A DNA stretch of 64,000 nucleotides, from positions 55,490,001-55,554,000 of the forward strand of contig NC_088855.1 in NCBI RefSeq assembly GCF_963853765.1, read 5' to 3'. A program made the position numbers and the translations under genes. The notes beneath the pieces were generated by a model, which made no database searches, had not been told where the DNA came from, and saw only the letters and a program-made list of their open reading frames with translations. Of the stretch, positions 1 to 64,000 are shown in pieces (the stretch's first letter is position 1; every line of letters begins with the position of its first letter). The DNA comes from Magallana gigas. Lineage: Eukaryota.

Positions 1-400
1 TAGTATGATCAAAAATGTGAAATGTGGTTTTGATGTCTGGATTCAGAGAAATAAAATCCTTTTTGAGTTTGAAAAAAGATTTTAAGGTATTTTGATAAAG
101 CTGCCTTTGAGCAAAGGAGAATGAGCCTGAGGAACAAAATGACACACCAAAGTATTTGTATTCAGAGACACATTCAAGTTCAACATCAGCAAAGTTAAAT
201 TAAAATTTAGAGAGTCTGCCTGCTTTATTGAAAACTATTATCTTGGTTTTGGATGTATTAATATTGAGACACCAATCATTGCAGTATTTTTGCAAGATAT
301 TAAGCTTTTGTTGCAACCCATCTGCTGATGAAGATAATAAAATATATCGTCCGCATACATCAAGCAATTGATTAGGTTTGAGTTTAAAAACACAGGATCG
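1..400 (-). mobile_element. Decayed non-LTR retrotransposon reverse-transcriptase fragment (CR1/L2/RTE-X-like)
   Basis: Minus strand reads LMYADD (346-357), then after a frameshift SADGLQQKLNILQKYCNDWCLNINTSKTK...YKYFGV, typical RT/thumb motifs. Contains stops and runs off the window edge. Confidence 0.8.
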
Positions 401-449
401 GCAGACGAGTATAAATAGGGTATATAAAGTTCACAGAATGAATGACTTT

Positions 450-2240
450 AAGTTCTTAAAGATAGCTTAAAGGTAGCTTTAAGACAATCTTTAAGCCACC
501 TTCAAGCTATAAGTGGTGCTTAAAGGTGGCTTGAGGAAAGCATAAAGATGGCTTAAAGGTGCTTAAAGGCAGCTTAAAGACTATCTTTACGCCATCATTA
601 AACCACATTTAAGGATAACTTATAGGTCCTTAATGTCCAAACTTCTTTAAGCCACCTTAAAGCCATTTAAAAAAAATCTTTTAATTCAATATTGTGCTTA
701 ATTTACCAACAAAATGTATTAACATTATGAAAATTTAACCAGCTGTGATCAATGGACTAATACATTCAACCTATATGCGAAATATTTTTTAAAAAAAAAG
801 CATGACCTTGCGTCTGAAATAAAAAACACACCTGTTGTGTATATCCTGTATATTCTGTGTTAGTTCCAGGGTTTTTCTGAGGTTTAACAAACAATAGATT
901 TTAATTAGATATACACAAAGAAATAAAAGCACATCTAGACACACAACGCAGCCATTTTAACAAGAGAAATTGATTATACATGAACATGTACTGTAGATAA
1001 GTATAAATGATGTACCGGGTATATTCTGTCGCAAGTTTCAATGATTCAAAGACAGAAAAGGTATTAAAAAATGGTTTTTGCTCTAGTAAAAAAAAAATTA
1101 AAAAAAATTCAAAATGCCCAAGAGGAGAATTGAACACGGGACCATTCATCTACTAGCATCACCTCACTCCCTCTGCACCACGGCAACTAATGTCTTTTAA
1201 GTGGTTTTTATATTAGTGGCTATTGAATCAATGTAATGAGTGTGTATTTTTTACTTGAAAAGATTTTGACTTCCATTCAGTTTGTAACAATCAATTATAT
1301 CTGATTTATAAATTACATGCATGCATGTATTTTGAATGAAATACAGTACTTGATCTTCAGTCAAAAAAATACATATTATACATGACTGAAAACTGTTAGG
1401 CTTACTAGCACTTAGTTAATAAATTTAAACTGGGTAGATATACGTTCACCTAATTTATAACTAAATGAAATGCAAGGAAGAAGGAGAAATTTTTTTTAAA
1501 TGCATTGAAACTATAAGGGTATTAGTTCTACGCAATTTCCCGGTTTTCATGATCACGGTGCCGTTCAAGCATGTATAATTTTTATAATATTGATTATTAT
1601 ACATTTACAACAGATCAAGAATAACAAATTAAATTATATATATTTAAATATTTAATTGTATACATGATTTTTAAACTATCAATTCTAAAACAAATAATGT
1701 TACCGATTACCACTTACGTATTTACTGCATGTGGCAATTGCAAATGATGTATACAAGTCATATACATGTACATATAGTTTTTATGATGTACCCAGCCGGG
1801 TATGTGATATATTTACCCTTATAAATATGTTTAAATAATTAACCCCCATTTGTGATCACCGGTACAGTAATTGATTAGCCTCTAGATTTTACTCTTGCAT
1901 ACATTTATTGACATGATGTGCATCTGGGCACAATTGACACCTGTTGTGTATATTTTGTATATTCTGTGTTAGTTCCAGGGGTTTTCTTAAGTTGGACAAA
2001 CAATAGACTTTAACTAGATATACACAAATGAACAAAACTATGTCTAGACAAACAAAGCAGTAATATCCCGCCTGATATAACAAAGGCAGTTGAGAGTCTT
2101 TTCATCTTTAACATGTATCTAGCAGATCAAGAATTAGACCTAAAAATAATTAAAATTGGAAAAAATACATATCTTAAATTAAACCGATTAAATCATATAT
2201 AATTCGTTCATTTTTTACAATTTTGTTTCATAACCGGATG

Positions 2241-2302
<62 letters not shown>

Positions 2303-2878
2303 GAGAGCTTTCACCGATTAATTTATAATAGAAAACAAACATACTTCAATTTCATGCACAGATTTAGATACAGAGACTTTGCTCGCCCCTACAATAATTT
2401 TGAAACCAAAAAAAAAAAAATTAAAGAATTTTATATAAATGGCAATCTGTGTCCATTGGAGCGGTGTTGATAATAGCTATCTGGAGCGACTATGTTTACA
2501 CATGCAAAACTTAGGTGTAGAAACCTGTTTCTGCATGGTGTGTGCTGACATTTAAAACCACCTGGAACATTCCTCCCCCTTCCTTGGAAATTATATATCA
2601 TCACTTGGATCACCCCCTCCCATCCCTGTAAAAGATCTATTGCATTTAGTTTATGTATTTACGATGAATCTGTTCAGGTTGATCAAACTTGACTTAAAGG
2701 GAACTTAATAAAGTTGGTGTAAAGACAACTTAAAGGTGACTTAAAGAAGTTGGGACATTAAGCTCAGCCTAAAGGTGACTTAAAGGTGGCTTAAAGATTG
2801 CATGTCCTTTAAGCCACCTTCACGCCACTCTTGAGCCATCTTTAGGGACTTGCTTAAAGATTGTTTTTCGCCATGTGG
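450..2878. mobile_element. Foldback-like element with inverted arrays of TTAAAGGTGGC/GCCACCTTAA subrepeats at both ends
   Basis: The 450-670 and 2690-2870 blocks are inverted copies: taatgtccaaacttctttaagccacctt (~631-659) vs aaggtgacttaaagaagttgggacatta (~2733-2760). An internal ~130-bp direct repeat lies at ~829-960 and ~1937-2065. Confidence 0.5.
2245..2307. repeat. (AG)n microsatellite
   Basis: Direct observation. Confidence 0.95.
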
Positions 2879-2942
2879 TTATATCTCTCTTCCCATACAT
2901 GATATATATGATAGAAATGCTGAGGCATTTGAAACATCTTAC

Positions 2943-3077
2943 CGCGACACATTCTTTCTGGTTCAAAGTCAGAATCCCCTTTTCATAAAGTAAATCGACA
3001 ACTTCGTTGATATTAGAGACATTCTTATGAATAAAAACCCTGTTTCTTCGAATTATATCCCATTCGTGTTTGTTCAT
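2943..3077 (-). CDS. Probable first coding exon of a CARD/death-fold domain gene; remainder not located
   Basis: ATG at 3077 opens 45 codons, MNKHEWDIIRRNRVFIHKNVSNINEVVDLLYEKGILTLNQKECVA, ending at a phase-0 donor (GCG|GTAAGA). The pattern matches CARD helices 1-3 (R-N-R..l...l....vlD.L.e.gil). Confidence 0.6.
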
Positions 3078-3339
3078 TTTAGGTGACAGTAGATAAATCG
3101 AAAGTAGACGTAGTTTTCGAACCAACCGAAGAAACAAGTTTCCGGAATTAAAAAACCCCCACAACTTTTAGCTAGTGTAGACGATATGTCTGTTGTATGG
3201 AAATCGAGGAAACACCCACCCCAACTCCTACAGATGACAAGATTTAAGAGAATAGACATGGTGTAAATTCAAGTTGTACCTCCCTTCAACTTATTGTAAA
3301 CAAATAATTGGATGCAATCACAGGCGCCTGACGTTAAAA

Positions 3340-3345
<6 letters not shown>

Positions 3346-3381
<36 letters not shown>

Positions 3382-4831
3382 ATTGTTTTTGTTCCATACA
3401 TACTAATACTAATGTTGACAATAATAAATTCAGTTTTTATAAATTTTATACACATGCATACTCACTCACACACAAGTATATTTACATACATTTTTCAATA
3501 TTAGTGGTAAATGGTTACTTTGCTTCAAAAAAAAAATAAATAAATAAGAAAAACCCAAAAATAAAAAACAAAAAAATAAATAACAAATAATAATACGAAT
3601 AGTAATAATCATAATATCATAAACTAATCTAAAATGTTTTTCCACGTAAGCCACAATTTTTCAAAATTGCGCAGCTTTTGATTTTGGATAGCAGCATATT
3701 TTTCTACATGATATTTTAATCTTAAATGACTAAGTAATCCAAGAAAATTTGGCATTTTATTTTGCATTAAGGATATAAAAATATATTGTTTAACATATAG
3801 AATTATGAAGTTTATAACCCTGTTAGTGTTTGACAATGGTAGCTCACCAAGAATAACATTCGAAACATTAAAACCAACTCTTTCAGCGGTCTTTCTGTAT
3901 ATATGTAGACTTAAATCACTCCAGAGTGTTTGTACTTTATCACAAGCAATGAAAACATGTATTATTGTTTCAACATTTTCCATACAAAAACCACAACAGT
4001 CAGAAGTTTTAATGTTAATTTTCTTAAAGTATTTTCCAACAGGAACAATTCTATGCAAGATACGAAATTGTAACCACTGGGCAGAAGAATCACTGGTGGT
4101 TTTATAACAAATTTTAAAAACATCTTGCACTGATATTGTGTCTACTCCATAAGACATAAGCTCTGCCTCCCACTTGCTGATTGAGGTTGGAATAGCCTCA
4201 TTTTTATTCAAAAAATTAGAAAAGATTTTTGAACATTTTTCAGAAGATATGAGAGGTTCAAAAAATAAAAGTACATATGGATTAGGAAGTCTTTTGAAAG
4301 AAGACCTATCTATTAACAATGATTTCAAATATTTTGAAATAGCTGTAACAATACTATTGTATTGCATCACACATCTGTCAGATAGATTGTATGTGTTTTT
4401 AAGAACTCCAAAGTCTAAAAGATTACAATCATCATCAAAAAAATCTTGCACAACCTTTATTCCCTTTTCATACCAGGATTTAAAAAACACTGGTTTGTTG
4501 TTAACTTTTATATTAGAGTTATACCACACTGGAATATAATGAAATTTGTTTTTAAAATGCGGAGAGTAAGTAAAAGATTTCATATAACATGACCAAGCAA
4601 TCAAAACATCTTTCCAAAAGGCGTTATTTTCTTTTAACAAACAATCAAACACAAAACTATCTCCAAAATCGTACAATTTCTGTAAAATATCATCTCCATT
4701 GAGAGCATAGAAAATATCCATCCATGGTTTATGTGAACAAGTTAACCTTTTAATCCATGTACATTTAAGTGATGTAATAAAACTTCTAACATCTACCATT
4801 TTCATACCACCTGACAAGTAGTCTTGTGTTA
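3346..4831 (-). mobile_element. 5'-truncated L1/Tx1-clade LINE: ORF2 C-terminus with zf-RVT-type Cys motif, poly(A) tail and TSD
   Basis: 397-aa ORF 3624-4817 includes QWLQFRILHRI...CGFC...ETIIHVFIAC..V..LW. Poly(T) on + at 3343-3374. TSD TAAAAGTATTT at 3335-3345 and 4832-4842. The paralogous empty site is at ~17535-17555. Confidence 0.9.
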
Positions 4832-5200
4832 TAAAAGTATTTCTTTTTTACTGTTAAATTATCCCAGTACTATCGTGGTGACGCTATTAGAAACGCAAAT
4901 ATCTATAGAGAAACGTATTAAAACTACTCTGAAAACATTAATCTTCAGGTTGTGCGGTTAGGGGCACAGTAAAGGTGCAACAGTGTAGCCAATGACTGTA
5001 CAGTTGGGCGGAATCTTCTGCTAACATACAAGACAAAATTAAGACATAACTAAGCTAACATCTAAACATCTTGATATTATAGAGTGGATTCACATGGTCT
5101 GTTGAAATCCTTACTCATGAGCCATACAGTTAATGAGTCCCAAGAAGGATACACACTTTTACAAAAAATTTAATGTTTATGTGAAAGGCTATTATAGTAA

Positions 5201-6508
5201 AGGCCCTGTCACACCAAGCTGCGTCCCCATTGCGTGTTCACCTGTTCACGGCGTTGTAAAATTTATGGAATCGCCGTAGGATCGCAAGTAAAATCAAGAA
5301 AAAATGTACCGTTTTATTTGAAAATTTTACAAGTGGAGTTGTCACGGCGTCCTGACGGCGACCGAGGCGTTCTTACGGAGCTCTCACGGCGTGTAACTGC
5401 GTTTCCAAGGAGTTCTACTTAGCGATTAACTGCACTCTCGCCGAGTCTCCGCCGCGCGCTCATGACGTGCTAGGAGATTTTACCGCGCTTTCACGGCGTG
5501 CTCTGCGCGCTGACTGCGTGCACAAGACGTTCTTTAAACCCCTGTCACACCGGAGCTGCGTCCTCGCGGCGTTTTCCATTTGGCTGCGTTCACACAGCAT
5601 TAAACACCATCACCAGTCCCGTATTCATGTGGTGCACTTTGTTTACATGTAAAAATGGCGACTCTCGATCTCGATGAAAATTCAACGTACTTGATTTTCC
5701 GAGGTCGGTAGCGTGTTTCGGAGAAAGTCTGAGGCAAATAAAGAGGCGATATCAGTATTAAATTGCATGAAGAATTTAATGGTACAAATTGTTTTCACAG
5801 AATTTGCGTATAAATAAGGTAAATCAGTCCAAAACTAGCGCACGTTTTTCTGCGCAATAAATATACATTTTTTTCAATGGGTGGCCCTGTAGCTCTCCGG
5901 TCTGTCAATATTTTTTTCTCCGGAGAGCTACAGTTCTGCAGCTATTGATGACAACGCAGTAGAAACGCCAAGGGAGCGCGGTATAAACGCAGAAGAAACG
6001 TCACGAGAGCGCGATGAACGCAGCATCAGCTCTTTGGGGTCGCTGTGTGAACGCTTCCAAATGGAAAACAACTTGTTCAAACGCTATGGAAGTGCTGTGA
6101 GAGCGCGGTAGAGACGCAGTGAGATCCAAAAGGACTCCGTGAGGTCTCCGTGCAAGCGTAATTGACTTATCACTGCGTCTACACTGCGATTAGTTGCGTT
6201 CCTTGAGCGCGCCGACGGAGCTCTCGTGGCGCTGTTGGAGATCTTACGGCGCTGGCACGGCAACCTGACTACGCTTCTACGGCGTGTTTATCGGAACGCC
6301 GAGCCACGGCGCGTACTTTGTGCACATTCAAAGTGCGCGCCGTCGCATGGCGTTCTTCAATGTTCAAGGCGATCCCACCGCGACGGACGGAGATGTAGTT
6401 ACGTTGTTACGGCGCTGCAGGAGACTCTACTGCGTTTACCCTGGCGTTTTACATTATTTAAGAACGCAGCGGGATCGCCGTGAGGACGCAGCTCCGGTGT
6501 GACAGGGG
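5201..6508. mobile_element. GC-rich non-autonomous TIR element (PIF/Harbinger-like MITE), composite with an extra left end
   Basis: Perfect inverted repeat cccctgtcacaccggagctgcgtcctc (~5540) / gaggacgcagctccggtgtgacagggg (6482-6508), plus a second left-end variant at 5201. TAA precedes both left ends. Absent from the paralogous site at ~17890. Confidence 0.75.
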
Positions 6509-6977
6509 TTCAAACAATGTAATCTAAATTTTAAATCATATAATGAAATGACAAATAGAGGGTTTAAAAATCACCACAAGATGTATAAGATAAAATAGAG
6601 ATCGCAAAGAACATTTACGTTCATCTCTCCTTACCCCCAAAAGCCCTATTTAAAAAGTTTGAATAATCATTTGTTATATTAACACCATATTTCCAAGGAC
6701 CAGAGTGAGACTGAATTTGGTAATCACAATCAAGAATAAGGAAATTAGAAGAAGATTTATAAAAATGCCATTAGGTGAGCACTGTGGCCCATAAACCTTT
6801 CAAAGGTTACATACATTTCGAAATATGAATCAAGTGTACTTTGAATTCACTTGAAAATTTACATTTTGTATTTTCATCATCTCAGATTTACCATTATTTT
6901 TAACAGTATTGTCCTGTTCTGTTTGTTCAAGCTTGTTCTTGTCGCACTTTTACCACACACCGTATTATGTAAATCTG

Positions 6978-7034
6978 ATTGGTGCAAGGATATACAAGTA
7001 TGTTTGTGCATACAGATGCACCAAATACATAAAT
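6978..7034 (+). promoter_or_regulatory. CCAAT box (ATTGG, 6978-6982) and TATA-like TACATAAA upstream of dioxygenase copy 1
   Basis: Same motifs at equivalent positions in copy 3 (ATTGG 26918, TACATAAA ~26960) and partly in copy 2 (ATTGG 18249). Confidence 0.45.
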
Positions 7035-8330
7035 TCGATACATTTGAACAACCCGCGACGTGAGCCGTTGACAATCTCTCAGGGACTCAAATTGGACTGT
7101 ATTCATGAGTATGGAGACCAATAAAAAGTAGGTGTTAGATTTACCGGTATTCCAGTTACATAGCCCATTAAATTTATTGCGGCAGGGGGTCCAGGGCTTA
7201 GCCCTTGTGATAAGTTCAGGGGTGCGAAGCCCCCCTACGAAAAATAAATTTGGGAGTTTAAGAATGTGAAAAAAAAACATTGTCCGGAACGAAGTTTTGT
7301 TATTTTTCATTTCAGATCAGCATCTATTCACAGTATTGTCGTATACAAATTTTTGATTTATAAGAAATTCAAAAATTGAGAACACGATTGTCGTATACTC
7401 AATTTTTGAATTCTTTATAATTCAAAAATGTGTAAACAACAGTATTTAATAAAATAAAACTTTTAACGTATTTTAGATGAATGAACATTTTTATTTTAAT
7501 CGTTGTTTAACTTTAAAATTTCAATGGCCCGATTGGGCATTTTTTGGAGTTTGCAAATTTTGTGAGAATATTGTCAACTGAGACCATTTGGTGCCTTTGA
7601 ACAAAAAGTAAGGCAAGGCCAACCAGACGGTCCCCAATGTTTCAAGCGTCTCATTGTGGAGATCTCTCGCAAGGGAGCAAATCAACAAAGTGTTGGGCCT
7701 TAGCTGCGAAAAATTATTTTGAATTTGAGTATTATAATTGAGTGATTTATATGTGTTTCTTCTGTAATTAAAGTACCTGATGCCGATTCTAGACTGTCGT
7801 TCTTCCTTTTTCTTTATAAACGATGTAAGCTTTGTTTGGTTTTTTTTCTTCTGATCCATATTTTCCCACATAAACAACTCTAAGATTTTATTGGATCAAG
7901 AGTCCCATCTGATAAATTTTGATCCCGATCACATTGAAATGGAAGTATAATATCAAAATTTTTATTTATTGGATTTGTTTATTTCTTAAATTTACAAAAG
8001 AGAGAAATTCTACTATGTGGGAGGGAAAATCCCGTTGATGATCAAAAAAATTCTAGTGAGGCAGTTGCCTCATTGCCACAATGGAAGCTACGCCCCTGCA
8101 TAGAAATATATTGAAATTAGATAACATTTTTAAAAAACTAAAACATACATACATGTATGTGGATTTTGTTTATAAAAAAGAAAATGAAAATATCGTACTT
8201 AAAATTACAAGTTGAATATGATGGGTGATATGTTGACAACCTTTCCTCTTTATGTATACAGTATATTTTAATAGTTTCAATGATTTTAACGGATTTCTGG
8301 CAGGTGACTTAGACAACTCCCTCCTAAAAC

Positions 8331-8583
8331 TAGAACCATTTTAACAAGACCTTGGACTTTCAGTAGGATGTAACGATCTATTTCTTGCGTCAAAACAAGT
8401 TAAAATGACGCTGGTTTCAAGCGAAATATACACCGATTGCGTAGTCTTTCCTCAAAAGCCAGACAAATCCTGTTAATTTTAAAGAGCCATAGCTGAGTGG
8501 CCTCCAATGAAATAAACAAGCCTACGTCACATTGTCGTTTGATTCAACTACCCAAAGTCCAAGCTCTTGTTAAAATGGTTCTA
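8331..8583. mobile_element. TA-flanked MITE (Tc1/mariner-like) in intron 1, just upstream of the exon 2 acceptor
   Basis: TIRs TAGAACCATTTTAACAAG / CTTGTTAAAATGGTTCTA. Absent from the equivalent introns of copies 2 and 3. Confidence 0.85.
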
Positions 8584-9324
8584 TTTATATTCTGTAGAAA
8601 ACTACACATTCAAGAAGAGAAGATAAAGAATGAGCTTGAGACCCAGGGTTATTCCGTGGTCCCCGGGTGATTCCACTGGAGGAATGTGACAAGTACACTC
8701 AGGAATTCCGGACCTGGCTGGACAGGTTTGGGGAGGATTCCCCCGTACGTAAGAGGTCCGGCATCACGCATCAGTACAGGACGTCCCACTCTAACGCCGC
8801 CTGGCGGCTCAGACTTCACGCCAAACCTGTGTTCGAATCCATCTGGGGCACGGAGAAACTTTTAGCTAGTGTAGACGGTATGTCTATATCGGAGCCCCCG
8901 GAACAAGGCAAGAGTTTGCTACAAACATATTCTTGTGGTTTTCCGGTTTACAATAGCAAGGGATCATAGAAACATACACGTAAAACAACTACTGGTAATG
9001 TTTTATTAATCTTCAAAAATAATAATTACACACAATGTTAATAATGATAATCATGATTAAAATTATAATAAAAAAACCCCACTGAAATCATTCTGTAAAA
9101 CCATCTAATTTCTTGAAATTCTGTAAGAGAATTAATCCTGAAGGTATCGAGTTTTGTTTGAATGGGTTTTCATCAGCAGCACTTCTGGGTAAAGTCGTGA
9201 TGAATGAAAACTAAGTCCACTTTTGGACTATTGTTTAACGAATTCAATAGATATTTAATAGATTGAGAGCTAAGATGTAGCTAGGTTTGTTAATGGTTTA
9301 ATATACCGGGTTTTCGGGGCAGAA

Positions 9325-9560
9325 TAGAACCACTTTAACACGGCCTTGGACTTTCAGTACGATGTAACCATCCATTTCTTGCGTCACAACAAGTTAAAAT
9401 GACGCTGGTTTCAAGCGAAATACTAGTACACACCGATAGCGTAGTCTTAGCTCAAAGGCTAGACCAATCTTGTTGATTTGAAAGAGCCATAGCTGTAATG
9501 CTAGCAATGAAATAGACATGCCTACGTCACAATGCAGTTTGACACAACTATCCAAAGTCC
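9325..9560. mobile_element. Second, one-end-truncated copy of the TAGAACC MITE in intron 2 of copy 1
   Basis: Clearly similar to 8331-8560 along its length. Absent from intron 2 of copies 2 and 3. Confidence 0.8.
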
Positions 9561-10554
9561 CGTAAATCAATTCACCCTCTACTTATTTGTCAATTTTTAG
9601 GTCGAAGCAACTTCTCCAAACCTGAGAATTGTTGGTTTCACCTTGACCAAGGGAGCTGGCGAAAGGGACTGCATGCGTACCAGGGGGCGGTCTATTTGGA
9701 GGAAACGACCCCATCAGACTACTGCTTTAGAGTGCTCGAGGGCTCCCAAAAATACCACCAGGACTTGATGTACACTTTCTCAGATGTCAATGAAGCAATG
9801 GCAGGCAAAGATTTTTACATTTTAAAAAATCACCACTTAAAATTCTACCAGAATAAAGGGTGCGCGAAAAAGAAAGTCCCCGTCCCCAAGGGTGGACTGG
9901 TGCTATGGGATTCCAGATTGGTCCACGATACCCTAGCCCCCGTAGAAGGTCGGCCTCATGCCGACAGATGGCGCTTTGTTACTTACGTTTGCATGACCCC
10001 TGCGATCTGGGCTTCGAAGATAGATTTTAAGGTCAAGAAGATGGCTTACGAGGAGATGCTGTGTTCTGCTCACTGGCCATCTCAAGGGGTCAAGCTCTTC
10101 CCGGGTACACACGAGGATGAACCGACAAAACACAAGCGGATCGAGATGGTAGAGGAGCAGCCCTCGATAGCCAGAACGAGGCTGGTACAGCTACTGGCGG
10201 GGTTGGAGGCTTACGACTTCACTGATGGACGTCCAAATGGACCCTACTGGGAGCCAAGATGGACCCCGAGATAGAGTAATAGGAAGGCGGTCGTCCAAGA
10301 TCCACGGCGAGTTATTTCTCTTAGCTCAGGGCAAACTTGATATCTTAAAAAACTTATTTGTTGAACACTCCGTTTTAAGAACCTATTATTTAGCAAATAT
10401 CTACAAATCCATTTAAAGTACGAAAAGTCTATGAACTGAAGTCATTTATTATACAACATATAAATGTAATTAACGTGAAGATTGCGACTATTGCACGTTT
10501 CTCGGTTATACATGTGCAAAAGAATTTGTATTTATTGTCTTCCTGATGTTATCT

Positions 10555-10730
10555 TTAAACAAAAAAATGCTTTCTTTGCTGATTTATGTAGAATATGAGG
10601 GTATCGACATTGCAGATTATATACATAACCCGCGGTAGCAGGTTGTGTAATTTTCTTCTGCAATGATCGCTACAATCATATCCCGCATGAATCATCAAAG
10701 AAAGCATTTTATTGTTTATATTTATATCTT
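10555..10730. repeat. Palindromic interspersed repeat (MITE-like)
   Basis: aaacaaaaaaatgctttctttgctgatttatg ... catgaatcatcaaagaaagcattttattgttt are imperfect inverted ends. A related partial copy lies at ~25465-25572. Confidence 0.5.
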
Positions 10731-11739
10731 TCTTTTAACAAATTTATAAATTGATTTAAAAATGTACCTAAAATTCACAAAATTACTGTAATGTACATCA
10801 GTATGTTAGCTAAAAGAAACAGCCAAATAGTCTCCTATGGGAAATTTTAGTCTGACATCATCATGATTATTTCGTGCAGTGCGTAATTTTTCTTAGGTCG
10901 CTGTAGGTTTCGACCAATCGTTAAAGGGGCGCGCAGATTTCAGTCCTGTCAGTTGTTTGACAGTTTCAGTCACTACATAGGTTTCGACCAATCGATAAAC
11001 CTTACGGGACGTGTACATGGTGTAGATTTCAGTCTGGCTGTTTATTTAGAGCTATGCATTAACTATATGTTTCCGTAAGAAATAGAGGAAATCATACTCG
11101 GCTAATGTTAACTCAACACCAATTATCTATAAAAGTACTAGTACTATTATGATATAGATTGAATCATATCATATTCTCTCCTTTATTTATTAATTCAATA
11201 GGTTTCACAACTATGGAGTTGTAATTTTTACACTCGTTTGTTAACTACTGATTCATTTACTAGTTCAATATTTATTTGGGACTGATTTGACTAGTATACA
11301 TGTAACACTTACCAAGGGCTTACATATTTATAACGCATTGTCTACGCTCCTGGAGCGTAAAATTTTCCGTCTAAGGTTGTAATGTCCGATTGAGAATTAA
11401 GGCGGTTAAAATGTGGATAAAAAAGAATTATAATCAAAATACTTTAACCGGTTTTGAAAACAATATTTGACAAAAGAAAAACCTCCTTTAAAGTTTTTGA
11501 CATGTTATTCGAACTCTTGATCTACAGATTCGTTCATTCTATCTTTATTGTCTCCCATAGGAGATTGCATGAAGTATAACATTTAACACAAATAAAAACA
11601 GCGCATGAGTGACAAAGTTAATAGAAATTATAGTAGAAAAGGAATATAATTAAATACGTCCATTGCAATTGCTGGGGAGAACATATTTCTCCGGATTTAC
11701 TATTATGGTAAGTTTATTGAGTAAACTTTAAGTGTCTGT

Positions 11740-14450
11740 AACACCATGCAGCCGCATCCCTTAGAAAACGGAAATTAAAGGATGTGCAGGCTGTGCTCGT
11801 TGTGATAAGATACGGTAACAGAGAGAAGTTTTGATCCTAGTAGGAATAGATAGAGGTCTTGTGGACAAAGACCGCAAAGTTCGGCGCTAAGTGAAATGTC
11901 AAAGTCATCAATCACAGTGTTCCACCAAGCGTCTCGAATAGCAACGTTCCTAAGCAAACGGTCGAAATGTGCTGAAACATATTGGTAAAGCAACTGCCAC
12001 GCACAATACATATTTCCGGAGGTAAGGTTGGAAGACTTCATAGCTTGACAACGAGTTTACGGAGTTCTATCTCGTGTATGTTGGATGTAAATTTCCAAAT
12101 AGCAAACGGGGGTCTTCCTGCGTTTATGGTGTGAAATAAGACAAAATCGGGGTCAGAGAGCATGCACTGACGCCTGGAGTCGATGTTGAGGTTGGTTACA
12201 GCTGCCTTGACAGTTTTATTCCAGAGATCCTTAGGGGGTAAGTAACCAACTTGCAGGTAAATCAAGAGATGTTAAGTGAGATTGTATCTAGCCAAAATGT
12301 TGATAACGTCGTGAATGTATCCAAATTGTTTTCTCTCATGTGATTTGATGTAAGAAAAGAGTCGGTGAAAAAAAATCTTCTTAGTAAGAGTTTGGGTGTC
12401 CAGGCTGGCTAGGCGGGCGAAGAATTGAAGTTTCCTTTTGTCGATTTCAGATGTTATTGGGAGAGGCCTATGGAGTGATTCGCATATGTCAGATCTGGCA
12501 CTCTTTGGGAAGCCTATTGCATGTTTGCAGATAAAATGCTGAAGAATGTTTAGATCTTGCTAATCTTTTTTGCGTAAGTCGTACCATAGTTCACAGCCGT
12601 ACACGATGGAAGGGAGAACAACTCTGGTGTAGAGCCGGGATATGTATCTGAGTTGAAATGTTAACGTATTATTTTTAAGGCAAAATAAGCTTCTCGCCCT
12701 TTCCTACAGGCGTTAGCGATTTTATCAGTATGGACAAGTTTTGAGTGAAGGTGAATACTTGGGTGATTATATGTATTTGACAGGTAGAGAGGGTCTGTAC
12801 CTAGAAACCATGTAACATGCGAACCAGTATGTGGTGGTGAGGGGGTAAACCGGAAAACACTTGACTTGCCTGCATTAAACTTGAATCTCTTAATCAAAGA
12901 CTGTTTGAATGCTGTGGTGAGAATATTTTGGATGGCTGCAGGAGATAAAGCCATGCAGGAGATATCGTCCGCAATGGTATGGTTAGAACTAGTAATACTC
13001 TAAATACCAATATTTGAATTTCTTGAAGCAGGCCGTTAATGAAAACTAGGTACAGAAGTGTTGAAAGGATTCCACCTTGACGAATTCCTTGCGAAACAAG
13101 AAACCAAGATGATCTTGTTTGGTTTAATACCACAGAGCACGAGGCGTTGGTATGACAGTCGTCAATAAGAGTCCATAGACGTCCTGAAACACCAAGGCGA
13201 TGTAAATTGTACATTAGGCCATGCCTCCAGACTGTGGTGAATGCTATCTGTGTATCTATGAAAGCGACATACACGGGACTACCAAGTTCTAAGTTGTGAC
13301 AAAAAGTTTCTTGTAAGTTAAAGAAAACCGTGATGCAACCTAGCTTTGGCTGAAATCCTTGCTGTTGAGGGTTTGGGAAATCACTAGTAAATAATACATA
13401 AGTTTTAATTCTTGAAAGTAACAGTTTCTCGAAAATCTGTAGAAAACACGGGAGTAAGGCTATAGGTCTGTAACTGTCTGGGGATTTCTTTGGTTTGTTG
13501 ACTCCCTCTGTGTATAGGGACGGTTATGTCTTTTTTCCAAGAACCAGGAATTTGGCCAATTTTAATTATTGAGTTAAACAGATGTAGTATGCACAGTTTG
13601 AGTTCTAATCATGCGTGGATTATATGCTCATTTTGGTTAAGATCTATTCCTGGAGCTTTTCTGAGTTTCAAATCACGGATTATCAGTGAGATTTCGTCGA
13701 TGGTGACTTCACCTCGTTGGATAAGATTTTCGCTTATTATGTTAGCAATTTTCATGGATTTATATGAGTTTTCAATGTTGTAGTAAAAGTCGGAATTGAA
13801 TGATTCGTTAGGATTCGTCATTTGAATTGTAAACGTTTTGAAAGTGTTGGGCTAATGCGTTAGTCATGTTACCAAGTTCTATTTCTGGACACACACGGGA
13901 ACTGCGAGGACGCTGTCGTTTGATTAGTTTCCAGAATAGTCGGACGTCGCATTCGGCAGCTTCGTCGATATCCTTAAAGACCTTAGTCATAACGTCGTTG
14001 TGTGCAGTTTGAAGCTCGTTGCGGAACTCTCTTTCTTCTTATAAGACTTGTGACACATTCCGCGTGGTCGACCTTCACTTATCCATATCCTGCGTTTTTG
14101 TCGTTCCATATCATGCAGCTGCTTTACTTCCGGTGTCCATTCCGTCCATTCGGTAAGGTTTGTATCTTGAGACTGGAATGGTTTTGGAAGCATCATCATG
14201 TAACCAGTAGGTGAGATCAGAACAGAAGGTATCGATATGAATGGCACAATGGAGAATTCTATCGAACAAGCTGATAGCTTCTTCGGAAACATGCTTTTGG
14301 TACGAGTCGATTTTACACGATTTTTATACCATGCAGGCAAACAGTTCAGTGATTTGTTTGACATACAATTTTTAGGTCGGATGTCATTAGACATTATCTA
14401 GAACAGGAATCTGATGCGATATGTTTCCTTTGATTTGCAGTGTTGATTGA
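11740..14450 (-). mobile_element. Decayed LINE ORF2 (RTE-X/CR1-L2-like), multiple frameshifts and stops
   Basis: Successive minus-strand fragments: ...RLFWKLIKRQRP; LKLRKAPGID..QNEHI; YVAFID...AF.TVWRHGL...GIRQGGILSTLLYLVFINGLL; YLSNTYNH...; C-terminal CQLC-like region. Confidence 0.85.
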
Positions 14451-14814
14451 TTGAGGTTAACCTCGTTTCGTATATTTATATGAATCACCGTGGGTTTGTG
14501 TATATTATAAAATTATACATGTACATTATTAGGGTCTTTCGATCGTTTCCAACGGAAAATCCTCTTGTTATTCTACGGATTCTTTTTATTATTATAAGGG
14601 TCTACCGTATCCTTCTGTTATTTTTCGGGAACATTTTCGCACAATTTTTTTTTCAGATAAATTTTGTGCACGTTATTTTTCGTAAACGGCTCGGTCGATT
14701 TTTAGGAAACTTTCTGATCTATATAAATATTTGTTTTCCTTCGGACTGAAATGTCACATTTTCATTGGTATAAACATGGCACGTGATTGCCTCATATATC
14801 TCTATATTTGTTCT

Positions 14815-15299
14815 GTGAGAAATAATATTAGGCAATATGGCCGTCATTGGTCGACGCTTCGCTTACTCATTTCGACATTTCATAGTATTTAATACATAAA
14901 CTGCATGCCGTAAGTTCTTAAAGTATTTGGAGTAGTTGCCCTTTGAAATTCTTTAAATTAGAGTAGTTGCCCTTAGAATATTGACGTCACATTGTTTTGT
15001 GTGGAGCAGAACAAAATGACAGCGTCGAAATTTGCTCAAATCTCTGCAGAGGAAAGGGAGAAAACATTTAAAATTGAATAGCAACAAAACATTGTAAGTA
15101 AACATGGGTGAAGCAAGGATTTTTAAAGAATATTTGAAAGGTGAGATTGAAAATTTTGAAGAGTTTAAATGAGTTAAATTGGACGAGATATTAGGCATCT
15201 TGTACATTTTTACGTAGATCATCGCTATTTGTGAATAAATATGTCGCTTGATAGTCCTCGAGAAAACAAAACACTTATTAGGTTAGTTACTGACTCACT

Positions 15300-15332
<33 letters not shown>

Positions 15333-15344
15333 CGGCTTTGCCTC

Positions 15345-15381
<37 letters not shown>

Positions 15382-15410
15382 AGTAAGTCAGTAACTAACC
15401 TAATAAGTAA
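14815..15410 (+). mobile_element. Crypton-like non-autonomous relic ending in a long perfect hairpin
   Basis: Short decayed reading MGEARIFKEYLKGEIENFEEFK*VKLDEILGILY (~15104-15210) resembles the N-terminal region of Crypton/DUF3504-type recombinases. A ~64-bp-stem hairpin lies at 15273-15408. The family assignment is recognition only. Confidence 0.5.
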
Positions 15411-15527
15411 TAATATACGGCTATAAATGATATATAAATAAATTCATATCTTTATATTGATATATGTATATGTATGTCTATATACAAATTGGGTATATAT
15501 ACATGTATCTCTCTTCACATACATTAA

Positions 15528-15813
15528 AGGGGCATTATTACGATTTTGGTCAAAAGTGAGTTTTCTGTTTTAATGTTTACAATGCTTTAGTAAGGCATTT
15601 TTAATAGGCAACCAAAATTTGAGTGTCATTTGTTGAGTTATAAGTGATTTACAAAGCTTACAATTTTTTGCTATGTAAACAAAGCTTTTGTTTTCATTAT
15701 GGATGCTGAAGTGAAAACTTCAGTTCTAGACATAATATAAATGTGTTTAGCATTAGGAGCTTTTTTATGCTTTAGATGAATATAATATATACCAAAATCG
15801 TGACTATGCCCCT
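15528..15813. mobile_element. Kolobok-type MITE with TTAA TSD
   Basis: TTAA|AGGGGCAT..acgattttgg ... ccaaaatcgtgactATGCCCCT|TTAA (TTAA at 15524-15527 and 15814-15817). Confidence 0.75.
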
Positions 15814-16089
15814 TTAAACAGCTTATTGGTAGAAATTCAGAGGCATGCGAGTCAACTTATTGCGACAAATTCTTTGTTGTTTAATGTCATAATTTTTCAT
15901 AGAGTAAAAAAAGACATTCTCTGCAATAAAACGCCTGTTTGTTCGAGTTACAAACGCGTGCCAAAAGTGAAGATTATACCAAGATGGAGGCTGTACCGAG
16001 ACGTGAAGCGAATGGGACTTTCTATCCCACGTCAAACTGTAAATAACAGTTAAAAATGACTTATGTAATACTTTGTTATGTTTCCTTTT

Positions 16090-17100
16090 GCCTTAAGTAC
16101 GGTTTGAATGCGCTCTGGGATTGAATTGTAAAGATTTCTAATGAAATTCACGTCGATCTCCATCCAGATGTTCCAAATTGCCTCCTCTAGCACGTCAACA
16201 CTTTTGATATTGTGAGCTTGTTTTGCAGTTCAATTTTAAGTTTTCACCACACGTTTTCTATTTTGTCAAGATCTGGACTTTAAGCTGGCCATTCCATACA
16301 ATTAATTTGGTTTTGATTAATATCTTCTATAACGATTCGGATTCGATTGACAGGAGCATTGTCATCTTGGTATATGTAGTCATTATTTGGGAAATGACGA
16401 GCAATAACTGGCCAGACGATGTTTTCAATTATATCTATATATTTTGCAGGATAAATGTAACCATTTTCAATTGTTATGGTTCCCATACCTTCGTAGGTAA
16501 TACACCCCCATATCATTAAACTTATGCGTTCTCCGTGACCGGGATTCAAACAAGGGGGTGTCCATTCTTCTCCTGGTCGTCTCCAAACTAAAACACACCC
16601 ACTTCCACCTTACACTCGTCACTAAATATAACTCTACTCGAGTGCTCATGTACAGTTTTCTGTCTGTTCAATTTACACCATGCAAGTCGCTTTTTAGCGT
16701 TTTCAACACGAATTCGGATACTTTTTCGCAAAACACACTTGTGGAACTTTTCTTCGTATATTTTTCTCTGAATTATTTCGTTTAGACACACATAGTTTGA
16801 GGTCTAAAGTCGTGAAATATTGCATATAAATATATCATATAGGGGGTGCCTTCTATTTGCTTTTACGACAGATCCAAGTTTCCGAATATCCCTCTCTGAC
16901 AACAAATACGGCCTCCCAACTCAATATTGGTTTTCTACACTTCCTCGGTCTTTCAGACGTCTCAAAACTACATACACAATTGGTAGTGGATGCCCTGTTT
17001 ACTTAGCAATCTGTGTCCCGCTCTATGTAACTCAACAATTGCATTTCTTTCCAACAATGACAACTCTCGTCTTTTTATTGCCTTTGTTGAACTGTCAGGC
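16090..17100 (-). pseudogene. Tc1-family DDE transposase relic
   Basis: Minus-strand fragments: HTH region (IAK*TGHPLPIVYVVLRRLKDRGSVEN; RDIRKLGSVVKANRR), KKRLAWCK...VIFSDECK, MIWGCITYEG.G, YQDDNAP, WPA*SPDLDKIENVW. Contains stops and frameshifts; no clear TIRs found. Confidence 0.9.
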
Positions 17101-18354
17101 TATATATAGACTAGCAGACGATGTCACACTTCCGGTTACCCCCAAGGTCAGATTTCTACGTCATAACTTTCAGTTTGCAAAACAAGAGGGATAACTTGGA
17201 ATATTTAACCGATATATTCACCTATGAACTTACCGTTATCGACGAAAGGAAAGGAAAGAAGGGACTAAATTATCTTCACTTTAGGCCCGCCTCTGTATTT
17301 CTTTTTCGTGCTGACGGAAGAAGATGTAGTTTTCAAACCAACCAAAGAAACAAATTTCCGGAATAAAAAAAACAACAAAAAACTCATAACTAGTGTCGAC
17401 GATATGTCTGCTGTATGGAAATCAAGGAAACACCCACCCAACTCCTACTGACGACAAGATTTAATAATTAAGTCATACCTCCCTTGAACTTATTGTAAAC
17501 AATTAAATAATTGGATGCAGTAACAAGCACCTGACGTTACACACATTTCTTTTTACTGTTACATTTTTCTCAGTACTATCGTGATAACGGTATTAGAAAC
17601 GCAAATATTTACAGTGAAACGTGTTAAAACTATTGTGAAAACATTTAATCTCCAGGTTGTGCAGTTACGGGGCACAGTAAAGGTGCAACAGTGTAGCGAA
17701 TGGCTGTACAGTTAGGCGGAATGTTCTGCTAACATACAGGACAAAATTAAGACAACAAAATAGTCATCTTGATATTATAGAGTGGATTCACGTGGTCTGT
17801 TGAAATCCTAACTCATGACATACAGTTAATGAGTCCCAAGAAGGATACACACTTTTACAAAAAATTAAATGTTTATGAGAGAAGCTACTAGTATACAAAC
17901 TGATCTCAATTTTGATATTTTTATAAATTTATACAATAAAATGGCAATTAGAGGGTTTAAAAATCACCAAAAGAAGTTTTAGATAAAACATTGACCTCAA
18001 AAAATACCTACGTTCCCCTCACCTTCCCAAAAAAAATCCTATTCAAAACGTTTTGAATAATCATGCATTTGTTTTATCAACACTCCATGAACCTTTTAAA
18101 GGTTACATATATATCAAAATGAATCAAGTGTACTTTGAATTCACTTGAAAATTTACATTTTGTATGTTCATCATCTCAAATTTTCCATTATCATTGACAG
18201 TATTGTCCTATACTGTTTACTTTAACCACACCGTATTTTGTAAGTGTGATTGGTGCAAGGATATGTTTGTGCATACATATGCACGATATGTACATTAATC
18301 GCGATACACTTCAACAAACCACAACGCGAGGGACTGAGATTGGACTAAGTGTAC

Positions 18355-20665
18355 ATGAGCATGGAGACCGATAAAAAGTAGGTGTTAGATTTATTCAATA
18401 GTTACATATACCATTACCAGGGGTAATTACAATTACAGGGAATTTATTAAGACGCATTGATTTTTATTTAAAGAATATGATACTTTCTTTGAGTCATATA
18501 AGTAAGAATTTTAACAACTTCTACAGGGAAAAGATTCATAGAAAAATATAAAAATAAGATAACATTTTAAAACTAGAATATGTATGTGGATTTGTTTATA
18601 CGAAGGAGAATGAAAATATCGTACTTAAAATTACACGTTGAATATGACGGGCGATATGTTGACAACCTTTCCTCTTCATGTATACAATATATAGCTTTAA
18701 AAATAGTTTGAATGATTTAAACGCACTTTTACCACACACCGTATTAATTAAGTGTGATTAATGCAAAGATATGTTTGTGCATACAGATGCACCATATGTA
18801 CATAAATCGCACACTTGAACAAGCCACGACGCGAGCCGTTTACAATGTCTCAGGGACTGAGATTGGATTATGTGTTCATTACAATTACAGAGAATTTATA
18901 AAGACGTATCAAATTTGTTTTATGAAGAATATGGTAGCTTTTTTAGTCATACTTAGTAAAAATTTTAAGAGCCTCCGCAGGGAAAAGAATCATAGAAAAA
19001 TATTAAAATTAGATATGATTTTAAAAATATGAACATGTATGTTGATTAGTTTATACTAAAAAAATGAAAAAGTCGGTACTCTAAATTACAAGTTGAATAT
19101 GACGGGCGATTTCTTGACAACCTTTTCTCCATATGTATACAGTATATTTTAATAGTTTCAATGATTTAAACGCATTTCTTGAAGGTGACTTTTAGACGAC
19201 TCCTTACGAAAGCAATTTATATTCTGTAGAAAACTACACATTCAGGAAGAGAAAATAAAGAATGAGCTAGAGACCCAGGGTTTTTCCGTGGTCCCCGGGG
19301 TGATTCCACTGGAGGAATGTGACAAGTACACCCAGGAATTCCGGACCTGGCTGGACAGGTTTGGAGAGGATTCCCCCGTACGTAAGAGGTCCGGCATCAC
19401 GCATCAGTACAGGACGTCCCACTCTAACGCCGCCTGGCGGCTCAGACTTCACGCCAAACCTGTGTTCGAATCCCTCTGGGGCACGGAGAAACTTTTAGTT
19501 AGTGTAGACGGTATGTCTATATCGGAGCCCCCGGAGCAAGGTAAGTGTTTACCACTAAAATTAAGTTTATTATAGCAAGGGATCATAGAAACATACACGA
19601 AAAAAACTAATCTTTCATAAATCTTTAAAAATCACAACTAAACACAATGTTAATAATGATAATCATAATAAAAATTATACTAAAAAGCACTGAAAACTTT
19701 CTGTAAAATCATCTAATTTCTTGAAATTCTGTCAGGGAAATAATCCTGAAGGTATCAAGTTTTGTTTGAATCAGTTTTCATTAGCAGCACTTCTGGGTAG
19801 AGTCATGATGGATGAAAAATTTTAAAGTCCTCTGTTCAACAATTCTTTAACGAATTCAATAGATATTTAATATATTGAGAGCCAAGATGTAGCTAGCTTT
19901 GTTAATTGTTTAATGTGCCAGTTTTTAGGACATAATGATGTATTCCGTAAACCAATTCAGCATTAACTCATTTATTATTTTTTAGGTCGAAGCAACTTCT
20001 CCAAGCCTGAGGACTGTTGGTTTCACCTTGACCAAGGGAGCTGGCGAAAGGGACTGCATGCGTACCAGGGGGCGGTCTATTTGGAGGAAACGACCCCATC
20101 AGACTACTGCTTCAGAGTGCTCGAGGGCTCCCAAAAATACCACCAGGACTTGATTGACACTTTCTCAGATGCCAATGAAGGAATGGCAGGCAAAGATTTT
20201 TACATTTTAAAAAATCACCACTTAGAATTCTACCAGAATAAAGGGTGCGCGAAAAAGAAAGTCCCCGTCCCCAAAGGTGGACTGGTGCTATGGGACTCCA
20301 GAACGGTCCACGATACCCTAGCCCCCGTAGAAGGTCGGCCTCATGCCGACAGATGGCGCTTTGTTATTTACGTTTGCATGACCCCTGCGATATGGGCTTC
20401 GAAGAAAGATTTTGAGGTCAAGAGGAAGGCATACGAGGAGATGCTATCTACTGCTCACTGGCCATCTGAAGGGATCAGGCTCTTCCCTAGTACACACGAG
20501 AATGAAGAGACAAAACACAAGCGGATCGAGATGGTTAAAGAGCAGCCCCCGATAGCCAGAACGAGGTTGGTACGGCTTCTGGCGGGGATGGAGGCTTACG
20601 ACTTCACTGATGGACGTCCAAATGGACCCGATTGGCGGCCAAAGGGGTCCGAAATACAGTATTAG
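18355..20665 (+). CDS. PhyH-like Fe(II)/2-oxoglutarate dioxygenase copy 2, 337 aa (exons 18355-18377, 19230-19540, 19986-20665)
   Basis: MSMETDKK|KLHIQEE...SEPPEQ|GRSNFSKPEDCWFHLDQ...WDSRTVH...RWRFVIYVCM. Introns are GT-AG with phases 2 and 1. Exons sum to 1014 nt. Shows an HxD...H facial triad plus a conserved Arg. Confidence 0.85.
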
Positions 20666-20984
20666 TAGGACGGGCGTCCAAGACCCACGGCGAGTTATTT
20701 CTCTTAGTTCAGAGCAAATATGATACCTCCAAAGAATACATATATACGATGTTAAACACACGTGTACCAATAGTCAGGTATTTCGCAAATATCTACAATT
20801 CATTAAAACGACGAACATTTTATCAATTTTATGAAATTCAATTTATATACATATAAATAATGTACATGTACGTGAAGATTAAGACGTGTAGAAGACTGTT
20901 GGTTTCTTGGTTATACATTGCTATATTTTTTTGTATTTATCGTCTTCTTGATGCTATCATTAAACCGTTCATTCAAGAGTAATA

Positions 20985-21420
20985 TAGACTGAATCATACC
21001 AGATTCTCCCTTTTTGTGAGATGATCTTAATCAACTCTCCTATGCAGTTACTCAGACAAACCGAAAGTGAAACAGTGTTTGGACCTCAGGACAAATCATT
21101 GCTGCTGACAAGACTTAGTTCTTGAAAATAATTGATGAATGCTATGTCATGTATGCTAAAGCATTGTTTTTCAAGGAAACTTATTTATAAATACCTTGAA
21201 AATAGTCAGAGTTTAAATGGTACGAACAATTTAAATATTTTGTATAGTCGTATGTATTCCTACGCCAGAGTTTGATATAGTCTCGTTCAACTCGACGCTC
21301 GGTTGTCTCCGTAAATCCTTGTCGGAGATTTACGGTGTCAGCCGAGCGTTTGGTTGAAAGAGACTAGAGTTCAATATTGCTTGGATCCATACAATATTTG
21401 GGGAAATATTTCTATCACTG
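20985..21420. repeat. Interspersed repeat carrying a ~90-bp palindromic cassette (21279-21366); same family at 63635-64000
   Basis: Shared ...caac(t/c)ctcctatgca...gaaagtgaaacagtgtttggacct...gtcgtatgtattcctacgc followed by TAGTCTCGTTCAAC...GTTGAA. Confidence 0.65.
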
Positions 21421-22456
21421 ATACATAGTTTGATTGAATTATTTTTATCTTTAAATACTATTCAACATTATTCATATGGGGGTTTCTCGACATTCTTGTC
21501 GAAAAAGTCCAAAAATTCATATTATAAAATGTGCGTATTTCAAATTAGAAAATACATGTTCTTGTCATAGAAAATAACATATCATTGATTTTAAAATAAA
21601 TAAATAAATAAACATCGACAAAATCAACTCCCGTCAGTTCTTCAGTACTTTGATTTAAAATTCATTCACAAGGTTTTACAACTTTGGAGATGTAATGTTT
21701 ACACTCATTTGTTTACTACTGACTTATTTACTAGTTTACTATTCACTTGGGACTTATTTGACTCCTATACCTTGCCACAGCTTACGCACGAACGCATTGT
21801 CTACGTTGATGGACCGAAGAGATCCATTCGTCTATTAAGGTTGTAAACTAATGTCCGATTGAGAATTAAAAGTAGGATATAAATCTGTGGTTAAACGTGA
21901 AAATAACCACCCCACCATCGAAAAAAAGATGAAAAAAAAGAGAAGCTAGATAGCACATATAATAAATTAATCATGAAATAATTAATGCAAATGTACTTAT
22001 AATTCACTCATTAATGTGCATGCAGTTAGTGTAACTAGTATAAGAGACCATATAGGAGGAGGCTTGGTCAATTCCCATCCCTAGAAAATGTCTTCTCATA
22101 ATTATTTGTATTTATCAAAGAAAAAATAATGAATACAATATAAAGCTTTAAGAGAAAACAGATGTACTTTAGGTATGTTATGAATAATTCAGTGTCTCAT
22201 TTTCATTACGTGATTAAAGTGGCAGACATTCTTTGGGTGGCTCCGAGAATATATTTCGTCAAGTACTAGAAATTTAATTTTTTATGCATAAAAAAGAATA
22301 ACAAAGACCAGTAAAAGAGGCACACATCAATATTAAATCTTTTAACGGTGCTGCGATAGGCAAAATATGGACAACCCTTGGAGATAAGTACATTTCAAGT
22401 GTTAACCCAATGATTGTTTATTGGATACACACCACTATATGTGATAAAAGAGCCGA

Positions 22457-22460
<4 letters not shown>

Positions 22461-22536
<76 letters not shown>
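22461..22536. repeat. (AT)n(AG)n compound microsatellite
   Basis: Direct observation. Orthologous in position to the (AG)n at 30109-30163 in unit 3. Confidence 0.95.
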
Positions 22537-22537
<1 letters not shown>

Positions 22538-22653
22538 CTAACACAACCAATATTAGCTAATTTTCTTTAAATTATCCATGTACAGTGAATGAAAGTACGT
22601 AATTATGCCATGATGATACAGTACATTACATAGAAGACCTTGCCTATATGAAG

Positions 22654-22860
22654 GTACTGTAAACCAACTATTATTCGTGTGCGAGAATTTTTTGCATGGC
22701 TAGCGAGAGCCATGTCGTCGAGAATTTTCTCGCCGCGAACCAATTTTTTGTCTATAGTTTTTAAAACAATACAGGTCTGGTTAAGGCTTGGTCGCGAACA
22801 TTAGTTATAGCGAACCAGTAAATCGGCAGTTGATCGCAAAATAAAGTCGCCGCGAATAAG
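22654..22860. mobile_element. Mariner-type MITE remnant (TACTGTAAACCAAC...CGCGAATAAG)
   Basis: Left TIR is typical of TA-target MITEs and the right end is truncated. Only the first ~13 nt survive at the paralogous site (~30284). Confidence 0.55.
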
Positions 22861-23359
22861 ATTTTTTTTTTACACTAACAAAAAACTTTGGAATGGCGTC
22901 ATTTAGTGATTTTTTTTTTTGCTTTATGTATCAAACGGTCTCAAGAGTCAACCCAAAAAAGGAAAATATTGTATTATTTTCCATGGATACGGACTCCTTG
23001 TAAATCGGCCCAACACTCGATACTTTGAGTTTTTTGGAATTGGCTGAGCTCCATGCTCATTAAATACGTTAAAAAAAACCCTATAATATACAGTCATGTT
23101 TGTCGTTATTATGTTATAGTCTGTCCCAAGATATTTATGCTGCATATTTGAACGATTTTTAATAAAAATACACATACCTGTGACTGAAGTGCAATTAAAA
23201 TCGATGAAAGGGAAAATTCCCAAGATAACTTCATTCACACATTATCATTTTTCCCTCGTAAAAATTCACAGGAACCAAAACAGATTTCCTACGGAGATTT
23301 ATAATGGGGAATGTTGACATCTTTTCTCCATTCGGAAGTACTCGGGACACCTCGCGCAA

Positions 23360-24272
23360 TTTTTAACCGGGTTTTCCAACGGAAAAATCCGGTTATTAAA
23401 ATGGTGAAAATGGCGGGCGGGCGGGCGGGCGGGCGGCTGCCAAAAGGGTACCCTCATTGTACGGATAACTCCTCCTACAGTTTTCAAGATAGGAAGTTGT
23501 TCTTTTGCAGATCAATTGTACATATATCAGAGGTGTGCATATTGCTAGGATTTTGATTTCCGATAATTTATCGAAAAAATACCAGCTTTTGAACTTAGTC
23601 ATTTTTTGGCAAATTATTGCATATAGGGTACCCTCATTGTACGGATAACTCCTCCTACAGTTCTCAAGATAGGAAGTTGTTCTTTTGCAGATCAATTGTA
23701 CATATATCAGAGGTGTGCATATTGCTAGGATTTTGATTTCTGATAATTTATCGAAAAAATACCAGCTTTTGAACTTAGTCATTTTTTGGCAAAATATTGC
23801 ATATAGGGTACCCTCATTGTACGGATAACTCCTCCTACAGTTCTCAAGATAGGAAGTTGTTCTTTTGCAGATCAATTATACATATATCAGAGGTGTGCAT
23901 ATTGCTAGGATTTTGATTTCCGATAATTTATCGATAAAATACCAGCTTTTGAACTTAGTCATTTTTTGGCAAAATGTTGCATATAGGGTACCCTCATTGT
24001 ACGGATAACTCCTCCTACAGTTCTCAAGATAGGAAGTTGTTCTTTTGCAGATCAATTGTACATATATCAGAGGTGTGCATATTGCTAGGATTTTGATTTC
24101 TGATAATTTATGAAAAAAATGCTAGCTTTTGAACTTAGTCATTTTTTGGCAAAATGTTGCATACACATGTAGGGTACTCCATTTCACTGGATAAGGGTTG
24201 ACATGAATTATGGATACAGTTTACATAAAAGAAAACCCGGTTTGCTGTCACATTGACAGCTTTTCACTTGTT
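23360..24272. mobile_element. Helentron-associated non-autonomous element (HINE/pearl-like) with a central 180-bp tandem array
   Basis: Sub-terminal inverted repeats AACCGGGTTTT (23365-23375) / AAAACCCGGTT (24232-24242). (GGCG)n microsatellite at ~23412-23436. Four near-identical 180-bp units start at 23446, 23626, 23806 and 23986. 3' hairpin GCTGTCA-cat-TGACAGC (24244-24260). T-rich insertion site. Confidence 0.85.
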
Positions 24273-24599
24273 CAACGTTATCATCCGGGCGTCTTCATCT
24301 CCTTGGCAATGGAAAAACCTCGTAGACTTTTTATTTTTAGCCGTGTACTGATACCCGACAAGCTAGAGGGGGCGTTTCAAAGGGGAAATCTTGGGATTTT
24401 TTTATACTATTGAATGAACATCGTCTGAACCAAGAGGTATTTATAAATATTGAATAATTTAAGAAAATATGTGGCAAAAATATCTTGGGACAGACTATAG
24501 TATGTTACTGATACTGGTATGTAAACTGTCTTACAGAAATGAGGAACTAGAATTTAGAAGACTTTAAGTCTCCATAAAAAAAATCCTTTATCTAAACGA

Positions 24600-24780
24600 C
24601 GAAAGTATCATTTAAGAAATCATTTTTTGAGTATTATGAGGTGATAATTTCAATTGGAGCGGGGTCAAATCCGATAAAGCCCGAAGGGCTTTATGATATA
24701 TTTGACTCATGCTCCGACCGAAATGTTCACCTCGAGCTCATAATATTCAAAGAATGATTCCTTATTACTTATATTATTTC
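24600..24780. repeat. Palindromic element centred on AAAGCCCGAAGGGCTTT; paralog at 30645-31460 is split by a LINE
   Basis: Nested inverted arms: gagcggggtcaaat/atttgactcatgctc and tattatgaggtga/tcacctc..cataata. Confidence 0.65.
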
Positions 24781-24941
24781 CAATTTGTACACTTCAACAT
24801 TTTAAAACAACTATTTTTCATGTAGCGCATGTTATGTAATATTACTACGCGCTGCACCCAATACCGTTTTTTCGGTTCTGCTATAAGACACGCCCATTTT
24901 GTGTCCCTCCTCTTTTATGAAATTATTGGGTTATATGCTTC

Positions 24942-24944
<3 letters not shown>

Positions 24945-24983
<39 letters not shown>
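24945..24983. repeat. (CT)n microsatellite
   Basis: Direct observation. Confidence 0.95.
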
Positions 24984-24988
<5 letters not shown>

Positions 24989-25008
24989 CGATGATGTTAG
25001 TTGATAAC

Positions 25009-25276
25009 TAGAACCATTTTAACAAGAGCTTGGACTTTGGGTAGTTGGTATCAAACTGCAATGTGACTGTGACATAGGCCTGTCTATTTCATTGTAGGCC
25101 ACTCAGCCATTCCTCTTTGAAATCAACACTATTTGTCTGGCTTTTGAGCTAAGACTACTCAATCGGTGAAAATTTCACCTGAAGCCAGCATCATTTTTCA
25201 CTTGTTTTGACTCAAGAAATAGATAGTTACGTCCTATTGAAAGTCCAAAGTCCAAGGCCTTGTTAAAATGGTTCTA
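25009..25276. mobile_element. Third copy of the TAGAACC MITE, opposite orientation
   Basis: TAGAACCATTTTAACAAGAGC ... GGCCTTGTTAAAATGGTTCTA. Confidence 0.85.
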
Positions 25277-25709
25277 ACTAACAGTAAGTTGACAATTATG
25301 CAAAGTATGTGTAATTCATGCTGCGTTCGCCACAACGATTGCACCGTAAAACATATAACAATATATAAATGTGCATGAACGTGAATATGGACTGTTGCAT
25401 GGTTATAGATGTACAAAGAATTTGTATTTTTTGTCTTCGAGATTTTATCATTTAAACAATGATTAAGAAATTAATGCTTTCTTTTGTGATTCGTGTGGGA
25501 TATGAAGGTGGCGACATTGTAGATGATATACGTAAACTGCGTTAGCAGTTTGTGTAATTTATTTCTGCAATTCTGTTTTTAACGGAAAGACCTGCTTTAT
25601 ATTAAAGAGTGGATTCAAATGGTCTGTTAAAATCCTAACTCATGAGCCATACAGTTAATGAGTTCCAAGAAGGATACACACTTTTACAAAAAAATATAAT
25701 ATATAATCC

Positions 25710-26435
25710 TGGTGGCATATCTCTGCCCTTGTGTGCAAGTTATTTTTCTATCAAATATGTCGACATGCAAGATAAATATGTTGACATGCAAGATAGTTAT
25801 GTCAACATGCAACATAACTATGTTGACATGCAAGAAATTGCAATCTGATATGAATTATACAAAATCTCAAAAAATCGCCCGTCTGTGACATCCAAGATGC
25901 TAGATGTTATCTTTCTATGTCGACATGCAACTTATTTATGTTAACATGCAAGATAAATATGCTGACATGCAACTTATTTATGTCAACATGCAACTTATTT
26001 ATGTCGATATGCAACTTATTTATGTTTACATGCGAGATAAATATGTTGACATGCAACTTATAAGTTGCATGTCAACATAACTAAGTTGCATGTTGACATA
26101 GATATGTTGCATGTCAACATATTTATCTTGCATGTTAACATAACTAAGTTGCATGTTGACATAAATAAGTTGCATGTCGACATAAAGAAGTTGCATGTTA
26201 ACATAAATAAGTTGCATGTTTACATCAATAGGTAGCGTATCTAGCATCTTGGATGTCACATGTTGGCGATATTTGAGATTTTTTATAACTCTTTTTTGAT
26301 TGCAGTTTTCTTGCATGTCAACATAGTTATGTTGCATGTTGACATAACTATCTTGCATGTCAACATATTTATCTTGCATGTCAACATAATTAAGAGAAAA
26401 ATAACTTGCACACAGGGGGCAGAGATATGCCACCA
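25710..26435. mobile_element. Foldback MITE, ~726 bp, built from ~20-bp GTTGACATGCAA subrepeats
   Basis: TIRs TGGTGGCATATCTCTGCCC..GTGTGCAAGTTATTTT / AAAATAACTTGCACAC..GGGCAGAGATATGCCACCA. Inner inverted block GTGACATCCAAGATGCTAGAT. Central perfect palindrome GTTGACATGCAACTTATAAGTTGCATGTCAAC (~26046-26077). Confidence 0.85.
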
Positions 26436-27040
26436 TAATAATCAGATCTAAATTTTGATACTTACATTAATCTACACAGTAAAACGGCGATTAGAGGGTT
26501 TAAAAATCACCACGAGAAGTTTTAGACAAAACTGCGATCTCAAAGAATATTGACTTTCCCCTCCCCTACCTAAAAAGCCATATTTAAAAAGTATTGAAAA
26601 ATTATTTGTTAAATCATTACCCTATTTCCAAGGGCCAGAGTAAGACTGAATTTGGTAATCACTATTAAGAACACTGTTAAGAACAAGAAAATATAGAAAA
26701 TATAGAAAAATGCAACCGGCCCATGAACCTTTCAAAGGTTAAATATACATTTAAAATTATAAATCAGGTGTACTTTGAATTCACTTGAAAATTTACAATT
26801 TGTATTTTCATCATCTCAAATTTACCATAATGATTATCTTTGACAGTACTGTCCTTTACTGTTTGTTCAAGCTTATTTTTGTCGCAGTTTTACCACACAC
26901 CGTATTACGTAAATATGATTGGTGCAAGGATATATGTTTGTGGATACAGATGCACCAAATACATAAATTCGATACACTTGAACAAGCTGCGACGCGAGCC
27001 GATTACACTGTTTCAGGGACTGAGATTGAACTAAGTGTAC

Positions 27041-28900
27041 ATGAGCATGGAGACCGATAAAAAGTAGGTGTTAGATTTATTTCATAGTTTTATATTATTA
27101 CCAGGGAAGTACAATTACAGGGAATTTATTAAGACGCATTAGATTTAATTTTTTAAAGAAAATGATAGCTTCTTACAGTCATATTTAGTAAGAATTTTAA
27201 CAGCTTCTGCATGGAAAAGAATCATAAAGAAATATTGAAATTAGATAATATTTAAAAACTAAAACAGGTACATGTATGTGGATTTAGTTAATACATGTAC
27301 TAAAGAAAAGGAAAAAAATCGTACTTAGAATTACAAGTTGAATATGACGGGCGATTTCTTGACAACCATTTCTCCTTTTGTATACAGTATATTTTAATAG
27401 TTTCAATGATTTAAACGCATTATATTTCTGGAAGGTGACTTTTAGACGACTCCTTACGAAAGCAATTTATATTCTGTAGAAAACTACACATTCAGGAAGA
27501 AAGGATAAAGAATGAGCTAGAGACCCAGGGTTATTCTGTGGTCCCCGGGGTGATTCCACTCGCAGAATGTGACGAATACACCCAGGAATTCCGGGCCTGG
27601 CTGGGCAGGTTTGGAGAGGATGCCCCCGTACGTAGCAGGTCCATCCTGCATCAGTACAGGACGTCCCACTCTAACGCCGCCTGGCGGCTCAGACTTCACG
27701 CCAAACCTGTGTTCGAATCCATATGGGGCACGGAGAAACTTTTAACTAGTGTAGACGGTATGTCTATATCGGAGCCCCCGGAGCAAGGCAAGAGTTTGCT
27801 ACTAACATATTCTTGTGGTATTTTAGTTTATAATAGCAAGGGATCATAGAAACATAGACGTAAAAAAACAAATATTTTATTAATCTTCAAAAATCACAGT
27901 TACACACTATGTGAAAAATTATAATCATGATAAAAATTATAATAAAAAGCACTGAAAACTTTCTGGAAAAAAAACTTTCAATTCATTTAAATTCTGTCAG
28001 AGAATAAATTCTGAAGGTACCGAGTTTTGTTTGAGTGGATTTTCATTAGCAGCACTTTTGGGTAGAGTCGTGATGAATGAAAATCTTAGTCCTCTTTTTG
28101 ACTATTGTTTAACGAATTCAATAGATATTTAATAGATTGAGAGCCAAGATATAGCTAGGTATGTTAATTGTTTAATATGGCGGGTTTTTCAGCATTTACT
28201 CATTTGTCAATTTTTAGGTCGAAGCAACTTCTCCAAACCTGAGGACTGTTGGTTTCACCTTGACCAAGGGAGCTGGCGAAAGGAACTGCATGCGTACCAG
28301 GGGGCAGTCTATTTGGAGGAAACGACCCCATCAGACTACTGCTTCAGAGTGCTCGAGGGCTCCCAAAAATACCACCAGGACTTGATGGACGCTTTCTCAG
28401 ATGTCAATGAAACAATGGCAGGCAAAGATTTTTACATTTTAAAAAATCACCACTTAGAATTCTACCGGAATAAAGGGTGCGCGAAAAAGAAAGTCCCCGT
28501 CCCCAAAGGTGGACTGGTGCTATGGGATTCCAGATTGGTCCACGATACCCTAGCCCCCGTAGAAAGTCGGCCTCATGCCGACAGATGGCGCTTTGTTATT
28601 TACGTCTGCATGACCCCAGCAGTCTGGGCTTCGAAGAAGGATTTTAAGGTCAAGAAGAAGGCTTACGATGAGATGCTGTGTTCTGTTCACTGGCCATCTC
28701 AAGGGGTCAAGCTCTTCCCTGGTACAGACGAGAATGAACAGACAAAACACAAGCGGATCGAGATGGTAGAGGAGCAGCCCTCGATAGCCAGAACGAGGCT
28801 GGTACGGCTACTGGCGGGGATGGAGGCTTACGACTTCACTGATGAACGTCCAAATGGACCCGACTGGCGGCCAAGGTGGTCCGAAATACAGTATAAGTAG
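27041..28900 (+). CDS. PhyH-like Fe(II)/2-oxoglutarate dioxygenase copy 3, 337 aa (exons 27041-27063, 27480-27787, 28218-28900)
   Basis: Open frame across all exons (1014 nt). HLDQ...WDSRLVH...RWRFVIYVCM motifs present. Intron 2 uses an AG|GCAAGA donor or an in-frame GT 6 nt downstream. Confidence 0.85.
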
Positions 28901-30107
28901 GGCGGTTGTCCAAGATCCACTGCGAGTTATTCCTCCTAGTTCAGAGCAAATATGATACCAAATACATTGTTCTATGTTGAACACACATGTACCAATAGTC
29001 AAGATATTTCGCAAATATCTTCAAATTCATTAAAACGACAAACATTTTATCAATTTCAAAGAATTCAATTTATATACATATAAATAATGTACATGTACGT
29101 GAAGATTTAGACTGCTGCATGTTCTTGGTTTTACATTTATTATGTATTTGTATTTATCGTCTTTGTGATTCTATCATAATATCGTTCATTTAAGAATAAT
29201 ATAGACTAAATCATACCAGATTCTCTCTCATTTTAAATTCTTTCACTAAGTTTTAGAACTTTGGAGATGTAATGCTTACGCTCATTTGTTTACTACTGAC
29301 TTATTTACTAGTTTACTATTCACTTGGAACTTATTTGACTACTGTAACTCTACGTTTATGGGCCGTAGAGCTCCTTTCGTCTATAAGGTTGTAAACAAAT
29401 GTCCGATTGAGAATTAGAATTTGAAGCAGGATATAAATCTGTGGTTAAACGTGATAAAGCCAACCCCCACCATTCCAAAAAAGAAGAAGCTAGATAGCAC
29501 TTATAATGAATTGATCATGAAATAATTAATGCAAATGTACTTATAATTCACACATTAATGTACGTGCAGGTAGTGTTACTAGTGTATGAGACCATATAGG
29601 AGGAGGCTTGGTCAATTCCCATCCCTAGAAAATGTCTTCTTATAATTATTTGTATTTATCAAATAAAAAAATAACGAATACAATTTAAAGTTTTATGAGG
29701 AAATAAGATGTACTTTAGGTATGTTATAAATAATTTAGTGTCTCAATTTTCATTAGGTGACTAAAGTGGAAGACATTCATAGGGTGGACCCATGGACCTC
29801 CGAGAATATATTTTGTCAAGTACTAGAAATTTTATTAATTTTTTATGCATAAAAAAGGATAGCACGAGACCAGTAAAAGAGGCACACATCAATTATAAAT
29901 CTTTTAACGGTGTTGCGATAGGCAAGAAGCTAAGTGGACAAACCTTGGAGATAAGTACATTTCAAGTGTTAACCCAATGAATGGTTATTGGATACACACC
30001 ACTAAAGAGATAGTCATCTTCAACATAAGAGTACAAAGTTTTTAGACGAGTCTTATCCTACAGTAATGGCCTGTTACTGGGGAATATGTGATAAAAGAGC
30101 CTAGTAT

Positions 30108-30108
<1 letters not shown>

Positions 30109-30163
<55 letters not shown>
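30109..30163. repeat. (AG)n microsatellite
   Basis: Direct observation. Confidence 0.95.
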
Positions 30164-30165
<2 letters not shown>

Positions 30166-30744
30166 CTAAAACAACCAATATTATCTAATTTTTCTTTAAA
30201 TTATCCATGTACAGTGAATGAAAGTACGAAACATGCCGTGATGATACAGTACATTACATAGAAGACCTTGCCTATATGAAGGTACTGTAAACCAAGGTAA
30301 CATAAAACTTGAGAATGACGTCATTTAGTGATTTTTTTGCTTAGTGTATCAAACGGTCTCAAGAGTCAACCTAGAAAAGGAAAATGTTGTATTATTTTCC
30401 ATGGAAATGGGCTTCTTGTAAATGGGCTCGGCACCCAATACTTTGATTTTTTTTTGGAATTGGCTGAGCTCCACGCTCATTAAATACTTTAAAAGAACCC
30501 ATATAATATACATGTATGTCGTTATTATGTTAATTAGTATGTTACTGATACTGGTATGTAAACTGTCTTACGGAAATAAAGAACTTGAACTTAGAAGATT
30601 ATATAAGTCCCAATGAAAAAAACCAGTACCGAGGAACCGAGGTAAGAATCATTAAGGAATAAGGGATCATTCTTTGAGTATAATGAGGTGATACTTTTGG
30701 TCGGGGCGGGGTCAAATCCAATAAAGCCTGAAGGGCTTTATGAT

Positions 30745-31386
30745 TGTATTGTATTGTTTATTACCAAGAACCATATGATTCATAGGTTTAACATATATAC
30801 ATAAGTGAACAAACATATGAAAACATTTTTAAAAACAAAAACAAAAAAGAAAGACCATCACAATCTTGTATTAGACTGCGTGTGCACATAGCAGTCTGCA
30901 AAATATACATGACAGAAGTAAACAGGATAATGAAGAGTATATTATCAAAACAAAAACTAATTATAATTTCATCGTAATTTTGAGCATTTACATAGGTATT
31001 TTCCCAAATTGCACAACTCTTTGATATTCTTTGTTGAAAGTAATTGAAGTTTAAAAACAGAAGGCTTTTCATAATAATATTTTTTTTACATACAACTTTC
31101 TTATTTCCTTATAAAATGGACAGATTAAAATAAAATGAAACTCATCTTCAATCAGTGATAGTGAACATAGTTTACAAACTCTCTCATTTCTATGGATATT
31201 ATAAAATCTGCCACGCTCAATCTCGAGTTGATGAGAGGATAAACGGTATTTACTTATAAATTGAACATATACAGTTGGTATTGGTTTTGTTAAATATTCT
31301 TGTACTTCAAAATTATTACATAAGTGCTTATACATTATACATTTGGGAGAATTTTCAAAGTAGCCATGTCCTTCTTGTATAAAAAA
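30745..31386 (-). mobile_element. 5'-truncated LINE 3' end (CR1/L2/RTE-X-like) with (ATACA)n tail and ATGAT TSD
   Basis: ORF 31069-31404 reads KYRLSSHQLEIERGRFYNIHRNERVCKLC...IEDEFHFILICPFY. TSD ATGAT at 30740-30744 and 31387-31391. It splits a palindromic element that is intact at 24600-24780. Confidence 0.85.
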
Positions 31387-32419
31387 ATGATAGATTTGAC
31401 TCATGCTCCGACGGAAATTATCACCTCATAATATTCGAAGAATGATTCCTCATTACTTATATTTATATTATTTCCATTTTCTACACTTTAAAACAACATT
31501 TAAAAACCACTATTTTTCATGTAGCACATGTTACAAGTAAGTAGTACGACCATGCGATGCAGCCAATACCGTTTTTCGGTTCTGCTATAAGACAAGCCCA
31601 TTTTGTGTCGCTCCTCTTTTATGAAATTATTGGGTTATATGCTTCAAAATTGATTCGTAATGTTATCACAGACAAAGACAGTTGAAAATGTAGATATTTA
31701 AACATAAAGCCATATATAGGTTATATGACAATCTCAAAACATACGAGTTTAAAGTTCGAAATGATTTTGAGTTTAATTTTCAACATGTATTGGTATTTGT
31801 TTTCATGCGTGCAATATTTCAAACAAACTTGAAATAAATCAAGATACTAAAACTCTGATATGGAACAATACGGGGCCAGTAACACCCACTCAAGCCAGGC
31901 ACCGAGGCATAACAGTAAACATCTAAATGAAAACACCTTTACCTGGAGGAGCTTATCAGCTAATGGAGAGTTCGGGGTCACTGACCATGCGTTTTGTCCA
32001 CCTCACTGACCATGCGTGCTGAGTCCAATTATAAATGTCCCCGCTGTTTGTGCTATGCTACTGTGAGACCCAGGGTCCATGCCAAAACCATCACTACTTT
32101 TATACCTATTACTGATTAAACTGATAACATGTCGATGTCGAGATAATTTTACTTACAGGTGAAGGTTAAAGGTTATATGCACATACAAGTATACCCAACG
32201 TCCAAAGGCTTTAATATGAAATATTAGGTTTTGGAGAATGTGTTTGCGAATTGTTCATTTTGGAATGCAAAGAACTTAGTTTGATATACATATTCTAAAC
32301 ATGTCTTACTTGAAGTGTCACATTTGACCTCTTATGCAAAAGTTTCTATAGCATGAATTAATTCACTATAAACAGTACTGTTTGTCAGTTCACGAGGATA
32401 CTGGGTTGATTCGTCGATA

Positions 32420-32547
32420 NNNNNNNNNNNNNNNNNNNNNNNNNNNNNNNNNNNNNNNNNNNNNNNNNNNNNNNNNNNNNNNNNNNNNNNNNNNNNNNNN
32501 NNNNNNNNNNNNNNNNNNNNNNNNNNNNNNNNNNNNNNNNNNNNNNN
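32420..32547. other. Assembly gap (128 N)
   Basis: Run of N. Confidence 1.
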
Positions 32548-33236
32548 ACACGACCGAGTGAATAACAAGATGAGTTTCCGTACTCTCTTTTATAGGGAGG
32601 ATCCGCGTTCTTCTTAATCACGAGATTCTTTGATTGTTACGATAGATGGCGCTAGATTCATTTAATGACAACCACCTCCCCTGAACAATCCACAATACAT
32701 ATATGTTTGATGGATAGCGACATCTTATTTTCCATTTAGTGACCAACAAAATGAGTAAAATCAAATAGACGTCGTCAGCTTTCCAACTTTTAACATTGTA
32801 GGAAATTATTGCATTGGCCTTTTTTTCGTTTTAAAATCTACCCGAAACTTTTTTTTCTCATAAACTGAACATAATTTTTGGATCTATACTGGCTATCTAC
32901 ATTGAAATATACTTGCGCAGACAGGTTTGTTTTTTGTTTTTTGGTGAAAATACTTTAAACTTCAAGCCATTCAAAGGCGACGAAAAACCAAATTAAAAGG
33001 ATTGCAAAATCATGGTAGGCAGACCAAACAGTTACCCAACTAACCCCTACCCCTTGGCCATACCTTACGTTTAATTTCCATCAACATTTACATAAACAAG
33101 GCCATTGTGACCATGTTATGTTATTTTTTCTATCCATCCAGTAATTCAAAATCAACAAGATAATGGGGGAATACGTAGACGGTGGAAAGTGGTCACGATT
33201 TTCTGACTGGGTTCGACTGACTGTGACAGAGAGGGG

Positions 33237-33243
33237 TATATAA
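33237..33243 (+). promoter_or_regulatory. TATA box of the secreted Asp-rich protein gene
   Basis: TATATAA lies ~50 nt upstream of the ATG at 33292. Confidence 0.6.
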
Positions 33244-33291
33244 TGCCCGGTGGACGGCAGCCCCGGACCAGTGTTCTACAAGCGAAGCATC

Positions 33292-36200
33292 ATGAGGGTA
33301 AACCTGCTGTTAGTGGTTTTGTTGGGCCTCCTGGCATTGTCCTACGGATTCAAGGTAACAATAACTTCACTCTTTTGTTTTCAGACTAATGTATACTAAG
33401 TAATTACCCTTACTTGTACATATTAACTGAAAAAAGAAACGTTTTTGTTCAAAATAATCAGAATTTCAAGACGGTTTCTTTGTGAAATTATTTTTTAGTA
33501 ATTAAAAAACAATAATTATTTATTAAACAAGATATGTAAAAGATAAAAAAAAATCTTCAAATTCCTCATGATAAGATATTTAGGAGGGTGTTGGACTTTT
33601 CATTCAAACCAGTTGTATATCAGTATACAATAGTATATTATGCTAGTGTACGTTATGGGTAGACTTTCCAAACGTTATTGTCTGAAAAAAATCTAGTTTA
33701 AAATCATTCAATCTTCATAATTAATTTTTTTAAAAAGTTCTTTATATAAGTCAAAGAATGAAAATATGGTAGATGTGATAATATAATCTGTTGGAGCACT
33801 AAGAAAACGGTTAAAGTAATATCAACAATGGTTCCTTAAGGATCCCGGACCGACAAATGTAGCGTAACCGTTAAACAAGACATGTAGATGTATAAAAACT
33901 TTATTGTCGATGGAATTCACCCTTCACTGACCACCATAGCCAGTCCAGTCTTTAGCTCCGGGTAGTTTGTTTAATCTCCCAGAAATATCTACCTTCGTCA
34001 CAAAATGTCAGACATTCTGCCGTACAGTGATCATTACCCAAAACAAAATAGGCCCTGTCAGCAATCTATGGAAAGTTTTTAGATCTGTGAAAACGTAAAC
34101 AAAAAATATATAATAAATACAATATTTTGTTCGTCTACGTATATTTTGTATGATTTTCTTAGAACAAACGGTATTTTAGGGATGAGAATTAGTTTATGTT
34201 AAGCATGAATTTCTCCAAACGTATTCACATGCATAATACCCTTAGATTGAGCGAAGAGGAAACAGAGGAAACGGAAAAGGTCAAGGACGGGGTCCACCAG
34301 AGGACGGCGGGCAATCTGACGGAGATGATGATGACTTTGATAATGATGACTTTGATGATGATAATGATGATGATGATGACTTTGATGATGCAGACAAAGA
34401 TAAGAGACGTGACCTACCCAGGCTGATTGTGGGGGTTATTGCCAAGAGAATCCAAATGCAGTTGGAAAACTGTGATTTGTCAGGTAACACCTTTAACCTA
34501 CTAATTCAACCTCAGTAGTTATCGATACTATTCGCTTATCAGATACATCATACATGTACTAATCATAAGTCAACGAGCCTCTTACTCATTGTTTTTGTTT
34601 TATTTTTTACGCAATTCAAACAAGTTAATGGATAAATAACTTGATGCGTTAACCTCGCTAGTGAAATAAAGCATCGTTATAAAAATCATTAAATAGCAAC
34701 AATAAAAACAATGCCAGCAATACATAGATGGACACTCGCGAGCCTACACCGAGTAAGGAATGAACGCCACATGTACATCTCGGCGCATGACGACAGGTTG
34801 CTTTTACATTTAATACCTAATTATTTTAACCGCACTAAGTCCATCTTTGGAATGGTATCAAAACACACATGCGCAGTAAGGTCGGCAAATGAATTTAGAG
34901 TAGTATTTTCGAAAACAATGCGAAAATCCTTATCATAGAGTTAGCTGGCGTGACTTTGCATGACCTTAAAATGTGTCACGTGATATTTCTTTCGGGAAAC
35001 GTGTTCGACGAGTCTGTTCCATTTTCCTTCAATGTCTTTATATACTAATGATTGGCCATAGAATGGTCGATCTGAAATTATTTTTTGTAAGTAAACACGT
35101 GTTCTGTTTAAAGTAGAAATAGTATTTGTAAAGTGCGTACATAGGTATAAAATTACTCATCTTTTCTGTTTTCTGTTTATTTTAGAATTTGACAGTCAAC
35201 CAACAACAATTAAAGGTATGTTAGATAATCTCGATATTGAGTACATACTGCATTTGCATCTACATGACTGTATAACAAAGCAGATTGTAACGTAAATTTC
35301 ACATTGCATGTATCATCTTTTTCATGCCCAGAATCTTTTTCAAGTATCTTAATAAAGTATATTTTACACCCTAGATTTAAATTTTTATCAACATGGAATT
35401 TTATGTGATACATATTAAAATACCAGTCTGCTCTAATCAGAGTATGATCTAATATAACTCATTTTGTAAATGAATTTGCCAGGTGGCATTAACTTTTAAA
35501 TTTACACCATAACATTTTAACACATTATTATTCTAAATCTATTCTAAATTATTGGTGTTGTATACTTGTATTGATATCTCGAACGAAAGATTTGAGCTGT
35601 GTCTTCTTCAGATAATTCGAGAAATAATTCAGCGATAACTTTTAAAAGAACAGGATGTTGGATTATTACAAAGCTTAAGCAGTACAAATGTATAAAAAGT
35701 GTCATGCTATGTGCATGCACTAACTGAAGGTTCTCTTCAAATCTTGTGAACGCACTATTTATCAATATCAAACGAACACGGCCACAAACCACAGTTAGCA
35801 GTGTTATGATATCCCAACAATAAAATGTAATTGTAAAGTTAGCAGTGTTATGATATCCCAACAATAAAATGTAATTGTATAGTTAGCATTCTTATGATAT
35901 CACAACAGTAAAATATAATTGTATAGTTAGCAGTGTTATGATATCCCAACAATAAAATGTTCATTATATTGTCACAGAGACTTTTTTATCAATTAAGTTG
36001 GTTTTGATTTTTTGTTTTAGGTGCTATCCAGTCTATGGCAGAACTTTTGCTCATGGATTGCAGAGCAGGTAAACATAATCAGCTTTTTTTCTATTTCGAT
36101 TTGTAACAGGACACTAGATATTCTAAGTAAAAACCGAATCTACAAACTACATACATGTAAACACTGAATCGACCTACAAACTACATACATGTATAGTCAA

Positions 36201-36818
36201 CCAAACATACCTCACAAGGTAGAAAGTAATACATTTAACTTCTCCACAGACGCCACACTTCTGATGCCTACCACAATCACGTTGTTCATCACTAACTTCT
36301 CATACATGTACAACGCAAGCTTCTACATGTATAAACATTAACAAACTCGTCCCAAGATTAGCTAAATCACGAACACAATTGAATAAGTAATAACAGTCAA
36401 AAGTCCAAATTTACAACAACAGACTCAAAATATTAGACCAATGCAAGCCCAATACTGAACCACTATCTAGATGAACACCCTGAACATCCACAAATTAACA
36501 CACACATGTGTGTATAATTATATATCCTAACTAGGAATATTAAAATGATATGTGTTATAATTCTAGTGTAAAGATATCTCATTAACTCTATTGGATCTTT
36601 TTGCACCACCAAGAAACAAAAATATGATAGCGTATGCATTTTTTGTTGGAACAGGACCCACCGGATCCCCTCCCACCGGATCTCCTCCCACCGATTCCCC
36701 TGTCACCGGACCCACTGGTAACCCCCCTGTGTCCACAGATGGATCCCCTCCTGCGCGTGAGCTGGAGGACAAAGTAGTCCGTGAACTGCTGAACTTCATT
36801 GAGAAGAACCGACATTAA
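33292..36818 (+). CDS. Secreted Asp-rich, Pro/Gly/Thr-rich protein, 180 aa (exons 33292-33354, 34246-34483, 35186-35215, 36021-36068, 36655-36818)
   Basis: All four introns are GT-AG with compatible phases (0,1,1,1), totalling 543 nt. Translation: MRVNLLLVVLLGLLALSYG-FKIERRGNRGNGKGQGRGPPEDGGQSDGDDDDFDNDDFDDDNDDDDDFDDADKDKRRDLPRLIVGVIAKRIQMQLENCDLSEFDSQPTTIKGAIQSMAELLLMDCRAGPTGSPPTGSPPTDSPVTGPTGNPPVSTDGSPPARELEDKVVRELLNFIEKNRH*. TATA box upstream and AATAAA downstream. Confidence 0.8.
35793..35960. repeat. Intronic 44-bp minisatellite, ~3.8 copies
   Basis: Unit agttagcagtgttatgatatcccaacaataaaatgtaattgta(a/t) starts at 35793, 35837, 35881 and 35925. Confidence 0.9.
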
Positions 36819-36898
36819 GTGGCGCCCTCTCACCGCCGTGCTACCACACTCCCCCCTCTCAGTCTAAAATTATCTTAAAATTAATGTATCTTTATTGA

Positions 36899-36904
36899 AA
36901 TAAA
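36899..36904 (+). terminator. Polyadenylation signal AATAAA of the Asp-rich protein gene
   Basis: 80 nt after the stop codon and followed by T-rich sequence. Confidence 0.6.
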
Positions 36905-37189
36905 ACTTGATTCCTTTTTGATAATTCGTTTTTTATTTATCTGGTTTTTGTTAGATTCATGTTTGATTAAAGGTCATAAAAAACGCGCCATTTGATTTTT
37001 AAAAAATTTTTCTTCATAAATCTGAGACTTGTTAATTAAAACAAGCTGTTACCGTGACGGTACCAACTTACAGTGTCACGTGGCATGTACGTAAACATAG
37101 TAGTATTTTGGTAAAGTATTTGTAAGTGTTAACGCATAATAAAGTATAACCGGTTTCAAGATAAGTATGCTGCACATAAGACGAATTTT

Positions 37190-38900
37190 AATAAAGACAC
37201 ACAAAACTGTAAAACAAGTGAAATTGAAATCGATGAAAGGGAAAGTATTCAAGTTATCATCATTGACACATTATAATATTTCACTTAGAAAAAATTCACA
37301 GGATCGAAAACATATTTCTTACGAAGAATTTATAATAGAAAATGTTGACATCTTTTTTCCATTTGAAAGTCATTCGGAATGCCAAAGTTTTTCAACATTA
37401 TCATCTGGGTATGTTACAACGCACTTTGAAAAATTACGCACTTTGAAAATTGTTTAAAGTGCGTTAATTTTGGGACCAAGTCAACGCACTTCGTCGATAT
37501 CAACGCACTTTGAAAAAAATTGTTCTGAGTTCAGTCGCAATAATTGATACTTTTGATATACAATAAATGATTGTTTTGTTTGGCTCAATGGGATATATTT
37601 AAAAAGAACCCAATGCATTCTCAGGTACATGTAACCTGATAGACCGTTTATCGATTAGATTTTTTTCTTTTCTCATAAGCATATCTTATGTAGTTTGACA
37701 GTTTACACATAAAGAACAATTCGGGAGATTTTAATTAGCCAAATATGACAAACTGCACCGCATAGAAACTGCATTTTCCCTTCATGGCTGCTTATCTGGG
37801 TACATTGGGCTATGTCAGAAACAAAAATGATTCTTATATATTGAAAATGGAGATCAATATTTAACATATTTCATCTGGCCCCACTTGCATGTGCTCACTT
37901 GTTAAAAAAACATGATGTGAAAAAAAGAATACGTTAGTAATGTTTATTAAAAACCCCCAAAATAATCTTTTAGAAGATCAGTGCGAGAAAAAAATCCACA
38001 TCCAAATGCTTATTTATTCTTAGGTCTATGATAATATATTTTTTTTTATGATGACGTGATTAATTTGATTAGAATTTGAGAAGCAGGATTATGTTGAAAC
38101 ACTTATAGATTCTTTAACAAACCATTGGATAAGTTATTGTTTAGCAAGCTCGTTTTTTCCAATATCACTGAACTTAATTAACAACAAAACATATTTCTTT
38201 TTCCAGTTTAAAACGTTTACCCCAAGTTGGTGAATGCCATATGTTTTGGAAGGAAAAACGAGGGCTAGAGGACCTTCTTACTTTAATCAATTAATAATGT
38301 ACTTGTCATTGACCTGTATCTTTGGTTAACCCCCACCCCGTCCCTATCCCTGTTTTCAAAGACGGTAAATTAGATTAACTGGTGATAAAAAATCATCATA
38401 CTTTCAGTAAGCTAGAAATCCAATTCCAGAATTTGTCTGTACACATTTTTTCAAATTGTGTTAAGTGTTTCGACACCAAGAAATTTTGATATTCCTTCAT
38501 AACGCACTTTAGAAAAAAAATTCCAAAGTGGGTTAACTTGATTTTCAAATTGCTTTAAGTGTATCGACACTAAGAAATGTTGATATTCCTTCACAAGGCA
38601 CTTTGAAAAAAATTCAAAGTGGTTTAATTTGGTCCAAACGCACATTAAATTTTTTTTCAATGTGCGTTGATTTGGTCCTAAATCTAACGCACTTTGAAAA
38701 TAGTTTTCAAATTAAGTGCGTATTTTTTTCAAAGTGCGCGTTGCCACACGTGTATGATGCAATATAAAATTCCCTTAGATATCATATTGTTAGCCGTGTA
38801 TTGAAACCTTATAAGATAGATCGGGCGTTTCAAAGAAGAAATCTTGAAATTTTTCATATTTTGATTAAAAATCGAGAAATTCAGTAAATAGGTGAATCGA
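37190..38900. mobile_element. Nested repeat: host element (same family as 23150-24420) interrupted by a ~1.35-kb long-TIR element at ~37410-38750
   Basis: Flanks 37190-37410 and 38750-38900 align with 23150-23360 and 24272-24420. The insert has inverted AACGCACTTTGAAAA / TTTTCAAAGTGCG subrepeats at both ends. Confidence 0.65.
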
Positions 38901-39075
38901 GGAAATATTGCATGGGACAGAGCACAGTATACCAAGTCATTGGTTTTTCACTTATGCCTTTATGAATCCATATTTGGCAACAAAACATTTGTATTGTAGA
39001 TACCATATCATTGTGTACACGTGACAGGTACTAAATGCCATAGGAGAGACAACAGAAGTCATCTGTAATGACCAG

Positions 39076-39450
39076 AGTTGCGTTCAAGATCGTAGCTGCT
39101 ACTTGGGGATACGTAGTTGAACGGAAAGCTAGCCTAGCCGCTAGGTAGATATTCGTAGCCTGAATATTTTATGCTAAGCATCGAATTCAAGATGGCCACT
39201 TTAGTTACCACTTTGAAACAAACACGAAATATATTTATTTAGTGATATTTTATTCATCATTTAAGTTATAATGAATCTTAACATGTATATTCCACTTGAA
39301 ATTAACAAATTATGTCAATATAATAAGTCTTTAGTTGAATATTTCCAACTTCAAATTTGAGACCTAGCGGCTAACCTAGCTGTCCGTTCAATAGACCTAG
39401 ATATCTACGACCTAGCAGCCAGGCTAGCAGCTACGATCTTGAACGCAGCC
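39076..39450. mobile_element. MITE with 3-bp (CAG) TSD, Harbinger-like
   Basis: TIRs (a)GTTGCGTTCAAGATCGTAGCTGCTA / TAGCAGCTACGATCTTGAACGCAGC(c). CAG lies on both sides. Confidence 0.75.
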
Positions 39451-42228
39451 CAGATATGATTTCGCGAAGATTTTCCTAGGGTGGCATTTTTAGAATTATT
39501 TCCTCGCTACCGGTATTGACAGCGACATTCTGATGCTATTAATTTATGTACAATCTAAATAGATTTCTGTTGATATCGCTAACAGTATTTTGAATTTGTA
39601 ACATGCATGTAATGACAGTTACAAGTAACCTAAGTTGTCCGCTTGTCGTAAAAAAGTAAAAATCTAGATATTAAGTTTCAACATGAAGAAATTATGCAGC
39701 AATGAAGGAGATAAAAATAGTTTTTTTTAAACCAGAATATTAACATTTGTATTCAGTGTATTTTATTAGTTTTTTTTTTTATTAATTCAGGACACGGCAA
39801 AGTAATCGAAAGTTTTCAGTCGGTGAAAACACTGTAATGTGGCATTAAAAATATTCTATCATAGGGAAGAATCGTTCTGGTGAAAGCTTGATGTGAATAA
39901 CAATCTAGACGTATTATTCTAAAGTTGAGGCATCTGCCACATAGCTACGTACTTTGTACTCATTACGGATTAGAGAAAATGGAAAATACATTTGTACATG
40001 TACATTTCTTCGCAAAGAAAATATCAGTCTCAGAAAGAGAAAACAGAAATACTTTTAATGACAATAAATCATTTCTACATCTATTTACATGTACCTGATA
40101 GATTAAAAAGTTCTTTAGCTGGCTATTTAACATGCCCCCTGGAGTCTGGTGTGAATAAGATAGGGGTTAAATGCTGTGGTTGATAGAGCGATGCGAGATA
40201 AACCATATAACTGCGAAACAGCTTAGGGGATTATTGCTAGACAGGGGATTATTGCTAGACAGGACAAAACGTTCTGTCCACAAACAGAAACATTTTCCGC
40301 AATTAAGATATTAGACGGTCATTAAGAAATTTCATATATTATTTTAATTGAACAATCACAGCGCATAATCAATGGCTTAATGAGAAACTTAATTTAAGGT
40401 GTTCTTTTTGCTGAATAACTCAACCTTTATCTGACCCCAACCTGTCCTTTTTGTTTTTTGAGTGTCACAGCATCATTTATTTTTTTTGCTAACAAGTATT
40501 TTTAGTTTTGTGTTAATGTTTTGCCGAGCGTAGAAATTAATACCAAGAAAGGATCAGACGTAGCTAAGACCAACCAAATAAACAGGTTATATAAATTTGA
40601 AACAATGAATAAATTGAATCATTATTCGACTTTTATGGGGAGATCATTACTGCGGGGCACGTGATAAAATTTGAAAGGGACTCGGTCGTCGGATAGTGTA
40701 ATTCTTTTTTCTCTTTTCCAAATGCAAAATGATTAAATTAGGTAATCTTATATGTATACAGTACGTTTTTTATACAGTACGTATACAGTATTTTTTCTGC
40801 CATGCTAAAACGCACGTGTAACTCACCATCTTGGATTCATCTGTTCACGCTATGTTTCTTTTTTTAAATTTTATTATTCAAATTTTATGATACAAACAAA
40901 TTGCCTCAACATTGCTTATATAATAAAAGTTTACTAGGAAAAAACTGCTATGTTTCTTAATACAAGTTTTTTCATGACGAGATCAAGAGTGGAAAAAAAG
41001 AAGAAATGTATTGTACCGAAACGTTCTTGATATTGATACTAATCAAAATTTGATTGGTAGTTTTATCACAAAGACATTGAAAATGTAATATCATCTTTAA
41101 AAATGAGATCACATACAATCATATAGTATACTATATCATCGGTCAGTCGGATTTTGCAATATAAAATAATGCAGACAAACTACATGGTCAGTTACTACGA
41201 ACAACTATTTGGCGAATTAATGTTAGCGAATTGAGGGAAGAAAACATTTATTGTACTTTAAAATTTTAAACTGTTAAGAATGAATTATTTTCGTAAATAG
41301 AGAACATGTAATAAATGTAAGGTGACAGACTTATGTTTCGTCGTCAAGGATACCGGTACGTCACGTTAGCGGCATTACATACCAGTTGTTGTTGTTGTTG
41401 GTATTTATTTCACTGCTCTAGGCACGGAAAATCTTATATAATTAAACAAACAGTACTACTCTGAGACTTCCAAAAGTATACAGACTTATAATTCACTAGT
41501 GAGAGTGCAAGGACGAGGAAAATGAATTGGCCTCCGGGTGTTGTACAGGTACACCAATCTACTCAAAGCATCACTTGCCGAATTCAAGGATTCCCAGCAG
41601 GACATAATGTCATAGTTCCAAAGAGCCAGTATACATGATGATGTCATCTAATATTGAAATAAACAATGATACATAAAATAAAATGAAATCGGGGTCATGT
41701 TTAGCTGCTATGAATATTCTCTGTTTCAGGAAACTATGTTGGGCTTGGAGACAAGAACGATGAGAACAGATACAATTAATGGCGTTACGCTGTGCATATA
41801 CCCTTCAATCTTGAAAATTAGCTGGATTTGATAATACACCGGTTTTGAAAATAAGACACCTATTTCTTGCATTGAAAATTACTCAATAATTTACACGTTT
41901 TAAAAAGAAGCAACTCTGGATAATGGCAAGATTTAAAACTAAAAAGTGTAGGCCTAGTTTTTTTTCTATGTGCAGGATATTGAACATAGTATTCTTTTTA
42001 CGATTTAAAGACATTTAATTGCATATATAATTTTTGCCATAAAAATTGGGCGTTATGAAATTTTTTATCGAATTATGCATTATTGGCAAAAAATTGCTTT
42101 AAATAAGCAAATTTTGCTTTAAAAACGGTGCTTTTTAAGTCTTTAAAGTGATATCCAATGCTTTGAATATAGTTTCCTGTATGTACAAACCCATCGTAAG
42201 TCGATGTTGAAACAAATGTTAAAAAGAT

Positions 42229-42229
<1 letters not shown>

Positions 42230-42280
<51 letters not shown>

Positions 42281-42299
42281 GGGGGGGGGGGGGGGGGGG
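42230..42299. repeat. (TG)n microsatellite followed by poly(G)
   Basis: Direct observation. Confidence 0.95.
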
Positions 42300-42566
42300 T
42301 TATTACCGTTAACATTTCTCTGCCTCTCCCATAACATAAACATTTTATTCTTTATTTGGTTTTCATTCAAATACTCAAAGGGAGAAAACAATGTATACAT
42401 CTTTCAGTTACATGGATATAACCCGAGTTATCCTCCCCCTGTCAACGAATTATCTACAACACGCTCTATTTACAGTGTAAAACACTCTTTTTGTTAAGAT
42501 TATGTCGTTTTATTTAATAAAAAGATGATTACTAGCATCCTCTTGTATCGGTCAATACTGATTATA

Positions 42567-42931
42567 CAGGCACGTAGCATCCTTTTTGAAAGTGTGTGTG
42601 TGTGTGTGTGTGGGGGGGGGGGGAGAGACATCCAAAAAATCTTGACACACAGAAAGAAGGGTTACTTTACAAAATCCTGAAACTCTTTATCCGTGAAGGG
42701 GGGGGGGGGGGGGTGTATACCTTTAACTTCAATTTCACTGTTTATTTCCTTATTTTCGATTCAATTTTTTTTTACATGGTCCCAGATAAGGGGGGGTGGC
42801 AATTCCATGTTAATTGTTAATACTTTTTTTGGTTGTTCATTTTTGGTTGTAAATTTATTAAAAATCTTTGTTGCGCAAAGAAGTAGGGGGGGGGGGGCAG
42901 GTCCCTTTGTCTCCTTGATGCTACGTGCCTG
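42567..42931. mobile_element. MITE with poly-G tracts and 7-bp TSD
   Basis: TIR CAGGCACGTAGCATC / GATGCTACGTGCCTG. GATTATA at 42560-42566 and 42932-42938. Confidence 0.8.
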
Positions 42932-45900
42932 GATTATAAACGGAGTGAGACTATTTCAAGATTCATCCAGAAAAGGTCCACGACTTTCACATGTGTGAGA
43001 AGTCTGAGACACGTGCACTCTTCTTTCCTTAAATTCGTATGCATGTTAATCGACTCAAATAAAATTCCGAAAATTTTAAAAAATAGAGTACAGACTTCGA
43101 ACGTGTATCGTAACGTCAAAATATTGAAGGACTGTATGATATATACATATGTACATAGCTGTAGCTACGGTTCTGAAGACTCTCACAAACAAAATCGTTT
43201 GGCGTGCTTCAGAAATCAACCATTTCACGTTATATTAGAATTTTTATCTTCAAACCAAAAAAAAGTTCCTTCTACCAAAAAAGCTTTCATTCCAAAGTAT
43301 ATTAAAGGTTTATTGTAATTTTTTTTTTTTTTACAAATTGATATTCAATATTACATGTATTGACGAAATGATTGCAAGGAAATTATTCCCTTATAAACAT
43401 GCAAGCCACACAAGTAAAATAAAGAATATCAAGCTCAAATTTAAAGTAAATCCAGCCTCCTGTGACGTCATACATTTTACGTAAACCATGAATTCATTAA
43501 AATTCTTGCAAGTAGATTTGTAATTTCTAAGTTATTATAGGTGCACATCAAAAACTCAAATCAGTGTTTACTTGGAGATATTTTATAAGCGTTTTTCATC
43601 CTTATATTCGACATAATTCAATAATAACAAAGGGAAATAACTCTTTTCTATTTTTCTTTAAGTGATATATCTAAATGCTATAATTTTTCTAATGTAAACA
43701 ATTTTTTCTTTTTTTAAAAATTAATGTTAGTTTTCTGGCATAGTAAGGAATAAAATTTAAATATATAAACAAGTATCCATCCACTTTTATTTAATTTTTA
43801 AACAAGAAAAAGTGTGATTTTCAGATGATAATTTCAGCCTTTGGTTTTTATTACCTTACATCTTAAATAGTATGGATACATATATATTTTATTTATTTTT
43901 TGATGAAATTCAAGTCCAATAAGTTAAAAAAAAGTTCAGTTTTTTAACTTTGAACCCATAATTTTATAGGTACGGAGTTACCTTAAGTAAGAATGTGTTT
44001 GATTGTAATGCTCAGAAGCTTACTTTCACTAATAACACATTGATTAAATAGCCTAATAATTCATCGATTAACACGAAACAACAGATCTGGCAACTTTAAT
44101 TATGGACCATATACTGAAGAAATCACACAGAGTTGAAAAGTTTCACATTATGCAGACTGTGAACATTAATTACCTTTCCAAAAAAAAAAACCCCAAAGAA
44201 AATGCAAGATGGATGTTAAAGTTCAATTTGTTATAGTAATTGATTTAAAGTAGCTGACTTCAAGAATAAAACTGTAATAAGATTATTTCAAAACTAAAAA
44301 CAAATGATTAAAATAGAAAAAGGAATTCATTTAAAACAACTCAAAAAGAAAATAAACATCTAAATTAAACCATACAGTAATCGCAGTGGCTCACTATTAC
44401 GCCCGACATATCCATGACAAAGTGATAGTTAGGTCACATTAACTTACCTTAATTTGTGGCACATTGTTTCTCTGCTCTAATTTTATTCATTTAATGAACA
44501 AAAGGTGAAAGCCAGGCGAAAATGTTCATAAATTTCTTCCTTTTGCATACCAATGTTAAAACAAAGGTAAAATGTCGTTAATTTCAGGTTTACCTCAGGA
44601 AATGTTTAAACAATATACCAAATTAACAACCTAATTAACACACCGTGTACCAAACATTCTACTTCCATCTCGTGTAATAACGGAATAACTAGTAGTCAAA
44701 GTACAAAATGAACACAAGCCTGTGATTATGATCTCAGCAACAACCCCAATATTGATAGAAATCTTAATTTCTACTTATTTGATAATGTTCTGAATCAAAA
44801 AAACGTGTTTGACATTTTGATTTATATTGTGATGAATTCTGATTAATTAACAGGAAGATAATTTACATTTAGATACCACGCGACCCAGGTACGTTATTAT
44901 ATCTATAAAGACAAAGATATAAAACGAGTAAAGATGAATGGCGAGGGGCATGTATTTACTGGTATTCTGACCGTGGATTTTTTGTATTTAATTTCATTGA
45001 TAAATTCATATCCCTTCTTCACAATTAGAACAAAAAAGCGTTTTTAGAGTATTTTAAGTTTATTAGATTCTAATGCATTAACACTCGGGTACCGACAAAA
45101 GTCTACTGGAAAATTATCTCTAGAATTCATCTCCAATGTTTCGTTGTGTTGTAGAAAATAATTCATCCCGTTTCCAACTTACTTGTAACGAAATATTTTC
45201 GTACATGTTGAACCCTATAAAAGTCTCAGCTGATATCGAAGCCTCCATGATCATCTGGGAAGTTTCTTGTCAATAGATAAAAAAAGTATTTGCTGAGATT
45301 GAAAATTATCTTTACAGCATAGGTGACTAAGGTTATCACAAGTTAGGAGTGTTAACTATTTCACAAAGGATAATACGGACCGTTTAGGTTTGACATATCT
45401 CCTCAATCTCAATTTGCTGAGTTTCTATTAAAAATCTGTAAATCTGTAATCGGTTTCAGACATGTATGCATGCAAACAAAATAAGAATTGCACGAAAATA
45501 AATTAACATGGTCTGTCTGTTATAATCTAAGAATCCGGACGTAATTTAGACACTGTTATTTATCAAACGAAAGTGTGCAGCGTTGCAAAAAAGCCTTTTC
45601 CTTTTAATTTGTTTTGTTTTTTTAGCAATTTTCTGCCATGATTTCACAGAAGTTTATTGACATGAACAGCCTTCGAAATCTTGTGCTAGTAAATTCTCAA
45701 TCTTGAAATCGTTTGTATTATATATAATGGTAATAAGCACTTGTCATGGCCTTTCAATATCAAATTGTGATATATATGTGTAACACATACAACCATGAGT
45801 ATTAAGTGAAACTATGTACAGATAAACGCTGTTCTGCCAATCTGTTATGTAACGATGACACAAACAATCAGTGTTAGAAATAAATAACAACAAAACAGCA

Positions 45901-47909
45901 TCGTTTACTCTAATGGCTGGTTCGGTTCATTTAGGACTTTTTCAATGTAGCAAGACACTGTCGATGAATAGTTTTACATTCAATTCAATTTGTTTGTTTT
46001 TGGTTAGTATTTCAATTTTTTTTAATGTCTGATATCTTTGCTCTTTGTCCACATCCGATATTTCAAACTGCATGAATTGGCATTGAAGCACGACCACTGG
46101 AGGTATGTCACATCAAGAGTTGAGTTTTGAAAGAGCCCAAGGTTAAGTTACATGTATTTAGGAAGTTAATTTACCTAGAAAACACACCTTTTTACTAAGA
46201 AGAAGGCTTTCCATCAAATGAAATATCTCAGTGAACAACTGGGGAAACCAAACAAATATGAAAGGTAGAAAGCTCTAATTTTTTCCCCTTATATGTTTTA
46301 TATTGCTTCCCTAATCTTACATGAAACATCTCTTTGCACCAATATTTGTGGAGTTATAATCTAAGCACTCTTAAATTATTTTTGGGTTAAATTTTTTTGT
46401 AAAATACCATGAACAAACGATTGTCATACTTACAATGTTTCTATTTAATTCCACATACGTTTTATTTTTTTTTTAATTTTAAATTATTTTGTATTACTTT
46501 TCTAGACTTTAAATTTTGTGTTTCAAGCTTTCAATGTTAATGTGTAAGACTGTTTTCATAGTATATTATGCCGTAACGTGTTTTTATGCAAAACATATTT
46601 TAAAGGACCATAGTAGTATTTTCATGTGATTTTTAAAACTATAACTATTCCATTTTTTATTTACATTGCTTAACAATTTTTTCAATGCTAAAATAATGAA
46701 TGGATTCTTCGTATACTCTCATCGTAAAGATTACAGGCACAAAATAAAAGCATAGAGATAATATGTAAACCATATTCCTTGAAATTCGATTGATATTTGA
46801 GTAAAATTACGACATTTGTAAGATTTAAAAAGTTTTCCATTTAAAGACCCCCACTCCCCACACCTGTTTTTGCCTTACAATTTTGATTATCTACTGGCAT
46901 AAGAAATGGATTCTCGTTATTCAGTTGCAGTCTTTTGAAAACAAGATCGGGAATTCCTTCTTGATGACACTATAAGTTATTTATTTGAAATGCTCTCATT
47001 TTAACATTTTTTAAATATCATTTTTAAACACTCTAAAGATTGAAGATAAAAGAAACGTTAAAAAGTAATTAAAAACATCAACCTTTCACATATCATAAAA
47101 TGCTGATAAAAACAACGGAGGATTCTGTTATATTTATGAACCAAGCATGTCTATAAATCACACTTAGATCCAGATAGGAAACACAGCAGCTAGTAGTAGT
47201 GTGCTTACATTCATCTGAAGCCGGATTCATACCAAGATTGGGTATGCAGTTGGGGGGTTGGGTTGGTGCTGATGGGGCCCTAGCGCACAGTTTCTAGTCA
47301 TAATGACAGTCGATGACCATATGCTAATTGTGTGATGATTGTAACAGGTCTTCTCGATTGTTAACTAATGTAAATATATTTCATTTCAAGTATGACTGTA
47401 ATTTGATGTATGTGGACTTTAATTAAGAGAACGTTGTCTTATTTTTTTGTCAAGCAAAATGTGCATTGAAATTCATGTTCATATTTTTTATTATTGAGAT
47501 ATACATATCTCATTGTACGTTTTACATCTATTCTAACAGTCGGGTGCTTACAGCTTCAAATTACCATTTTTCCTCATTCAAACATTAACATGGCTTTGAG
47601 ACTCTCGTTTTGATAGACCAGGACAATACATAAGAAGCTGCAGACCTTTTTTTATCATTTAAGTCAAGGACAAGGACAAATCTTCCAGAATTGAAGAAAG
47701 CCACGAAGCAACGGAATGTTTTTTAACACGTCAGGTTGAAATTGATTTAGGGATGACGAATAAAGCACTCACGATTTTAGTAACTTAGTGTTTTCATTAT
47801 TAATCAACATTAAAATAACATCTAAAAGTGCATTTCTGACATACAAAATAGGTATATTGCTGAGTTATGCAACAATAATGGATTAACAAAAAAATTAAAG
47901 CGATAACAA

Positions 47910-48554
47910 CTACTCTTTAAACATCCGTCTTAATTTGCTGATGTAGTCTTTGAAGGTTTCAAATGCCCTGTATGCTGTCAGGCAATATTGCGCCACTATT
48001 CCTATGCACAATAAAAGTCCATTTGCGTTCATTGCCTGATAAGAGTAAGAACATCCACGGAGTGTCCAGGACACAAAACTGTCACAGTTATTATGAAACA
48101 CCGAATATTGTCTCTCCCCAAGACGTTTTCCCGCCCTACTAACGGCTTCGGACTTTTCCCTCGGTGTCTTTGGATAATTCTCGCCCATCACTAGATACAC
48201 CCCGCCATTAAAATCCAAAACCTCGTCAATGTCTGCAAAGTCTACAGATTCTTGAATAATCTCGGCGACTCCTTTTAACATAATGATCCGCGATATCGCT
48301 TTAAGCGCGTAATGGATGATGGTGAGTTTGTTTTCAGCGGCTTCGGTCACTAGAATGTGATGGTCATAGCTGTAATTAAACGTCCACCACAGAATTCTGA
48401 GAGCACGGGGTCTGTGGGCACGAATGTGAGACGCAGTGCCTATCTTCCCGCTCCGAATCGACTGTATTAAATGCTGCAAATCATTGACACGTTCTTCAGA
48501 GTAATTTTCCACCGTATGAATTCCTTTTGCTAATTTTTCACAATCGCAAGACAT
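47910..48554 (-). CDS. Intronless LRAT/PLAAT-like (permuted NlpC/P60) protein, paralog A, 214 aa
   Basis: YDHHILV...TIIHYA...YSVFHNNCDSFVSW supplies the His, His and Cys catalytic positions of the LRAT fold. Hydrophobic C-terminal segment GLLLCIGIVAQYCL. TATA and GC boxes upstream. Confidence 0.85.
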   Translation of the reverse strand: MSCDCEKLAKGIHTVENYSEERVNDLQHLIQSIRSGKIGTASHIRAHRPRALRILWWTFNYSYDHHILVTEAAENKLTIIHYALKAISRIIMLKGVAEIIQESVDFADIDEVLDFNGGVYLVMGENYPKTPREKSEAVSRAGKRLGERQYSVFHNNCDSFVSWTLRGCSYSYQAMNANGLLLCIGIVAQYCLTAYRAFETFKDYISKLRRMFKE

Positions 48555-48628
48555 TATTTGTGACTATTTACATAGTTGTTGGTATATTTCTGCACAAAAT
48601 ATAATAGCTCAATCCTAAAAACAGAGCG

Positions 48629-48656
48629 TTTATATACCCACTGTAAGTCCCGCCCC
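48629..48656 (-). promoter_or_regulatory. TATA box (TATATAAA) and GC box (GGGGCGGGAC) of LRAT-like paralog A
   Basis: Motifs at 48629-48636 and 48647-48656. The arrangement is mirrored in paralog B. Confidence 0.6.
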
Positions 48657-49618
48657 ATTTAGGAAGAGGAAAACAATTTCCGTGCTAAGATTGACGCTGT
48701 TTACGTAAAATCCAAGAGCGCAATACATTTAAGTGCATATACACTGCCTGGTTCCAAAGTTTCAATAAAATTTTAAATTGTAATAGCCACCGACTTCTTT
48801 TTTAATTCAATAAACAATGGGAAAACGACAATAATATATATTATACATCAGGAACAACGTCTTCACACTGTATCATAGTCACTAGTATTGACGACAGTTT
48901 TGTTTGTATACTAGGGCAATCTGTGTTAAACTTTAAAACATCATAAGGAGATGAGCAAATCTTCAACGTTTCTTTTGTGTGAAATTGTGTGTTTTGTGTT
49001 AATCAATAGCACAAGTTTTAAACTATAAAACATTTTTTTAATCAAAGGGTAAACACTTTTGGGTAGAGGGTAAGCAGCTGCACGTTCTTTGGAATTTGTT
49101 GCTTTTTTGGTGTAAAGTTGCTTAGGTTTTATCTATATCGTGATAAAAATTCGATGTATGCGCTCGTTAACTCTTTGTAAATATCAATGGTGTAGTTTGC
49201 AATCGTTTATTGGAGTACAATGTATTTGTGTTGGAACCATGTGCATCGTTGCTTTGGTTTTATCATTCTATATGTAAGATATTCTGATAAAAAAATTCAA
49301 ATTGTTGTCAATTTAAGCATGATTTATTTTATTCTTGCCTGTATAATTTCAGTTGAGCACAAAGCATTGCGTAATGCGTTGAAGAAGGCGTATTTTTTCT
49401 AAACGTTCGCGGCTGGTAAAGGACTATAGATCATTATCTTGAAAAAAAGTAACTATAATTGTACCCGTGTCATGTTTATGTTGCAGTTTGTTTTTACGGG
49501 CGCCGATCATACGCATCAATATCACTTCAGAGTGCGTTTTATCCTCGAGGAAATGCGTCTTTGTTTTGTGCAGATGTTTGAATGATTCTAGGCTAAATGG
49601 TTAATGCTTAATAAGAAT

Positions 49619-50745
49619 GTGTGAAAATTAGCGACATCAATCAACCAGACTTGTAAGGGATTTATTAGGACCCGACACTCCAAACCACAAAGATAGTGTA
49701 ATGTTTTGCAAAAAAGCAAATTGCAATTTAAAATATGCAAGTATGAAAATTAGCGACATCAATCAACCAGACTTGTAAGGGATTTATTAGGACCCTGTGT
49801 GAAAATTAGCGACATTTTTTATAACAAGACGACATCAATCAACCAAACTTGTTGTAAATTTATTAAGACCCGACACTCTAGACCACATTATGAGTACACG
49901 TTATACACTGATATTGTTATTATGGATGCATAGAGTGTTTCGGCGGTTTTTGTAAGAGTTATGGTTTTAACTCTTAAGGCCCGCCTCATCAGGGGTCTAC
50001 CTATTATGATTTTCTCATTATTGTAATCGTGATTGAATTATCATTTCGCCGATATTCTTGTGTTTACTGTAGGCGATTATAGGTTCATTGGTAAAAAGTT
50101 CTTTGCATATTTCATCATTTTTAAGGACATTCCAGTATTTCAGGATGCGCTTTTTGAGACCCTTCAAGTGTGGGTTGTACTTGGTTATCATGACATTTGG
50201 TTGTCGTTGTTTGCATTTTATATCTGTTTTCACCAAGTACTTCTTTCTATTTGTGTTTTCCATTGTACGTACAATGGGATCTATTTCCTTATCAGAGTAA
50301 CCTCTCTTTGATAGGTGTGTCTTGAAATCCGTTAGAATTGTAGATAGAATGCAAGGATTACTGGTATTCCTTGTATGTCTGATGCATTCGCCTTTTATGA
50401 ACCCTTTAAAGACAGAAGGACTATGGGTGCTTTTTCTGTGTAGATATTGAAAATTGTTTGTTGGTTTTATATATGATTTAATATCAAGTATGTTATTTTC
50501 CTGAAACCTCACGCCTTTGTATATAGTAGTGTCCAGAAAATTGACACTTTTTTCTGAGATTTCATACGTGAATTTCAGGTGTTCGTGACATGTATTGCCG
50601 ATGTCTAAAAATTCTAAAATTTCATTTTGTGTGCCGTCAAAGGCTATAAAACCATCGTCTCTAAATCGCCCGTGGTAAAGAACTTGATTGGCGAATTTGA
50701 ATTTTGACATTATATAGTTGGTGATTTGATACATTCTTGTATCTG
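49619..50745 (-). mobile_element. 5'-truncated Penelope-like retroelement: RT C-terminal part plus 3' pLTR-like repeats
   Basis: ORF 50018-50734 reads GRFRDDGF...VNFLDTTIYK...KPTNNFQYLHRKSTHS..VFKGFIKGE.IR..RN. No GIY-YIG nuclease is seen. Downstream lie a hammerhead motif and 3-4 partial ~60-bp direct repeats (49619-49880). Confidence 0.85.
49866..49998 (-). ncRNA. Type I hammerhead ribozyme
   Basis: Minus strand: stem I AGACCC; CUGAUGA; stem II GGCGG...CCGCC; GAAA; stem III ACACUCUA...UAGAGUGU; C (GUC triplet, cleavage 3' of 49872); stem I' GGGUCU. Confidence 0.85.
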
Positions 50746-51510
50746 AAAACGTACAAACTCTAGATCTTCAAATAGCGTCATCTGGACCACTCTAGCTAAC
50801 TCTGGACACCTTACAATGTAAAACCAGATTAAACAAGACATGTTTTTGTCTATCTGTAAATCCATTCGCAATATTCATTTTTTCTCTCGAACGTTTGTAT
50901 CAGGCAATTTGCGCAAATCTACAAGATGAGCAGATAAACACATACTCCTGGTCTCTCTTTTAGCACGTTTTTAATCTTATAGATGTATCATGTATTTATC
51001 TTATAGGTCAGAGGCAAGGTACATTATTATTTATATGATAAAATCTCGATAAATGAGTCTTTCAAAGTCAATCAAGAATTTCATTTAATAAATAAGAAAA
51101 AAATAAATAAACGTAAAATGCCATATAAAATTGTGAATGTGTTTAAAGCTTTGTAAATTGTTTAATAATTGGAAATAAAGAAAGTGACAGGAAAAGAGAG
51201 AAGGAGCAAAATAACGTGATCAGGACTATCGTAAGGATCACCTATTTAACACCTATTTAACACTTTATCCTATATTTTACATTTCAAATACCTAAATATT
51301 TCATTATTTTAACTCTAACGATATACCACAAACCACAAAATGCATTATCAGCTTCACCTATGTATAGTTTTTGTGCATTATTAATTTGACTCTAGCAGAT
51401 TGTCTTTAATCAAATAAGAGAGATGGGTCTTACTCGTAACATAAAATGCATGCCTAGCTAATTACGCAAATAGCTTGGAAACTGGAAGCTTTTACATTGT
51501 GTAATATTGG

Positions 51511-53100
51511 TTAAAGGGACTTTTACACGATTTAAGCTCAAAGTTTCCAAATTATATTTTTCCATTTTTTGTATCAAGAAAGATAAATATGGATACATGT
51601 GTTTTTAATGATTTGTCAAAATTTGAAAGTCAAATATCGGGTTACAAGCAGGATTCAAAGTTTGAAATTCGTTGTTCTGTAAAAACAGCTTGAGTCCTGT
51701 TATTGTTTACATACGTGTGGTATTGGTACGAATTTCAATCAAATGCTGCATTTTTTGTTGATGATATATTATTTATGAACACATTTAATCAGAATATCTT
51801 GTTTGACACACGTCATTGTTTCAAAGAAATCATGGTTATTTCTTTACTTTTTGTTGTTTGTAAACAAATATAAGTCTCAAGCTTTGTTTACAAAACAACC
51901 ATTTATTACTTCTGTATCTTGCTCGTAACTTGACATCTAACATTTAAGGTTTTGTTAATAACTCAAAATGTACAAGTTAACCATTTTAAACATAAAAAAA
52001 ATAAAAACAAAAAATTGATCTCAATTCTTGTCTCTGTATTAAACATACATTTGATGTCGCTATCAATTACCTAAGCAAATTGTTTCAAATATTAATAATG
52101 ATCAAAGTACTCTGAATTTCCTCATGGATCTTTAATTACAAACTTCACCGCTGTATTTGGTACGCTGTTGAGTATGGAAGTGTGTTCTTGCAACATTTTT
52201 ACCCTTTTCTTTTGTACAATTTAATGTGTAAAATTTACACTTTAAAATGTAAAAATTCACTTTAATATGTAAAAAATTCATTTTTTTTATACGATCTTGC
52301 TAATTTTTACCTGACACAAAGTGGAGGCAACTCATAATTTTGTTCTGCAATTTTGTAATGGAAAAGCAATGATCTCAACACTAAACAAATGATCAACATA
52401 TTACAAAATAAAATGTCTTTCTAAAATGGTATTTGGTAATTGACGTAAAGGAGATATCTCTCAAACCTAACGAATGTGTCATCCTTGTGAATGATTTGGA
52501 CGGTAAAGTGATACCTATGTATTAACACACCTGTAAATGTGTACACGGACACAGTTTATTGAATGTTTACTTCGTGATGGCGGTTTTTAGATCGAATGAT
52601 TTTTCAAATTTTGATAATGACAGGAAATGCGTAATTGTATTTGTCGATACAAGCGTTCTATTTTTTTTAAAATTGTGCTAAAAAGACTAAAAACACGATT
52701 TTGGCTCAAGATTTAACTTTCATTTTTAATATCTAGAATGGTCAATATGGATGTTTTTTTCAATGCTTTGTCATTTGGAAGTCAAATATTAAGTTATAAG
52801 CGATTTACAGATGTTTGGTAAAGGACGCTCGAGTCCTGTTGTTGTTTACATACGATGTGTTGTTATGTACTAGTATCAGTTTAATTTGTTTGCCACAAGT
52901 GATTTTGTCAACGAAAGTTTAATTCCCTTTCTTTACATTATTGGTTATCAAATTTATCTCGAGCTTTGTTTACATGGCAATTTCTTTCCTCTGTATTTGT
53001 AAACCCGACTTCTATCACTCAAACACACACGATACCATTTTATGCATAAAAATCTAACATAAAAATTTTCATTTAAAATCTTGTATAGATCCCTTTTAGG
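51511..53100. repeat. Two diverged copies (~51511-52045 and ~52690-53100) of a TTAA-flanked Kolobok-like non-autonomous repeat
   Basis: TTAAAGGGAC..ACACGATTT start. Shared internal motifs include tttg(g)aagtcaaatat and gagtcctgtt.ttgtttacatacg. Confidence 0.45.
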
Positions 53101-54112
53101 TAATGTACGTAAACAATTTTATAATCATTTGCACGCAGCTTAATTTCAGTATTACTCAAGTGGAATGTTAAATCCATGTTATATCGATTTAGATCTATTT
53201 GGATCTAGAATATCTGTAACCACCTGTAGTTTAGTACATTTATAATCAAGAGTAACAGTAATTCTGGTTGCAGCGCCGTTCTCCGATAGCATTATTTTTA
53301 CTATTAAATTTTATTATGATCTATTCATTGTACTATGTAAACGAAAAAGATTGGGAAAATCATTCTTATCAACCAATTGCCTCACAATAGAAACTGGCAG
53401 ATGTTGATTTTTTATGGAATCAAGAATTGTAAACAATGTTTCTTAAATATATTGGCATTTAGTGCTTTACCAATAATTTTACATAATACCTTTATATAAC
53501 AGTTTTACGTTAACTGGTTCATTTAAAGACAGTTTATCCCTAAGCATATTTTTCTTTTTAAAGTCTTCCTGTTAGACAGTTATTCAAACTCATGAATTGT
53601 TAACCTTTTTCAACATATTGTATCGAACAATTTTATAATGAAATGTGCGTCCAAAAAATTATAATAAGCTAAACAACTATTTGTCAAATACAGGATTTAG
53701 AAGAGGTATTGCTGGTTTCCTTAAAGTGATTATGAAACTTGATTTAATCATTTGGATACTTTAAGAAGTAATGTTACATATATACCTTTATGTAAACGAT
53801 ATGGCACATTTGATATTTTAATAAATCATTTCATTTACAAATTACGAGAAGACAATTCGCAGTTTTTGTCAAATGTGTTTTAAAAAAAATTCATTTGAAA
53901 ATGGTTTAACACATTAAACTAATTTGCAGGTATTTAGGCTTTAAACACAATAAATCTTTGACAGCATAAGGATGCAACAAATGCAACAAGTGATTCAGTA
54001 TAGAGCATTCCTGTAGCATGTATATCGGCAATATCGTGTACAGTCTCTGTACTCGTATACATAAGAGTATAAAGACTGTATATCATTCAATTTTAGATCT
54101 TAACACATTGTT

Positions 54113-54386
54113 TAATCATGCAAAAAGTAGCCTATATTGGCGACATCCTGTTGACGAGAAGACGACGTCAACTTGTTGGTGTATGTCACCACTATAGCCA
54201 GACGGAAACATTTCTATTCCGTACAAAACAACAAAGCAGATGTCATCATAGTGTTAAGGTCAAATTCAATGAAAAGGGACTACAGATTTATGAATTTCAA
54301 AATATAAATTCTATCAATGATGCTTCTTAACAATAGTTAGTTTGATAGGGTATATCTGGGCTAAAGTGTTTGGTGAAAACAATGAA

Positions 54387-54444
<58 letters not shown>

Positions 54445-54647
54445 ATTACAAGATAGCATAAAATAGCATAATGAACCATGATGCATAATAAGGATGAAAT
54501 AAAATCGTGTTTAACAACAGATGATATCTGCTTTGTTATTTCGTAAGGAATATAGAAATGTGTCTGTATGGCTATTTTGGTGAAATACACCAACCTGTTG
54601 ACGTCGCCTTTCGTCAACAGGTTGTAAGCTACATTTTTGCATGATTA
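54113..54647. mobile_element. TA-flanked MITE with ~75-bp imperfect TIRs containing an (AG)n tract (54391-54442)
   Basis: taatcatgcaaaaagtagc...cctgttgacga..gacgtcaac..gttggtgta vs tacaccaacctgttgacgtc..tcgtcaacagg..gctacatttttgcatgatta. Confidence 0.7.
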
Positions 54648-55383
54648 TGCAATGAAATGATCTTAAATTGAACAATTTCTTTTCTTTCTCGCTTTGTCTC
54701 TTTCTCTGTCTCTTTTTCTCCCTGTCTCTCTGTGTGCCTCTCTCCCCTAATAATAAAATAGGGTTTAACTAGCTGATGATATCTGCTTTGTTATTTCATA
54801 AGAAATCACGATGTGTTATTCCTGCAATTTTGGTGAGCAATGTACAAAAGCTAACTTATTCTGAAAACAAATAGTTTACAGACGTAAATATGCGTCATAA
54901 GAATAAACTAAATTTAAATTTAGGATAATCCCCAATGTGCAGAAAACCATACAGCACATGCTTCGTTGCCACATACCGTCACCATGTTGCACCAGAAGCT
55001 GTTTTTTTTTGCTACGCGGCCCCGATACGGCCTCTATTAGGGATGATAAAGACTCCCATTACGTCAAATGGTTAACATTACATTATGGTGTGAAAATGTC
55101 GATTACCAGCCATTGCTGTTAGAAAAACAGTCACCAAATAAAAACGTAAAAACAAATATCAAAGAGAAAAACTGGGTGAATTGACGTGTGCATTAAAATG
55201 AAATGACTGTCATGAAGCGATTGGAAATGTCGCAGATTGTAACATCCAAAATGATATGATAAATGATGCACGTAAAAAAAATAATAATGTGATGGTAATC
55301 AATTGTATACATGCTTGTGTTCTCATCATTACATTTAATTATATATCTTTTTTGCATTTTCAATAGATAACAAATAGTAGATA

Positions 55384-56450
55384 AACTAGAGCCGAGCTCG
55401 TTGCAAGCAACATGGAGGTCTTCTGTAACAGCTTCAAATCAAGAAAGGATTGCCAATCAGTCTTAATAAAACCATCCCCTTTCTCCTTACACTTGTCAGG
55501 GTGTTACAGATATTGATAGGAGGTCTTTTCACACTATCCTAACTTCTGACCAATCAGGGCTTTAGAAAATCAATTTGAACTCTTGAAAATTAGTTCATGC
55601 GTATTTTCTATGTATTAATGTAACCCCCAGACTGCAGAGTATTGAAGAGTTAGATCTCTCGTAAAACAGATAAAGGCATGTCTGTGATAAGTTGGGGATA
55701 TATTTAGACAAGAAAAGTATTGACTGCGACTTTAAAACATTATTGCGCACAGAGAGCTATTCCCTATAAGCAAAATGAAAGCGGGTATGCATGTCCTCAT
55801 GTTTAGCTTTTAAGCTCATATTATGCAATATCCAAACAATACTATATTACAATTAGATTGATAAGATAATGAAGATCAACTTTTCCGGCGGCATCATTAT
55901 CGTAGCATGATCGTTTTTTAGTTATACAGCAAATACTTTCCGGACGCCTAGATACCTTTAATTTATAAACAACTTTTGTTCTATATGCATTAAGAAAATA
56001 TTTCAAACTAAAAAGTTACGAAGCAAAAACATGAGTAAAAATTAGCAATGTTTAATAAAACATAGATTTCGATTACATAGTTTATGTGGTACAATTGAAA
56101 AAGAAATAAAAGACAAAAATTAGAGGACAACATTCAAAGTTTCAAAATTTTAAAGATTACTAACTTTGGGTTATTTGCTACGGACTGTTTCGGAGCCTTT
56201 GTCCGGAAAGGAATGCCCTAAAATTTTTCAAAAAGGGGGAATAATTCTAACCCGGAAGTTACAATTTGTCATTTTTTGTGACTTGAAAACTACATCTAAT
56301 TTACAATACACCCTGAAAATTTGAATGAAATCAGATGACAAACCAAAAAGTTATTTAGGTTTTAAAAAAACGTCTAGAAGAAGAATAACAATAATGAAGA
56401 ATTACCATCAGAATACAACGGAAGACCTTGTACTGATTCTGATGGTAATT
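55384..56450. mobile_element. Helentron/HINE-like non-autonomous element
   Basis: Left end AACTAGAGCCGAGCTCGTT...AGGTCTTCTG. Right sub-TIR CGGAAGACCT lies inside the hairpin AATTACCATCAGAAT...ATTCTGATGGTAATT (~56400-56450), preceded by AAG/AAT repeats. Confidence 0.55.
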
Positions 56451-59400
56451 CTTCTTTATTCAACTTTAAGTTAATTTTACGAATGGAGACTCATTCTATT
56501 GTTTTTATGGAAATATTTTAAAATGATGGTAAAGCGAACAGTTATTGAAATAAAAAATATTCTTGTAATTAAATGTGGTCTCCGTTGATTGAAATAATAA
56601 ATACCGGTACTCTTATAACGGATGGGTTTTCATTTTATTTGAAATAATAGATATTCTTGTAATGGAATGTGGTATTTTAACATCATTTCACAATGTAAAG
56701 AAATACTGTGGCATTGCTAATGGCAATGATTTGTTAAGGTCCGTCAGGTGTCTCCACATCAAACAGGATGGCTGTGTGCATTTGTCAAGCGTAGTCAAAT
56801 TCTGTTTTCTTACGTGGTTGCTTGATGATAAACGTAATACAACTGCAAAAGTAAACCAACTGTAAATATTCTCTCCGCCAATGCCTACACACATACCAGT
56901 TCATCACAAACTTTATTAAACAAACAATCATCCGGTGACTGAAAAAAAATCCATTGATTTTGATTGTTGCTGACTCGAAACTAAAAATATATGAATATTC
57001 AGATTACAATTTACCCTGCTAATACTTCTGTACGTATTTGGAAACAAAGCTCTGATTCCGTTACGTTGTTTAGGCGGTAAACACATGTTGTTGCTGAGTA
57101 CAGATTGTATGACCATATGCAAAAGTTTTCAACCACAGACAAATTTACATATATTGAAATAAAAATTTAGGGAGAGGACAAAAATAGGCCATGCCTGCTG
57201 TCCGACCATATTTTATTTTGAAGTAAAATACTCTTTAAACTAAAACAAACTGTATCTGGTAATGCATATGCAATAACGTGAAAGTAGCGCTTCCATGGCT
57301 TGCTCTGATGGCGGAACATGTATCAGCTTTTTCAAAGTTAATCATTTTAAAACCAGTAGACACCATTGTCTTAAGGCACTAACGTCAATTTGTTTCAACT
57401 TTCATATATGTTTTTTTCTTTTATTTGCTTAAAAACTCAAACCAAAAGTTTTCAGAAATGTGCATTCGTGCATTAATCTCTAAGAGATGCGTATTTATGG
57501 GTATATGTTTATCAACAAGTTGCACAGATTTATATTTATTTACATTACCTGAAGTCAACTATTTTCACTCACAATTTGTAACTTTTCTGAGAAATGAAAA
57601 CATTCATCGTCCCCAGTGTATGACATCACTATAGCCTGATTACGACTGTACGGTTAAATAATTTGGAAAATTCCTAAATGCTAAGAATTACAGGACAAAA
57701 GACTGAATTGAACGGTCAAAGTTTTAAATCAAACACGTGTTTTAACGTCTCCAGTGTGCGTTGTCACTGGTCTCGTGCATGGTGTTTTTATCAAGAGCTT
57801 GTTAAAATAAACATCTTCCAGCCTATGTTCTAAAACAATATGTTAAAGAGTAATTTCCATACAAAGCTCATTATTTCTTTTTTTTTTTATCTTAAGACTC
57901 ATATTTCTAAATATGGACCTGGTCTAATGACATTTTTGCAAAAAATTTATGAAGTATCACACAATATATAATTGCTTATATTTTTCACTTTTTTTTGTTA
58001 GAGTCTTTATCGTGGTGAGCTTAATCGTTTCAACTCAATTTAATCTGAATATTCTAAGCTAATATAAGCTATATCTAAGACATTTGGCGATATGATACAC
58101 AGGAAAAAAAAGGAGGGGATCTGTTTTATTTGATCAATCATAGTGCATAAACATTTAAAAATTAAAATAAATTTTAAAAAAATATTTAAAAAATGAATAA
58201 TTTCCTTCTTTTTATTAATTTTCGTTTATTTTTTTAAACTTATAATTAATTAAAATATCTTAATTCATCCTGCAGACAAAATAAACTGTTTTGAACACTG
58301 AAGTAACACTAGGAATAAAAGTTGTTTTAGAATCATTAAAAAAAAGGTGAAAAAATTCCGACGTGCAAACATCTCTTATTTATTTTTCTTGGAAATGGGG
58401 GGGGGGGGGGGGGGGTTATTATGGATATATGACACTGAAGCAACCACCTACGATGAAATTTTGTTTTTCAAATCGTGCACAAGCCCAAATGCACTGCAAA
58501 TATCTTCGATAATAATTATTCTGAGGATGAAGATATCAACTAGGGAACCAAAACCACAGGTTTGATTTGTTCCTTGTATTTGTGGTGGGTTTCTGAGGAC
58601 AAGAACAAGGAAGCAGTGTTCCTTACAACTAACCATATGATCACTCTATTTTTAGAAGATTAAAAAATGAACCAGCATCTCAATTTAAATTTAAACAGAA
58701 AAACCTTTGTCGACTCGCCAGAATAACGATCCAACATGATAAGATGAAATACAGTTCTCACACTTGATCAGCAGTTTGCAAAGCACCGAGCCACATATTG
58801 CAACTCCATACAAACCAATAAATGCCAATTAAAATTAGATACATTGTTCACACTTTAAAATATCAACTTACACTATACATAATCATTCTTGATTTGATTT
58901 GTTTTGCATTCTGTATTCTAAAGTCAAAACCTTATTGTGATTTTAAATGAACATTACTAGCCTTAAAGTCAAAGTGAATAAGAATAACAGAATTATTCAC
59001 TAAATTAAAAGTGAAATAAATTCTAGAAAGCGTAAATTATACTCATTTTTGTCCTAATAAACTCTTAAATGCTTCACGACGCTGGCAATTGTTTTCTTTC
59101 CGTTGCCAATTTGCATCACAAAAATGGAATCACGCCGACAAGCTAGAAGAGAATCAACATTATCTCATTAGTAATTATTTCTTTAAAAAAACTTTCAATA
59201 ACGGCATCGATAAACAAAAAAAATGCTCGAAGATAAGGTGGTAAAATGAAGAATTTCGTTAAATTAATGATTGAAGGTCCAAACGAATAGACTGCAGTAA
59301 TTAGAGTGATAGAAGATTTGTATTTTATAGGTTACCCCTAAAAAGGAGATTGCTCCTCGTCATAATCAATACATTTCTTACATTATTATTTTTTTTATTT

Positions 59401-60315
59401 TGAAATCTTTGCTGTATAGAGATCAAACATACAAAGTTCTTGGCATTGTAAACTATGCAATATATCTAATGCATAACACTGTACCAGATAATTATGCAAG
59501 TACGAAGGTGGCAATTTTACAACCATCTATGCTGCTTGTATCGAAAAATGTAATAATGTTATATGATAGACCATTGCTTAAAGAGTTTCTAACCACCTTC
59601 ATCACTACTTATCTGTCAATTGAGATATTTACCTTTCTATATAAAATCTCATATGATAATAATTTTTCATGAGAAACAAATGTCCAAAAGAATATTTGAA
59701 ATTCTTACCGGATTAAAAAAAATTCATTTAGGAATTTCAATTCCGATAGGATTTGAACAAAACTTCCATACGGTTTTAAATTCCGATAGAAAACCTTAAT
59801 TTTCCATAAGAAAACTACCTGTCTGAAACAAATTGCTTAAGGAAACACTTTTTTCTACAGGAAATATAATAACAAATAGAATTTATGAAAATCCTATGAA
59901 ATATTATAAATAAATATTATTTTCCTATTGGATTTTACTTTTAGAATAAAGAAATATCTTATCTGTAAGGCGATGTGTACTTAAAACAAAAGAGGTAATA
60001 AACTCTCAATACAATGGTCTTTTGCTTGGTATTTTTTTTTACGAAACAGCATCTTAAAAGCGGATGCAAACATGACATCTCTGCATAATTATTCGGTGTT
60101 GTATATGAAAATCCACATAAACATCGTGTATCTTGAAAATATGTTAACTATGACAGGTACATAATAAAGTGTACTATCATACGTTTATATTGGCAAATAA
60201 CAATTCATGAAATAACAACGAACATAGAAATAAACACCTGATATGAAACCCTGTAGAGTCAATCACGTTTAAATAAATCAAATAAATAATAAAAATAAAA
60301 AATAAAAATAGAAAA

Positions 60316-60981
60316 TCATCCTCTAAACACCCGTCTTATGTTACTAATGAAATTTTTAAACGTTTGCAATTTCCTGTACGTTTTCAGGCAATATCTAGTC
60401 ACTATTCCAATATATAACAGAAGTCCTTCTGCATTCATTGCCTGACGAGAGTAGGAAAACCCATTGAGTGTCCAGGACACAAAGCAATCACAGTTATTGT
60501 AGAACACATAATACTGTCTCTCCCCTAAACGCCTTCTAGCTCTATCTATGGCCTCAAACTTTTCCTGTGGTGTTTGTGGATAGTTCTCGGCCGTCATAAG
60601 ATACACTCCGGCATCAAAATCAAGAAACTCTTCAGCGTTTGAGAGGTCTACGGAATTTTGGATAATTTCTGCGACTCCTTTTAACAGAATTATCCGCGAG
60701 AGGCGCTTGAGCGCGTAATGGATGATGGTGAGTTTGTTCTCAGTGGCTTCGGTCACCAGGAAGTGATGGTCATAACTGTAATCAAACGTCCACCACAGAA
60801 TTCTGAGGGCCTGGGGTCTGTGGACTCGAATGTGAGAGGCGCTGCCTATCTTCCCGCTCCGAATCAACTGAATTAAATGCTGCAAATCATTGACACGTTC
60901 TTCGTCGTATTGTTTCTCTTTATGAATTCCTTTAGACAGTTCTATACAATTACATGAAAAGGTGGAAATCGCGGCTGGCAT
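60316..60981 (-). CDS. Intronless LRAT/PLAAT-like (permuted NlpC/P60) protein, paralog B, 221 aa (likely start MPAAIS at 60981)
   Basis: YDHHFLV...TIIHYA...YYVFYNNCDCFVSW; collinear with paralog A. The TATA box at 61040-61047 places the ORF-track start (61035) at or upstream of the expected TSS. Confidence 0.85.
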   Translation of the reverse strand: MPAAISTFSCNCIELSKGIHKEKQYDEERVNDLQHLIQLIRSGKIGSASHIRVHRPQALRILWWTFDYSYDHHFLVTEATENKLTIIHYALKRLSRIILLKGVAEIIQNSVDLSNAEEFLDFDAGVYLMTAENYPQTPQEKFEAIDRARRRLGERQYYVFYNNCDCFVSWTLNGFSYSRQAMNAEGLLLYIGIVTRYCLKTYRKLQTFKNFISNIRRVFRG

Positions 60982-61039
60982 TGTTGTATTGTATCTGCTG
61001 AATTTCTGCACAAAATATGGACTGAACATAAACAAACTT

Positions 61040-61080
61040 CTTTTATACAGGTATTTTACCTATCCTTAAGCTCCGCCTCT
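61040..61080 (-). promoter_or_regulatory. TATA box (TATAAAAG) and GC-box-like site of LRAT-like paralog B
   Basis: Motifs at 61040-61047 and 61071-61078. An Inr-like TCAGT lies ~20 nt downstream of the TATA box. Confidence 0.55.
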
Positions 61081-62029
61081 ATACGAAGGTTAATGTAGTT
61101 ACTAATGACTAAATATAAATGTCTCAATCTCCAAATTTTTTTTTGCTTGAAGTAAGTATATTACCAAGTTTTCCATGACATAAATAGATAATTTATGTAG
61201 ATAACTAAGGTGAATTAAACTTAATTTGACTGATCTAAACTACATAAAAAAAACTATGAGGCTGACATAAAGGTAGAAATACTAGTAGTTCGTAAAACAC
61301 TGTGAAAGTTTTAAAAATGTTTTGGCAAACCAAACATATCAGAGTATAATAGCTATACAATTTAAGATTTGTAACGTTAAAACACCTGCAAACCATTAAG
61401 TGAAGCGTGAACGTGAAAACAGCGAATGTTACAAATTGTACATACTGATATTTTAAATAACTTATTCACTTATTAAAACCAAAATGTTTATGTATTATTT
61501 GTTTTATCAAATTTTTTATGTTAATAATATATTACACCTTAATAATTGTATTTTTTTTTTATACAATTATAACGTCAGGTTAATCATCTATGTTGTTTTG
61601 TGTGGAGGATGTATTATGGGAAATTCTTGATAAATTTTCTAAATCCTCTTCGAGTTTAGCTGCTCAGAAAAATCTAATTATTTGAAGTAATGTCAAGGGA
61701 GACCCTAAAATAAGATAGAAGCAATAAATTAAGTAGAATTTATACACATGAGTAGTCAAATTCTTTGTTTCTTTTCAAAAAACAGAGAACGATATCGGCT
61801 TTAACCATTTTATATGATTTTTAATGTATTTTCTTAGTGAAGTTATAATTGTTTTGACTGCTAAAAGAGTATTTTGGAGCTTAAAATTTGGTCTCAGTTG
61901 ATGAGTAATGTTATTATCAATAAATAAATTATTAGAAAAATGCAAACGGAGGTCCTATGTCATAATTTATTGAGATAAACAATAACCTTTATAGGTAAAT
62001 ATTTTTAACAGATTTGTGCAGTGAATAAG

Positions 62030-62290
62030 TGAAAGGTGGCGATAACGAACAATATTCAAAATCAAAAGTCCAAAGGAAAAATACAAAACAGGAGCAGAGC
62101 AAGCACAAACTTCTGAAAATATAGAGGTAGGATCAAATGCCATGGAGAAGTGGCCATCCTCTGCTGATAGGTCACACCCGCCGTGTGCTCTCTGTCGTAA
62201 TCGGGAAAACGAAAAAATCCGTAGACATTGAGTAAATAAATAATTATATAAATAATAAGTATGAAAAACGTCAGTCAGCACTCAAACTAG
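62030..62290 (-). mobile_element. 3'-end fragment of an abundant retroelement-derived repeat (probably Penelope-like)
   Basis: Begins with MLTDVFHT-coding sequence, then cacggcgggtgtgacc..cagcagaggatg..ctccatggca..tgatcctacctct. Family assignment is from recollection only. Confidence 0.4.
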
Positions 62291-63634
62291 TGACAGATTG
62301 AAATTGCCAACAACGTCGTTGTACCGAGAGTAGAACGATGTTTTAAGATGCTGCATACATTATAGTATAAATTATTCCAATTGTAACGCAAAAGACAAGA
62401 TTAATATCAAAGGAAACATGTAAACTTACAATACGTGTACTCCAAACTCATTTTCAAAGTAATCACAAGCAATAATTTCCATTAGATAAGACTGCACTTA
62501 AATTTTTTTTAATTTTTTTTTTTAAAAATCACTAATAGCACCTTTAAACGGTTAGTCTTGATTTATGGAATTGTTTGCTGTGTTTCTACCTTTCTTAGAG
62601 ACATTATTTCAATTGTCGGAACTGTGCAATCGTGTACAAATAATAATATAAGCACAATTGATTGTACGTTCATCAACTTGGTAAATAGCTTTAATCTTAC
62701 AAACATCAGAGAGATACACTGTTTTGGCAAGAGCGCAAAAGTCTTCTCGGAAATTTAAAATACCTTTTGAGTGGTTTTTTTTTCGATTTTTAGGTATATC
62801 TAATTTTATGTTAATTTTATTTTATACGCTGTAGAACAAAACAATAAATAAATAAAATAAACGAAGAAAAAACACTTCCCACATTTGATAAATGAAACGT
62901 AACCCAAATGTTACACAAAATGTGCTAGATTTTATAACCTTTTCTTTCAAGAATTGACTTGTGCTTTTCTTCCGTGTTGAAATAAGATTGGTTGCTCGGC
63001 ATGAACCACAGTAAGAAGCCTTTGTACAAGTAAGATTGTGGTAGAAAAATCTAAATTGCTGACGATTTTCTCATCAAACGAGTCAATGTAACTATTAAAA
63101 TGTGTATTGGATCCTTAAACTTCAATTTGATCTATCAAATGTGATGGATTTTTACCCGGCACCTGCTACATTAGGCATTTGTTATGTTAAGAAGAGTGAG
63201 CAGCGACGTTTACAGATTAAGTGATTAACCTGGGTTTTTTTTTTAAATGCAGTGAGCATAGAAATATCGCCTTTCATGTGTAGTTTTCCACTAATTCAGC
63301 TAATTGTTTCTTTAGTGTTTTAAACTCATTATACAAATGTGTTGTTTAATGCAATTGTGATTTTCACAAAAAAACCTGTAAAATTGCACACAAAATGCAT
63401 TATGCTATGAGTTTTTACTCTCTTATTTTTTATGTGTATTAAAGTCAATGATTTAATATTATGTTGTAGTTCAGTCGAATTAAGAAAAAAATGCTTTCAA
63501 TTTCAATTTGCTTTCAATTTCTTTTTTGATATATTACTTTGTGTTAAAAACATATGAGTAGTTTATCTGAGCATGTATATTTAATATAATATTTTGCATT
63601 AAAAATTATTTTGAACTCATAAGCATCTATCATT

Positions 63635-64000
63635 TTTGGGAGTTGATTTTAATCAACCCTCCTATGCACTTACTCGGGCAAAGCGAAAGTGAAACAGTGT
63701 TTGGACCTAAGCACAAATCAATACCACTGACAACACTTAGTTCTTGAAAATAATCGATAAATTCTGAAGCATTGTTTTTCAAGAAAACTTTTTTTATTAA
63801 TACCATGAAAATAGTAAGATTTTAAATTGTACAAACAGTTTAGATATTTTTTAAAGTCGTATGTATTCCTACGCTAGAGTTCAATGTAGTCTCGTTCAAC
63901 CAGACGCTTGACTGTCTCCGTTAATATCCGACAAAACAGAGTCTCTCTTGCTTGTCGGAGATAAACGGAGACAGCCGAGCGTTTGGTTGAACAAGCAAGA
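63635..64000. repeat. Interspersed repeat homologous to 20985-21420, with a longer palindromic cassette (63888-64000)
   Basis: Direct similarity. Runs off the window end. Confidence 0.65.

What the first reader, a model, noticed from the sequence alone, without database searches (positions are those of the whole stretch)
49866..49998. Complete type I hammerhead ribozyme at the 3' end of a Penelope-like element, with expanded stems II and III
Every core nucleotide is present on the minus strand: CUGAUGA, G10.1-C11.1, GAAA and a GUC cleavage triplet. Stems are 6 bp (I), 5 bp (II) and 8 bp (III). Stem II carries a 34-nt insert with its own 9-bp hairpin (UAAGAGUUA/UAACUCUUA) and stem III closes a 50-nt loop, larger than minimal Penelope hammerheads. 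It starts 20 nt after the RT stop codon. Hammerheads in Penelope pLTRs are established; this architecture and its activity are untested. It lies ~1.3 kb upstream of, and on the same strand as, LRAT-like paralog A, so it could cut read-through transcripts.
Basis: partly seen in the sequence, partly recalled or inferred. Interest (0 to 1): 0.7.

Follow-up and report, generated by a model that had tools for sequence, protein, structure and literature searches.

The report
Hammerhead ribozyme of oyster Penelope-like retroelement
A complete self-cutting hammerhead RNA motif sits at the end of a broken copy of a Penelope-like jumping gene, and other copies in the same genome begin exactly at its predicted cut, so the ribozyme very likely works in the animal; it is a good new example of a known association.

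Summary
On the minus strand, 49998-49866 holds every hammerhead core nucleotide, stems of 6, 5 and 8 bp, a 34-nt stem II insert and a 50-nt loop III. It is also the minimum-free-energy fold.

The motif lies in a 932-bp, 5'-truncated copy (50748-49817) that is 99.6% identical to a 3,625-bp element. That element carries ORF1 and an endonuclease-less RT ORF2, and forms tandem arrays in this 564-Mb genome, probably an oyster's.

- **Conservation:** a covariance model finds at least 92 relatives in several diverged subfamilies. Leaving aside visibly decayed copies, the CUGANGA box varies only at the free position N7, and six stem pairs show compensatory changes. The stem II insert and loop III vary freely.
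- **Rfam:** it detects none of these motifs.
- **Cleavage in vivo:** of 96 complete 3' tails in the genome, 11 begin exactly at the predicted cut. One is a 56-nt insertion with a 14-bp target duplication. These are the best available sign of cleavage in vivo.
- **Not obtained:** RNA reads could not be fetched, and nothing supports an effect on the LRAT-like gene 1.3 kb downstream.

Earlier reports of this scan described the same element family on other DNA. Verdict: real, very likely active, and a new member of a known kind.

The parts
49866..49998 (-). Complete type I hammerhead ribozyme motif of 133 nt. Stem I is 49998-49993 with 49871-49866. CUGAUGA is 49992-49986. Stem II is 49985-49981 with 49946-49942. 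G12 A13 A14 are 49941-49939. Stem III is 49938-49931 with 49880-49873. C17 is at 49872, so the predicted cut is 49872|49871.
   Evidence: Sequence read. The MFE fold equals the hammerhead junction. The family covariance model R1 scores it 169.6 bits, the same as the master copies.
49947..49980 (-). 34-nt insert capping stem II, with the 9-bp hairpin UAAGAGUUA/UAACUCUUA. It is a peripheral part that varies between subfamilies.
   Evidence: In other subfamilies the stem II cap ranges from about 9 to about 45 nt with a different sequence.
49881..49930 (-). 50-nt loop III, variable between subfamilies. It contains the 32-nt unit that has expanded into a minisatellite in decayed copies elsewhere in the genome.
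49817..49871 (-). 55-nt 3' tail of the element, running from the predicted cut site to the element's 3' end. AATAAA is at 49864-49859.
   Evidence: Independent insertions all end at master position about 7345-7350, which is about +55 after the cut.
49817..50748 (-). 932-bp, 5'-truncated copy of the 3,625-bp Penelope-like element, 99.6% identical to the tandem master copies.
   Evidence: BLAST against L037.
50018..50734 (-). Remnant of ORF2: the C-terminal 238 codons of the 643-aa endonuclease-less RT, with the stop at 50020-50018.
   Evidence: Homologues of the full ORF2 carry PF00078, PF28514 and PF26215.
49741..49795 (-). Tail of a second subfamily (GGGUCCUAAUAAAUCCC...) that starts exactly at the hammerhead cut position, with no ribozyme upstream of it.
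49610..49740 (-). Very short 5'-truncated copy of the second subfamily: part of loop III, the stem III 3' strand, GUC and the tail.
   Evidence: compared with the intact subfamily copies L101 and L103.
47910..48554 (-). Neighbouring LRAT-like ORF. It is context only and not part of the element.
   Evidence: Pfam PF04970 LRAT, 35.8 bits, E = 1.1e-8.

Best explanation
This is the cis-acting hammerhead ribozyme of a young Penelope-like retroelement (PLE) family. The full element is 3.6 kb and has four parts: ORF1, an RT ORF2 without endonuclease, the hammerhead 19 nt after the stop codon, and a 55-nt tail carrying AAUAAA.

**Shown:**
- The RNA can fold on its own, as a monomer, into three helices around the canonical core.
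- The predicted cut is after C17, between 49872 and 49871.
- The core and the junction helices are conserved across diverged subfamilies.
- DNA copies exist that begin exactly at G1.1.

**Inferred:**
- Element transcripts self-cleave in the germ line. This releases a 3' fragment of about 56 nt that the RT can still copy and insert, alone or as tail-to-tail concatemers made by template jumping.
- Most insertions, including the window copy, span the cut site, so they were copied from uncleaved RNA. Cleavage is therefore partial, and is not required for insertion.
- What cleavage does for the element remains open. It may separate tandem or read-through transcripts, remove the tail, or partition RNA between translation and reverse transcription.

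The window copy is a dead fragment with an intact ribozyme. It would cut any transcript that runs through it on the minus strand, but no host role is indicated.
For: - **Motif and fold:** the motif is exact. The MFE fold is the hammerhead, z = -4.1. All 19 core pairs form with probability 0.55 in isolation and 0.24-0.60 with up to 100 nt of upstream context.
- **Element identity:** the copy is 99.6% identical to the tandem units in L037, which hold ORF1 of 255 aa and ORF2 of 643 aa. ORF2 homologues are about 640-aa bivalve proteins with precomputed RVT_1, PF28514 and PF26215.
- **Family size:** model R1 finds at least 92 matches in the genome, including several subfamilies.
- **Core conservation:** in the 27-sequence alignment A2, and leaving aside visibly decayed copies, the CUGANGA box varies only at N7 (U, A or C), GAAA is kept in every row, and GUC is kept in all but two rows, L031 and L076, which read GUU.
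- **Covariation:** 91.6% of cells are paired against 24-43% when partners are slid. Six pairs have changes on both sides, reached by 1 of 500 shuffles. Four of six subfamily representatives fold to the same junction as their MFE.
- **Cut-site fossils:** there are 96 complete tails and 0 in the reversed control. Of the 17 not preceded by GTGTC, all of which were inspected, 11 begin exactly at G1.1, in three subfamilies. They include a 56-nt insertion with the 14-bp target duplication TCATATGTTTATCC (L089) and a run of three successive cut-site-start tails with different junction fillers (L105). Poisson p is below 1e-11 even if 0.5 ends per site were expected.
- **Literature:** hammerheads are a known PLE feature, and monomeric forms with a large helix III are known in endonuclease-less PLEs (PMC4209133).
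Against: - No hammerhead model of Rfam 15 matches this copy or five other subfamily representatives, even at E <= 10.
- With long flanks the active fold is a minority of the equilibrium ensemble, 0.01-0.11. With 60-nt flanks on both sides the MFE is an alternative fold, although the centroid is the hammerhead.
- No loop-loop tertiary contact typical of fast natural hammerheads can be recognised.
- Covariation rests on few independent events, and A2 was aligned to the model.
- A transcription start at the same nucleotide would also explain copies that begin at G1.1.
- In a related PLE, hammerhead cleavage was dispensable for insertion in vitro, and no RNA-seq ends were seen at the cut (PMC11167929).
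Confidence: 0.85

Rival explanations
1. The motif is a real hammerhead by descent, but it is catalytically weak or inactive in vivo. On this view the copies that begin at G1.1 come from a transcription start site, or from an RT stop at that nucleotide, and not from self-cleavage.
For: Minimal PLE hammerheads cleave poorly in vitro (PMC4209133). In the anole PLE no RNA-seq ends map to the cut, and catalytic mutants insert normally (PMC11167929). There is no recognisable tertiary contact and no Rfam match. In long context the active fold is a minority.
Against: The 5' ends coincide to the nucleotide with a position predicted beforehand from the ribozyme model, in three subfamilies whose surrounding sequence differs. 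Among non-decayed copies the CUGANGA box changes only at N7, and the stems show compensatory changes, which indicates selection on catalytic competence. Unlike minimal PLE hammerheads, this one has a stable 8-bp helix III. That matches the fungal PLE hammerhead that cleaves as a monomer at 1.97 per min in 10 mM Mg2+ (PMC4209133).
Confidence: 0.1
2. The ribozyme copy in this window has been taken over by the host. It would process or silence read-through transcription into the LRAT-like gene 1.3 kb downstream on the same strand.
For: Only geometry: same strand and 1.3 kb upstream. The ribozyme is intact, scoring 169.6 bits like the master copies.
Against: The copy is 99.6% identical to active-looking masters, so it is a very recent insertion and has not been conserved at this place. 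It is one of dozens of equivalent fragments. An AATAAA follows the cut directly. No expression data could be obtained.
Confidence: 0.03
3. The match is a chance resemblance to the hammerhead consensus in AT-rich repeat DNA.
For: No Rfam hit. Short core motifs such as CUGAUGA and GAAA are common by chance.
Against: All core positions and three helices are in the correct order. The MFE fold has z = -4.1. The position after the RT stop is fixed across the inspected subfamilies, and the core is conserved with covariation across subfamilies that are only 73-75% identical.
Confidence: 0.02

Closest known systems
Hammerheads of endonuclease-deficient PLEs of fungi and protists (Coprina-type; the Serpula lacrymans hammerhead in Cervera & de la Pena 2014, PMC4209133)
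   Same: Type I motif in the terminal repeat region of an RT-only PLE. It has a long, stable helix III, helices I and II of variable size, and no recognisable loop-loop tertiary contact, and it is expected to act as a single motif. The fungal one cleaves as a monomer.
   Different: The host is an animal, probably an oyster. The element sits inside chromosomes in tandem arrays, and no telomeric repeats are seen at its 3' end. Helix II carries a 34-nt insert with its own hairpin, and loop III is 50 nt. Activity was not measured.
Minimal hammerheads of metazoan EN+ Penelope-like elements (min-HHR; PMC4209133). Breaker-lab work describing dimeric PLE hammerheads is recalled from memory and was not read here.
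   Same: Same core, same type I topology, and the same association with the PLE terminal region.
   Different: The metazoan min-HHRs have no helix III, or one of 1-2 bp, and must dimerise. This one has an 8-bp helix III and folds alone.
Non-LTR retrozymes of animals (Cervera & de la Pena 2020, PMC7229834; Li et al. 2026 preprint, 10.64898/2026.07.22.740005)
   Same: Type I hammerheads in tandem repeats in invertebrates, including bivalves, and thought to derive from or depend on PLEs.
   Different: Retrozymes are non-coding repeats of 170-400 nt that give circular RNAs. Here the unit is a 3.6-kb coding element, and the short derivatives found, the 56-nt tails, lack the ribozyme.
PAc (Poseidon) PLE of Anolis (Frangieh et al. 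2024, PMC11167929)
   Same: PLE with a hammerhead, a 3' tail signature and tandem copies. Uncleaved RNA is the main insertion template, as it is for the window copy, which spans the cut.
   Different: PAc has a GIY-YIG endonuclease, its hammerhead overlaps the ORF start, and no RNA ends were seen at its cut. Here DNA copies begin exactly at the cut.

Membership tests
Hammerhead ribozyme, type I | Conserved core: C3 U4 G5 A6 N7 G8 A9, G12 A13 A14, the A15.1-U16.1 pair, and H17 not G | tested here: met
   CUGAUGA at 49992-49986, GAA at 49941-49939, A15.1 at 49938 paired with U16.1 at 49873, and C17 at 49872. Among non-decayed copies of other subfamilies the CUGANGA box varies only at N7.
Hammerhead ribozyme, type I | Three helices meet at the core, with helix I open (5' and 3' ends in helix I) and helices II and III closed | tested here: met
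   The MFE fold shows it. In A2, 91.6% of stem cells are paired and 6 pairs have compensatory changes. Four of six subfamily representatives fold the same way.
Hammerhead ribozyme, type I | Match to a curated hammerhead covariance model in Rfam. This is a detection criterion, not a structural definition. | tested here: not met
   No hammerhead hit at gathering score or at E <= 10. The most likely reason is the long inserts in helix II and loop III.
Hammerhead ribozyme, type I | Site-specific self-cleavage 3' of H17, giving 2',3'-cyclic phosphate and 5'-OH ends | not testable with these tools
   Support is indirect only: 11 of 96 complete tails in the genome begin exactly at G1.1.
Penelope-like element (PLE) | RT of the PLE/TERT-related clade with the PLE-type N-terminal region | tested here: inconclusive
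   The local Pfam copy gives no hit, and the PDB profile search gives nothing significant. Homologues carry precomputed PF00078, PF28514 and PF26215, and protein-atlas neighbours have the same set. A FRDDGF motif is present. No phylogeny with named PLE clades was possible.
Penelope-like element (PLE) | GIY-YIG endonuclease fused to the RT (canonical EN+ PLEs) | tested here: not met
   ORF2 ends at ...IIQSRLQ*, 19 nt before the hammerhead. The 3,625-bp unit has no other ORF of 60 aa or more apart from ORF1, one small ORF overlapping its start, and two short antisense ORFs. GIY-YIG is readily found elsewhere in this genome, with at least 150 matches. The element therefore belongs with EN-less PLEs.
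Penelope-like element (PLE) | Insertion signature: frequent 5' truncation, head-to-tail partial tandems (pLTR), head-to-head copies, a short tail, and a hammerhead in the terminal region | tested here: met
   Tandem arrays with a 3,623-3,625-bp period, each led by a truncated copy. Truncation points are random. All copies share a common 3' end at about +55. Inverted pairs occur in L001/L005 and L102.
Metazoan minimal PLE hammerhead (dimeric) | Helix III absent or 1-2 bp with a palindromic loop, so that two copies must pair to be active | tested here: not met
   Helix III is 8 bp with a 50-nt loop, and the motif folds alone.
Non-LTR retrozyme | Short non-coding tandem repeat of about 170-400 nt, each unit carrying a type I hammerhead | tested here: not met
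   The unit is 3,625 bp with two ORFs. The short tandem units found are 55-57-nt tails without a ribozyme.

The most novel reading that the evidence does not exclude
The hammerhead of this endonuclease-less animal PLE cleaves in the germ line, and the released 56-nt 3' fragment is by itself a sufficient template for reverse transcription and chromosomal insertion. Two observations point this way: a 56-nt insertion with a 14-bp target duplication, and tail-to-tail concatemers with untemplated junction bases. If true, this would be the first genomic record of in vivo cleavage by a PLE hammerhead. It would also map the RT recognition element to the last 56 nt and give a handle on the long-open question of what hammerheads do for PLEs.
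Probability: 0.5. Interest if true: 0.65.

Novelty: new member of a known kind. Interest (0 to 1): 0.45.

Why it matters
Hammerheads are a hallmark of Penelope-like elements, but their role is unsettled. Craig et al. 2021 (PMC8557442) call the function unclear. Frangieh et al. 2024 (PMC11167929) found cleavage dispensable in vitro and saw no RNA ends at the cut.

This oyster family offers a monomer-type ribozyme that should be easy to assay. It has young, nearly identical tandem masters. The genome itself holds DNA copies that start at the predicted cut, so the link between cleavage and retrotransposition can be tested directly.

It also shows that Rfam-based annotation misses a whole family of animal hammerheads because of long peripheral inserts. 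For the host locus, the LRAT-like gene, nothing special is indicated.

Tried and rejected
- **Rfam:** searches at gathering score and at E <= 10, on the window and on five other subfamily loci, gave no hammerhead.
- **Protein identification of ORF2:** the local Pfam copy gave nothing for the ORF2 remnant or the full ORF2. Longer relatives gave only sub-threshold RVT_1. PDB searches with the sequence and with a profile gave nothing significant.
- **Covariation among young copies:** in family A alone it is nearly uninformative, with one real compensatory pair. Diverged subfamilies were needed.
- **L090:** I first counted L090 as a copy starting at the cut. BLAST extends it about 10 nt upstream, so I dropped it.
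- **Cleavage defining full-length 5' ends:** I considered that cleavage at an upstream tandem unit defines the 5' end of full-length copies. In the subfamily whose tail starts GGGUCCUAAUAAUUC ('family C' in the full report), five copies begin right after the tail end instead, so this is not supported as a general rule.
- **Slippage origin of tail arrays:** rejected, because the junction bases differ between units and tails of different subfamilies are joined.

Full report
**1. The observation**

On the minus strand, 49998-49866 reads as follows:
- AGACCC, then CUGAUGA, then GGCGG
- a 34-nt insert
- CCGCC, then GAA
- ACACUCUA, a 50-nt loop, then UAGAGUGU
- C, then GGGUCU

Every invariant hammerhead position is present: C3 to A9, G12 to A14, the A15.1-U16.1 pair and C17. 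G10.1-C11.1 is also present.

The stop codon of the upstream ORF is at 50020-50018, 19 nt before the motif. The unconstrained MFE structure of the 133 nt is exactly the three-way junction, at -39 kcal/mol with z = -4.1.

The probability that all 19 junction pairs form together depends on context:

| Context | Probability |
|---|---|
| 133 nt alone | 0.55 |
| up to 100 nt of upstream sequence | 0.24-0.60 |
| longer flanks | 0.01-0.11 |

With 60-nt flanks on both sides the MFE is an alternative fold, while the centroid is the hammerhead.

No Rfam 15 hammerhead model matches, at gathering score or at E <= 10. The same holds for five other subfamily members.

**2. What it belongs to**

The stretch 50748-49817 (minus strand) is 99.6% identical over 932 bp to units of a tandem array on another chromosome, held as L037. 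One unit is 3,625 bp and contains:
- ORF1, 255 aa
- ORF2, 643 aa
- the hammerhead, 19 nt after the ORF2 stop
- a tail of about 55 nt with AATAAA directly after stem I

The window copy is thus a young, 5'-truncated fragment with an intact ribozyme. It scores 169.6 bits with the family model, the same as the masters.

ORF2 has no hit in the local Pfam copy. Its homologues are mostly about 640-aa proteins, and the named ones come from bivalves (Saccostrea, Pinctada, Mytilus, Argopecten). They carry precomputed RVT_1, PF28514 and PF26215, and protein-atlas neighbours show the same set.

ORF2 ends at ...IIQSRLQ*. The three longer relatives whose sequences were read also end at the equivalent ...LVRAKL or ...LVKAKL, so they too lack an endonuclease. 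The unit has no room for a GIY-YIG domain, although GIY-YIG is abundant elsewhere in the genome.

The remaining PLE signatures are present:
- tandem arrays led by a truncated copy
- random 5' truncation points
- a common 3' end
- inverted pairs

The host is probably an oyster, judged from the best protein hits and from this scan's earlier notes. I did not verify that.

**3. Conservation**

Copies of the same family are too young to say much. There is one compensatory pair.

A covariance model built from them (R1) finds at least 92 matches in the genome, including several diverged subfamilies, some in their own tandem arrays. In the 27-sequence alignment A2, leaving aside visibly decayed copies:
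- The CUGANGA box changes only at N7 (U, A or C), the one position that is free in hammerheads.
- GAAA is kept in every row, and GUC in all but two rows (L031 and L076 read GUU).
- The A15.1-U16.1 pair is invariant.
- Stem I shows A-U to G-C and G-C to A-U switches.
- Stem II shows C-G to U-A and G-C to A-U switches.
- The distal pair of stem III switches A-U to U-A.

Overall, 91.6% of cells are paired, against 24-43% when partners are slid by 1-3 columns. Six pairs have changes on both sides, a count reached by 1 of 500 shuffles. Two caveats apply: A2 was fitted to the model, and the events are few.

The stem II cap (about 9 to 45 nt) and loop III (about 20 to 80 nt) differ freely. So the 'expanded' parts are peripheral and are not themselves conserved. 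Four of six subfamily representatives fold to the junction as their MFE. The two that do not are visibly decayed copies.

**4. Evidence for cleavage in vivo**

RNA reads could not be obtained. I therefore asked whether DNA copies record the cut.

A pattern for the complete tail finds 96 copies, against 0 for the reversed control. The same tail preceded by GTGTC accounts for 79 of the 96. I inspected all 17 exceptions:

| Class | Count | Copies |
|---|---|---|
| Point mutation in GTGTC, ribozyme present | 5 | L037b, L098, L099, L101, L104 |
| Diverged or truncated at about -10 | 1 | L090 |
| Begins exactly at G1.1 | 11 | listed below |

The 11 copies that begin exactly at G1.1 come from three subfamilies:
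- L089 is a 56-nt insertion flanked by the 14-bp duplication TCATATGTTTATCC.
- Window 49795 is one of them.
- L100, L094b, L103b and L093b each follow the 3' end of another copy. In at least L093b and window 49795 that copy belongs to a different subfamily.
- L102 holds two tails joined head-to-head at their 5' ends.
- L105 holds three tails in a row with junction fillers G, ATT and A.

Other short copies start at scattered positions in loop III, stem II or the tail. Even if 0.5 ends per site were expected, 11 at one site has p < 1e-11.

Slippage cannot explain the arrays, because the junctions differ and subfamilies are mixed. The simplest reading is that RNA fragments with a 5' end at the ribozyme cut exist in the germ line and are copied by the RT to their end.

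A transcription start at the same nucleotide is the rival. It would be a coincidence repeated in three subfamilies.

Most insertions, including the window copy, span the cut. They came from uncleaved RNA, in line with Frangieh et al. 2024 (PMC11167929).

Call the subfamily whose tail starts GGGUCCUAAUAAUUC (for example L079 and L105) family C. In family C, five copies begin just after the tail end. Cleavage therefore does not generally define the 5' end of full-length copies.

**5. Comparison with what is known**

- Hammerheads in PLE terminal repeats are established. Metazoan ones are minimal and are thought to work as dimers.
- Endonuclease-less PLEs of fungi and protists carry type I variants with a large helix III that cleave as monomers (PMC4209133).
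- Loss of the endonuclease within animal PLE lineages has been noted before, for example MjPLE01 of a shrimp (PMC8557442).
- No paper in the held library describes this oyster ribozyme.

The present motif works like the monomeric fungal and protist type, but it sits in an animal, intrachromosomal, EN-less PLE. It is a new member of a known kind.

Earlier reports of this scan (s1-388627, s1-388582, s1-395837) described the same family on other DNA and reported RNA read ends at the cut. I could not repeat that. My genomic census is an independent line of evidence that agrees with it.

**6. The host-gene idea**

The LRAT-like ORF (48554-47910) is confirmed by Pfam and lies 1.3 kb downstream on the same strand. 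Nothing else links it to the ribozyme. The insertion is very recent, it is one of many, and it is followed by AATAAA.

**7. Limits**

- Activity was not measured.
- There were no RNA data.
- There was no RT phylogeny.

Noticed in passing
window 49610-49816 (minus strand): Directly downstream of the element's 3' end lie three more head-to-tail PLE end pieces of a second subfamily. They are a 21-nt tail end (49816-49796), a full tail starting at the cut site (49795-49741), and a truncated copy made of part of loop III, the stem III 3' strand, GUC and the tail (49740-49610). This looks like repeated insertion at one spot or template jumping.
   Followed up: partly
L035:1649-2029, L036:1500-1931, L029:1501-2721 (repeat array about 2032-2590), L030:1501-1870, L025:1439-1627: A 32-nt unit of loop III (CAUAAUAACAAUAUCAGUGUAUAACGUGUACU), bounded by the direct repeat CAUAAU, has expanded into minisatellites of 2 to more than 10 units in older copies whose cores are mutated. 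This stretches loop III to several hundred nt.
   Followed up: partly
L105 (G000:C10:24869558-24870160) and L102 (G000:C5:56468918-56469298): L105 holds an array of four consecutive 55-57-nt tails: the first follows a hammerhead, and the next three each start at the cut site, with junction fillers G, ATT and A. L102 holds two tails joined head-to-head at the cut site with AAT between them.
   Followed up: yes
L089 (G000:C3:28847146-28847550), insertion at 201-256: A stand-alone 56-nt insertion consisting only of the post-cleavage tail, flanked by a 14-bp target-site duplication. An endonuclease-less RT thus produced a staggered-break-type insertion inside a chromosome.
   Followed up: yes
Proteins P0109, P0118, P0119: Relatives of 831-856 aa are fusions of an ORF1-like N-terminal coiled-coil region with the RT. 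They also end at ...LVRAKL or ...LVKAKL without an endonuclease, so the EN-less architecture is shared by a broad clade (2,040 hits at E <= 1e-5; the named ones are from bivalves).
   Followed up: no
G000:C8:50096591-50105303: In the subfamily with the short stem II cap (L079 type), body start and hammerhead are only 1,922 nt apart, and units are separated by spacers of 0, about 930 or about 1,400 nt. This may be a shorter, possibly non-autonomous, derivative.
   Followed up: no
whole genome: At least 150 GIY-YIG matches lie in open frames of up to about 1,020 aa, often as inverted pairs a few kb apart. These are presumably EN+ PLEs (Naiad or other clades) living alongside the EN-less family.
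   Followed up: no
L098 and L099 (G000:C1:52846134-52846422 and C1:56539846-56540134): Two loci 3.7 Mb apart are identical over the whole 289 bp fetched, including the non-element flanks. This indicates a segmental duplication or an assembly duplicate.
   Followed up: no
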